Below are positions 1 through 64,000 of a DNA stretch of 64,000 bases, piece by piece. Numbering within the stretch: position 1 is the first letter of the stretch; each line of letters starts with the position of its first letter. Both the position numbers and the translations under genes were made by a program. The notes below the pieces were generated by a model, which saw only the letters and a program-made list of their open reading frames with translations, was not told the DNA's origin and searched no databases. Source of the stretch: an uncultured delta proteobacterium (GTDB lineage: Bacteria > Myxococcota_A > Polyangia > Haliangiales > Haliangiaceae); the NCBI GenBank assembly GCA_963848295.1, contig CAWKDB010000011.1, forward strand, positions 64,001 through 128,000, read 5' to 3'.

Positions 1-162
1 CGCTCGAAGGCAGGGCTCGCGACCGGCCTCGCGATCGGCGGCGGTGCCATCGCGGTGATCGGCGCGATCTTGTACGCGACCGCGCCGAGCGAGCATGCGG
101 TCTCGGTGACCGCGCGCGTGAGCGGCCATGGCGCCGGCCTCGCCGTGCTCGGTAGGTTCTAG
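1..162 (+). CDS. 3' end of a membrane/exported protein (partial)
   Basis: Frame 1 is open from base 1 to TAG at 160-162: ...GLAIGGGAIAVIGAILYATAP...GAGLAVLGRF. The hydrophobic helix and C-terminal GRF strand are typical of myxobacterial TPR/PEGA proteins. Confidence 0.6.
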   Translation, partial: RSKAGLATGLAIGGGAIAVIGAILYATAPSEHAVSVTARVSGHGAGLAVLGRF

Positions 163-1194
163 CTACGGAGTCGCGACGTTGATCACGGTCGAGTAGCCGG
201 CGGTGATCGACACCGAGACTTCCTTGTGGACGCGCGCGACGTCGTTGACGAGCAACAGCGAGTGCGCACCCGCGGCGAGACGCAGCGATCGCTGTGGCGT
301 GACCTTGTGAGTCGCCTTGCCGTCGACGTAGATCTCGCACGGCACGGTGGTCGAGATCTTGAGCGCGCCAACGTTGGCGGCGATCGCGGCCGCCTGGGCG
401 GACTGGGCGGACGGCTTCGCGGAAGGTGCAGGCGCCGGAGCCGCCGCGACGCGCGGGGCAGCCGCGGCGCGAGGGGCAGTCGGCTGCTTTGCAGCGCGCG
501 CGCCTGCCGGATGCCTCGGGGCGACGGGCGCCGGCGCGATCGCGGGTTGCGGAGGTGCCGCCGGACGAGCGGCCGGTCGCGGCGCAACTGCAGCGGGCGC
601 GGGTGCGGCGGCGGCAGCGGGTGCGGCGACGGCAGCGGGTGCGGCGGCGGGTGCGGCGGCGGCAGCGGGTGCGGCGACGGGTGCGGCGGCGGCAACGGCA
701 GCAGGTGCGGCAACGGCAGCGGGCGCGGGCTGCGCGACCGCCAGGGTCGGCGCTTGCTCTGCATGCGCGACGGTCGGTGCGTCATTCGTGTGCGCGGTCG
801 CGTAGGTCAGGCCGGCGATCACGCCGAGCACCCCGACGACGAGCGCACCGCCGAATAGCACTTTGCGTCCGCGCGAGCTCGGCGCACGGCGCATCGCGAT
901 GCGATCGCTACCGTAGTTGTCGATGTACTGCGGCGCCGCGGCGACCGGGCCCGATGGACGCATCGGCAGCGGCTGTGGGATCGCAGCGGTGCTCGGCCGC
1001 TTTGGCGGTGGCAACGACGGGCGCGACGGGCGTGGACGCGTACCATCGGCAGCTCGCGACGCGGACATCGGAACGATCTCGCTCTCGACCGCGCGGTACG
1101 TCGGTCGCCAATCTTCGGCGAATGACGGCGCGACTCGAGCCATCGGTTCGGTAACATCGAGCTCGTCCAGGTCGCCGTACGCGTTCGGTAACAT
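163..1194 (-). CDS. Pro/Ala-rich single-pass membrane protein with C-terminal PEGA-like domain
   Basis: ATG at 1194 preceded by GGAGGG; TM segment VLFGGALVVGVLGVIAGL; long AAPAA linker; C-terminus LKISTTVPCEIYVDGK...TPQRSLRLAAGAHSLLL resembles PEGA. Confidence 0.7.
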   Translation of the reverse strand: MLPNAYGDLDELDVTEPMARVAPSFAEDWRPTYRAVESEIVPMSASRAADGTRPRPSRPSLPPPKRPSTAAIPQPLPMRPSGPVAAAPQYIDNYGSDRIAMRRAPSSRGRKVLFGGALVVGVLGVIAGLTYATAHTNDAPTVAHAEQAPTLAVAQPAPAAVAAPAAVAAAAPVAAPAAAAAPAAAPAAVAAPAAAAAPAPAAVAPRPAARPAAPPQPAIAPAPVAPRHPAGARAAKQPTAPRAAAAPRVAAAPAPAPSAKPSAQSAQAAAIAANVGALKISTTVPCEIYVDGKATHKVTPQRSLRLAAGAHSLLLVNDVARVHKEVSVSITAGYSTVINVATP

Positions 1195-1323
1195 CGTGCC
1201 CTCCGAGTGGATAGACGCGCGGAGGCTATGAACAGTCGCACTGGAAGTCGAGCAAGAACCTACTTTCGACCTCATCTATTTGTAGCCCAGCTCACATCGG
1301 CCAGATCTGGCTCGGGGCGACCA

Positions 1324-1353
1324 CAAAAAGGTGGACGGCTGGGGAAGCCGTCC
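1324..1353 (-). terminator. Intrinsic terminator downstream of tRNA-Pro
   Basis: Perfect 8-bp stem GGACGGCT/AGCCGTCC (1333-1353), followed on the minus strand by ACCTTTTTG. Confidence 0.75.
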
Positions 1354-1359
1354 GTCCCG

Positions 1360-1433
1360 TCGAGGCGACAGGATTCGAACCTGCGACCCCCAGACCCCCA
1401 GTCTGGTGCGCTACCAGGCTGCGCTACGCCTCG
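1360..1433 (-). tRNA. tRNA-Pro(GGG)
   Basis: Reverse complement CGAGGCGTAGCGCAGCCTGGTAGCGCACCAGACTGGGGGTCTGG...GGTTCGAATCC...CGCCTCGA folds as a cloverleaf with anticodon GGG; CCA is not encoded. Usual position after ihfA. Confidence 0.95.
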
Positions 1434-1497
1434 GGTGGGAGTCGACCTAGTAACTGAAAATCAGACCGGGGGCAAGCCAGTCGGCGACGCGCGCTCG

Positions 1498-1797
1498 CTA
1501 GACCGGCGGCAACCCGTTCAGAATGTTCTTGAGGACCTGGCTGGGCTTGAACGTCAGCACGCGGCGCGCCGGGATCAGGATCGGCACCGCGCGCTGCGGA
1601 TCGCGGCCCATCCGGTCCTTCTTGTCGCGCACGACGAAGTTGCCGAAGCCGGAGATCTTGATCTTCTCGCCGCGCTCGAGCGTCTCCTTGACGACGTTGA
1701 ACACCGTTTCGACGATCTCGGCGGCCTCTTTCTTCGAGAACCCACCGACCTTTTCGTAGACCGACTCGATGATGTCGGCCTTGGTCATGCGTGCCAT
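1498..1797 (-). CDS. ihfA: Integration host factor subunit alpha
   Basis: MTKADII...KISGFGNFVVRDK..R.GR.P...I.ARRVLTFKPS; lies directly after pheT. Confidence 0.9.
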   Translation of the reverse strand: MARMTKADIIESVYEKVGGFSKKEAAEIVETVFNVVKETLERGEKIKISGFGNFVVRDKKDRMGRDPQRAVPILIPARRVLTFKPSQVLKNILNGLPPV

Positions 1798-1864
1798 ATC
1801 GCGAACTTACCACGACTCCGGATCGAGTCCGAGCAGCGCCCGCAGGCCCAACCGACGATTGGAG

Positions 1865-5344
<3,480 letters not shown>

Positions 5345-5360
5345 GGGTCCCTCAGGTCCG

Positions 5361-5391
5361 AAAACAAAACAGGCGGCTCAGGTGAGCCGCC
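5361..5391 (-). terminator. Intrinsic terminator between rplT and pheS
   Basis: GGCGGCTC-ACCT-GAGCCGCC stem-loop followed by TGTTTTGTTTT on the minus strand. Confidence 0.7.
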
Positions 5392-5420
5392 GTCGGTACG
5401 CCTAGAACAGACGGCAGCAG

Positions 5421-5759
5421 CTATCCCGCGACGATCGCCTTGAACGCGACCGGGTCGCTGATCGCGATGTCGGCGAGCATCTTGCGGTTGAGCTCGATGT
5501 GCTGGGTGCCGAGCTTGCCGATCAGCTTGGAGTAGCTGATGCCGAGCACGCGCGACGCCGCGTTGATCCGCTGGATCCACAGCGCGCGGAAGTCGCGCTT
5601 CCGCTGCTTGCGCGAGCGGTACATGTGGAGCCACGCGTGCTGCACCGCTTCGTTCGCGATCGCATGGCAGCTCGAACGCTTGCCGCGAAAACCACTCGCC
5701 CACTTGAGCAGGCGGTTGCGACGGCGGCGGGCTTTGAATCCTCGTTTAGCGCGGGGCAT
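5421..5759 (-). CDS. rplT: 50S ribosomal protein L20
   Basis: MPRAKRG..ARRRR...RKQRKRDFRALWIQRINAASR...LNRKMLADIA. Confidence 0.97.
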   Translation of the reverse strand: MPRAKRGFKARRRRNRLLKWASGFRGKRSSCHAIANEAVQHAWLHMYRSRKQRKRDFRALWIQRINAASRVLGISYSKLIGKLGTQHIELNRKMLADIAISDPVAFKAIVAG

Positions 5760-5768
5760 GGTCTTCCT

Positions 5769-5966
5769 CTACGAGTACGGCAGCAACGCTTCGATCTGGT
5801 GGTGATGCGCGGGCGAGACGATCGCCGCGTTGCGGAGCTGGCGTTTCCGCTTCTTGCTCCGGTTGGTCAAGAGGTGGCGCTTGAACACGCGCGCGAACTT
5901 GAATTTGCCGGTGCCGGTCCGCTTGAACCGCTTCTTGGCGCCCGAGTGAGTCTTGACCTTCGGCAT
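5769..5966 (-). CDS. rpmI: 50S ribosomal protein L35
   Basis: [21 protein letters not shown]...KRKRQLR...LLPY. Confidence 0.97.
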
Positions 5967-6095
5967 GGCTAGGAGGGCTGCTCTTATGCCCCAGAAGCGA
6001 GGTCAGGACAAGAGCGGAAAAGCCCTCGAATCACGAGAAATCGTCCGCGCGGCACTGTACGGGAGAGCGGTTCGGGCCGCGCGCCGCAAATTCGG

Positions 6096-7449
6096 TCAGT
6101 TACCGTTCGAGATTTCGACCGTGACGGTCGCGACCGCCGACGGCAGCGAGCGGTTGTAGGCCGTGTCGATGGCATCGACCACGTAGTGGTAAGTCCCGGC
6201 GGCGACCGAGGAGTCGGTGAATGCCGGCGTCGTCGATACCCCGATCGCGACGCCGTCGCGATAGACGTTGTAGCTGGCGATCGCGGCGTCGGGATCGCCG
6301 GGCGCGGTCCACGTCAGCGCGACCGTAGTGCCGGTCGGCGTCCCCGCAAGCCCGCTGGGCGCAGCCGGCCCGGCCGCACGACCCTTGCTCGAAAAGTACG
6401 GCGAGACGTCGGTGGCGGCGAAGTACGGATCGGCCACCATCGCCTCGTACGTGGTGAGCCCCTGCCCCTGGAGGTCGTAGTCGACCTGGCCCATCGCGCT
6501 CCACCACACGAACGCCTTCATCGCCGGGAACTGCTGCTTGACCGTCGAGTACGCGGTGGTGATCCACTCGGTCATCGGATCGGGATCGAGCTCGGCGTTG
6601 TAGCCGGCGCCGGTCTCGGCCTGCATCAGCGGCTTGCCGAGCGCCGCGGTCAGCGCGTACCAGTTCTGCACGGCCGCGTCGGCGCTGTAATCGGCGAGCA
6701 TCGTGTCGCTCTTGTTGTAGTTGTCGTTCGAGATCCAATCGACGTAGTTGTTGCCCGGGTAGAAGTATCGCCACGTCACGTCGTCGGGCTGGTTCTTGCC
6801 GAACAGGTTCGCGGACGGGCCCCAAACCCATTGCACGTTGGTCGCGCCGGCGGTTTCGAACACGCCGACCACGTGCTGCCAGGTGGCGACGAAGATCGGT
6901 CCGGAACGTCGCGGGCTGCGACGCCGGGTTCGACGTGTTGAAGAAGCACATGTCGTCGGCGGTGTCGGTGAACTCCTTGAAGAACCGGATCATCACCGGC
7001 GTCTGCCAGCTCGCGATCGTCTGCGCCTCGGTCGTGAGCTCGGCATCGTAGACCCCGTTCAGGATGTCGGCGTACGACGCGCACGTGTTGGTGCCGTGGC
7101 TGTCCTTGTAGGCCACGGCCCACGAGATCAGCGGGATGACGCTCGTGCTGCGGTCGAGTGTCTCGTCCGCCTGGTTGAAGTCGGTGCCCCACACCTCGCG
7201 CTGGTTCTCGATCGCGACGCCTCGGCCGGTCGCGGTCGCGATGGTCGCGTTCAGCGTCTCGAACGAGTCGCTGTAGACGCCGATCAGATCCGGCAGTGGT
7301 GCGGGCGCATCGACTCGGGCCGCGTCGCCGCCCGGCGCATCGGCGCCGGCTTGGTCCGCATCGGGCGCGGAGGCACTCGGCGGCCGATAGCATGCGGCGA
7401 ACGCGGTCAACGATGTGAGCGCGACGCGGTGTAACGACTGATAAGACAT
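6096..7449 (-). CDS. Lipoprotein glycoside hydrolase family 26 with C-terminal FN3 domain (frameshift near 6902)
   Basis: Lipobox-like FAAC; PLISW, G.YD, MIRFFKEF, WVWGP, YFYPGNNYVDW, KPLMQAETG (GH26 pattern); FN3 APSGL...LTWTAP...YNVYRDG...YHYVVDAID. One extra C joins the two ORF halves. Confidence 0.8.
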
Positions 7450-7507
7450 TCCAGTCCGAGCCGCGGCCTCGCTTCAACGGCTCGCGCAATGTCACAATCG
7501 CTACTGC

Positions 7508-7527
7508 GGCGTGAGGGCGCTCACGCC
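7508..7527 (-). terminator. GC-rich hairpin just after the infC stop (possible terminator, no U-tract)
   Basis: GGCGTGAG-GGCG-CTCACGCC perfect 8-bp stem. Confidence 0.45.
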
Positions 7528-7533
7528 ACCGCG

Positions 7534-8283
7534 TCATTCGGCGGCGGCGTCATCGTCCTCGTCGTCTTCAACGTCGGCGTTGATGTCCTCCTCGGACAGA
7601 TCCTCATCGTCGTCTTCGACCGGCGGCACATGCGGCGCGACCTTGGCGCCGGGCGTGGCGTTCTTCTTCGCGGCTTCGGCGGCGATCTGCGCGGCGAGCT
7701 GAGCCTTCTTGGCTTCCTGCGCCTTGCGCACGACGCCGGGCTTCGGCGCGATCACCATGATCATGCGCCGGCCTTCCATGTTCGGCGTCGCTTCGACCGT
7801 CGCGATGTCCGCGCACATGTCCACGACCCGATTGAGCACGTTCATGCCGGTCTGCGGATGCGTGATCTCGCGGCCGCGGAACACGACGGCGAGCCGGACC
7901 TTGTTGCCGCCCTCGAGGAAGCGCCGGACATGCTTCACCTTGAAGGCCATGTCGTGCTCTTCGGTCTTCGGCCGGAACTTGATCTCCTTGGTCTCGACCG
8001 TCGAAGCGCGCTTGCGAGCCTGCTGCTTCTTCTTCGCTTCCTCGTACTTGTACTTGCCGTAGTCCATGATCCGGCACACCGGCGGAAACGCACGCGGCGA
8101 GATCTCGACGAGATCCAAGCCCCGCTCTTCGGCGAGGCGCAGCGCCTCGTGGGTCTGCATGACGCCGAGCTGGTCTTCCTCGGCGATGACCCGAACCTCG
8201 GGGACGCGAATCCGGTGGTTGATGCGAAGGCCCTGTTCGGGCCGGCGGCGATCGAATCGTCCTCCAGGCGGCCTAACGTTCAT
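7534..8283 (-). CDS. infC: Translation initiation factor IF-3 with acidic C-terminal extension
   Basis: RINHRIRVPEVRVI, GLDLVEISP, PPVCRIMDYGKYKYE, KEIKFRP, FRGREITH. Confidence 0.97.
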   Translation of the reverse strand: MNVRPPGGRFDRRRPEQGLRINHRIRVPEVRVIAEEDQLGVMQTHEALRLAEERGLDLVEISPRAFPPVCRIMDYGKYKYEEAKKKQQARKRASTVETKEIKFRPKTEEHDMAFKVKHVRRFLEGGNKVRLAVVFRGREITHPQTGMNVLNRVVDMCADIATVEATPNMEGRRMIMVIAPKPGVVRKAQEAKKAQLAAQIAAEAAKKNATPGAKVAPHVPPVEDDDEDLSEEDINADVEDDEDDDAAAE

Positions 8284-8428
8284 CGGCCGGACCCTGGATC
8301 GTCATCACTGGCTGCATGTACTTGGAAGTCTCCTGATGCCCTTGGCAGGGCGCCGTTGTACCTCACGCCCGGCCGCAAGTCTCGCGGGAATGGCCCTCAG
8401 CGCGAGGGCCTCGCCGGTAGCTCTCGCC

Positions 8429-8707
8429 TCAAGGAACCCGTGGCTTGAGGTCGGCAATCTCGCGCTCGCACCGGTCGACGCGAGCGGTGAGGCCGCGCTG
8501 ACCAACCACGATCTTGTAAAGGCCGCGATTCACGGTGGTCAGCTCGGCGAGCTCGGTCGACAATCGCATGTCGCTCGTCACTACGTGACGGTGCAGCGAA
8601 TCGAGCCGAAGATTGGTGTCATCGATCCGCGCACTCAAGTCGGCGCGCGTGCCCCGAATCTCGTCGCGGATCTCTCGAAGGATTTGAACTGTCAGCTCGC
8701 CGTCCAT
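8429..8707 (-). CDS. Small coiled-coil hypothetical protein
   Basis: Heptad pattern (ILREIRDEIRGTRADLSARID); TATACT -10 and GGAGG SD immediately upstream. Confidence 0.7.
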   Translation of the reverse strand: MDGELTVQILREIRDEIRGTRADLSARIDDTNLRLDSLHRHVVTSDMRLSTELAELTTVNRGLYKIVVGQRGLTARVDRCEREIADLKPRVP

Positions 8708-8828
8708 GCCGCGCCTCCAGTATAGCGTTGCACTCGACGACGATGCCGCCCCAGTGGCCGCATCGACGCGTGGTCATGTCCGAAATGGCCGGCACTCGTC
8801 CGAGCTTCGGACGGCACCGGACGGGTCG

Positions 8829-8900
<72 letters not shown>

Positions 8901-9137
8901 GGGAGGCCGATCGAATACGCGATCGGCCCCGCGGTCGTCAACCGGGCGATCGGCGGAAACCGAGCCCGCCTTGCGGTTGCAGGCATGAACCGGCTGTCAG
9001 ACAGCGGTAACGCTCCCGGCTTGCCGAACCCGCGATAACGAGCGTAGCCTTGTGGGGTTAGACAACCTTATCGCCCGCTCCGCGGGTCGGATGAACGTGG
9101 GGAGTGCGCCTGACATCAGTGTCATGGCAGAGCAAGC

Positions 9138-10915
<1,778 letters not shown>

Positions 10916-10928
<13 letters not shown>

Positions 10929-11782
10929 TCATCGCGCTCGGCGTCGCGGTCGCTGCGAGCGCGCACGCGGTCCCGAGCCAGGACCTCGAGCGGGCGCGCC
11001 AAGCATTTCGCACCGGTCAGTTCGCGCTCGCGTTACCGCTCTACAACGCCCTGCTCTACCCCGAGCCCCAGCTCGCGAGCCGCGACGATCTCGCGTCCGC
11101 GTACGTCTCGCTCGGGGTGTGCCGGTTCATCGCCGGCGACATCGAAGGTGCGAAGCGCGAGTTCCGCGAGGCCTTGCGCCAGGACCCGAACCAGCAGATC
11201 GACGCGACGATCGTGACGAACCACGGCGCGATCGAGCTGTTCGATCGGACGAAGATCGAGATCGCGACCGCGGCAGATCGAGAACGGCAGCGGATCCACG
11301 ACGCCGAGGAGCTCGAGCGGCAACGCCAGATCATCGCGAACTCGAAGATCGTCACCGCACACCAGTTCGGCCTCAACCTCGTCCCGTTCGGCGCCGGTCA
11401 GTTTCAAAACCACGACTATCTCAAGGGCGCGCTGATCGCCGGTGGGGAGGTCGCGACCGCCGCGACGAGCGCCGCGATCTGGGGCGTGCTCGTCAACCGC
11501 TACGGCCTGACCAACAACCACGTGCCGTTCCCCGATGGCCCGCACGTGCGGCTGCTGCAACAGGTCGAGATCGGGACCGGCCTCGGGTTCTTCGCGATCT
11601 ACGGCTACGGCATCATCGACGCGATCCTCCACTACAAATCCGAAACGACGCGCCAGGCGAACGAGTCGGACTTCCCCGAGCTCGCGAAGCCGAAGCCCAC
11701 CGCGCCGAAGAAGACGTCTTTCCATATCGTTCCGATGCTCGCGCCGAACAGCGCGGGCATCGGCCTTGCCTGGGAGAACTAG
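10916..11782 (+). CDS. Exported TPR protein with C-terminal membrane segments
   Basis: GTG overlaps the kinase end; signal peptide ALIIALGVAVAASAHA; TPR AYVSLGVCRFIAGDIEGAKREFREAL; NLVPFGAGQFQN motif. Confidence 0.75.
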
Positions 11783-11785
11783 CTC

Positions 11786-13591
<1,806 letters not shown>

Positions 13592-13712
13592 CGGCCGTCC
13601 TATCCACCGGAGGCGATCGCCGCGACCGTCTATGACGTCGATGTCGGATCCACGCTCTCGGCCGACCCCGGATCATCGCGGTAACCCCGCGACACGATTC
13701 GTGCGATCGCCG

Positions 13713-14213
13713 ATGGCGCGCACGCTGCATGTTGTCGGGCTCGCGCTCGCCATGCTGTCCGGTTGCTTTCTCCCACCGTCGCTGTCGGTCGACACCGGGG
13801 ATGCCCAGACCGACTCCCCGCCCGCGATCCTCGCGATCAGCATCGACGGCAGCCCGGTCGCGGAGAACTCTGGGGTCGACTTCACGCAGAACGAGCCGAG
13901 CACGATGACGCTGACCCTGATCGACACCGATCTCGAAGACACGCTGTACGTCGACGTGTTCGTGAACTACACCCAGACGGACCCGAAGCCCGCGCGGGTG
14001 ACCTGCACCGCCGGCCCGGGCGCGACCTCGCAGCGCACCGCGAGCTGCAACATGATGCCGCTGTGCCAGCACGACGATGTCGGCCAGACCGAGGATATGA
14101 CGGTCGTCGTGTTCGACCGCGAGCCGTTGCAAGCGGGGACGCCGCCGTATCAAGGCACCAACGGCGGGCTGTCGACCCAGTGGTTCTTCCGGCTGGAGTG
14201 CTTCGCGCCATGA
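13713..14213 (+). CDS. Hypothetical lipoprotein
   Basis: Lipobox LSGC after a hydrophobic stretch; stop overlaps the next ATG (ATGA). Confidence 0.7.
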   Translation: MARTLHVVGLALAMLSGCFLPPSLSVDTGDAQTDSPPAILAISIDGSPVAENSGVDFTQNEPSTMTLTLIDTDLEDTLYVDVFVNYTQTDPKPARVTCTAGPGATSQRTASCNMMPLCQHDDVGQTEDMTVVVFDREPLQAGTPPYQGTNGGLSTQWFFRLECFAP

Positions 14214-15988
14214 CGTCCCGCGCCGCGCTGCTCGTGCTCGCGTCCGGCTGCCTCAGCGTGCCGTCGGCGTCGACCCCGGCGTGCACGGTCGACAGCGACT
14301 GCGCCGCGGGTGAGCAGTGCCAGGAGTCGACCTGTTGGGGCGATCCGCCGCCCGGCCCGTTCGTCGCGACCCTCGCGCCGCCCGCTTCGCGACCGGATCT
14401 CGCCGCGCGGGAGTATCAGTCATTCGATATCCCGCAGGACGGCAACGTCGCGGACTCGATGACCACGATGCTGCAGCTCGAATCGGCGAAGACGATCACC
14501 GGTCGGGTCGAGGCCGCATGCCCGATGGGCACGCCCTGCGATCGCACCTCGCTCGCCGCGACGATCACGGTCACCCGCGCGCCGAAGTTTGCGGGCGGTC
14601 GCGGCGTCGACCTCACGGCGAGCTCGACGCCGGGCCTCACGCCCGACGCCGGCGACTCGTTCACGGTCAACGTGCCGGAGTCCGACCCCGGCGACCCGCC
14701 GTTCGTCATCACGATCCTGCCGGCCGGACGCACGGAGGCCCCGCCGATGGACGGCACCGCGGCGGCGCAAGACGTCCCGCCGATGCGGGTCGAGCTCACC
14801 GCGGATCAGATCGGCGGCTCGCAGCTGTTCACGCTCGGCGGCGACACGCTGCCGGTGATCTCCGGCTCGTTGCTCGATACATACGGCACCGCGCTGCGCG
14901 ATTACCGCGTCGTCGCGCGCGGCAAGTTCGGCACCGACACCGACACCAACGAGGTCTCGACGATCGACTACTCGACCGACGGCTCGTTCGCGATCACGCT
15001 CGCGGCGGGCGTCGTCGGCCCGATCGAGCTCGTCGCGACGCCGTACGCCGACGGCGCGGTCGCGCCGACGCTCGAGCGCATGATGCAACCGGTGACGTCG
15101 ACCCAGAGCCTCTCGCAACCGACCGGGCTCGGCAATCAGGTCACGGTCAAGGTCGCGGTCACCGGCGTCGCGGGCGATGGCTCGGTCGGGCCGGTCAACG
15201 GCGCGCGCGTCATCGTCACCGGCACGTCGAGCACGATCGTCGACGGCAGCACGACCGCGGTGGTGACGTCGGATGTCACGACCGGCGACGACGGCGCTGC
15301 GATGGTGAGCGTGCTCGACGGCACGGCGTTCGCGACGACGTACACGCTCGACATCGTGCCGCCGGCTAATTCGAGCTCCGCGATCATCTTCGGCCAGGCG
15401 TTCGATGCGACCAAGCCGACGCTTCCCGTGCAGCTCGGCCCGCGGCTCAAGCTCCACGGCTACACGCTCGACTCGAGTGGCGCCCCGATCGCGAACGTGG
15501 CGGTCACCGTCACGCACGCGCCGCGGTTCACGTGGAATCTGCCCGCTGATCCGCAGGCGTTCCTCGCCGATATCCCGGCCTCGACCGCGGTCACCGATGC
15601 GGGCGGCGGCTTCGTCGTCTACGTCGATCCGATCGTCGATGACGTGTGGGGCGTCTATGACCTCGCGTTCGATCCGCCGACCGGCTCGGCATACCCTGCG
15701 TGGTCGCAGCTCGACTTCGAGGTCGATCACGTCCCGCTCTCGATCGAGCCCGCGATGACGGTGCCGACCACCACGATCCCCGACGCCGCGCACATCCACG
15801 GGCTGGTCACCGACACCGAAGGCGATCCCGTCCCCGGAGCCGACCTCCACATCTACCAGGTCCGCGATCAGTCGCTGTGCACGACGGTGTTGTACGCGCC
15901 GCCGGGCTGCTCTATCCCGGCGCAGGTGCTCGGCTCCGGCACCGCCGACGACATGGGCGAGGTCCGGCTCGTGCTCCCGAGGCCGTGA
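14210..15988 (+). CDS. Hypothetical lipoprotein with Cys-rich motif and carboxypeptidase-regulatory-like beta repeats
   Basis: Lipobox ASGC; CTVDSDCAAGEQCQESTC; repeated G.V.D..G.P....V units. Confidence 0.75.
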   Translation: MTSRAALLVLASGCLSVPSASTPACTVDSDCAAGEQCQESTCWGDPPPGPFVATLAPPASRPDLAAREYQSFDIPQDGNVADSMTTMLQLESAKTITGRVEAACPMGTPCDRTSLAATITVTRAPKFAGGRGVDLTASSTPGLTPDAGDSFTVNVPESDPGDPPFVITILPAGRTEAPPMDGTAAAQDVPPMRVELTADQIGGSQLFTLGGDTLPVISGSLLDTYGTALRDYRVVARGKFGTDTDTNEVSTIDYSTDGSFAITLAAGVVGPIELVATPYADGAVAPTLERMMQPVTSTQSLSQPTGLGNQVTVKVAVTGVAGDGSVGPVNGARVIVTGTSSTIVDGSTTAVVTSDVTTGDDGAAMVSVLDGTAFATTYTLDIVPPANSSSAIIFGQAFDATKPTLPVQLGPRLKLHGYTLDSSGAPIANVAVTVTHAPRFTWNLPADPQAFLADIPASTAVTDAGGGFVVYVDPIVDDVWGVYDLAFDPPTGSAYPAWSQLDFEVDHVPLSIEPAMTVPTTTIPDAAHIHGLVTDTEGDPVPGADLHIYQVRDQSLCTTVLYAPPGCSIPAQVLGSGTADDMGEVRLVLPRP

Positions 15989-15994
15989 TCGTCC

Positions 15995-16023
15995 TTGACC
16001 GACTAGGTCCCCGCGACTATGGT
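15995..16023 (+). promoter_or_regulatory. Sigma70-type promoter of the DEAD-box helicase
   Basis: TTGACC-N17-TATGGT. Confidence 0.6.
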
Positions 16024-16235
16024 TCGCGCGACTTACAGGTATCGGATGATCACTGTTTCGACGAAGACCAGAGCATGTGAGGACGAATCCGTCCCGCATG
16101 CGCTCTGTCTCGGTAGCGCCACGCTAGGCCGCGATCAGCGACGTCGCTTGGTCCCGGCGAACCCTGGCTCCACGCACCGACCAGCCCTCCGACTGGATGA
16201 TCTCGGAGACGACTTCACGTCCAAGGTTTTTCACG

Positions 16236-19077
<2,842 letters not shown>

Positions 19078-19096
19078 CTGCGTCGGCTCATAGACG

Positions 19097-19129
19097 GGGC
19101 CCCGTTCATGCGGGGCCTCAGTCGTTTTC
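19097..19129 (+). terminator. Probable terminator after the helicase
   Basis: GGGGCCCCG-TTCATG-CGGGGCCTC stem followed by AGTCGTTTT. Confidence 0.55.
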
Positions 19130-19191
19130 GGTCTGAATCAGATCGCGTACGTGCACGATCTGCCCTCCCCGAACGTCGGGGCGTCTCTCGC

Positions 19192-19220
19192 TTGACGACT
19201 GAACATCTGCTCCGTAGGGT
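19192..19220 (+). promoter_or_regulatory. uvrA promoter with LexA-like operator in the spacer
   Basis: TTGACG-N17-TAGGGT; CTGAAC-ATCT-GCTCCG at 19199-19214. Confidence 0.55.
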
Positions 19221-19228
19221 GTCGGTCC

Positions 19229-22169
<2,941 letters not shown>

Positions 22170-22209
22170 CCCGCTACCGGAACGCGATACACACGACCGG
22201 GTCAGCCAG

Positions 22210-22803
22210 TCATGCGCGAAACATCACGTCGCTGCGCAGCACGTACTTGACGCCGGTTCGAACGACGCTGCCCTCGTGAACGAGCATGTGCTGGAACAGC
22301 AGCGCGCTGCCGGTGGTCGGCTTCACGACCTCGTCGTAGTCGAGGAACGTCGTCTCGCCACCCGAGAAATCGTCGTTGAGATAGACCATGAACGTCAACA
22401 AGCTACGCTCGTCGCGCGAGCGCTCGAACGAGCCGTCGCGGTGCGGTGCAAACCGTTGCCCGGGCTCGTAGCGATAGCAGCGAAACCGCTCGTTCAAGCC
22501 GATCGGCTTCATGTCGCACAGCGATGCGGGCAACGACGACGCGACCCGATCGAACAGCGCGCGAGCGAGCGCAGGGTCGTCGAACATCACGCGCTTGTTG
22601 TTGCGCACGTCGGGGCGCATCACGATGCCCGCGGCGGTCGACACCGGCGCGTCTTCGGGCCCGAGCGCCTCGATCCGCTCGATGAGCTGCACGCACTGCG
22701 CGCCGGGCATTACTTCCGGCAGCGTGAACGCGAGCGGACCGCGGAGATCGAAGCTGTCGCCGTCGATGTACGGTCGTTGCATGCCGCGGATGATGACGTC
22801 CAT
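22210..22803 (-). CDS. 2OG-Fe(II) oxygenase (prolyl 4-hydroxylase-like)
   Basis: LNERFRCYRY, HRD, YLNDDFSGGET, HEG, KYVLRSD. Confidence 0.88.
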   Translation of the reverse strand: MDVIIRGMQRPYIDGDSFDLRGPLAFTLPEVMPGAQCVQLIERIEALGPEDAPVSTAAGIVMRPDVRNNKRVMFDDPALARALFDRVASSLPASLCDMKPIGLNERFRCYRYEPGQRFAPHRDGSFERSRDERSLLTFMVYLNDDFSGGETTFLDYDEVVKPTTGSALLFQHMLVHEGSVVRTGVKYVLRSDVMFRA

Positions 22804-22866
22804 GGCTATTCGTGTACAATGAACATTAACAAGCGCAAGCGCGATTCGAGAGCCAGCAACCGTGCG

Positions 22867-23211
22867 TCACGGCAGATTGCTCGCGATATCGTCGGCCGTC
22901 CCGAACACGCCGTCGGGACCGGCGGACGTCACGGTCAACCGCGAATTGCTGCACGCGCCGCGGAAGTGATGATTCCATTCGTCGTTCAACGAGCCGAGCA
23001 CGTGGTGGAACGCCACCACCGTCTGGTCGCAACCGGCGTGGTGGTCATGGCGCCAGTCGGACAGGCCCACGAACGCGATCCAATCCACGGTGTGCTGAAC
23101 GCCGCGGATCTGTTCGGCGAGCGATCGCTTCGCGTTGTTGCGATGGTGAACGAACCAGCCGGTGCCGGCGATCGTGACGATGATCAACAGGGTCTTCTTG
23201 AAACGGGTCAT
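22867..23211 (-). CDS. Small membrane-anchored protein with GspG C-terminal-like motif
   Basis: N-terminal TM LLIIVTIAGTGWFV; C-terminal SAGPDGVFGTADDI. Confidence 0.65.
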   Translation of the reverse strand: MTRFKKTLLIIVTIAGTGWFVHHRNNAKRSLAEQIRGVQHTVDWIAFVGLSDWRHDHHAGCDQTVVAFHHVLGSLNDEWNHHFRGACSNSRLTVTSAGPDGVFGTADDIASNLP

Positions 23212-23349
23212 GACCGACCGTAGAGCAAGCGCGCGGCCGGCCCCGCGACCGCGATAACACCGCGATCGCACGTCGTCGAACGTGCATCAGTTGCCGAACC
23301 GGCAGATCCACCGGTCCCGTCCGCGCCACCGCGGCGCGCGGGCAGCCGT

Positions 23350-24488
23350 CTACAGCTCGTCGCCGGCGAAGGTCAGCACGTCGTCGATGGTCGGCGCGCC
23401 GGTCGCGAGCATCACGAGCCGATCGAACCCGAGGGCGATCCCTGCCGACGGCGGCAGGCCTTCGTGAAGCGCGGCGAGCAGCTTGGCGTCGAGCGGATAG
23501 ACCGGCTTGCCGCGCGTGGCGCGATCGCGCAGCTCGGCCTCGAACCGCGCACGCTGCTCGACCGGATCGGTGAGCTCGTCGAACGCGTTCGCGAGCTCGA
23601 TGCCGCCGACGTATGCTTCGAACCGCAGCGCGGTCGAAGGCGCATCGGGCTTGCGGCGGGCGAGCGCGGCGAGCGGCGCTGGCCAGTCGACGAGGAAGAT
23701 CGCATGATCGAGCTGCGCGAGCTTCGGCTCGACGCGCGCGACGAACGCGGTGAAGAACACGTCGTCCCACGCGAGGCCGTCGGCGAGCTCGATGCCGGCG
23801 GCGCGGACCTTCGCGCCGAGCGCGGCGGCCGATTCGTCTCCGCCGACCGCGACGCCCGCCCAGTCGCGCATCGCATCGCGGACCGCGACCTTGGCCCAGG
23901 GCGACGCGATCGCGATCTCGCGCCCGCCGACGCGAGCCGTGGTGCCGCACGCGGCTTGCGCGAGCTGCTCGACATCGTCCGCGATCGCGTCGAGCGACTC
24001 GTACGCGCGATACCACTCGACCATCGTGAACTCGCTCGAGTGCTGTGCGCCGCGCTCGTTCGCTCGGAAGCATCTGCAGACCTGAAGATCCGCTCGAATC
24101 CGCCGGCGAGCAGTCGCTTCATCTGATACTCGGGCGACGTGATGAGATAACCGTCGCCGGCGCGGACGGCCTCGAGATGGAGCTCGAGCCCCGGGCTCGG
24201 CACGAGCAGCGGCGTCTCGATCTCGAGAAAGCCTCGCCGCTCGAAGAACGCGCGCAGCTCGCGCAACACCCGCGCGCGCTCGCGCAGCCGATCGAGCCGC
24301 AGCCGCGGCAAGCGCATGACCTCGCTGCCGGGCGCCGGATAATCGCCGCCCGTCCACGCGCGCGCGACGCGCTCGTCGTCGACCAGGTCGCCGGGCTTCC
24401 ACCCGGGCCGTGCGGTCAGCCGCGCATCGCGACGCTCGCCACGCACGACAGCGACATCGCCATCGATCGCGAGCACCCGCCCTTTCAT
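23350..24488 (-). CDS. epmA: EF-P lysine aminoacylase (frameshift near 24083)
   Basis: GFLEIETPLL, YLITSPEYQMKRLLA, FRANERG..HSSEFTMVEWY, RFEAYVGGIELANAFDEL, GIALGFDRLVM; directly downstream of efp. Confidence 0.92.
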
Positions 24489-24495
24489 CGGCGCT

Positions 24496-25062
24496 CTAGG
24501 TCTTCGTGACGCGCTCGACGTACTCGTGCGTGCGCGTATCGATCTTGATCAGGTCGCCGACCCGAATGAACAACGGCACGTCGACCGATCCGCCGGTCTC
24601 GACCGTCGCCGGCTTCTTGACGTTGCCGCTGGTGTCACCGCGCACGCCGGGCTCGGAGGCGGTGACCTCGAGGAACACGAACGTCGGGAGCTGGACATCG
24701 ATCGCGCGCTCGTTGAAGAACAGCACCGTGCACGGCAAGTTGTCCTTGAGCAGATCGGCGGCTTTGCCGACCATCTCCGCGCTGACCGAGACCTGCTCGT
24801 AGTTGCTCTGGTCCATGAGCACGAGATCGGTGCCCTCTTTGTAGAGGAACTGCATCTCGCGCTGATCGACGTTCGCGGGCTCGAGCTTCTCGCCCGATCG
24901 GATGTTGATTTCCTTGGTCTTGCCGTTGAGTAGGTTCTTGAACACCGTCCGCGTGAAGGCCGCGCCCTTGCCGGGCTTCACGAACTGGAACTCGACGATG
25001 GTCCACGGGTTGCCATCCATCAGTACCTTGAGGCCCTTGCGAATATCGGACGTGTCGTACAT
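24496..25062 (-). CDS. efp: Elongation factor P
   Basis: VKPGKGAAF (modifiable Lys), PGVRGDT, KPATVETG, VPLFI, YVER. Confidence 0.97.
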   Translation of the reverse strand: MYDTSDIRKGLKVLMDGNPWTIVEFQFVKPGKGAAFTRTVFKNLLNGKTKEINIRSGEKLEPANVDQREMQFLYKEGTDLVLMDQSNYEQVSVSAEMVGKAADLLKDNLPCTVLFFNERAIDVQLPTFVFLEVTASEPGVRGDTSGNVKKPATVETGGSVDVPLFIRVGDLIKIDTRTHEYVERVTKT

Positions 25063-25172
25063 GGCGCCGGGCGGTTTACCCCGCGCTGCGTGGGCCTGTC
25101 AAACCCAGAATCCGTCGAGAACGCGGGCGTTTGCGCCTTGCCGGTCGCGCGATCGTGTGCGATCTCAACCGC

Positions 25173-25694
25173 GTGGACGCCTCGTCACACTACCGCCAGC
25201 TCGTCCAGCTCGGGCGGGACGAGTTTTTGGCGGCCGCGGCGCCGGCCGCGCTCGTCCGCCACCGGGTCGAGGCGGTCGACGCGGCTGCCAGCGGAGCGTC
25301 GACGATGACGCTCGACGACCAGCTCGACGACCACAGCGAAGAGACGCTCCCCCACGGCAAGGATCTGCCCGATCAGGTCGAGCTCGAGGTCTACCCGCTG
25401 AGCAAGAAACCGGGCGCGTCGTTTCCCGATCGGATCACGATCGGACGCACCAGCAACAACGACATCGTGATCATCGACAACTCGGTGTCGCGACTGCACG
25501 CCTACGTGCGGCGCGACGGCGCGGCGTGGCTCGTCGCAGACGCCGGTTCGAAGAACGGCAGCTCGGTACGCGGTGCGACGCTCGAGCCGCGCAAAGAGCA
25601 ACCGCTAGCGTCGCGGATGATCGTTCGGCTCGGCGACGTGGACCTCACGTTCTACATCGCGGCCGATCTATATGCCGCGCTCGGAGGCGTATGA
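25173..25694 (+). CDS. FHA domain protein
   Basis: ITIGRTSNNDIVI..SVSRLHA...DAGSKNGS: intact phosphothreonine-binding residues; start uncertain. Confidence 0.85.
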   Translation: MDASSHYRQLVQLGRDEFLAAAAPAALVRHRVEAVDAAASGASTMTLDDQLDDHSEETLPHGKDLPDQVELEVYPLSKKPGASFPDRITIGRTSNNDIVIIDNSVSRLHAYVRRDGAAWLVADAGSKNGSSVRGATLEPRKEQPLASRMIVRLGDVDLTFYIAADLYAALGGV

Positions 25695-26059
25695 CCGACT
25701 GGGATCAACGGCAACTGTGTCCAGACGGGAGCTGCACCGGGCTGATCGGCAGCGACGGCCAGTGCAAGGTCTGCGGCCGCGCCGCGCCGAACTGGGGCGA
25801 CGAGCGCACGCGCGGGCTCGCGACCGACGATGAGGACGACTCCGAGGACGAGGATGAGGACGAAGGCGATGACGACGAGGCCCCCGACGCGCAGGCCGCG
25901 GACGACGACGCAGACGAGGAAGATGACGACAAGCCACACGCCGCCGACGACGACGCCGCGTACGAGTGGTCGCGCCGCAAGCTGTGCCCGGACGAGGCGT
26001 GCGTCGGCGTGCTCGGCGCGAACAACAAGTGCAAGGTCTGCGGCAAAGGGCCGGGATGA
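25691..26059 (+). CDS. Small acidic protein with two CPDxxC...CKVC metal-binding repeats
   Basis: GGAGG SD; ATGA overlaps on both sides; duplicated R.LCPD..C.G.[IL]G....CKVCG motif flanking a D/E-rich linker. Confidence 0.8.
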   Translation: MTDWDQRQLCPDGSCTGLIGSDGQCKVCGRAAPNWGDERTRGLATDDEDDSEDEDEDEGDDDEAPDAQAADDDADEEDDDKPHAADDDAAYEWSRRKLCPDEACVGVLGANNKCKVCGKGPG

Positions 26060-26724
26060 CCCGCGTCACGATCGTCGGCGCGGGCGGGCTCGGGGGCCCG
26101 ATCGCGTTCGCACTCGGAGGCGCGGGGCTCGAGCTGTCGATCGTCGACCCCGACGTCGTCGAGCTGTCGAATCTGCATCGCCAGATCCAGTTCACCGCCG
26201 CCGACATCGGCCATGCGAAGGCGCCATTGCTGGCAGCGGCGGTCGTCGCGCGTGGCGGCCGAGCTCGCGGTTACCAGCTCGCGTGGAGAGCCGAGGATGC
26301 CCACGAGCTTGCCGGCGATCTGATCGTCGATGCGAGCGACAGCCCGACCACGAAGTTCGCGGTCGCGGATTGGGCGGTGGCGACCGGTCAGCCGTACGTG
26401 ATCGCGGCGGCGCTGCGCTTCGGCGGCAATGCGTTCGCCGGCGCACCGGGGTCGGCGTGCTATCGCTGCCTGTTCGAGGAGCCCGCGATCGCCGAGACGT
26501 GCGACGGCGCCGGCGTGCTCGGTCCGGTGGTCGGCGCGATCGGCGGGGTCGCGGCCGCGTTGGCGCTCGGTCTGTCGTACGGCGAGCACGGCCACGCCGG
26601 CTCGATCTTCACGTTCGATGATCTGCGGACCTCGACCGAGCCGCGCATCGTCAAGCTCGCTCCACGCGCCGGTTGCCCGGCCTGTGCGCGCGCGCCGCGA
26701 CGGGTCGAGGCGGCGCATGCGTGA
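26056..26724 (+). CDS. ThiF/MoeB-family E1-like adenylyltransferase lacking the N-terminal RYxR helix
   Basis: VGAGGLG, DPDVVELSNLHRQ, DASD, CYRC, ETCDGAGVLGP, CPAC. Confidence 0.88.
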   Translation: MTRVTIVGAGGLGGPIAFALGGAGLELSIVDPDVVELSNLHRQIQFTAADIGHAKAPLLAAAVVARGGRARGYQLAWRAEDAHELAGDLIVDASDSPTTKFAVADWAVATGQPYVIAAALRFGGNAFAGAPGSACYRCLFEEPAIAETCDGAGVLGPVVGAIGGVAAALALGLSYGEHGHAGSIFTFDDLRTSTEPRIVKLAPRAGCPACARAPRRVEAAHA

Positions 26725-27124
26725 CGAGCAGGTCACACGCTACGCTCGACACATCCAGCTCGCCGACATCGGCGAAGCCGGCCAGACCGCGCTGACGGTC
26801 GCGCGCGCACGCCTGCCCTTGCGCGAGAGCGCCCCGGCGGCGGAGCTCATCGCCGCGAGCTATCTCGCCGCTGGCGGCGTCGGCACGATCGCGGTGGCGA
26901 ACGCGACCGACGAGCAGCGTGCCGCGCTCACCGCGCTCGGGCCTGATTCGCGGATCGTCGAGCGCCTCGACGACGCAGGTTCGCCTCGGGGCGGCGGCGT
27001 CGACGTGACGCTCGCGCAACGCCCGGCCTGGTGGCCGGCGGCGATCGGCGATCAGGTCGCCCTCGCGTTCTGGCGCGGTAGCGTCGCGGCGGCGGCGTGG
27101 ATGGTCGCGACCGCGAGACGGTGA
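26717..27124 (+). CDS. Degenerate ThiF/MoeB-like protein retaining the arginine-finger helix
   Basis: EQVTRYARHIQLADIGEAGQTAL and YLAAGGVGTI; lacks GxGxxG, SNLxRQ and the zinc cysteines. Confidence 0.75.
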   Translation: MRDEQVTRYARHIQLADIGEAGQTALTVARARLPLRESAPAAELIAASYLAAGGVGTIAVANATDEQRAALTALGPDSRIVERLDDAGSPRGGGVDVTLAQRPAWWPAAIGDQVALAFWRGSVAAAAWMVATARR

Positions 27125-28371
27125 TGGCCGTCGTCATCTCCCCGCGAGCTCGCGCCGAGCTGTTCGAGCGAGCCGCGGCCGCGCGCAGCGTCGAGTGTTG
27201 CGGCTATCTCGTCGGGCCGCGCGGCGCCGAACAGATCGACACGGTCGTCGCATGTGACAACGCCGCCGCCGAGCGCGCGACCCGGTTCGCGTTCGGCGAT
27301 GCGGATCTGCTCGCGTTCGTGCGCAGCTTCGACTCCGACCGCCCTGCCCGCGCGATCTATCACTCGCATCCGAACGGGCGCGCGTACTTGTCCGAGACCG
27401 ACCGCGCGGTGGCCGCAACCCGAGCCGGCCCGGTCTACCCGGTCGACCACATCGTGATCGGCGGCGACGAGGCGAAGCACTTCGCGTGGTCGGCCGTCGC
27501 GAGCGACTTCGTCGAGATCGCCCGCTGGCGTGCTACGGTTTCGCCGATGTCCGAGAAGCTCGACGCGCTCTCCGCCGCGCTCACCGACTATGGCCGCCTC
27601 GTCGTCGCGTTCTCGGGCGGCGTCGACTCGGCGTTTCTGCTCAAGGTCGCGATCGATGCGCTCGGCGACCGCTGCCACGCGATCACGGCGGTGTCGCCGA
27701 CGATGGCGCGCTCCGAGATCGACGATGCGCGCGCACTCGCCGCCGAGCTCGGCCTCGGCGATCGCCACCACGTCGTCGAGTCACACGAGCTCGAGGTCCC
27801 GGGATTCGCCGACAACCCCGCGCACCGCTGCGCGCTGTGCAAGACCGAGCTCATGGACATCGCGGCTCCACTCGCGGCTCGACTCGACGCGCCGGTCGCG
27901 CTCGGCACGAACGTCGATGATCTCGGCGACGTCCGCCCCGGCATCGCCGCGGCCCGCGATCGCGGTGCACGGATGCCGATGGTCGACGTGCAGCTGACGA
28001 AGCTCGAGATCCGCGCGCTGTCGAAGCAGCTCGGCCTCCGTACCTGGGACAAGCCCCAGCTCGCCTGCTTGTCGTCCCGGTTCCCGTACGGCACGCAGAT
28101 CACGCCGGACCGCCTGCGCCGCGTCGATGGCTTCGAGGACGCGCTGCGCGCGCTCGGGTTTCGTCAGGTCCGGGTCCGCTTCCATGACGCGATCGCGCGA
28201 CTCGAGCTCGACCTGGCCGAGCTGGCCCGGCTCGTCGAGCCCGGCGTGCGCGAAGCGGTCGTCGCCGCCGGCAAGAAGCTCGGGTTCACCTACGTCGCGG
28301 TCGATCTCGCCGGCTTTCGTTCGGGCTCGCTCAACGAGCTGCTGCCGCTCGGAGTCCGGAAGTCGTCGTGA
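27121..28371 (+). CDS. larE: JAB/MPN metalloprotease domain in frame with a LarE-family ATP-dependent sulfur transferase (LarE part 27547-28371)
   Basis: JAB: ECCGYLVG...YHSHPNGRAYLSETD. LarE: VAFSGGVDS, RCALCK, GTNVDDLGDVRPG, WDKPQLACLSSRFPYG, QVRVR, GFRSGSLN. Confidence 0.85.
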   Translation: MMAVVISPRARAELFERAAAARSVECCGYLVGPRGAEQIDTVVACDNAAAERATRFAFGDADLLAFVRSFDSDRPARAIYHSHPNGRAYLSETDRAVAATRAGPVYPVDHIVIGGDEAKHFAWSAVASDFVEIARWRATVSPMSEKLDALSAALTDYGRLVVAFSGGVDSAFLLKVAIDALGDRCHAITAVSPTMARSEIDDARALAAELGLGDRHHVVESHELEVPGFADNPAHRCALCKTELMDIAAPLAARLDAPVALGTNVDDLGDVRPGIAAARDRGARMPMVDVQLTKLEIRALSKQLGLRTWDKPQLACLSSRFPYGTQITPDRLRRVDGFEDALRALGFRQVRVRFHDAIARLELDLAELARLVEPGVREAVVAAGKKLGFTYVAVDLAGFRSGSLNELLPLGVRKSS

Positions 28372-28925
28372 CCCGCGCGCTGCTCGTGCTCGTCGCGATC
28401 GCGGGCGTCGCGGCCGCAAGGACGACGCCGAAGAAGCAAGACGTCGCCAAGCAGACGCATCACGGCGCGGTGCCGGTCGCTGGTACGAAGCCGGCGAAGC
28501 TCGTCAACCTCTACAACCAGTGGACGCACGAGTGGCTCGCGGTAGATCCCGCCGCGCTGCCGTCGCAGGCGACCGTCGATCATTTCCTGCGCGATCACTA
28601 CACGAACAAGTGGACGCATATGGATCCGAAGCTGCTCGGATTTCTGATCGCCGCGGCCACGAGCTTTCACGCCGACGTCGTCGAGGTCGTGTCGGGGTTT
28701 CGCCACCCGAAGTACAACTTGATCCTTCGCAAGAAGGGCCACCAAGTCGCGCGCGACAGCCAACACACGCATGGCAACGCGGTCGACTTCTACATCCCGA
28801 ACATCACGACCCAGCAGCTCCACGCCTGGGCGAAAGCGCAGCACGCCGGCGGCGTCGGACTCTATCTCGAGAGCAAGTTCGTCCACATGGACACCGGCCC
28901 GGTGCGCTACTGGTCTGGCGACTAG
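28368..28925 (+). CDS. YcbK/DUF882 family peptidase M15 (peptidoglycan endopeptidase-like)
   Basis: Signal peptide; SGFR...N..LR...VARDSQHTHGNAVD, GGVGLY, FVHMDTG. Confidence 0.88.
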   Translation: MTRALLVLVAIAGVAAARTTPKKQDVAKQTHHGAVPVAGTKPAKLVNLYNQWTHEWLAVDPAALPSQATVDHFLRDHYTNKWTHMDPKLLGFLIAAATSFHADVVEVVSGFRHPKYNLILRKKGHQVARDSQHTHGNAVDFYIPNITTQQLHAWAKAQHAGGVGLYLESKFVHMDTGPVRYWSGD

Positions 28926-28956
28926 CGCTCCGCCGCCTTCTGATCGACAATGGCTC

Positions 28957-29688
28957 ATGCGCGCAGCGCTCACCGTGCTGTTAGCGGCGTGCTCCTTTCA
29001 TCCGCCGGGCGAACAACCGCAGCTCGACGCACCGGCGCCGCACGATGTGCGCGCGAACGACAGCCGCGTTGCGGACGCCATGGGCGATTCGTTCGTCGCG
29101 CGCGACTGCGCGCTCGAAACCGACGATGGCAGCCTCGACAAGTCGGGCACGACCGGCGACAACGGCGGGTCGCCGAGCGCATCGATCGAGTGCGACGCAC
29201 CGACCGATATGATCGTCGGGATCGCGTTGCAGATCAGCAATCAGAACACCGTGTACGGCGGGAGGTCGGCGCTCGCGATCGACATCTCGTGCGCGCCGGT
29301 CACGGTCCACCCGGACCAGTCCGCGACGGTCGGCACGATCTACACGCACGAGGCGTCCGGCCTCGGCACGTATATGTGGTCCCCGGCGACGCTGACCTCG
29401 ACCGCGCAGTGCGCCGCGGACTCCGTCGTGACCGGGATCGATGCTCATACGACCGGCTCGAACGATATGTTCGAGGACGTCACGATCACGTGCTCGCAAC
29501 TCGGCCCCGACGGCGCGCTGACCGGCAGCACCGCAGCGATCTACATCGCCGGTTCGCAGACCGACGCCCAGGGCGATACGCCAGCCTCGTGCAACACCGG
29601 TGACGTGCTGCGTCGACTCGATCCCGACACAGGCGCCGGCCTCGATTCGGTCACGCTGCGCTGCGCGCCAGCGCAATGTCAGCCCTGA
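28957..29688 (+). CDS. Lipoprotein with three Cys-bracketed repeats (possible beta-prism)
   Basis: Lipobox LAAC; three units C....[IV].G[IL]....D.[VI].[IL].C. Confidence 0.7.
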   Translation: MRAALTVLLAACSFHPPGEQPQLDAPAPHDVRANDSRVADAMGDSFVARDCALETDDGSLDKSGTTGDNGGSPSASIECDAPTDMIVGIALQISNQNTVYGGRSALAIDISCAPVTVHPDQSATVGTIYTHEASGLGTYMWSPATLTSTAQCAADSVVTGIDAHTTGSNDMFEDVTITCSQLGPDGALTGSTAAIYIAGSQTDAQGDTPASCNTGDVLRRLDPDTGAGLDSVTLRCAPAQCQP

Positions 29689-29707
29689 CCGGCGGTAGGA
29701 TGGCAGG

Positions 29708-31222
29708 ATGTCGCCGTGGGCTTGGCTAACCATCGGCTTCGCCGCATTCCTCGCGCTCGTTGCCGTGCACGACCTGACGCAGAAGCGCCATGCGATCCTG
29801 CGCAACTTCCCGATCGTCGGTCATTTCCGCTACTGGCTCGAAGCGATCGGGCCCGAGATCCGGCAATACATCGTCACCTCGAACGACGAGGAGCGGCCGT
29901 TCTCGCGCGATCAGCGGCGGTGGGTCTACTCGTCGGCGAAGAAGGAGAACAACTACTTCGGGTTCGGCACCGACAACGACATCGAACGCCCCGGCTACAT
30001 CTTGATCCGCCACAGCGCGTTTCCGATCCACGTGCCACACCCCGGCGAGCACGGACACGATCCGTCGTACAAGCTGCCGTGCATCCGCGTGCTCGGCGGC
30101 TATCGCGAACGCAAGCTCGCGTTCCGGCCGACGTCGATCGTCAACACGTCCGCGATGAGCTACGGGTCGCTGTCGTCGTCGGCGGTCGAGGCGATCAACC
30201 GCGGCGTCGAGCTGGCGGGTGCGCTCCAGAACACCGGCGAAGGCGGCATCTGCGAATTCCACCGCAAGGGCGGCGAGATCATCTGGCAGATCGGCACCGG
30301 CTACTTCGGCTGCCGCAACGCGAACGGCTCGTTCTCGATCGAGCGCTTCCTCGAGTCGGTCGCATCGGCGAAGGTCCGCGCGATCGAGATCAAGCTGTCG
30401 CAAGGCGCGAAGCCCGGGCTCGGCGGCGTCCTCCCTGCGGCGAAGGTCACGCCGGAGATCGCGAAGATCCGCGGCATCCCTCTCGCGAAGGACTGCATCT
30501 CACCGGCGCAGCACTCCGCGTTCTCCGACACGTCGAGCATGCTCGACTTCATCGAGATGATCGCCGATCGCACGGGCTTGCCGGTCGGGATCAAGAGCGC
30601 GGTCGGCGACCTCGGGTTCTGGCGCGACCTCGCCCAGCAGATGGGCAAGACCCATCGCGGTCCAGACTTCGTCACGATCGACGGCGGCGAAGGCGGCACC
30701 GGTGCGGCACCGCTCGTGTTCACCGATCACGTCGCGCTGCCGTTTCGGCTCGGCTTCACCGAGGTCTATCGCACGTTCGCGGAAGAAGGCGTGCAGCATC
30801 AGGTCGTGTTCATCGGCTCGGGCAAGCTCGGATTCCCGGAGAGTGCGCTGCTCGCGATCGGCCTGGGCTGTGACCTCGTCAACGTCGCGCGCGAAGCGAT
30901 GATGTCGATCGGCTGCATCCAGGCGCAGCGCTGCCATACCGGCCGCTGCCCGACCGGCGTGGCCACGCAGAACAGGTGGCTCATGCGCGGGCTCGATCCG
31001 ACGCTGAAGTCCGCACGGCTCGCGAACTACCTCGCGACGCTACGCAAGGACCTGACCAACCTCGCCGCCGCCTGTGGTCAGCCGCATCCGTCTCTCGTCC
31101 CGCTCGACTCGCTCGCGATCGTGCAAGACAACGGCGTGACCTCGGCGCGCGAGTTCTACCGCTATCAGGCCGACTGGGGCTTGCCACCCGCCGCCGACGC
31201 CGCCGCTCATCGCGCGGCATAG
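29708..31222 (+). CDS. FMN-binding glutamate synthase family protein
   Basis: [59 protein letters not shown]. Confidence 0.92.
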
Positions 31223-31245
31223 TAGAATGCGCTAACGTCGCCGCG

Positions 31246-31815
31246 ATGGCCTCCAGCGACGTCTTGGTCTGGCTCGACATGGAGATGACCGGGCTCGATC
31301 CCGAGCGCGAGAAGATCATCGAGATGGCGACGATTCTCACCGACGGCGAGCTCAACGAGCTCGCGATCGGCCCCGATGTCGTGATCCATCAGCCGGACGA
31401 CGTGCTCGCCGCGATGGACGACTGGAACACGAAGCATCACGGTGCCTCCGGCCTGACCGAACGCGTACGAACCTCGACGATCACGACCGCCGACGCCGAG
31501 GCGCAGACGATCGCGTTCATCAACCTCCACGTCTCCGCGAAGGACCGCCCGGTGCTGGCCGGTAACTCGATCCATCAGGATCGTAGGTTCGTGCGCCGAT
31601 ACATGCCGGCGTTCGAGCTTCGCCTGCACTACCGGATGGTCGATGTCTCGACGGTCAAAGAGCTCGCGCGGCGCTGGTATCCGCAAGTCGCGAACAAGCA
31701 ACCGCAGAAGAAAGAGACCCATCGCGCCCTCGACGACATCCGCGAGTCGATCGACGAGCTGCGGTTCTATCGAGCGCACATCTTCGCGCCCAGGGCGCCC
31801 AGGCCGGCGCCGTGA
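31246..31815 (+). CDS. orn: Oligoribonuclease
   Basis: [47 protein letters not shown]. Confidence 0.96.
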
Positions 31816-33203
31816 AAGACACGCTCGCGATGATCATGGCCGGCGGCAAGGGCGCGCGGCTCGGGCCGCTGACCATCCACCGCTCCAAGCCCGGGGTCCC
31901 GTTCGCCGGTCGCTACCGGATCATCGACTTCGTGCTGTCGAACTTCGTGAACTCCGGCTACCGCCGGATCTACGTGCTGACGCAGTATATGTCGTCGAGC
32001 CTGATCAAGCATCTGTCGCGCAACTGGCGGCTGTCCGCGTTCGGCGAGTTCATCGAGGTCGTGCCGGCGCAGATGCGGCTCGGCGAGTTCTGGTATCGCG
32101 GCACGGCCGACGCGGTCTATCAGAACCTCAACCTCGTGCGCGATTCGCGCTCGGCGCATGTCGCGGTGTTCGGCGGCGATCACGTCTACAAGTTCGCCAT
32201 CGATCAGATGGACGAGCAGCATCGCGATCGGCTCGCCGATCTCACCGTCGCGGGGTTTCCGGTACCCACCGCCGAGGCGAGCGGGTTCGGCATCATCGAC
32301 GTCGATGACAGCGGGCGGATCATCGGGTTCGTCGAGAAGCCGGCGCACCCACCGGAGATGCCGGGGCGGCCCGGATGGTCGCTGGTGTCGATGGGCAACT
32401 ACATCTTCAAGCGCGATGTGCTCGAGCGCGTGCTGACCGGCGACGGCGTTGATCGTCAGTCGCATCACGATTTCGGCCGGGACATCATCCCGCGGCTCGT
32501 CGCCGAGGGCGCGCGGGTGTTCGTCTACGACTTTGCACAGAACCGAATTCCCGGCGAGCCCGAGGGCTCGTCGCCGTACTGGCGCGACGTCGGCACGATC
32601 GATTCGTACTTCACCGCGAACATGGAGCTGCGGGCGCGCGTGCCGGCGCTCGATCTCTACAATCGCAGCTGGCGGATCCGCAGCGCACAACGCGAGTACC
32701 CGCCCGCGCGGTTCGTGCGCGCCGGTGAAGGCTTCCCTCCCGCCGAGGTCGACGACAGCCTCGTGTGCGAGGGATCGATCGTCGCATCGGCCGCGGTGCG
32801 GGAGACCGTGCTCGGCTACGATTGCTTCGTGCACGCCGGCGCGGTGGTCGAAGATTCGATCGTGCTGTCCGGTTGTGATATCGGCCGCGGTGCCCGCTTG
32901 CGGCGGGTGTTGCTCGACAAGAACTGCAAGATCGAGCCGGGCTGCGTCATCGGCGAGGATCCGGTCGCGGATAGCGAGCGGTTTCCGTTCGTGACCGAAT
33001 CGGGAATCGTCGTCGTGCCGAAGGGTACGCTCGTGCCGGCCACCGGGCCGTGCGTGCTCGCGAACGACGTCGCGGATCTACTCGAGAACGAGCCGGAGCT
33101 CGCCGAAAAGCTCAAGTCCGGCTCGTTCGTGGTGTCGAAGCTGACCCGTCACAGCTACGAGTCCGCCGGTCCGCGGTTCAAGCGCTATGGCGAAGTGACC
33201 TGA
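31812..33203 (+). CDS. glgC: Glucose-1-phosphate adenylyltransferase
   Basis: [53 protein letters not shown]. Confidence 0.95.
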
Positions 33204-33205
33204 CG

Positions 33206-34681
33206 TTGCGAGTCGTCCACGTCGCAAGCGAGCTCGCACCGTTCGCCCAATCGGGCGGGCTCGCCGACGTGCTCGCCGGGCTGCCGGCGGCGCTCGCCGA
33301 AAGCCACGGGCTCGACGTCGCGGTGGTCGTCCCGCTGTACCGGGGAGCCGCCGACAAGATCGCCAGCGCCGGGCTCGCGCTCGGGCCGGCGCAGCCGATC
33401 GCGCTGGAGCTCGGGCCGCATTCGCTGACCGCCGCGATTCGCAAGGTCACGGTCGGCCGCGTCGCGATCGGCTTCCTCGAATGCGCGGCACTCTACGATC
33501 GCGGCGGGACGCTCTACGGCCCCGGTGGCACGGGCGAGTTTGGCGACAACCACGTGCGGTTCGGCGCGCTCGGCAAGGCGGCGCTTATTGCGGGCCCGTT
33601 GCTGCTGGGCGGTGCGACCGACGTGCTCCACGTCCACGACTGGCAGGCGGCACCCGCCGCGATCTTCGCGCAGGTCGCCGGGCGCTCGGCGGCGCGCGCG
33701 ATCGTGACGACGATCCACAACCTCGCCTTCCGCGGCATCTTCCCGAAATCCGCGATGGACGAGCTCGGACTGCCGTGGTCGCTGTTCGATCAGCACCACC
33801 TCGAGTTCTACGACCAGGTGTGCTTGCTCAAAGGCGGGCTCGCGGTCGCCGATGCGGTCACGACCGTGAGCCCGAGCTACGCGCGAGAGATCCTCACGCC
33901 CGAGCGCGGTGAAGCGCTCGACGGTTTCTTGCGCTGGAACGTCAAACGCCTGGTCGGCATCGTCAACGGGATCGATGCGCGCGCGTGGAATCCCGCGACC
34001 GACACCGCGATCGCCGCGCCGTTTTCCCGCGGCGATCTGAGCGGCAAGGCGGCGTGTCGCCGCGCGCTCGAGGTCGAGCTCGGCTTCGCACCGAGCGATC
34101 CGCGCCCGATCATCGGCGTGATCTCGCGACTCGCCGAACAGAAGGGCGTCGATCTCGTCGCCGACATCGCCCCGGAGCTGTCCCGGATCGGTGCGCGCCT
34201 CGTCGTACTTGGCGCAGGTGATCCCGCACTCGAAGCACGATTCCGGTGGCTCGCCGAAACTTTCACCGACCACGTCGCCGTCCGCATCGGTTTCGATCCC
34301 GCGCTCGCCCGCCGGATCTACGCCGGCAGTGATCTGTTCGCGATGCCTTCACGGTTCGAGCCATGCGGGCTGGGCCAGCTCTATGCGATGCGTTATGGCT
34401 CGATCCCGATCGTGCACGCGGTCGGGGGCCTGCGCGATACGGTGGTCGATCCACCTCCGACCGGCGATCAGCGCGATCACGAGCTCGCGCTCGGCAGGCG
34501 CACCGGGATTCGATTCGACTCGATCACATCCGCGGGACTGATCGCCGCGATCGAGCGCGGCGTCGCGATTGTCCGGGATCCGGACAACCATCGCGCGGTC
34601 GTGGGCGCTGCGATGGCGCGTGACTCGTCGTGGACAGCGTCGGCGCAGCAGTACGTCCAGCTCTATCGTTCGCTGACCTAG
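33206..34681 (+). CDS. glgA: Glycogen synthase
   Basis: VASELAPFAQSGGLADV, HVHDWQ, TIHNLAF.G, TTVSPSYA, MPSRFEPCGLGQLYAMRYG; TTG start inferred. Confidence 0.93.
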   Translation: MRVVHVASELAPFAQSGGLADVLAGLPAALAESHGLDVAVVVPLYRGAADKIASAGLALGPAQPIALELGPHSLTAAIRKVTVGRVAIGFLECAALYDRGGTLYGPGGTGEFGDNHVRFGALGKAALIAGPLLLGGATDVLHVHDWQAAPAAIFAQVAGRSAARAIVTTIHNLAFRGIFPKSAMDELGLPWSLFDQHHLEFYDQVCLLKGGLAVADAVTTVSPSYAREILTPERGEALDGFLRWNVKRLVGIVNGIDARAWNPATDTAIAAPFSRGDLSGKAACRRALEVELGFAPSDPRPIIGVISRLAEQKGVDLVADIAPELSRIGARLVVLGAGDPALEARFRWLAETFTDHVAVRIGFDPALARRIYAGSDLFAMPSRFEPCGLGQLYAMRYGSIPIVHAVGGLRDTVVDPPPTGDQRDHELALGRRTGIRFDSITSAGLIAAIERGVAIVRDPDNHRAVVGAAMARDSSWTASAQQYVQLYRSLT

Positions 34682-34683
34682 CC

Positions 34684-34793
34684 GTCCGGTGGCCGGACGA
34701 ACACGCATGAGAGGTGTCCGGTGAGCGGACAAGGCTGTCCGGTTGGCGGCCCGACCTGTCCGGTCGGCGGACACTTCAGTCCGGTCCTCGGAC
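34684..34793. repeat. Array of five palindromes GTCCG-GTNNN-CGG(A/C)C with 21-bp period
   Basis: Copies start at 34684, 34716, 34737, 34758 and 34779. Confidence 0.9.
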
Positions 34794-34851
34794 CTCGAAA
34801 GTGTGCGCTGCCGCTCAGTCGGATGGTGACGCGCTGCGCTGTGATGGACCC

Positions 34852-35018
34852 TGTCGACAAGTCCTGTTTTAGGGCCGGTTATTCACAAGCCGTTTCGACC
34901 CTAAGAGCTTGATTTGTCAGGAACCGTTACCGGCCCGGGATCGCGTGTGAATAAGTTGTGATCCCGGTGTGCCGCCATGCCTCGGGAGCGACGGAGCTTC
35001 AATAACTTAGCACATATG
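34852..35018. promoter_or_regulatory. DnaA-box / IHF-site cluster (oriC-like or datA/DARS-like)
   Basis: TTATTCACA 34879-34887; TGTGAATAA 34946-34954; degenerate TGTCGACAA 34852-34860; IHF consensus AATCAAGCTCTTA on the minus strand at 34902-34914. Confidence 0.55.
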
Positions 35019-35106
35019 TCGCGGGATGTAGGTGATAGCCGCAGATCACCCCGCAGGTGGCCTATTTCGGGCCCATTTCGGGCGGCCCCGCCCGCCCGTC
35101 CGGAGG

Positions 35107-36078
35107 TCACCGCGCTGCGCTGCCGGAGCCGTCTGCTGCGCTGCCTGGGGCGGGCGGAGATAGCCCGCCATCGATCGCGGCAGCACCGGCGTCGCCGCCA
35201 GCGGGCTCGTTGGCGAGTCTGGCGAGGTTGCACGCGTCCTGATCTTTCGCGTCGCACGCGCGAGCGAGCAACCGCTTGCCACGCTCCACGTCTTTCGGGA
35301 CGCCGACGCCCTGTAGCACCATCCCGCCGAGGACTCGACAACCGATCGGATCGGCGGGGACACAGGCGCGCTCTAGCCACATCGCGGCTGCGCTCGTGCT
35401 CTTCGGTAGGCCGATGCCCTCGAGGTACAAGAGGCCGATCTGGCGACACGCCGTCGGATCGCCGGCATCGCAGCCTTGCTTGTAGTGACCGACCGCCAGT
35501 TTCCATCGCGCCGGCGCTCCTTGGGTCGCGAGCATCGCATCGAGATCGCCAGCGTTCGTGCATGCGAGCGGCACCGCACCCTTGCACGCTTTGTCGAGCA
35601 GCGCGTCCGCCCGATTGAGATCCGCCGGCGTGCCGCGACCATCGCGCAGCAGCAAGCCGAGGTTGCGACACGCGAGCTTGTAGCCGCCGTCGCAGGCCTT
35701 TTGATAGACCTCGACCGCGCGCGGAATATTGCGCTCGATTCCCATGCCTTCGGCGAGTGCGAACGCGAGGTTGTTGCACGCCGACATGTTGCCGCCTGTA
35801 CACGCCTGGGCGAACAGCGCTGCCGCGCGCCGTTGATCGTGCGACACGCCGATGCCTTCGGCGTACATCACGCCGAGGTTGCGACACGCTTCGAGATCGC
35901 CCGCTACACACTTGCGATCGAACCGCGACGCTAGCTCGGCCGGATCGCTCGGGCCGGCATCCGCCGGGTTCCGCGCATCGTCCGACACCTTGTGCGAACC
36001 GCCTTTGCACGCCGCCGCCGCCAGGAACACCGCGACGAGCGCGAGCGCGAGCGGCGATCGGCGCGGCGCTTCGCTCAT
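35107..36078 (-). CDS. Sel1-like repeat lipoprotein
   Basis: Lipobox AAAC; repeated AC.NLG.MY..G.GV..D...A..L...AC units. Confidence 0.88.
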   Translation of the reverse strand: MSEAPRRSPLALALVAVFLAAAACKGGSHKVSDDARNPADAGPSDPAELASRFDRKCVAGDLEACRNLGVMYAEGIGVSHDQRRAAALFAQACTGGNMSACNNLAFALAEGMGIERNIPRAVEVYQKACDGGYKLACRNLGLLLRDGRGTPADLNRADALLDKACKGAVPLACTNAGDLDAMLATQGAPARWKLAVGHYKQGCDAGDPTACRQIGLLYLEGIGLPKSTSAAAMWLERACVPADPIGCRVLGGMVLQGVGVPKDVERGKRLLARACDAKDQDACNLARLANEPAGGDAGAAAIDGGLSPPAPGSAADGSGSAAR

Positions 36079-36098
36079 CGCTGCTGTCCTAGCACGAT

Positions 36099-37622
36099 TC
36101 ACCGCTCGACCGCGTGAACGACGCGGGCATACGCGGCGTCGACCGACGGACCGCCGTGCGGCACGAGCGACAGCGCGGCGAACGCGGCGACCGCGACTCC
36201 GATCGCGATCGCGAGCCCGCGCAAGCCACACACCCGCTGGATGCCGCGGCCGAGCAACCAACCGACGATCGCGAGAAACGGCGCGATGGCGAGCCACGCC
36301 GGGAGGCCGCACGCCGAGCCGAGGTTCGGAGCGAACAGGCCGGCGGCGACGAGCCGGAACGTGATCTCGAACAGCGGGTGCTTGAATGCCTCGGGCCAGT
36401 ACGGGAACGTCGCCGAGCTCAGGCTATAGACGACGACACCGATCACCATCAGCCCGGCCGCCGCGCCGAACGCGAGCGGGCGATCGGCGAGCGCGGCGAG
36501 CATCGCGGCGACGAGCGGCAGCAGGAACGGCAGCATCGCGGTGAGGTAGCGCGGCCCGACCTCCCAGCCGGCGCGCCAGAACCCGATCGATGTCACGAAC
36601 CACAAGAACGCGGTGAACACGACGAGCGCCATCACCGCGACGCTGCGGTCGCCGCGACGCCACATGATGACCGCGCCCGGAAATGCGAGCGCCAACCACG
36701 GCGCCAGCGTGAACAGGCCGTTGTCGGGCGCGATCATCGTGCCGTACAGCGCGTCGAGATGCGGTCGGGTCATACCGAGGAAGCCGTGGTCGTGATCTTT
36801 CGCGTACGTCAGCGCGTGCCCGTAGCCGGTGCTGAACGGGCCGCCGAAGCATCGGCTGTGATACTCGAGCAACAGCGCGAGCGGGATCGCCGCCGCGACC
36901 GCTGCGATGGCTATCGCGCGCACCAACTCGGCCCGCGGCCACCGCCAGATCCGGACGAGCGCCCACACCGCGACCGGCGGGATCGCGAACGCCGCCTCGT
37001 AGTCGACCAGCACCGCGGCGCCGGCGAGAAACCCGGCCGCCGCGAGCGCGACCAGCCCGCGGCGACGATCGGCGACGTCGGCCGCGAGGATCCACGCGCC
37101 GCCGACGCACACCGCGCTCAACTGGTGCGAGTAGAACAGCAGCGCATACGTCATCGCGAGCGAGCCGAGCGCGTACGTGATCACGACGAGTCGACGGATG
37201 TCGGGATCGGGCGCGAACCGCTCGAGGAACCCGAACAGCAACCATAGAAACAGGAGCGACGGCACCACGCTGGTGACGATCCGGCACAACGCCATCGACG
37301 CTTCGAGCCCGGGCTCGCCCGCGATCCAGCGCACCGCCGCGTAGACGGGAACGGCGAGCAGCGACGAGCCCGGCGCCTTGTTCTGGTACATGTGGCCGTT
37401 GTGCCCCGCGAGGTCCGGCGACCAGTCGTAGCGCTGGACTTCGCGGTCGACCGAGAACGTGTGGTCCTCGACGATCGCCTTAACGAGATAAACACGCGGC
37501 AGCTCGTTCGCGCTGTGGATCCGCGGGAAGTACGGGAACACATACAGATACGCGCAGGCGATCGCGATCAGCCAGCCGTGGCGAGCTAGCAGCGAACGGA
37601 GCCGGACGGCCGAGACGGGCAC
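36099..37622 (-). CDS. Polytopic membrane protein, probable GT-C-fold glycosyltransferase
   Basis: Roughly a dozen hydrophobic segments; periplasmic loop SANELPR...DLA...NKAPGSSLLAVP; late GPRYL motif. Confidence 0.6.
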   Translation of the reverse strand: MPVSAVRLRSLLARHGWLIAIACAYLYVFPYFPRIHSANELPRVYLVKAIVEDHTFSVDREVQRYDWSPDLAGHNGHMYQNKAPGSSLLAVPVYAAVRWIAGEPGLEASMALCRIVTSVVPSLLFLWLLFGFLERFAPDPDIRRLVVITYALGSLAMTYALLFYSHQLSAVCVGGAWILAADVADRRRGLVALAAAGFLAGAAVLVDYEAAFAIPPVAVWALVRIWRWPRAELVRAIAIAAVAAAIPLALLLEYHSRCFGGPFSTGYGHALTYAKDHDHGFLGMTRPHLDALYGTMIAPDNGLFTLAPWLALAFPGAVIMWRRGDRSVAVMALVVFTAFLWFVTSIGFWRAGWEVGPRYLTAMLPFLLPLVAAMLAALADRPLAFGAAAGLMVIGVVVYSLSSATFPYWPEAFKHPLFEITFRLVAAGLFAPNLGSACGLPAWLAIAPFLAIVGWLLGRGIQRVCGLRGLAIAIGVAVAAFAALSLVPHGGPSVDAAYARVVHAVER

Positions 37623-37687
37623 GCTAACCTCGATCGTGATACCACCAACTCGACCTGTGATGCCGTTGTTCCCGCAGGAGTCGCCGC

Positions 37688-40507
37688 GTGGCTGAGCGCG
37701 CGTATCGCTCGCTGCGCCAGGCAGCGAGCGCCGACGTCGATCGCGCGATCGCGATGACCGCGGTCGGCGCCGCGCTGTTCGCCGGCGTCGAGCTCGTGCT
37801 GACCTGGTGGACGTACTGGGGCTCGATCGAGCTCGGCAGCGACATCCGGCTGGTCGCGCTCGTCGCGACGCTGTCGCTCGGACTCTGGCTCGGGCTGGCC
37901 GTGATCACCGCCGGTGCGATGATCGCGACGCGGCTCGCGCTCGCGCTGTTCGATCCGATCGCGGCGCGCGGTCCGGGTTGGTTCGTGGCGACGCCGATGC
38001 GCGACGGTGTCCGCCGGGGCGTACCGCGGCTGTGGGCGATGTGCGGCACCGCCGGTGTCATCGCCGTGGTGATGCAGCGCGAAGCGACCGCGGCGATCGT
38101 CAATCACAAGGACGCGCCGCTCATCGCGGTCTATGTCGCCGGCTACACGCTCGTCGCGATCGCGATCGCGGTGCCGATCGGCTACGTGTTTCGCGTCGCC
38201 GCCGACGCTGCAGCCAAAGCGCTCGCGCCGATGCTCGGCGCGTTCAACCCACTCGGCCGCTGGCGCGCCGGCGGCGTCGCGCTCGCCGCGGTGTTCGCCG
38301 GCGGCCTCGCGGCGGTGTGGTTCGTACTTCCCGACAGCCGGTCGTATCTTTCGATCCGCCTCGCGATCTCCGGCGTGACGATCGCGCTCGGGATGGGGAT
38401 CGGCGCGCGCCTGCACGCGCGACATCGGCCGCGACGGCGCACGAAGCGGCGTGCCCTCGCGATCGCCGGCGCCGCGCTCGTGCTGTCGGTCGGTACGCTG
38501 TGGCAGTGGGGCGGCGATCAGGCGACCAAGGGCATCGCGATCACGGCGTCGCCCGCGCTCGAGAAGCTGATCAACTACGTCCGGATCGCGAACGATCTCG
38601 ATGGCGACGGTTTCGGTTCGTTGCTCGGCGAGAACGACTGCGCGCCGTTCGACGCGTCGATCCACCCGGGCGCGAAGGACATCCCCGACGACGGCATCGA
38701 TCAGAACTGCGACGGCCACGACTTCTCGCTGCGCTCCGCGATCGAGCCCACGGACCCGAGCCTGCCGGTGCCGGCTCAGTTCAAGCGGAAGGATTGGAAC
38801 TTCCTGTTCATCACCGTCGACACGCTGCGCTACGATCACACGACGTTCGGCGGCTACAAAGACGCGCCGAAGCACCGCGACACGACGCCGCGGCTCGCCG
38901 AGTTCGTCAAGCAGTCGACCTCGTTCACGTTCTGCAACGCGCCGTCGGCCGGCACGATGGCCTCGATCCCCGCGATCATCACGTCAAAGTATTTTCACTC
39001 CGGGATCGCGCTCGACGAGAACGTGCCGCGCGGTGCGCCGCCGCGGCTCAAGCCCGAGAACACCCTGCTGATGGAGATCATGAAGCGCGGCGGCTATCAC
39101 ACCGGCGTGATCGCGTCGCACGAATACTGGAACGACTGGGGCATGGACCAAGGGGTCGACGATTACGACAACTCGATCGGCAAGACGCCGGATCCGTATC
39201 GCGTCGCCGCCGACAAGGTCACCGACCACGCGCTCGCCTGGATCACGCGCCAGCAAGGCCGCAAGTGGTTCCTGTGGGCGCACTACATCGATCCGCACGG
39301 CCGTTACGTCGCGCACCCCGATGTCGTCGACTACGGCTCGAGCGAGCCCGATCTCTACGACGCCGAGATCCGCTGGACCGATCAGGAGATCGGCCGTCTG
39401 TTCGACAACCTCGCGCGCATGCCGAGCAACGAGATCTCGCATACGATCATCGTGCTCACGAGCGATCACGGCGACAGCATGGCCGAGCACAACGTGCCGC
39501 TCGGCACTCACGGCACCGCGCTGTACTTCGAGCTGCAGCACGTCCCGATGATCTTCTACGTCCCGGACAACGCGCCGCACCTGATCAATGGTGCGGTGTC
39601 CAACCTCGACATCGTGCCGACGATCGCGGAGCTCGCGGGCATCGACGTCCACGACCTGTCGTTCGAGGGCAAGAGCGAGGTGCCCGCGATCTTCTACGGC
39701 AAGTCCAACCCCGACCGCATCGTGTTCGCCGAGACCAACTTGCCGAGTCCTCAGCGCGCGGCGATCTCGCAGTACTACAAGTTGATCTATCACATGCACT
39801 CGAACCTGTACGAGCTGTTCGATCTCAAGGCCGATCCGACGGAGCACAACAACCTCGCGCCGAAGCATCCGCCGGCGTTCTACACGATGAAGGCCGCGCT
39901 CGATCAATGGCTCGAGCGCGTCGTCTACTCGCGCGATCCGTTGTTCAACCAACAGACCGAGCGGATCCGCGACGTGCTGCTCGCCGGCCCGCCCGCGCCG
40001 CCGGTCGCGACCACCGGCCAGACGATCGCCGACGGCAAGCTCGTGGTCGCCGGCATCGGCATCGCCGAAAACCAGCAGCTCATGCCCGGCGGCAAGGCCG
40101 ACATCCAGGTGTACTTCTCGACGCGCGAGCACACCGACGCGATCTACAAGCTACAACTCGTGGTCTGGCCGATCGACGCCGGCCGTGTCGCGACCGATCC
40201 GGTGCCAGCGAACGCGGTGCGCACCCCATCGCGCCTGACCGCGGACGGCTTCTTCCCGACCGATCGGTGGCGGACCGGCGAGACGATCCGCGAACGGTTC
40301 CCGGTGACGATCCCAGCGACGTGGACCGGCGCGCTCGTGGTCGGACTGGTCGCCACCGAGACCACCGGCGTCAGGGCAGTCGCGACGGGCGCGGCGCCGG
40401 TCAACGACCCCACGCTCGAGATCCTCGGCACCCTGCCCTTGCCGGCCAGGCCAGGCCTGTTACCGGCGGAGCCAGGATCGGGAAGCTCGGGGACCGCCGG
40501 CCCGTAG
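37688..40507 (+). CDS. Membrane sulfatase-like hydrolase/transferase (alkaline phosphatase superfamily) with MopE-like metal-binding motif
   Basis: N-terminal TMs; DLDGDGF...DC...IHPGAKDIPDDGIDQNCDG; ITVDTLRYDH, HYIDPH, YDAEIR, SDHG, ELFDLKADP.E. Confidence 0.85.
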   Translation: MAERAYRSLRQAASADVDRAIAMTAVGAALFAGVELVLTWWTYWGSIELGSDIRLVALVATLSLGLWLGLAVITAGAMIATRLALALFDPIAARGPGWFVATPMRDGVRRGVPRLWAMCGTAGVIAVVMQREATAAIVNHKDAPLIAVYVAGYTLVAIAIAVPIGYVFRVAADAAAKALAPMLGAFNPLGRWRAGGVALAAVFAGGLAAVWFVLPDSRSYLSIRLAISGVTIALGMGIGARLHARHRPRRRTKRRALAIAGAALVLSVGTLWQWGGDQATKGIAITASPALEKLINYVRIANDLDGDGFGSLLGENDCAPFDASIHPGAKDIPDDGIDQNCDGHDFSLRSAIEPTDPSLPVPAQFKRKDWNFLFITVDTLRYDHTTFGGYKDAPKHRDTTPRLAEFVKQSTSFTFCNAPSAGTMASIPAIITSKYFHSGIALDENVPRGAPPRLKPENTLLMEIMKRGGYHTGVIASHEYWNDWGMDQGVDDYDNSIGKTPDPYRVAADKVTDHALAWITRQQGRKWFLWAHYIDPHGRYVAHPDVVDYGSSEPDLYDAEIRWTDQEIGRLFDNLARMPSNEISHTIIVLTSDHGDSMAEHNVPLGTHGTALYFELQHVPMIFYVPDNAPHLINGAVSNLDIVPTIAELAGIDVHDLSFEGKSEVPAIFYGKSNPDRIVFAETNLPSPQRAAISQYYKLIYHMHSNLYELFDLKADPTEHNNLAPKHPPAFYTMKAALDQWLERVVYSRDPLFNQQTERIRDVLLAGPPAPPVATTGQTIADGKLVVAGIGIAENQQLMPGGKADIQVYFSTREHTDAIYKLQLVVWPIDAGRVATDPVPANAVRTPSRLTADGFFPTDRWRTGETIRERFPVTIPATWTGALVVGLVATETTGVRAVATGAAPVNDPTLEILGTLPLPARPGLLPAEPGSGSSGTAGP

Positions 40508-40519
40508 TAAGCTCACGCC

Positions 40520-41275
40520 ATGCCCGGGTACTACGACCTCGCGAACGTGTTCGCCGAGCACATCCGGATGTCGGAGGCCGAGGGGACACGGGTCTACGAG
40601 CCGGTCATCGCGGTCGTCACGGACAACAAAGATCCGCAGAAGATCGGCCGCGTCAAAGTGAAGGTCCCGGTGCTGTCGATGGACGACACCACGTTCTGGG
40701 CTCCGATCATCATGTTGGGCGCCGGCAAGAATCGCGGCTGGTTCTTCATCCCCGAGATCGACGACGAAGTGCTCGTGATCTTCGAGCACGGCGAGATGAA
40801 TCGCCCGCTGGTCGTGGGTGCGCTGTGGAACGGCAAGGACAAGCCGAGCGACAAGAACGGGCAAGGCGACAAGAACCCGCATCGCGTCATCAAGTCGCGC
40901 AGCGGCTCGCGAGTCATGCTCGACGACAGCGATTCGCCACAGGTGATGATCGAAGACGGCGATGGCAAGGGCCGGATCACGCTCGACGCGAAGAACAACA
41001 AGATCATCATCGAGGCGCTCGTCGGCGACGTGTGCTTTCAGTCGCCAGCCGATGATATGACGATCGTCGCGAAGTCAGCCGAGCTCACCGCGAAGCAGAA
41101 CCTCGAGATCAACGCCGGCTCGGCGATGGCGTGGGGCACCGACGCCACCGCGAAGATCAACGGCCAGTCCGTGACCCTGTCGGGCGCGACCGTGAATCTC
41201 AACTGCGGCAACTCGAAGGCACCGGCCGCGCCGCAAGCAACTCCAGCCGACGTCGCCGACCCCTACGGCTCGTAG
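40520..41275 (+). CDS. Phage baseplate V / Gp5 OB-fold (VgrG C-terminal) spike protein
   Basis: AVVTDNKDPQKIGRVKV...WA......AG.NRG.FFIPEIDDEVLV.FEHG...RP.VVGALWNG, followed by beta-helix-type repeats. Confidence 0.88.
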   Translation: MPGYYDLANVFAEHIRMSEAEGTRVYEPVIAVVTDNKDPQKIGRVKVKVPVLSMDDTTFWAPIIMLGAGKNRGWFFIPEIDDEVLVIFEHGEMNRPLVVGALWNGKDKPSDKNGQGDKNPHRVIKSRSGSRVMLDDSDSPQVMIEDGDGKGRITLDAKNNKIIIEALVGDVCFQSPADDMTIVAKSAELTAKQNLEINAGSAMAWGTDATAKINGQSVTLSGATVNLNCGNSKAPAAPQATPADVADPYGS

Positions 41276-41281
41276 CCGCGG

Positions 41282-42666
41282 TCACTGCGCCATCGAGTAT
41301 TCGTCGCTGCTCGGCGCCCGGAGCGAGTGCACCTCTTTGACCGGCGGCATCTTCGCGTCGGGATCTTTGTTCGTGCCGCGGCGGACGTACTCGGTGACCG
41401 GCTTGTAGCTCACGGTCCACTTGTCCTCGCGCACCATCTTCTTGCCTTGGTAGAACCGGCGGAACCGGGTCAGCTTGTAGCCATCGAACCCGGCTTGATC
41501 GAGCGTGGTCTGGCCATCGGGCATGTCGTCGTCGAGTCGCTCGTCGGTCGTCGAACGGCGTCTCCTCGATGACTTTGCGCGCGAACACGATCTTGTCGTA
41601 CGGCCGCGGCTTGCCGAGCACCTCGACGACCGCCTCGCCGTTCGCGACGCGATAGTGGATCGCGACCGGGAAGTCGTACGGGTTCTTGAGCTTGAGGTCG
41701 GTGTCCGGCCACACGACCGTCGCGTCGAAGCCGAGCGGCGTGTAGGCGCTCGGCCGCGAGTGGTTCGTCGTCTTGACGATGTCGAGGCCGGCGAAGAACG
41801 CGGCGCCGAACAGCGTCGTCGAGATCTGGCAGGTGCCGCCGGCGAGGCCGTCGACCATCTCGCCCGCGGTGATGACGTGCGCGATCTTGTAGCCTTCTTT
41901 TTCAGAGCGCTCGCCGACCTGGCCGTTGAACGACCACTCCTCGTGCGGCTTGAGCACGGCGCCGTCGATCTTGCTCGCGGCGAGCTTGAGGTTGAAGTTG
42001 CGCTCGCGGTCGAGCGCCGGGAACCGCGTCATGTAGTGCCCGAGCACGTGCGAGATGTCGTCGATGCCGAGCGCCTGCTTCGTGACGCCGGCGGCGATCG
42101 GCACCGAGACGAGCTCGACCTTCGCGGCACCTTGGCGCGCCGCGACCTCGATCTTCGGCAGCGAGGCCCAGACGTCGATGCCCAGGCCGGGCGTGTCGGG
42201 GTGGATCTTCCGCTCCTCGAGATCGAGGTAGGCGTCGGTCGGCGAGCGATCGAGTCTTCGCCTTGAGCGCGAGCAGCCGCTTCGTCGCCTTGTCGCGATC
42301 GATGCGGACCGGCAGCGCCGCCTTCGCACCGAGCGCGGACAGCTGGCCCGCGGTCTCGGCGGTCACGCGCGCGAGCTCGTCGGGATCGACTTCGACGCCG
42401 AGGTCGGCCCACGTCAGCTTCTCGGTCGTGCCGTTCGCGGTGACGTCGACCGGCTGTGCGAGCAACGCGGTGAGCGCCGCGCTGGCCGTGGCGCCCGGAT
42501 GAAGCCGGTCGGTGGCAGGCGGTTGCGTGACCGTCGCGGCGCGCGCCTCGCTGCGGGTCGCGACGACGTAATAGGCACCGGTCAAGCCGCCTGCGGCGAC
42601 CAGCATTCCACCCGCGATGCCGAGCAAGATCGCGCCGCGTTGCCGAGCTCGAGTACCTGACGACAT
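41282..42666 (-). CDS. VanW family protein (frameshifts near 42255 and 41550)
   Basis: N-terminal TM; RNFNLKLAA..IDG.VL.P.E.WSFN, GG.CQISTTL, NHS..S.Y..LG.DATV, DLKLKNP; G5-like tail. Confidence 0.85.
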
Positions 42667-42904
42667 GACTAGGTCCTTTCTATCACGGGTCGCGCACGCC
42701 CCCACAGAGACTGCACCGTCGAGGCCAGCCCCGAGCCCCGAGGCCGATCGATCGATCGGCTGTCCGGCGCAGCAAGGACGGCCGAATCCTTGGATCGAGG
42801 GTCCACGACGCTGTCGCGAGCCCCGGATCGTGTCCTCAGGTACGCGCCGAGCGTGTCTAGCCGGCCACGTTCTACCCCGGTCGGTCATGCTAGGCTTTGC
42901 GCCA

Positions 42905-43096
42905 GTGAGCTCGTTGGTCCAGCGCAACAAAGTGGTGGCCAAACGCAAAGGTGGCCTCGCCGCTGCCACCGCGGTCGGCGGCGCGGTCGTCATCGTAGCT
43001 GGCGCGCCGGTGATCGGCGCGATCGGACTTGCCGGAGCGGCGTACCTCGCCTGGGACTGGTTCTCGTTCCGGGTCAAGCACGGCATGCGCTTCTAG
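42905..43096 (+). CDS. Small membrane protein (63 aa)
   Basis: Hydrophobic hairpin GGAVVIVAGAPVIGAIGLAGAAYLAWDWF; TGcTAGGCT promoter 8 nt upstream. Confidence 0.65.
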   Translation: MSSLVQRNKVVAKRKGGLAAATAVGGAVVIVAGAPVIGAIGLAGAAYLAWDWFSFRVKHGMRF

Positions 43097-43106
43097 CTGG
43101 GCGGGC

Positions 43107-44690
43107 GTGGCGGAAGACAGCTTCGCCGCGGGCCTCGTCGGGATCACGCTCGAAGGGCGCTATCGCCTCGACGCGGTGCTCGGCGAGGGCGGCATGGGCG
43201 CGGTGTTTCGCGCGCAGCACTTACAGATGGACCGCAAGGTGGCGGTCAAGTTGTTGAAGCCGCACCTGGTGAACGACGAAGCGGCAACGCAGCGCTTTCT
43301 GCGCGAGGCCCGGAGCACGCTGAAGGTCGACTCGCCGCATGCGGTCAAGGTGCTCGACTTCGGCATCACGCCGCAGCGCGACTACTACATCGTGCTCGAG
43401 TACCTCGACGGGCGCACCGTGCAGCGCGAGCTCGACGTCGACGGCCCGTTCGCGCCGTTGCGCGTGTTGCACATCGCGCAGCACGCTCTTGAAGGGCTCG
43501 CGGTGGCCCACGAGCGCGGGCTGATTCATCGCGACATCAAGCCCGACAATATTCTGTTGATGCGCGTCGGCGACGATCACGACTTCACGAAGGTGCTCGA
43601 TTTCGGGGTCGCCAAGCTGATGGAAGGCGGCGCGCGCACCGATCGATCTGCACTCGCGCTGACCGCCGCGGGCACGGTGTTCGGTACCCCCGAGTTCATG
43701 TCGCCCGAGCAGGCGTGCGGTCACGCGCTCGATGCGCGCAGCGATCTGTACTCGCTCGCCGCGACGATCTTCGCGATGCTGACCGGCTGCGGCATGTTCA
43801 CCGCGAGCTCGCCGATCGAATGGTTGACCCATCATGCGCGGACTCCGCCACCTCACCTCGCCGATGCGCTGCCCGCACTCGAGCCCTACCGCGAGGTCGA
43901 CGCGGTGCTCCAGCGCTGCCTCGCGAAGCAACGCGATCAACGACCGACGACCGCGCGAGAGATGGCGCGACTCCTCGCGGATCTCGAGTGCCACCTGCGC
44001 GGCGAGCCCGCGCGGCCAGCGTCGATCGAACCGCGCCGCGATCCGGGCGGCGGCGCCCGGTCGCCGCACGAGCAGCCCATGCTGCAGGTCGCGACCCCTC
44101 GGTTCTCACCGTCGAGCTTCATCGCGGCATTGCCGGTCGAGACCCTGCCCGCTTCGCCGACGACCGGCTCGCTCGCGCCCCGGTCGCGCCGCGGCCTGTG
44201 GCTCGCGCTCGGTGCGCTGGCCGTGCTCGGCGTCGTCGCGACCGCGATCGCGATCGTCGCGACTCATGATCCCGACGGCCCGAGGCCGGCACCGGAGGTC
44301 GTCGCGACGACTCGAGGCGTCCCGAGCGATGCGCGCGTCCTGGCGGCCGGCGACACCGCGCGACCGGTCGACGCCGCGGTTGCCGTCGTGGCGGCCGACG
44401 CCGCGGCGGCGCGCCCGGCCGCGCCGCCACACCACCCGGGCGGCGGCGAGGTCGCCCGTTTGCTCGCCGATGCCGAGCATGCCGCCCGCACCGGCAACCG
44501 TCTGCACCAGATAACCCAGGCCGACGCAGCGCTCCGGCTCGACCCGCACAGCGTGAGGGCGAAGCTCCTACTCGCAGACGGGGAGATCGCGTATGGCGAT
44601 CTCGACCTAGGTTGCAAGTACTTACGCGAGCTCAAACACAGCGCCGAGGCCGCCGCGCGGGCGAAGTCGGCGGGCTGCCCCACCGATTGA
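43107..44690 (+). CDS. Membrane Ser/Thr protein kinase
   Basis: GEGGMG, VAVKLL, HRDIKPDN, VLDFG, FMSPE; TM; C-terminal TPR-like region. Confidence 0.93.
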   Translation: MAEDSFAAGLVGITLEGRYRLDAVLGEGGMGAVFRAQHLQMDRKVAVKLLKPHLVNDEAATQRFLREARSTLKVDSPHAVKVLDFGITPQRDYYIVLEYLDGRTVQRELDVDGPFAPLRVLHIAQHALEGLAVAHERGLIHRDIKPDNILLMRVGDDHDFTKVLDFGVAKLMEGGARTDRSALALTAAGTVFGTPEFMSPEQACGHALDARSDLYSLAATIFAMLTGCGMFTASSPIEWLTHHARTPPPHLADALPALEPYREVDAVLQRCLAKQRDQRPTTAREMARLLADLECHLRGEPARPASIEPRRDPGGGARSPHEQPMLQVATPRFSPSSFIAALPVETLPASPTTGSLAPRSRRGLWLALGALAVLGVVATAIAIVATHDPDGPRPAPEVVATTRGVPSDARVLAAGDTARPVDAAVAVVAADAAAARPAAPPHHPGGGEVARLLADAEHAARTGNRLHQITQADAALRLDPHSVRAKLLLADGEIAYGDLDLGCKYLRELKHSAEAAARAKSAGCPTD

Positions 44691-44724
44691 CCCCGATCAC
44701 GGCCCGCCCGTATCCTCAGTGCCG

Positions 44725-46527
44725 GTGACCGCAACTGTCGACGGACCCAGTGTCAGCGGACGACTCTCGTCGTCGCGACTACAGGCCGGCGTCCAGCTCG
44801 GCGATTTCGTGTTGGGCCAGCCACTGTGGCCGATGCGGATCGCCGAGGCCTATCGCGCCAATGGGCCGAAAGGCGCCGCGACGATCTACGTCATCCACAG
44901 CTCGCTCGCCGCTCACCCACAGCTGCGCGACGCGATCGTCGGCGGCACGCGCGCAGCCGCCGCGCTGCCCGACCATCGCCACCTCGTGCGTACGCTCGCG
45001 GCGGGGCTGACCGGCGACGTCCTGTGGATCGCGACCGAAGAGGTCGAAGGATCGATCGTCCGCGATCTGCTGCTCAAGAAACGTCAATCGGGCGGCTCGG
45101 GCTTCGGCGCACGCGGCACGGGGAACCTCATCACCGGCGTCGCCGCTGCACTCGGTGATCACCACCACGGCGCGCTGACGACCGAGTCCGTCGCGGTCAG
45201 CCGCACGGGTCGCGTTCGCGTCATCGACCTCGCGCTCGCCGCCGGCACCGCCGCCGCGATCGCCGCGAAGTTGATCCCGGCGTCGAGCGCGATCGCGCCC
45301 GAGGTCGCAGCCGGCGCGGCCCCGAACGGACCGGCCGATGTCTACTCGATCGGCGCCTTGCTCTACGAGGCGCTCGTCGGCAAGCCGCTCGAGCGCGGTG
45401 GGCCGCGGCCGAGCGACGTCGTGCCCGACGCGAACTCGCAGATCGACGAGGTCGTCGCGCGCGCTTGCCACCAAGATCCGGCCAAGCGCTTCGGCCGGGT
45501 CGATGTCGTCGGCGAGGTCGTCGGCGAAGCGCTGACCAAGGGCGGCGCGATCTACACCCAGGCCGTGCCCTTGCTCGATGCCGCGCCGACGCTCGCGGCG
45601 CAAGTGCCGCAGCAGTCACTCGCCGCCGACATCTCGGCCGCCGCATCGGGCAGCACCCGCGCCGGCAAAGACGTCGCCGCGACCTCGGGCAACGCCGTCA
45701 TCGATCGCGCACTCGCCGCGGCGTTGTCGGACACCGCCGAGAAGTGGCTCGTCACGAAAGGCCGGCTCGACTACGGGCCGTTCTCGCTCGCCGACATCGT
45801 CGCCCAGATCGATCAGGGCGAGGTCGTCGGTGACAACGCGATCGTGGACAAGGACACCGGCGCGCGCACCTCGATCGGCGAGCACCCGTTGCTCGGTCCA
45901 GTCGTCGACGTGGCGAAGCAACGCCTCGACGACAAGCGGCGTGCGCAGGCCGAGGTCGTCGAGCAGAAGCGCGAGAAGAGTCGCGGCGCCTTGCTCTACG
46001 CCGTGATCGGCCTCGGCATCGCCGGCGTCGCGGTCGGCGGCTACTTCATCGTGCAATCGGTGCGCGGCGAGTCCGGCAAGAAGGTCGCGGCGGTCAGCCA
46101 GATCGAAGGTGCGAGTCTCCAAGTGAAGGTGTCCGAGCCGAAGGTCCCGCCCGCGAAGCACCACGGCGGAGGCGCCGGGCGTCACACCGGCGGCGGCAAC
46201 ACCGGCAGCCTCGCGAACAGCAGCGAGAACATGGCGCTCGATCTCAGCGACGACAGCGACGAGACCGAGACGCTCGGCATGGACAAGGTCTACGCCGTGT
46301 ACTCGCACTACGGCGCGCAGCTCGGCGGCTGCCTCCAGAGCAACGGCGCGAGCCAAGCGAACATCGCGATCATCATCAACGGCCCGAGCGGGCGCGTGAA
46401 CTTCGTCAAGGTCAACGGCGCGGCCGCCGGCGGCTTGTGGAACTGTCTGAACCGGGTCATGCGCACGATGCAGTTCCCCACGATCCACGGCCCGCGCACC
46501 CGCGCGGAATTCGACATCGGGATCTGA
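44725..46527 (+). CDS. Pseudokinase - GYF_2-like - TM - AgmX/PglI-like C-terminal domain protein
   Basis: Kinase fold with IAPE and ADVYSIG but no VAIK/HRD/DFG; KWLVTKGRLDYGPFS; C-terminal ...GCL...CLNRVMRTMQFP. Confidence 0.7.
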   Translation: MTATVDGPSVSGRLSSSRLQAGVQLGDFVLGQPLWPMRIAEAYRANGPKGAATIYVIHSSLAAHPQLRDAIVGGTRAAAALPDHRHLVRTLAAGLTGDVLWIATEEVEGSIVRDLLLKKRQSGGSGFGARGTGNLITGVAAALGDHHHGALTTESVAVSRTGRVRVIDLALAAGTAAAIAAKLIPASSAIAPEVAAGAAPNGPADVYSIGALLYEALVGKPLERGGPRPSDVVPDANSQIDEVVARACHQDPAKRFGRVDVVGEVVGEALTKGGAIYTQAVPLLDAAPTLAAQVPQQSLAADISAAASGSTRAGKDVAATSGNAVIDRALAAALSDTAEKWLVTKGRLDYGPFSLADIVAQIDQGEVVGDNAIVDKDTGARTSIGEHPLLGPVVDVAKQRLDDKRRAQAEVVEQKREKSRGALLYAVIGLGIAGVAVGGYFIVQSVRGESGKKVAAVSQIEGASLQVKVSEPKVPPAKHHGGGAGRHTGGGNTGSLANSSENMALDLSDDSDETETLGMDKVYAVYSHYGAQLGGCLQSNGASQANIAIIINGPSGRVNFVKVNGAAAGGLWNCLNRVMRTMQFPTIHGPRTRAEFDIGI

Positions 46528-46528
46528 C

Positions 46529-49590
<3,062 letters not shown>

Positions 49591-49594
<4 letters not shown>

Positions 49595-50187
49595 ACCGCC
49601 TCGCGTGCGCAGCGCTGCTCGCGATCGCCGCGTGCGGTCCGCCGCCCGCGCCGCGAGCACCGACCGGCTCGCGCGCGACGGTGCGCGCCGAGATCGACCG
49701 CGCCGAGGACGCGGAGCGCGCGCGCCAACACGAGGTCGCGCGTGCGCACTACGAAGCGGCGGTGGCGGCCGCTCGCGACCCCGCCGACGTGCACCTCGCG
49801 CATCGCGAGTTCGCCGACACGCTCGCATCGTGGGGCGAGGCCGCCACCGCCGCGAAGCAGCTCGAAGCCGCGGTCGCGGCCGTACCCGATCAGGCGGCCG
49901 ACTGGCATGATCTCGGGTTCTTGCGGTTCAACGCCGGCGACGTGCCGGGCGCGCTGACCGCGCTCGAACGGGCGAAGCAGCTCGCACCGGACGACCCTCG
50001 GCCGCGGCTCACGCTCGCGGTCATCAAGTGGAAGCGCGGCGATCGCGCCGGCGCCGCCGCGGAGTATCGCGGCCTGCTCGGGCTCCAGCTCGACGCGACG
50101 CTGCGCGCCAAGGTGCAATGGGCGCTCGACCAGCTCGCGAAGCCGCCGCGCGACTCGACACCGGCGGCGCCGCAGCCACCCACGTGA
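49591..50187 (+). CDS. TPR lipoprotein
   Basis: Lipobox IAAC; several TPR helical pairs. Confidence 0.8.
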
Positions 50188-50201
50188 CATACTCCAGCCG
50201 C

Positions 50202-52754
50202 ATGTTGCGTCGCTTCGCGTTCGGGTTCGCGCTGGTCTCCGCGGCCGCGGGATCGGCGTCGGCGCAGGCCCCGTTCTTCACGTGGGAGGGCAAGGTCGAG
50301 CTCGACGCCAACGGGATCACCGACAAGGACGGGACACTGCGGCTCGCCGCGGTCGACCGGCTGTCGGGCGACGACATCCACCTGACCCAGCCGTACTTGA
50401 TGAAGTTGCTGACCGACGAAGAGCCGCGGGTCCGGTTCGCGGCGGCGAAGGCGCTCGGCAACGGCGCTGCGACCGCGGCGGTGCCGATCATGATCGAGTG
50501 GCTGTCCGACACCGATCCGAAGACCCGCGCGCTCGCCGCGGAAGTGCTCGGCAACATCGGCGGCCCGGCGGCGACGCAAGCCCTGACCCGCTCGCTAGGC
50601 GACATCGATGCGACGGTCCGGCAACGTGCGGTGCACTCGCTCGGTCAGATCGGCCAGCGCGGCACGCCGAGCGTCGTGATCGCGTTGATCCCCCGCCTCG
50701 AAGATGACAAGCCCGAGGTCCGGCGCGAGACGATCGATCAGCTCGACCAGCTCGGCGACAAGCGCGCGGTGATCCCGCTGATCGCGAAGTTCGACGAGCG
50801 CTCGCCCGAGACCAAGCGCCGCGCGATCGAGGCGGTCGGCCGGCTCGGCGACAAGTCCGCCGTCCCCGCGCTCGAACGCCAGATCCGCGACTCCGATGAC
50901 AAGGTGCGCACCGCCGCGGTCGTCGCGCTCGGTCAGCTCGGCGCGGTCGACGCGATCGATCTGCTCGTCGATCAGCTGTCGGTCACCGGCGACGCCTATC
51001 GCGCGACGGTCGCGACCGCGCTCGGCCAGATCGGCGCGCAACCGAACGCCGGCAAGGCCGGCGCAGAGGCGTTGCGCCGGCTGGTCCAGGAGCTCGGTCC
51101 GCACACCGCGTTGAAGGTCGCGGCGCAGAGTGCGTTGCGCGCCGCAGGTGCCGCCGCGGTGCCGGCGCTGGTCGCTCACCTCGAAGGCAAGATCGCAGGC
51201 GATCCGACGAGCGCGGTCCAGTTACTCGCCGATGTCGGCGATGCGCGCGCGACCGCGGCGTTGACCGCCGAGCTCGAGCGCGGCCGAGTCGCGCTGCCGT
51301 TGGTGTTGAAGGCGCTCGGTGCGACGCATGATCCGAACGCGCTCGTGCCGGTGCTCGGCCAGCTGTCGAGCAAGGACCCGGCGATCCGACTCGCCGCGAT
51401 GGAGGCGCTGCGCCCGCTGCTCGGCCGCGACGCTCGCGCCGGTGACGTCCTGGTCGAGCACATCGACGACGAGGATCTCGAGGTCCGGATCCTCGCGGTC
51501 GAGTATCTCGGCATGCTCGAGGTGGCCAGCGCGACGCCGCGCCTGATCGCGCTCGCCGGTCGCGGCAACCCGGCGCGCCTGCGCCACGCCGCGATCGATG
51601 CACTCGGCGAGATCGCCGCGCCGACCGCGACCGCCGCGCTCGTCGACGTGTTGCGCGATGGCTCGCCCGAGCTGCAACGCGCCGCCGCGACCGCGCTGTC
51701 GTACATCGGCGATCGCGCCGCGATCGCGGCGCTGACCTCGCTCGCGAGCACCGAGCACGGCCCGAATCGCCACGAGATCGTGCGCGCGCTCGGTGCGACG
51801 CTGCGCGATCACCCCGATGACGCCGGGCGCAAGCAGTTGCGCGAGCTCGTCGCCGATCGAGATCCCAAGGTCGCGGTCGCCGCGATCCAAGGCCTGGCCG
51901 CCGCCGGCGATCCGCGCGATGCCGCGGTGCTGCGGCCGATCGCGATCGACGCTGCGCCCGAACGCCGCCGGGCGGCGCTCACCGCGCTCGCCGATCTGCG
52001 CGACAGCGGCGCCTGGGACATCCTCGCCGAGGCGTTGGCGATGAAAGACGATCGCATCGCCGGCGATGCCGCGTGGGCGCTCGGCGAGCTCGCCGCGCTG
52101 GCGCCGCGCGACGCCCACGTCGCCGCGTTGCCCGATCGCTGGCTCGCGCTGACCCGCCGCGCGGGTTGGGCCGCCGCGATCGACGCGACCGGAGCCCTCG
52201 CGCGCGCGCTGTGGGCCCTCCCCGCCGCCGACCGCGCCGCGCTCGTCGCCGGAGGGAAGCGCACCGCGCTCGGTCAGCTCGCGTTCCACCGGTCGCGGCT
52301 CGTCCGGATCAACACCTGCTCCGCGCTCGCCGCGCTCGGCGACGACGCCGCGATCAAGCAGCTGTCGCAGTTGCTGAAGGACGACCCGAGCCCGGCGGTC
52401 CGGCTCGCGGCCGCGACCGCGCTCGGCCGCACCGGCAAGGCCACAGCCGCGCTCGTGGCCGCCGCGACGAGCGACCGCGATCCGGCCGTGCGCAAAGCGG
52501 CGACCGACGCACAGCCGGGATTGCCCCCGCCGCCCGCGGCGACGCCGAAAGATCCATGGGCGCTGTTCTACGTCGTCGATCCGGCGACCGACGACGCGAT
52601 CTCGCGGCAAGGACCGTTCTTCGTCCACCGCCCCGACGGCATCGTGTGGGCGACCTACACCGACGCGCGCGGCATGCTCGCCGCCGAGCATCGCCCGGCC
52701 GGCGACGCCGACAAGTGGCCGGTGTGGCCCGCGAGTCGCGAAGCCGAGTACTAG
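50202..52754 (+). CDS. Exported HEAT-repeat protein
   Basis: Signal peptide; many D....VR..AA.ALG......AV..L repeats; alternative GTG start at 50184. Confidence 0.85.
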   Translation: MLRRFAFGFALVSAAAGSASAQAPFFTWEGKVELDANGITDKDGTLRLAAVDRLSGDDIHLTQPYLMKLLTDEEPRVRFAAAKALGNGAATAAVPIMIEWLSDTDPKTRALAAEVLGNIGGPAATQALTRSLGDIDATVRQRAVHSLGQIGQRGTPSVVIALIPRLEDDKPEVRRETIDQLDQLGDKRAVIPLIAKFDERSPETKRRAIEAVGRLGDKSAVPALERQIRDSDDKVRTAAVVALGQLGAVDAIDLLVDQLSVTGDAYRATVATALGQIGAQPNAGKAGAEALRRLVQELGPHTALKVAAQSALRAAGAAAVPALVAHLEGKIAGDPTSAVQLLADVGDARATAALTAELERGRVALPLVLKALGATHDPNALVPVLGQLSSKDPAIRLAAMEALRPLLGRDARAGDVLVEHIDDEDLEVRILAVEYLGMLEVASATPRLIALAGRGNPARLRHAAIDALGEIAAPTATAALVDVLRDGSPELQRAAATALSYIGDRAAIAALTSLASTEHGPNRHEIVRALGATLRDHPDDAGRKQLRELVADRDPKVAVAAIQGLAAAGDPRDAAVLRPIAIDAAPERRRAALTALADLRDSGAWDILAEALAMKDDRIAGDAAWALGELAALAPRDAHVAALPDRWLALTRRAGWAAAIDATGALARALWALPAADRAALVAGGKRTALGQLAFHRSRLVRINTCSALAALGDDAAIKQLSQLLKDDPSPAVRLAAATALGRTGKATAALVAAATSDRDPAVRKAATDAQPGLPPPPAATPKDPWALFYVVDPATDDAISRQGPFFVHRPDGIVWATYTDARGMLAAEHRPAGDADKWPVWPASREAEY

Positions 52755-52758
52755 ACCG

Positions 52759-52843
52759 GGGGACGGTGTTCACGATGACAACCGCGTCATAACGATTCCC
52801 ATACGTTGCAGCGGATCTGGTTGTCAAAGTGAACACCGTCCCC
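52759..52843. repeat. REP/MITE-like element with 25-bp imperfect terminal inverted repeats
   Basis: GGGGACGGTGTTCAC-GA-TGACAACC ... GGTTGTCA-AA-GTGAACACCGTCCCC between convergent genes. Confidence 0.8.
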
Positions 52844-52859
52844 GCTCGCAGCTCGCAGC

Positions 52860-53501
52860 TCACGCCGCGCGCTTGAAGCCGTAGTCGCGGGCGGCGACGT
52901 CGGCGAGCTCTTTCTCGAGCACGCGGCGCGCGCGGAACAGGCGCGACATCACGGTGCCGATCGGGACGCCGGTCGCGTCGGCGATGTCCTTGTACTTCTC
53001 GCCGCGCAGGTCGGCGCGCTCGACGACGTCGCGATAGTCCTCGCCGAGCGTGCGGAGCGCCGCCTGGACTTCGTCGCACAGCTCGGCGTCGCGGATCGGC
53101 TCGTCGAGCACGTCGGTGCGGTCCTGGTCGCGACCGTACAGCGCGGTCAGCGCGTCGCCCGGGCGCTCGGTCGCGAACCGCTGGTGCCGGCGGCGCTTGC
53201 GATAGCCGTTGATGAACGCGTTGGTCAGGATGCGGAACAGCCACGCGCGGACGTTCGAGCCGGGCTCGAAGCTGTGCCACGCGACCATCGCGCGGAGCAG
53301 CGCCTCTTGCACGAGATCCTTCGCGGTGTCGGGGTCGCGGCAGATCCGCATCGCGACGCCGTACAGCTCTTGCTGATGCGGCAAGCAGGTCGCGGCGAAC
53401 TCGCCGTGGGGACCCGCGACGCGCGTCGCGTGACGCGGAGCCTCGGCGGGACGGCGAACGATGCGAGAGGCGGTGGGGATGCTGGGAGACTTGCGCGCCA
53501 T
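52860..53501 (-). CDS. ECF sigma factor (SigH/SigR-like)
   Basis: AKDLVQEALLRA, RAWLFRILTNAFIN, YKDIADATGVPIGTVMSRLFRAR. Confidence 0.92.
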   Translation of the reverse strand: MARKSPSIPTASRIVRRPAEAPRHATRVAGPHGEFAATCLPHQQELYGVAMRICRDPDTAKDLVQEALLRAMVAWHSFEPGSNVRAWLFRILTNAFINGYRKRRRHQRFATERPGDALTALYGRDQDRTDVLDEPIRDAELCDEVQAALRTLGEDYRDVVERADLRGEKYKDIADATGVPIGTVMSRLFRARRVLEKELADVAARDYGFKRAA

Positions 53502-53514
53502 GGTGAGGTCCAAG

Positions 53515-53530
53515 AGCACCCGACGTGCCA
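53515..53530 (-). promoter_or_regulatory. Sigma54 -24/-12 promoter of the ECF sigma gene
   Basis: TGGCACGTCGGGTGCT (GG-N10-GC). Confidence 0.6.
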
Positions 53531-53594
53531 CGCGCAAGATCCTGGATCTCTAGGCACTCTTGACCGACGAGGCCGACGAGACACGCGACGCGTC

Positions 53595-55097
53595 TCAAGC
53601 CGGACGCGGGATCTCGCGCAGCACGGCCGCGAGCTCGAGTGGGAGATCGGCCGACATCACGCCGCGCGTGCCCGATCGTTCCGCGGCGCGCGCGCCGGCC
53701 GCGCCGTGGACGTAGACCGCGACGCGCGCTGCGTCTCCCGGCGACAAGCCCTGCGCGAGCAACGCCGCGATCGCGCCGGTCAGCACGTCGCCGCTGCCGC
53801 CGGTCGCGAGCTCCGGCCCGCCGGTCGGATTGATCGTGCAATAGCCGTCGTCGAGGGCACCGTCGCACACCACGGTGCGCGCGCCCTTGAGCACGATCAC
53901 CGCGCGGGTCTGGCTCGCGAGCGCGCGCGCCGCCGCGAGCCGATCGGCTTCGATCGCCGCGACCGTCGTGCCGAGGAGGCGCGCGGCCTCGCCGGGATGC
54001 GGCGTGAGGATCAGCGGGCCGCTCGCCTGGCGCAGCGCCTCGGCGATGCCGGCGCACAGGTTGAGCGCGTCGGCATCGAGCACGGCCGGAAGCCCCGACG
54101 CGAGCACCTCGCCGAGCCACGCCGCCGCGATGTCGCTTTGCCCGAGCCCGGGGCCGATCGCGATCGCGGCCTTGCCGGCGAGCAGCTCGCCGAGCGCGCC
54201 GTCCACGCTGCGAGTCATGATCGAGTCGGACGCGCTGACGTCACCGGATGCGGCGAGCGTGACCAGCCCCGCGCCCGCGCGCGCCGCGGCTTCGGCGCAC
54301 AGTCGACCGGCGCCGCGAAAGCCCGGCATACCGGCGACGATCAGCACGTGACCGCGCGTGCCCTTGTGATCGAGCGCGCTCGGTCTCGGCAGCGCGCGCG
54401 CGATATCGCCGAGCTCGACGAAGCCGGCACCGACCGCCGACGTCGCGATCAGACCGCGCGGGATCCCGATCTCCGCGACCTCGACGTCACCGCAGTGCGC
54501 GAAGCCGGGCGCGCCGACCAGCGCCACCTTCAGCGCGCCCATCGCGACCGTCCGCTCGGCGTGGACCGCGCGTCCGAGGATCTTGCCGGTGTCGGCGTCG
54601 AGCCCGGACGGGATGTCGACCGCGAGCACGCGCGTGGCCTTGCCGATCGCCGCGACGACGTCGCCGAGGTGACCTTCGATCGCGCGCGTCATGCCGATCC
54701 CGAACAGCGCGTCGACCACGAGCGCCGCACCGGCGATCGCGCCGGCGAGCTCGGCGAGCTCGGCCGGCGTGTCGATCATCCGCACGACCCCGCCGCCGCG
54801 CTCGAGGATGTCAAGGTGCGCCTTGGCATCGCCCGCGGTCTTGGTGCGAGCGACCGCGAGGTACGCGACCGCGTCGAGCCCGCGTTCGCGCAGCACGCGC
54901 GCGCAGACGAAGCCGTCGCCGCCGTTGTTGCCCGGGCCACACACGACCGCGACGTGACCGCCCGGCACCATGCGACGGGCCGCGTCGGCGACCGCGCGGC
55001 CCGCGGTCTCCATCAGCGCGAGCGCCGGAATCCCGACGTCATCGATCGTCGCGTGATCGAGGGCGCGCATCTCGGCGGCGGTCACGACGGGGCGCAT
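53595..55097 (-). CDS. nnr: Bifunctional NAD(P)H-hydrate epimerase/dehydratase
   Basis: LMETAG, GPGNNGGDG, VDALFGIG, DIPSG, HKGTRG, GPGLG, LDADAL, TPHPGEA, GGSGDVLTG. Confidence 0.94.
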   Translation of the reverse strand: MRPVVTAAEMRALDHATIDDVGIPALALMETAGRAVADAARRMVPGGHVAVVCGPGNNGGDGFVCARVLRERGLDAVAYLAVARTKTAGDAKAHLDILERGGGVVRMIDTPAELAELAGAIAGAALVVDALFGIGMTRAIEGHLGDVVAAIGKATRVLAVDIPSGLDADTGKILGRAVHAERTVAMGALKVALVGAPGFAHCGDVEVAEIGIPRGLIATSAVGAGFVELGDIARALPRPSALDHKGTRGHVLIVAGMPGFRGAGRLCAEAAARAGAGLVTLAASGDVSASDSIMTRSVDGALGELLAGKAAIAIGPGLGQSDIAAAWLGEVLASGLPAVLDADALNLCAGIAEALRQASGPLILTPHPGEAARLLGTTVAAIEADRLAAARALASQTRAVIVLKGARTVVCDGALDDGYCTINPTGGPELATGGSGDVLTGAIAALLAQGLSPGDAARVAVYVHGAAGARAAERSGTRGVMSADLPLELAAVLREIPRPA

Positions 55098-55150
55098 AGT
55101 GCGGAGCCTACCGCATGCGACTGCTGGCGCGTCACCCCGTCCGGATCGGT

Positions 55151-55786
55151 ATGCGCGCCCTCGTTTGCCTTGCGCTCGTCGCGTGCTCCGGCGACCCGCC
55201 CCCACCGCCACCGGCGCCACCGCTGTGCCCGACGCCGGCGCTGCCGCAGGCCGCTTCCAAGGGCGAGCTCGATCTGTTCGTGTGGCGACACACGAGCCCG
55301 ACGCTCGACGCCAACGAACGACAGTGGGAGATCGAGCGCCAGGAGGCCGACGACGTCGCCGCTGCAGCGCGCCGCGCCCGGCAGGCGCGGACCGGCCTCG
55401 GCCGCGAGACGACGCACCTCACGGTCACCGTCCTCGACGACTACCTGGTGCTCCCGGCTCCCGGGAGTACGCAGCTGGGGCGGTGCGCGCCCGGCGCACG
55501 CCACCGGCTCGACATCGTGCTCGACGGCGTTCCGGTCGGCGCGATCGACGTGCCGTGCACCGAGTCGATGCAGGCGCCGCCGCGCGCGTTCGAACCGCCA
55601 GCGTTCGACGTCCCGCCCGGCGTGCATCGCATCCGGATCCGCGAGGCCGAAACCGGGGTCTCGGCGGTGCGCGACTACGTGTTCCCGGAGATCGGCGACG
55701 ACTTCATGCTCGACCACATCCAGATCTGGGCCGACGAGCACAGCTTTCGCATGGACGACCTCGCGCGGCCCGGCATGATGCTCTAG
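55151..55786 (+). CDS. Hypothetical lipoprotein
   Basis: MRALVCLALVACSG lipobox; GC3-consistent ORF. Confidence 0.65.
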   Translation: MRALVCLALVACSGDPPPPPPAPPLCPTPALPQAASKGELDLFVWRHTSPTLDANERQWEIERQEADDVAAAARRARQARTGLGRETTHLTVTVLDDYLVLPAPGSTQLGRCAPGARHRLDIVLDGVPVGAIDVPCTESMQAPPRAFEPPAFDVPPGVHRIRIREAETGVSAVRDYVFPEIGDDFMLDHIQIWADEHSFRMDDLARPGMML

Positions 55787-55790
55787 GAGG

Positions 55791-57149
<1,359 letters not shown>

Positions 57150-57168
57150 CTGTCGACCGATGATACCG

Positions 57169-58260
57169 CTACTTGACCGGCGTGACCCTGACGTGCTCGG
57201 GCGAAAGCTGGACGCCGATGCCGGGCCCGACGCCCTCGATCGCGATCGGCGCGTCGTGAGCCTTGCCATCACCCGCGGTCAGGTTGACGACGAGCGTGAT
57301 GACCTTCGTACGCTCGATCGCTCGCAGGGCGCCGGTGAGGGTGACGTCGACCTTGCCGGGCTCGACCGTCCACTTCGCCGGGTCGACGTCGGTGCACGGA
57401 GGCGCGCCGGCTCCGCCGTGGCAATGGGTCACGCGAATCGTGATCGGCATGCCCGGCAGCTTGCGGGTCACGAGCTCCTCGCTGATCGTGACGTGGACCT
57501 CGACCAGCGGTGAGCCTTCGACCGTCACGGTGTTCGGCGCCACGACCTGAGTTTGCAGCACGACGTCGTCGGTCGCGTTGTCGACCGGGACCTCCCGCGT
57601 GCGCAACGTCGTGAGCGCCGCGACCAGGCCCTCGCCACCGCGAACCTTGACGGTGGGCGGCACGGAGTTGACGCCGGTCACGACGTAGCCGTGCTTCGGA
57701 TAGCCGGTGATGAGCGGCGTGATCTCGACGAGCTTCTCTTTGCTGCGCTCGAACGCGACTCGCACCGTGCGCGGGCTGATCGAGGCGACCGACAGCCCGA
57801 CGGGCAGCTTGCCCGATGCGGTCCGGATCATGTCCGGTGTGATCTCGATATCGCCGGTCGGCGCGCGCGACAGATCGATCGCGATCGGTTCGATCTTGTG
57901 CTCGTCGAACGCGCGCACCCGCCGCCACGAGCCGCGGATCGTGACCTCGACGTCTTCCAGCCGGTCGGACACCAACACCTTGTCGGCCGGCAAGCTCTGA
58001 TACGCGAGCGCGACCTTCGTCGAGATCTCGCTGTCGCGATCGGTGTTGACGAGCAGGAACACGGTCACGGCGAGCACGAGCGACAGGAACTTGAGTGCGA
58101 CGTTTTCGAACAGCGCGGCGTGCAACCAGCGCGCGACCGTGCCGCGCTCGGGCGGGACCTCAGGATCGGGCGACGGCAACGGCGGCGTGATCGACGCCTT
58201 GCTCTGGCGCGCCGGACTGCGACCGAGCGTACCGATCGTCTCGTTGCGCGCGCGGGTCAC
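57169..58260 (-). CDS. cdaR: CdaR/YbbR-like regulator
   Basis: N..LK.LSL.LAV TM followed by YbbR-like repeats (V.VTIRG, P.TV.V.G); lies between cdaA and glmM with GTGA overlap. Confidence 0.82.
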
Positions 58261-59153
58261 GCCGCGCCACCGGTGTCGGCCACGGTGCCTTCTTGCGGTT
58301 CGCCCAGGCTCGCGATCGCCTTGCCGACCTCGGCTGCGGCGGTCGCTTCTTCGGCGACATCGTCGGCGCGACCGGCGGCGAACAAGCCGATCAGGGCGCG
58401 CCGCAGCATCAGCGGCTCGAGATCGCGCGCGATCGAGCCCTTGAAGCACAACGAGATCTCGCCGCGTTCTTCGGACACGACGACCGCGACCGCGTCGGTG
58501 TCCTCGGTGATGCCGAGCGCGGCGCGATGGCGCGTGCCGAACTCCGGGCCGAGGTCATCGGCGCGCGACAGCGGCAGCAACGCACGGGCGAGATCGATGC
58601 GGTGATTCTTGCCGATCACGACCGCGCCGTCGTGCAGCTCGTTGTCCTTCGCCGGCACGAATAACGTGACGAGCAGCTGGCGACTCAGCGCGGCATCGAG
58701 CCGCGTCGCATCGTCGACGAACTCCTCGAGCGCCGCATCGCGCTCGAACACGACGATCGCGCCGAGCTTGGCGCGGGCGAGCTGCGCACAGGCCGACACG
58801 ACCTCATCGACCGCGTGGGTCGCCTCTTGCCGGCGACCGAACGGCAGCACGTTCTGGCCGAGCCGACCGAGCGCGCGGCGAATGTCCTGCTGGAACACGA
58901 CGATGATGAGGATGACGAAGTAGCCGATGAAGTTGTCGAGCAGCCACGACACCGTCGTCAGCTCGAGCCGCTCGGCGACGAAGAACGCCGCGCCGATCAG
59001 CACGATGCCGACGACCATCTGCGCCGCACGGGTGCCGCGGATGGTCAGCAGCAGGCGATAGATCAGGTAGTAGACGAGCGCGATGTCGACGATCGTCGTC
59101 ACCACCGTGGCGACGGTCAGACTATCGAAAAAGCGCTGGATCGACTCGGTCAT
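58257..59153 (-). CDS. cdaA: Diadenylate cyclase
   Basis: Three N-terminal TMs; FQQDIRRAL, LHDGAVVI, GTRHRAALG, VVSEERG. Confidence 0.94.
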   Translation of the reverse strand: MTESIQRFFDSLTVATVVTTIVDIALVYYLIYRLLLTIRGTRAAQMVVGIVLIGAAFFVAERLELTTVSWLLDNFIGYFVILIIVVFQQDIRRALGRLGQNVLPFGRRQEATHAVDEVVSACAQLARAKLGAIVVFERDAALEEFVDDATRLDAALSRQLLVTLFVPAKDNELHDGAVVIGKNHRIDLARALLPLSRADDLGPEFGTRHRAALGITEDTDAVAVVVSEERGEISLCFKGSIARDLEPLMLRRALIGLFAAGRADDVAEEATAAAEVGKAIASLGEPQEGTVADTGGAA

Positions 59154-59196
59154 CGTCGATAGTGGCGGCGCTCCGTGCGAGAAGAGCGGCTCGCCT

Positions 59197-59988
59197 CTAC
59201 AACTTGTTGTACGCGGTCAATGCGGTCATGAGCAAGGCAACGTTGTGCGTGCGGACCATGTTTACGCCGGCTCGGACCGCGACCATCGCGGCCTCGGTGC
59301 TCGCTCGATCGACCTCGGTGAGCGTCGCCGCCTCACCGAGCGGGAGCCGGACGAACCGCTTCCGGCTGGGTCCAACCATGATCGGCCGGCCGACCCGGCG
59401 CGCGATGTCACCGGCGTGGCGCAAGAGTAGCGAATTGCCGACACCATCGGCACCCTTGCCGAACCCGATGCCCGGATCGCCCCAGGCCCGCGCGCGCGCC
59501 GCAGGCGACAACGCGTCGAGCCGGGCGGCGAGCTCGTCCGCGACTTCTTGCCACGAGACCGAGCGCTCGGCGGCGAACACCTCGGCGAGCGAACGCCCGC
59601 GCAGGTGCCCCGCGATGTAGGTGACCCCGAGCTCGCTCGCGGTGGCAGCCATCGCCGGGTCGAACAGGCCGCCCGAGACGTCGTTGATGTACCGCGCCCC
59701 GGCCGCGACCGCGGCGCGAGCGACGGTGGCCTTCGTCGTATCGATCGACACGGTCGCCCCCGCCGCGGCCAGCCGCTCGACCACGGGGATGACCCGGCGC
59801 AGCTCGTCCTCGGCGCTCACCGGCTGCGCCCGTGGGCTGGTCGCTTCTCCGCCGATGTCGAGCACGTCGGCGCCGTCGCGCAGCAGCGCCAGGCCGTGAG
59901 CGACCGCCGCGTCGGGGTCGAGGAACTGCCCTCCGTCGGAGAACGAATCTGGCGTCACGTTGATGACGCCCATGACGAGCACGCTCAC
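59197..59988 (-). CDS. folP: Dihydropteroate synthase
   Basis: MGVINVTPDSFSDGG, DIGGE, SIDT, INDVSG, DPGIGFGK, SRKRF, VRTHNV. Confidence 0.95.
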   Translation of the reverse strand: MSVLVMGVINVTPDSFSDGGQFLDPDAAVAHGLALLRDGADVLDIGGEATSPRAQPVSAEDELRRVIPVVERLAAAGATVSIDTTKATVARAAVAAGARYINDVSGGLFDPAMAATASELGVTYIAGHLRGRSLAEVFAAERSVSWQEVADELAARLDALSPAARARAWGDPGIGFGKGADGVGNSLLLRHAGDIARRVGRPIMVGPSRKRFVRLPLGEAATLTEVDRASTEAAMVAVRAGVNMVRTHNVALLMTALTAYNKL

Positions 59989-60036
59989 GCAGCAAGCGTA
60001 GGCCTTAGCGTGAGCCCAAGCGACTGCTCGGGGCGC

Positions 60037-61996
<1,960 letters not shown>

Positions 61997-62088
61997 CGGA
62001 CGTTCCGGTCGAGCTCTCGACGCAGTCACAAGCATGCGGCCTTTCATCGCAGTTGCAAAGCCCAATTCGCCAAAACCTCCCAAGTAGA

Positions 62089-63309
62089 TCAGGTAGGTAG
62101 AAGCGAAAATGGATCGTCTTCGCCGAACGCGATTCCGAGGTGCTCGGCCCAGACGATCACGCCATCCGATGTGCGCACCAAGACGTGCGCCGAGGCTCGC
62201 AAGGCGCGGGGGATCTTCGCGTCGATGTAGAGGTCGGACAGCTTGCGCGACCGGCCCTTCAAGCGCGACGGTCGGAAGCGATCGCCGGGCTGCGACAACG
62301 CGAAGCTCGTGGCCCGGGGACGGAGGAGCTTCGGTCAACGTTGTCGCCGCGAGAGCGTTGACGAAGGTTGCTGCGTCCCCGGCTAAGATCGCGAGTTGAT
62401 TGTACGATGCGGATCGCGCGACCACCGCGGATATCGAGCGACCGCTCGCCCGCGCTCGGCGCCCGGATGACCTCGTCGAGGTCGTCGAGGTGAGACGCGT
62501 CGTAGCCCAAGCCCATCGCCCTCGAGCGCGAGCGCGAGCGCGCGCTTGCGGATCGCGGCGGGCTCGCGTGCGAGCGCCGGGCGCAATCGATCGGGAGCCG
62601 AGATAACGGGGCCGCGCGCTCGTCGATCGACCTCGAGCCACTCGCGCGGCGGACGCGGCGAGCCGAACGAGCGCTTGCATCGAGCGCGGGATTCTCGCGC
62701 CGGAGCGCGGGCAGGTAGTGCTGCGCTCATCCGCACGCGCGCGAATCCGATCGTCCTGGTTCATCGGGTCATCCCAGACGGGGAGCCCGCGCGCTGCGAC
62801 ATAGTCGGCGAGCGTCGCTGCGATCGAGCGCGAGCAGCGGCCGAATGTAGCGCGCCGCGCCGCGCCGGGATGCCGGCGAGCCCCGCCGGTCCGGTTCCGC
62901 GGATGATCCGCATCATGACGGTCTCCGCCTGATCGCGCGCGGTGTGGCCGAGCAGCGATCGCGCCAGGCCGACGTCGTCGAATGACCGCGTCGAACGCGG
63001 CGTAGCGAGCGATCCGCGCGGCGACCTCGATCGATTCGCCGGCGGCGACGTCGACCCGCGCGGATCTCGGCGGTCGCGCCCTGCGCGCGCGCCCATGCCG
63101 CGACCGCGGCCGCGACCTCCGCGCTGCCGGCGGCCAAGCCCGTGATCGACGGTCACGACCACGACGCGAGCGGCGCCGGCCACCGCGATCGCGGCGTCGG
63201 CGAGCGCGATCGAGTCGGTGCCGCCCGAGCACGCCACGCCGAATCGCCCGGGCCCGAGCCGGTCGAGCCAGCCGCGGACGGCGCCGCGAACCGAGGCGAT
63301 CGCGAACAC
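62089..63309 (-). CDS. tilS: tRNA(Ile)-lysidine synthetase (multiple indels)
   Basis: [57 protein letters not shown] across several frames; upstream of ftsH. Confidence 0.88.
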
Positions 63310-63368
63310 GCGGCTAGCCTATCAGGCGATGGCGCGACTCGACGATCGGAGCTACGGTGCGCGACCGC

Positions 63369-64000
63369 ATGAGCGAACGCGAGCTCCCTCCGTCCGGTCC
63401 GCTCGGCCGGCTCCGCGCCCAGCTCGCGGGGCCGCGCGGCTATCGCCGGATCGACGCGCTGCTGTCGTCGGACGATGCCGCGGGGGCGGTCGCCGCGCTG
63501 TCGCCCAACGAGGTGTTCGAGCTCGTCCACGAGGTCGGCTTCAGGACGGCCAGCCGATCTGATCGAGCTCGCGACCGTCGAGCAGCTCCAGCGGCTGCTT
63601 CGATCTCGACGGCTGGAACAAGGATCAGCTCGAGGTCGCGTCGCTGATGCCGTGGCTGAACGCGCTCGCCGAGACCGGGTTCGAGAAGATCGGCGAGGTC
63701 TGGGCCGGGCTCGATACCGAGCTGCGCGCGCTGATCCTCCAGCGCAGCGTCAAGATCTACGACACGACCCTCGGAGAAGGCCCGAGCGACGACAACGACG
63801 AGCCGATGTACGACGACGCCCGATCGCTTCTTCATCCTCGAGCTGCAAGGCGACGATGAACACGCAGCGCGCGATCATGCGGTTCGTCGAGGACCTCTAC
63901 CGCGCCGATCCGGATCTCGCGCGCCACACGATCATGGCGGCGCGCAGCGAGCCGCCCGCCGAGCTCGAGGAGATGAGCTATCGCTGGCGCGCCGGTCGGC
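63369..64000 (+). CDS. DUF6178-like myxobacterial protein (partial, frameshifted)
   Basis: ...ELVHEVG...ELAT.EQ....DLD.W..D...PWL.AL...LD.EL..L.L pieced together across frames. Confidence 0.6.

Follow-up and report, generated by a model that had tools for sequence, protein, structure and literature searches.

An eroded sulfur-relay operon in Myxococcota with two complementary E1 genes, a candidate heterodimeric adenylating enzyme

The operon described here lies in the window, that is, the whole 64,000-nucleotide stretch of DNA that was analyzed. Comparison with relatives indicates that it is the eroded remnant of a known sulfur-relay cluster, from which the Ubl, the cysteine synthases, and the persulfide carriers are gone. 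Its first and second E1 genes (hereafter E1dN and E1-like) likely form a single heterodimeric adenylating enzyme, which would likely serve carriers encoded elsewhere in the genome, namely, MoaD and ThiS; we put the probability of this reading at about 0.6. With comparable confidence, we propose that a two-gene heterodimeric E1 arose in Myxococcota through the reciprocal degeneration of tandem moeB paralogs, pairing an active subunit that lacks the arginine finger with a mini pseudo-E1 of about 90 to 160 residues that gives only the finger and a dimer face.

Organization of the operon

In this genome (G000; other G numbers denote genomes of relatives), the operon comprises six plus-strand ORFs spanning positions 25173 to 28925 (Table 1), with GC3 values of 0.85 to 0.89. 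All five junctions overlap (in operon order, ATGA, ATGA, 8 bp, TGATG, and GTGA), in agreement with the initial annotation, which had described six coupled ORFs; a promoter scan gave nothing above shuffles. Pfam and NCBIfam matches, together with the Cys4 repeats seen in the sequence, likewise uphold its assignment of an intact FHA protein, a twin-Cys4 acidic protein, JAB, LarE, and YcbK. Its claim of two ThiF-family genes stands for the first, which matches PF00899, and falls for the second, which has no Pfam ThiF match and no catalytic motifs. The Cys-repeat protein yielded no Pfam or NCBIfam match above cut-off; its Atlas clusters are "hypothetical" proteins of Myxococcota and Thermodesulfobacteriota, a recognition that lies below threshold, and it is present in 10 of 251 genomes of the phylum. 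The absence of ThiS/MoaD, E2, cysteine synthase, and larA/B/C from the window was also borne out, both by a Pfam search, which covered 58 of the 86 codon-filtered ORFs and a further 10 at the operon or next to it, and by tblastn, for which carriers, CysK/M, and TusA served as queries.

Table 1. Features of the operon, in window positions
Feature	Position	Strand	Match or remark
FHA-domain protein, 173 aa	25173..25694	+	PF00498, E 9e-15, 55 bits
Cys-repeat protein (acidic, two Cys4 repeats), 122 aa	25691..26059	+	Putative metal binder, uncharacterized family
E1dN, N-terminally truncated MoeB/ThiF, 222 aa	26056..26724	+	PF00899, E 8e-39, 134 bits
E1-like, degenerate MoeB, 135 aa	26717..27124	+	Weak NCBIfam MoeB N-terminal matches, E 1e-8
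JAB-LarE fusion, single ORF	27124..28371	+	Prok-JAB plus TIGR00268 matches
JAB/JAMM metalloprotease domain of JAB-LarE	27124..27546	+	PF14464 (Prok-JAB), E 1.4e-12, 48 bits
LarE domain of JAB-LarE	27547..28371	+	TIGR00268, 287 bits (cut-off 150)
YcbK/DUF882 (MepK-like) peptidase	28368..28925	+	PF05951 (Peptidase_M15_2), 111 bits; NF053624, 119 bits (below cut-off of 185)

Reciprocal degeneration of the E1 pair

In Escherichia coli, MoeB and ThiF form homodimers in which the arginine finger (ThiF Arg11, MoeB Arg14) is reported to come from the neighboring subunit (PMC13139853); the E1 pair shares their fold and their catalytic motifs. Here, the finger and the ATP site never occur in one gene. 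E1dN keeps the ATP site, with the P-loop, the SNLxRQ motif, two CxxC motifs that hold the Zn cysteines, and the crossover Cys149. It lacks the N-terminal arginine-finger helix in all 81 readable loci (two further loci are cut by locus or contig ends), and its PF00899 match begins at profile position 21. Conversely, E1-like lacks the P-loop and SNLxRQ in 83/83 loci, the one regex flag being a false positive, and the Zn cysteines are also absent; this 83-locus set was mostly found through E1-like itself and consists of kin that are not independent. What E1-like retains is a dimer helix and an RYxRH helix with Arg11, a residue that aligns with ThiF Arg11 and is kept in 87 of 88 proteins. It is about 90 to 160 aa long in most loci and belongs to a family of "hypothetical" proteins of ~130 aa, with 364 homologs found. 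Alignment A2, in which one row (L057) was in the wrong frame, was left out of these counts. The initial annotation had missed this reciprocal degeneration.

The two genes also travel together. Both are found in 20/20 loci selected through JAB. Across the phylum, 40 loci anchored on the Ubl divide into 16 with both genes, 2 with E1dN only (G055 and G267, where no E1-like is adjacent), 1 with E1-like only (G373, where no E1dN is adjacent), 7 with a full MoeB, and 14 with no E1; 37 of the 40 thus have either both genes or neither, with neither in 21.

Structure prediction is consistent with a MoeB-type dimer. The E1dN/E1-like complex scored 0.94 versus 0.00 for the best control, although likeness to solved MoeB/ThiF homodimers could explain this value; the mark used was reached by 116/157 solved pairs and 2/215 mismatched pairs. 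Contacts agreed across runs by at least 99%, with partner pLDDT values of at least 91, and residues 7 to 12 of E1-like are predicted to touch residues 37 to 44 of E1dN. As a single chain, E1-like was modeled at pLDDT 88.7; Foldseek with this model gave no match at E≤0.001, the best being ThiF at 3.7e-3. In the predicted complex, Arg11 of E1-like would reach into one active site per dimer, rather than the two of MoeB and ThiF.

A tandem-duplication origin of the pair would rest on gene order, because E1dN and the first Nitrospirota MoeB are not neighbors in the tree. Two Nitrospirota loci (L083 and L101) have, among the matches listed, the same gene order but two full MoeBs; the contig scan with alignment A1 behind this observation recovered at least 80 full-length MoeBs (80/80 of the matches listed) and was used for gene order only. 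In a quick tree, from which the G055 E1dN was left out, a single branch separates the E1dN proteins from 34 full MoeBs (SH-aLRT 100).

The foremost alternative, which we consider unlikely, accepts the eroded operon and takes E1dN to be an ordinary homodimer, with E1-like as a nonessential accessory, an inhibitor, or a paralog in decay that synteny has preserved. E1dN could act in this way because the finger of ThiF/MoeB is reported to be nonessential and E. coli TcdA has none (PMC13139853). This alternative would also fit the shrunken size (about 90 to 135 aa) and faster evolution of E1-like, its absence beside E1dN in 2 of 18 Ubl-anchored E1dN loci, and the synteny, across the genus, of the unrelated neighbors efp, orn, and ycbK. 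However, it sits poorly with the retention of Arg11 in a protein that has lost its catalytic motifs, with the joint presence or absence of the pair, with an E1-like dN/dS below 1, and with the predicted interface.

Erosion of the cluster and loss of its carrier

Most relatives retain the Ubl that G000 has lost. A ThiS/MoaD-type Ubl lies between the two E1 genes in 68/83 relatives (51/62 of the same genus and 17/21 other genomes), with a tail after the GG in 44 of 71 operon Ubls. In deeper relatives the order is rrf2-cysK-E1-thrC-Ubl-NIL-E1like-cysM-JAB-dsrEFH-tusA-sat-larE; the full cluster is present in G037, G043, and others, 18 of the 23 genomes from other genera have CysM in the cluster, and DsrE or TusA sits between JAB and LarE in 35/64 relatives. 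The G000 operon has no Ubl, SirA/TusA, ATP sulfurylase, or cysteine synthase. This comparison shows the missing carrier to be a lineage-specific loss and the carrier-less operon itself a product of ordinary gene loss, the G000 lineage having shed Ubl, CysM, DsrEFH/TusA, and Sat from an order that its relatives keep.

The full cluster matches the Ubl/JAB/E1 sulfur-assimilation operons of classes 4c and 4e (Iyer, Burroughs, and Aravind 2006, PMC1779556), with which, on the available text of that study, it shares a ThiS/MoaD-like Ubl, JAB, an E1 without rhodanese, SirA/TusA, ATP sulfurylase, and cysteine synthase. Of these, the G000 operon retains the JAB protease and the rhodanese-less E1, having lost the Ubl, CysM, TusA, and Sat. 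It differs further in spreading the E1 over two complementary genes and in the attached larE, neither of which is mentioned in the available text of PMC1779556. Of the undescribed sulfur relay that had been suggested for this operon, the sulfur relay therefore survives, and the undescribed carrier-less system does not, since most relatives' operons keep the Ubl and the full cluster fits the two classes. The gene-neighborhood comparison found the genes to be co-conserved among relatives; the search of the genome located moaD, thiS, larB-larC, and larA outside the window, which comes close to the circumstance that the initial annotation had itself named as refuting it, an E1/JAB pair that serves a distal MoaD, ThiS, or CysO.

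Between G000 and G363, dN/dS was 0.54 for JAB and 0.39 for E1-like, as against 0.30 and 0.25 in comparison with the Ubl-bearing G028. This faster change hints at relaxed selection on both genes, although dN/dS is below 1 for every gene between G000 and G363.

Distal carriers and the JAB-LarE fusion

Elsewhere, G000 encodes moaD (ending in GG plus 2 residues), thiS, larB-larC, and two larA genes; an apparent absence of ThiS was rejected, as thiS is present and frameshifted in the assembly. MoaD and MoaE are fused in 13/13 relatives examined and split, with GG plus 2, in G000 and G363; the identical split in G363 rules out an indel. In G040 (1.6 Mb), E1dN is the only ThiF above cut-off and MoaD-MoaE the only ThiS-family match. 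All 13 Ubl-less genomes tested have larA, and 5/5 have larC. A full-length MoeB also occurs in G000, where it could activate MoaD/ThiS alone, and in 11 of 12 other Ubl-less genomes searched.

The JAB domain, the only JAB found in the G000 genome (one match), has an intact JAMM motif (Glu...HSH-x7-S-x2-D; PMC8832034 gives the histidine part as H-S/T-H-x7-S-x2-D). In the heterodimer reading, it would cut MoaD after the GG, removing the 2-residue tail here or splitting the MoaD-MoaE fusion in relatives, and so enable adenylation by the E1. The precedent is DrJAMM, whose cleavage of a MoaD-MoaE fusion exposes the C-terminal Gly of MoaD (PMC8832034); in contrast to the system described there, MoaD and MoaE are separate in G000 and G363, MoaD ends in a 2-residue tail, and JAB forms one protein with LarE.

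The LarE domain carries SGGxDS and CxxC...C motifs, shared with the [4Fe-4S] LarE of Thermotoga maritima (PMC9283937), and by these motifs is of the [4Fe-4S] type; the N-terminal JAB sets it apart from the protein described in that paper. It would act as an ordinary nickel-pincer sulfur insertase together with the distal larB, larC, and larA. LarE's own ATG is kept at the junction. The fusion would be a tolerated loss of a stop codon: in four genomes (G360, G064, G358, and G329), a match that extends from JAB to LarE is interrupted by one in-frame TAG, so that fusion requires just stop loss. A long-read indel or assembly slip was considered and rejected, because 415-aa JAB-LarE proteins occur in other assemblies (P0121, 81%; P0122, 72%) and G363 is also fused. 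A contig of run X1, possibly the source sample and not independent, spans positions 27497 to 27685 with no differences or gaps.

It is possible that the operon feeds LarE directly. One form of this idea, which takes up the sulfur relay of the initial annotation and strikes us as improbable, has the E1 pair and JAB generate a thiocarboxylate on a carrier. This would recharge the [4Fe-4S] LarE in the way that TtuB serves TtuA, with the fusion channeling it into nickel-pincer synthesis. The cluster motif, the occurrence of the fusion in three lineages (G000, G363/P0122, and P0121), a LarE dN/dS of 0.04, and the TtuA/TtuB analogy drawn in PMC9283937 would suit it, as would the placement of LarE after JAB/DsrEFH/TusA, seen in two other families besides Haliangiales; yet LarE is absent from 40/40 Ubl-anchored loci of other families, and the donor demonstrated for T. 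maritima LarE in that paper is IscS persulfide. The fusion itself occurs in 2/64 genomes, within the Ubl-less lineage, where stop loss would suffice.

The FHA protein is likely a passenger, moved beside E1 by deletion of rrf2-cysK, which separates the two in 8 loci; FHA is missing in 3 of 44 loci showing efp, and YcbK too is a syntenic passenger. Because FHA is next to E1 only in loci with a deletion of rrf2-cysK, the earlier suggestion of protein conjugation gated by Ser/Thr phosphorylation finds no support: although FHA is intact and translationally coupled, E1dN retains Cys149, and E1 with JAB is also known from conjugation systems (PMC10557695), this scenario is very improbable given a window without E2 or Ubl (a genome-wide Prok-E2_B search with silent controls carries no weight here), a 222-aa E1 with no CYS-domain insertion, sulfur-metabolism genes as the neighbors in full operons, and an FHA that is split off or absent in deeper relatives.

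Evolutionary significance

The proposed division of labor resembles that of SAE1/SAE2 and NAE1/UBA3 (the SUMO and NEDD8 E1s) and of yeast Tcd1-Tcd2, each of which joins an inactive adenylation subunit to an active one; in the accounts available of Tcd1-Tcd2, the finger comes from the inactive subunit. In contrast to these eukaryotic enzymes, the E1 pair is bacterial, has no catalytic-Cys or ubiquitin-fold domain, occurs in a sulfur-relay context, and has an inactive subunit only about 90 to 160 aa long in most loci. Our literature search found no split or heterodimeric bacterial MoeB; supplements, subscription papers, and Burroughs et al. 2009, reportedly a study of the E1 superfamily, were outside its scope, so that a prior mention is possible. 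The nearest bacterial case is the BilD E1 of the Bil defense system, in which an inactive domain supplies Arg9 to an active one (PMC10557695). BilD, as described there, has both domains and a CYS domain on a single chain and works with an E2, whereas here two genes are involved and the window has no E2; on the available text of the same source, known bacterial E1s are otherwise homodimers, with BilD as the single-chain exception.

If the heterodimer reading is correct, the step from homodimeric to heterodimeric E1 would have arisen independently in bacteria, in a plain sulfur-relay operon, and bacteria would have in this pair a free-standing counterpart of SAE1/SAE2 and NAE1/UBA3, retained after the operon lost its own carrier. 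It would also assign a function to the "hypothetical" E1-like family and offer a tractable model for the origin of inactive adenylation domains.

The operon and its genome

The six overlapping genes lie where the initial annotation had placed them, at a GC3 of 0.85-0.89 (see the table). Of its two ThiF-family assignments, the first stands, and the second is corrected to a protein with weak matches to the MoeB N-terminus. In line with what it had noted, neither a Pfam scan of 58 of the 86 codon-filtered ORFs nor tblastn detected a carrier, E2, cysteine synthase or larA/B/C in the window. Two close homologs are labelled Kofleriaceae in their source, which we take to be a family of Haliangiales, Myxococcota. 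The Cys4-repeat proteins contain two to four repeats each and also occur outside the operon context in other families of the phylum (L270-L274). Elsewhere in the window, the one-frame arrangement of PheS and PheT is probably an indel artefact.

Features of the window, of the source genome (G000) and of a related locus
Feature	Position	Strand	Length	Assignment or state
Operon	25173..28925	+
ORF 1		+		FHA family
ORF 2 (Cys-repeat)	25691-26059	+		Acidic twin-Cys4 protein, no family assignment
ORF 3 (E1dN)	26056..26724	+	222 aa	ThiF protein; family match begins at profile position 21
ORF 4 (E1-like)	26717..27124	+	135 aa	Weak matches, to MoeB N-terminus only
ORF 5		+	415 aa	JAB-LarE fusion
ORF 6		+		YcbK/M15 peptidase
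PheS and PheT domains	1868-5377	-	1170 aa	Single open frame
PheS C-terminal piece	4315-4725			Different frame
uvrA	19196-22169			Single-base indel
epmA	23350-24488			Single-base indel
thiS	G000:C11:40681-40886			Single-base indel
larA homolog	G000:C11:23290
Secreted-looking gene	G020, L043:6485-8032		515 aa	Inserted between E1-like and JAB

The source assembly is 85% complete and indel-prone, and absence calls in it need caution because uvrA, epmA and thiS are disrupted. The genome-wide search proposed in the initial annotation recovered moaD (which overlaps moaE and whose product ends two residues after GG), the frameshifted thiS (preceding thiG) and larB-larC. The genome further encodes a full MoeB-rhodanese, two larA copies, three CysK/M homologs and, as the sole JAB found, that of the operon; tblastn detected no operon-type ThiS/MoaD-like carrier (Ubl), NIL, DsrEFH, TusA, Sat or Rrf2.

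Erosion of a sulfur-relay cluster

Both E1 genes are visible in 83 of 88 genomes compared (tallies include the unpublished G010, of which the conclusions are independent). In 51 of 62 same-genus genomes and 17 of 21 others the two genes flank the Ubl, and 44 of 71 Ubls have a tail beyond GG; JAB and LarE are separated by DsrE or TusA in 35 of 64. Deeper relatives present the order rrf2-cysK-E1-thrC-Ubl-NIL-E1like-cysM-JAB-dsrE-dsrF-dsrH-tusA-sat-larE-ycbK. The operon Ubl is absent in 15 of 83 genomes, across several genera, and with the query used no similar Ubl was found elsewhere in 9 of 14 Ubl-less genomes. The carrier-less operon reflects the loss of genes from a sulfur-relay cluster of known type. 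The suggested sulfur relay thus survives, but not as an undescribed one, since the full order fits classes 4c/4e in the accessible part of PMC1779556, where a rhodanese-less E1 occurs together with SirA, JAB, Ubl and ATP sulfurylase.

The FHA-E1 coupling is likely an outcome of deletion, because in 8 loci the FHA and Cys-repeat genes are found upstream of rrf2-cysK, which separates them from the E1, and FHA is missing in 3 of 44 loci showing efp. The proposed protein-conjugation role is not supported: no E2 or Ubl was found in the window and no Cys domain in the E1, which sets the operon apart from conjugating systems. A strongly reduced myxobacterial relative of the same order (G040; 1.6 Mb, 41% GC, 98% complete; L058, L155) retains E1dN-E1like-JAB-dsrEFH-tusA-larE, larA, larC and moaD-moaE. 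Its E1dN is the only ThiF over the cut-off and MoaD-MoaE the only ThiS-family match, consistent with a carrier encoded elsewhere being used.

JAB and LarE

The JAB-LarE fusion is genuine but rare, being found in 2 of 64 genomes (G000 and the Ubl-less G363) and in proteins P0121 and P0122; P0122 and G363 have identical junctions and look like one species. In four genomes a single in-frame TAG lies within the JAB-to-LarE match, and E1-like-JAB fusions also occur (L164 in G019, L243 in G345, P0123-P0126). These operon neighbours therefore fuse readily, and the E1-like-JAB fusions hint at a possible association of JAB with the two E1 proteins. E1-like and JAB need not adjoin, as a gene separates them in G020.

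LarE carries SGGxDS and CxxC...C, the [4Fe-4S] LarE motifs according to the available text of PMC9283937. A larA homolog (orthologous to the tabulated one) is present in all 13 Ubl-less genomes tested for it, and larC in all 5; none of 40 Ubl-anchored loci of other families contains LarE, whose role is most likely ordinary nickel-pincer synthesis. In relatives, MoaD and MoaE are joined in a linear fusion (13 of 13 in one set, 4 more in another), a known DrJAMM substrate type in the part of PMC8832034 consulted, whereas G000 and G363 have a split MoaD with a two-residue tail. Either form would require cleavage after GG, which would give JAB a reason for retention.

A predicted heterodimeric E1

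The two E1 proteins have complementary losses. E1dN, the predicted active subunit, retains the P-loop, SNLxRQ, Zn cysteines and Cys149, but in none of the 81 readable loci does it have the N-terminal RYxR helix (two others are cut by locus or contig ends). E1-like, the predicted inactive partner, has neither P-loop nor SNLxRQ in any of 83 cases (a single flagged one was a false positive) and retains in 87 of 88 an Arg11 aligned with ThiF Arg11, the arginine finger lent to the adjacent subunit (PMC13139853, in part). Since E1-like itself served to locate most of these loci, JAB and the Ubl were taken as further anchors. All 20 loci selected by JAB contain both genes. Forty Ubl-anchored loci, hand-picked among the phylum's 117 matching genomes, had both genes in 16 (in one of them E1-like matched at E 0.054, and in another it was identified visually), E1dN only in 2, E1-like only in 1, a full MoeB in 7 and no E1 in 14. 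The E1-less loci (including L287, L288, L291, L292, L294, L295, L299, L301, L311 and L322) encode Ubl and JAB, most with cysteine synthases, and presumably use a distal MoeB. In a quick tree, a branch with SH-aLRT 100 separates the E1dN proteins from 34 full MoeBs. The matching gene order with two full MoeBs in Nitrospirota loci L083 and L101 suggests that the pair arose by duplication and reciprocal loss, which the tree does not resolve.

The predicted E1dN/E1-like complex scored 0.94 versus 0.00 for the best of three controls, passing a mark that 116 of 157 solved pairs but just 2 of 215 mismatched ones reach. The runs agree on no less than 99% of contacts, the partner pLDDT is 91 or higher, and in the model E1-like residues 7-12 contact E1 residues 37-44. 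This pass may stem from resemblance to solved MoeB/ThiF homodimers. Further observations count against a heterodimer. The finger is reported to be dispensable and is missing from TcdA (PMC13139853, same portion), so E1dN may work without it; E1dN lacks an adjacent partner in two genomes; and G000, like 11 of the 12 other Ubl-less genomes searched, additionally encodes a full MoeB. A last point against it is dN/dS, which by simple Nei-Gojobori estimates at high GC is 0.54 for JAB and 0.39 for E1-like when G000 is compared with G363, both of them Ubl-less, and a lower 0.30 and 0.25 in comparison with the Ubl-bearing G028; E1dN (0.10) and LarE (0.04), though, are strongly constrained.

We consider that E1dN and E1-like likely constitute a heterodimeric E1 of a new variant. 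Its predicted pairing of active and inactive halves shares the working logic of SAE1/SAE2, NAE1/UBA3 and yeast Tcd1-Tcd2, and resembles that of BilD, which is however single-chain. Known bacterial E1s are homodimers except BilD, according to the available portion of PMC10557695. Our literature search, covering main texts, found no two-gene bacterial E1, and the accessible part of PMC2888440 added nothing further. The predicted heterodimeric E1 deserves a simple biochemical test.

Follow-up and report, generated by a model that had tools for sequence, protein, structure and literature searches.

The window, by which we mean the whole stretch of 64,000 nucleotides that was analysed, holds on its forward strand a run of neighbouring genes around two E1-like reading frames, ORF1 and ORF2. 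The features at the locus are as follows.

25131..25694, forward strand: FHA-domain protein, a conserved upstream neighbour in the order
25691..26059, forward strand: small Cys-rich, acidic protein that carries two CPDxxCxG...CxxCG repeats and whose translation is coupled to that of ORF1; a conserved neighbour
26056..26724, forward strand: ORF1 (P0001, 222 aa), catalytic MoeB/ThiF-type E1 subunit without the N-terminal RYxR helix, assigned from motifs, Pfam ThiF, PRK08762 and alignment to E. coli ThiF
26717..27124, forward strand: ORF2 (P0002, 135 aa), degenerate pseudo-E1 subunit, assigned from PRK08762, alignment to ThiF, AlphaFold2 and Foldseek
27124..28371, forward strand: JAB/MPN+ protease (about 27124-27549; Prok-JAB, 1e-13) in one frame with a LarE sulfur transferase (from 27547; TIGR00268, over cut-off)

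Complementary E1 features in ORF1 and ORF2

As for ORF1, it starts at the P-loop strand and retains all the catalytic motifs of MoeB/ThiF (G8xGxxG13, S38NLHRQ, K55, D95, C135xxC138, C149 and C207xxC210). In the Pfam ThiF profile its match begins at position 21 and in PRK08762 at position 148; the ThiF score is 133.6 against a cut-off of 28.1, and ORF1 scores below every listed NCBIfam MoeB/ThiF cut-off. When aligned to E. coli ThiF (1ZUD), the match begins at ThiF residue 30, R42, K55 and D95 correspond to R70, K83 and D127, and neither of the CxxC pairs nor the crossover Cys is lost. ORF1 is colinear with ThiF 30-244, with neither an inserted catalytic-Cys domain nor a ubiquitin-fold domain at the C-terminus. 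An HMM of the N-helix, searched against the whole genome, matched ORF2 and a full-length MoeB paralogue alone, and nothing in ORF1. A longer ORF1, starting at the in-frame upstream GTG at 25966, was considered and rejected, as it gains only overlap with the previous gene, without RYxR, and does not restore the helix.

The same catalytic inventory is found in 67 distinct helix-less homologues, with the first CxxC in 67 of 67, the Mg-binding Asp in 65, the crossover Cys in 66 and the second CxxC in 57 (GxGxxG and NLxRQ, present in 67 of 67, were the selection criteria themselves). The helix-less E1 of G480 has a stop codon ahead of the last CxxC. A comparison of Arg/Lys columns revealed that the helix-less enzymes have gained no invariant Arg or Lys, the largest gains being at positions 66 (72%) and 204 (81%).

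ORF2 retains an N-helix (R8-Y9-A10-R11-H12) that includes Arg11, together with β1, the YLAAGGVG helix and, at the C-terminus, a long helix predicted to make the dimer contact. Cysteines, a P-loop and NLxRQ are all missing from its sequence. ORF2 matches PRK08762 at 121-180 and has no Pfam ThiF match. A profile of its family aligns to ThiF 1-70, placing R11 on the trans-acting R11 of ThiF, and in a profile-profile comparison the N-terminal half alone was matched (86.8%). The AlphaFold2 model of ORF2 has a pLDDT of 90 and, when used as a Foldseek query, has ThiF (1zud) as its top match (E 4.2e-4, TMq 0.64), with Uba4 and MoeB next and NEDD8- and SUMO-E1 entries matched weakly (E 0.015-0.1). ORF2 is an E1 fold minus its active-site motifs, in which the trans-acting Arg is kept. 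The original prediction, which gave ORF1 the motif set without the RYxR helix, and ORF2 the helix without P-loop and cysteines, is thus confirmed in coordinates and motifs.

The claim that the split cannot stem from one indel holds as well. A single frameshifted gene is ruled out by the order of the two halves, which is the wrong one, and by the ThiS/MoaD-family carrier gene (product ending PAIAGG) that sits between E1 and pseudo-E1 in most relatives. Moreover, the 8-nt overlap between ORF1 and ORF2 recurs in the relative L007 and is therefore not an indel artefact.

Conservation, linkage and history of the pair

Homologues of ORF2 number 364 among 716 candidates, those named Kofleriaceae being 60-62% identical, which would assign the window to this family of myxobacteria. 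In same-genus genomes, a strong match is present in 20 of 24 and a divergent, fused or contig-cut copy in three more; ORF2 was not found in the one other, G008, which is 80% complete. Mean column identity over 60 pseudo-E1 sequences is 32%, and R11 is among the four invariant columns. The Arg is retained in 75 of 76 distinct copies (L111 has His there) and NLxRQ in none; excluded from these counts are L023, from the unpublished G010, and L132, L145, L206, L235 and L298, full-length or unrelated E1s that the helix HMM had picked up. Across 18 same-genus loci, all 153 pairs have a dN/dS below 1, with medians of 0.47 for ORF2 and 0.32 for ORF1, as estimated by the Nei-Gojobori method, which is crude at this high GC and near saturation.

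Co-occurrence, which the original prediction had proposed as a check, speaks for the heterodimer. Both profiles were run on 61 family genomes, drawn evenly: 55 have both genes, six have neither and none has one alone (54 of 60 have both when the unpublished G010 is set aside), figures that are tallies and not a test since family genomes are kin and not independent. An ORF2 absent or decaying in relatives, the genomic outcome that would have spoken against the prediction, was not seen. The two genes lie within 4 kb of each other in 53 of the 55 genomes; in G488 they are divided over two contigs, and in G506 both persist 785 kb apart. By the helix-HMM rule, on which the E1 classes rest, 71 of the 76 pseudo-E1 copies share their locus with a helix-less E1, one has an E1 cut by the contig end, four lie in a locus that runs to the contig end without a helix-less E1, and none adjoins a full-length E1. 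Nine pair-associated E1s with RYxR-like text upstream of their start codon were considered as full-length, and all nine are helix-less by the helix HMM. The pair is present in 17 of the phylum's family codes. A phylum-wide search yields no frequency for it, since its score does not separate pseudo-E1 from ordinary MoeB, and a search with a narrower alignment gave mainly ordinary MoeBs.

In three genomes that encode ThiS-family carriers, namely G028 (98% complete), G450 (a single contig of 3.57 Mb) and G426, nothing but the pair matches the ThiF family over cut-off, and the pair persists in G006, G412 and G488, where a full-length MoeB was not found. A lone helix-less E1 is seen in L299 (G472), with no pseudo gene in its 5.7-kb contig. 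Natural fusions of the two halves exist in both orders: E1-then-pseudo in L077 (452 aa), and pseudo-then-E1, the order of UBA1 and BilD, in P0233 (396 aa) and P0234, which are 53% identical. In a further fusion, a pseudo-E1 is joined to JAB (L084:6045-6752). L070:3293-4291, L350:3880-4821, L096 and L109 comprise catalytic E1-carrier fusions (two genomes) and a catalytic E1 with a TusA-like domain.

As for the origin of the pair, an unsplit state is seen in L076 (G035), where the same operon has a single full-length MoeB and no pseudo gene. Two operons with two intact E1 copies each (L152 and L295) show what the starting point of the split could look like. In a catalytic-domain tree (79 rows, LG+G4, no mixture model), the 35 split Myxococcota catalytic subunits fall on one side (93/63) and, together with the L076 enzyme, make up a starred group (100/95), the direction of change being our own reading of a tree without a fixed root. 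The Bacillota-class genomes G426, G450, G457 and G479 have a helix-less E1 in tandem with a less degraded pseudo-E1, in which RYxRH is kept and GxGxxG and NLxRQ are missing. In the tree, their catalytic subunits are placed within the full-length enzymes of the same class, and a single clade of the Bacillota and Myxococcota split sets was rejected by an AU test (p=0.006) that was chosen after inspecting a quick tree. On this phylogeny, the Bacillota pairs appear to have arisen independently. In G450, the Bacillota-class pair has IS elements and a reverse-transcriptase-like gene on its flanks (L292:5308-6594 and 10225-13673).

We lean, by a narrow preference, towards a history in which homodimeric MoeB repeatedly became an active/inactive heterodimer with one site, through one event early in Myxococcota and one or more in Bacillota, with some lineages re-fusing the genes in the UBA1/BilD order. 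If so, living genomes would keep each step of the route proposed for the canonical eukaryotic E1s, from single gene to tandem duplicate, complementary loss, minimal inactive subunit of 100-135 aa and fusion, and no smaller system than the pair would be available for testing why E1 cores turn asymmetric. A two-gene asymmetric E1 found across a bacterial phylum, probably repeated independently and fused in either order, would indicate that such asymmetry arises readily and without an E2 cascade.

Operon context and likely substrate

The fullest operon comprises rrf2, cysK, E1, a thrC-like gene, the carrier, NIL and pseudo-E1, then a cysM-like gene, JAB, dsrE, two small dsrF/H-like genes, tusA, ATP sulfurylase and larE, the cysK/cysM/thrC and dsrF/H labels being author-assigned (Pfam gives PALP or nothing). 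E1, a ThiS/MoaD-like carrier, JAB and cysteine synthase are found in one operon in the relatives L066, L069, L209 and L211. Of 73 carriers of the type lying between E1 and pseudo-E1, 52 extend past the Gly-Gly and would have to be trimmed. Sulfur operons in the style of Iyer 2006 we take to be of the CysO/CysM/Mec type. The context of the pair is sulfur-carrier metabolism (Ubl, JAB, CysM, TusA) and not ubiquitination, and no E2 was identified among the annotated neighbours. The gene content of the ancestral operon matches rows 4c/4e among the sulfur operons that Iyer et al. 2006 describe (PMC1779556), in which, as far as the available part of that paper goes, each operon has one E1-like protein and, unlike here, no inactive E1 partner is described.

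The locus in the window keeps E1, pseudo-E1, JAB and LarE and has neither a carrier nor cysM; no CysO-type carrier, tusA, dsrE, NIL or sat was found elsewhere in its genome, which is 85% complete. The sole ThiS-family gene of this genome is MoaD, beside MoaE, and a full-length rhodanese-MoeB (L001) and a TcdA-like gene are encoded as well. Since the operon carrier, tusA and dsrE are gone and MoaD is the single ThiS-family gene, the substrate is most likely MoaD, shared with the rhodanese-MoeB. MoaD (L035:1489-2165; G000:C2 near 941867) ends in GGAA and is in another frame than MoaE, and the relatives L309-L313 have a MoaD-MoaE fusion. JAB proteases cleave MoaD-MoaE-type fusions. With either a GGAA end or a MoaD-MoaE fusion, a protease would be needed to expose the Gly-Gly, which may explain why JAB is retained; it stays with the pair after the locus has lost cysM, thrC and tusA. 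LarE (27547-28371; relatives L066, L080 and L083) likewise keeps its linkage with the E1 pair and JAB where the genes for cysteine synthesis have gone. In four relatives (L314-L317), thiS-thiG have no adjacent thiF within the 3-kb loci, so their activator would lie elsewhere and could be the E1 pair or the rhodanese-MoeB.

The JAB-LarE reading frame spans 415 aa from 27124, and relatives have separate ORFs; the single frame is either a fusion or an assembly indel. Assembly indels are suggested by a DEAD-box helicase (16197-19077), UvrA (19229-22169) and an EpmA-like gene (23350-24488), each of which is in several frames. As for the Cys-rich protein at 25691-26059, no Pfam or NCBIfam family matches over cut-off, and the Atlas gives hypothetical clusters alone, from Myxococcota and Thermodesulfobacteriota. 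Proteins of this kind, with two to three CPDGxCxGxxGxxGxCxxCG repeats, are kept upstream of the sulfur operon across Myxococcota.

A probable one-site heterodimeric E1 and its alternatives

When ORF1 and ORF2 were modelled together with ATP and Zn, the heterodimer scored 0.95 in three runs and the best of three controls 0.02, a pass that may be memory since MoeB/ThiF homodimers have already been solved, and that shows likeness, not binding. Among solved complexes, 116 of 157 reach the mark for such scores, and among mismatched pairs 2 of 215; for ORF1-ORF2 these counts are only a rough guide. The runs have at least 99% of contacts in common, with a partner pLDDT of at least 91. In the predicted interface, ORF1 helix 150-175 faces ORF2 105-130, and the contacts include ORF2 7-12 and ORF1 37-44, the SNLHRQ ATP loop. 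The tightest predicted contacts are helix-helix, between ORF2 114-122 and ORF1 15-19 and 157-168.

We consider it likely that the duplication of a MoeB/ThiF gene has left ORF1 and ORF2 as complementary remnants, which together form a 1:1 asymmetric E1 with one active site that adenylates sulfur-carrier proteins. As predicted by the model, ORF2 would replace the second protomer, its helix 112-130 packing on ORF1 helix 150-175, and its residues 7-12 would lie on the S38NLHRQ ATP loop, so positioned that Arg11 would reach the ATP phosphates. Arg11 may speed adenylation, perhaps without being essential, and the dependence on ORF2 may be largely structural. The pathway would start with JAB exposing the Gly-Gly of the carrier and the pair adenylating it; persulfide carriers of the TusA/DsrE type would then yield a thiocarboxylate, to be consumed by the CysM-like synthase.

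Among known systems, E. coli MoeB-MoaD and ThiF-ThiS (PDB 1JW9 and 1ZUD) are the best sequence and fold matches of both ORFs, sharing the adenylation motifs and the sulfur-carrier context. However, MoeB and ThiF are two-site homodimers with N-helix and active site on each chain, whereas ORF1 and ORF2 distribute these features over two genes with one predicted site. Prokaryotic MoeB/ThiF are active-only homodimers according to the available text of a 2025 review (PMC12687455), and the combination of an inactive and an active half is, in the parts available of PMC12355090 and PMC11354881, a known feature of eukaryotic E1 cores. The original prediction drew a parallel to these, and it stands for the adenylation core: NAE1(APPBP1)-UBA3, SAE1(Aos1)-SAE2(Uba2) and the fused UBA1 combine inactive and active adenylation domains, as does the pair, and the P0233/P0234 fusion shares the inactive-then-active order of UBA1. 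Beyond the core the parallel fails, since unlike NAE/SAE the pair has no inserted Cys domain (FCCH/SCCH) or UFD, has no E2 identified nearby, lies in a sulfur-carrier operon and has an inactive subunit of just 135 aa. Since the pair sequences group with bacterial MoeB/ThiF, in a tree without eukaryotic rows, the likeness to eukaryotic E1s would be convergence and not orthology.

Such a core was, moreover, already known in bacteria. In BilD, the E1 of the type II BilABCD anti-phage system (PDB 8TYZ), an inactive domain supplies Arg9 to the single site, as described in the available part of PMC10557695. BilD is one chain (IAD-AAD-CYS) with a mobile CYS domain, an E2 and a role in defence, whereas the pair consists of two genes without a CYS domain in a sulfur operon, and ORF1 is weakly similar to BilD (E 4.5e-4). 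Yeast Tcd1-Tcd2, the ct6A synthase, is an E1-like heterodimer from a duplicated homodimer, whose inactive paralogue keeps the arginine finger that the active one has lost (PMC13139853, in the part available). It differs from the pair in being eukaryotic, of the TcdA subfamily and specific for a tRNA substrate, and in having both chains full length. With BilD (a single chain) and Tcd1/Tcd2 as known precedents, the new element would be the two-gene bacterial asymmetric form, of which we found no report in the literature searched, a scope that excludes supplements and Burroughs, Iyer and Aravind 2009. The pair opens two questions to study in small soluble proteins: the role of the trans-arginine, and whether selection or a neutral course of complementary losses gives rise to half-of-sites E1s.

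How much Arg11 contributes is where the nearest alternative departs from a one-site E1 with a working finger. It is a considerably less probable reading, in which the heterodimer forms and ORF2 is a scaffold for folding and dimerisation only, Arg11 making no real catalytic contribution, as reported for Tcd1. In the available text of PMC13139853 (2026), the finger of ThiF (Arg11) comes from the neighbouring subunit, the fingers of MoeB (Arg14) and ThiF are non-essential, and E. coli TcdA has none; the finger of Tcd1 is dispensable too, R59A costing 26%, and Tcd1 is nonetheless required for the solubility, stability and activity of Tcd2. Since the finger is reported as non-essential, the partner may serve mainly as a scaffold, which is consistent with the helix-helix nature of the tightest predicted contacts and with L111, which lacks the Arg. 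However, the retention of the Arg in all other copies, in a family where most columns vary, argues for some role of Arg11, as does BilD, in which Arg9 is described as key to the single site (PMC10557695, in the part available). The original prediction of an obligate active/inactive heterodimer is thus well supported as to the heterodimer, for which the joint occurrence of the genes, the purifying selection on them, their fusion in either order and the model of the complex all argue, whereas an obligate dependence through the trans Arg is its weakest part, given the published fingers (available part of PMC13139853).

We regard it as unlikely that ORF1 is self-sufficient, as a finger-less TcdA-like homodimer or with a canonical MoeB partner, and that ORF2 is a regulator or adaptor, such as an inhibitor or a JAB tether. 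TcdA does lack the finger (PMC13139853, available part), a pseudo-E1 is fused to JAB in L084, and the full-length MoeB (L001) of the window's genome could take over the task or act as the partner of ORF1. Yet, none of the 61 genomes has one gene alone, the pair persists without a detected full-length MoeB in G006, G412, G488, G028, G450 and G426, the fusions join E1 to pseudo-E1 in both orders, and the helix-less enzymes show no invariant new Arg or Lys.

That the one-site E1 activates a ubiquitin-like protein for protein conjugation (SAMP/Urm1/TtuB-like), instead of or besides sulfur transfer, is very improbable. The crossover Cys is kept in 66 of 67 enzymes, JAB outlasts cysM, thrC and tusA at the locus, and the FHA and Cys-rich genes are conserved neighbours, all of which would fit conjugation. 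However, the ancestral operon (cysK-thrC-Ubl-cysM-dsrE-tusA-sat-larE) resembles the sulfur operons in rows 4c/4e of PMC1779556 (in its available part), no E2 was identified among the annotated neighbours, and the equivalent Cys of MoeB/ThiF is not the one that forms the thioester, according to the part available of PMC13139853. Finally, despite the apparent frameshifts in other genes of the assembly and the missing ThiF Pfam match, the notion of ORF2 as an artefact of the assembly or a duplicate in decay has next to no probability and is refuted by its 364 homologues, the dN/dS below 1 in all 153 pairs, the 17 family codes and the 55 of 61 genomes with both genes.

For annotation, the consequence of the asymmetric E1 is a correction: the truncated E1 looks broken unless its partner is recognised, and ORF2-type partners are labelled hypothetical or adenylyltransferase in databases.
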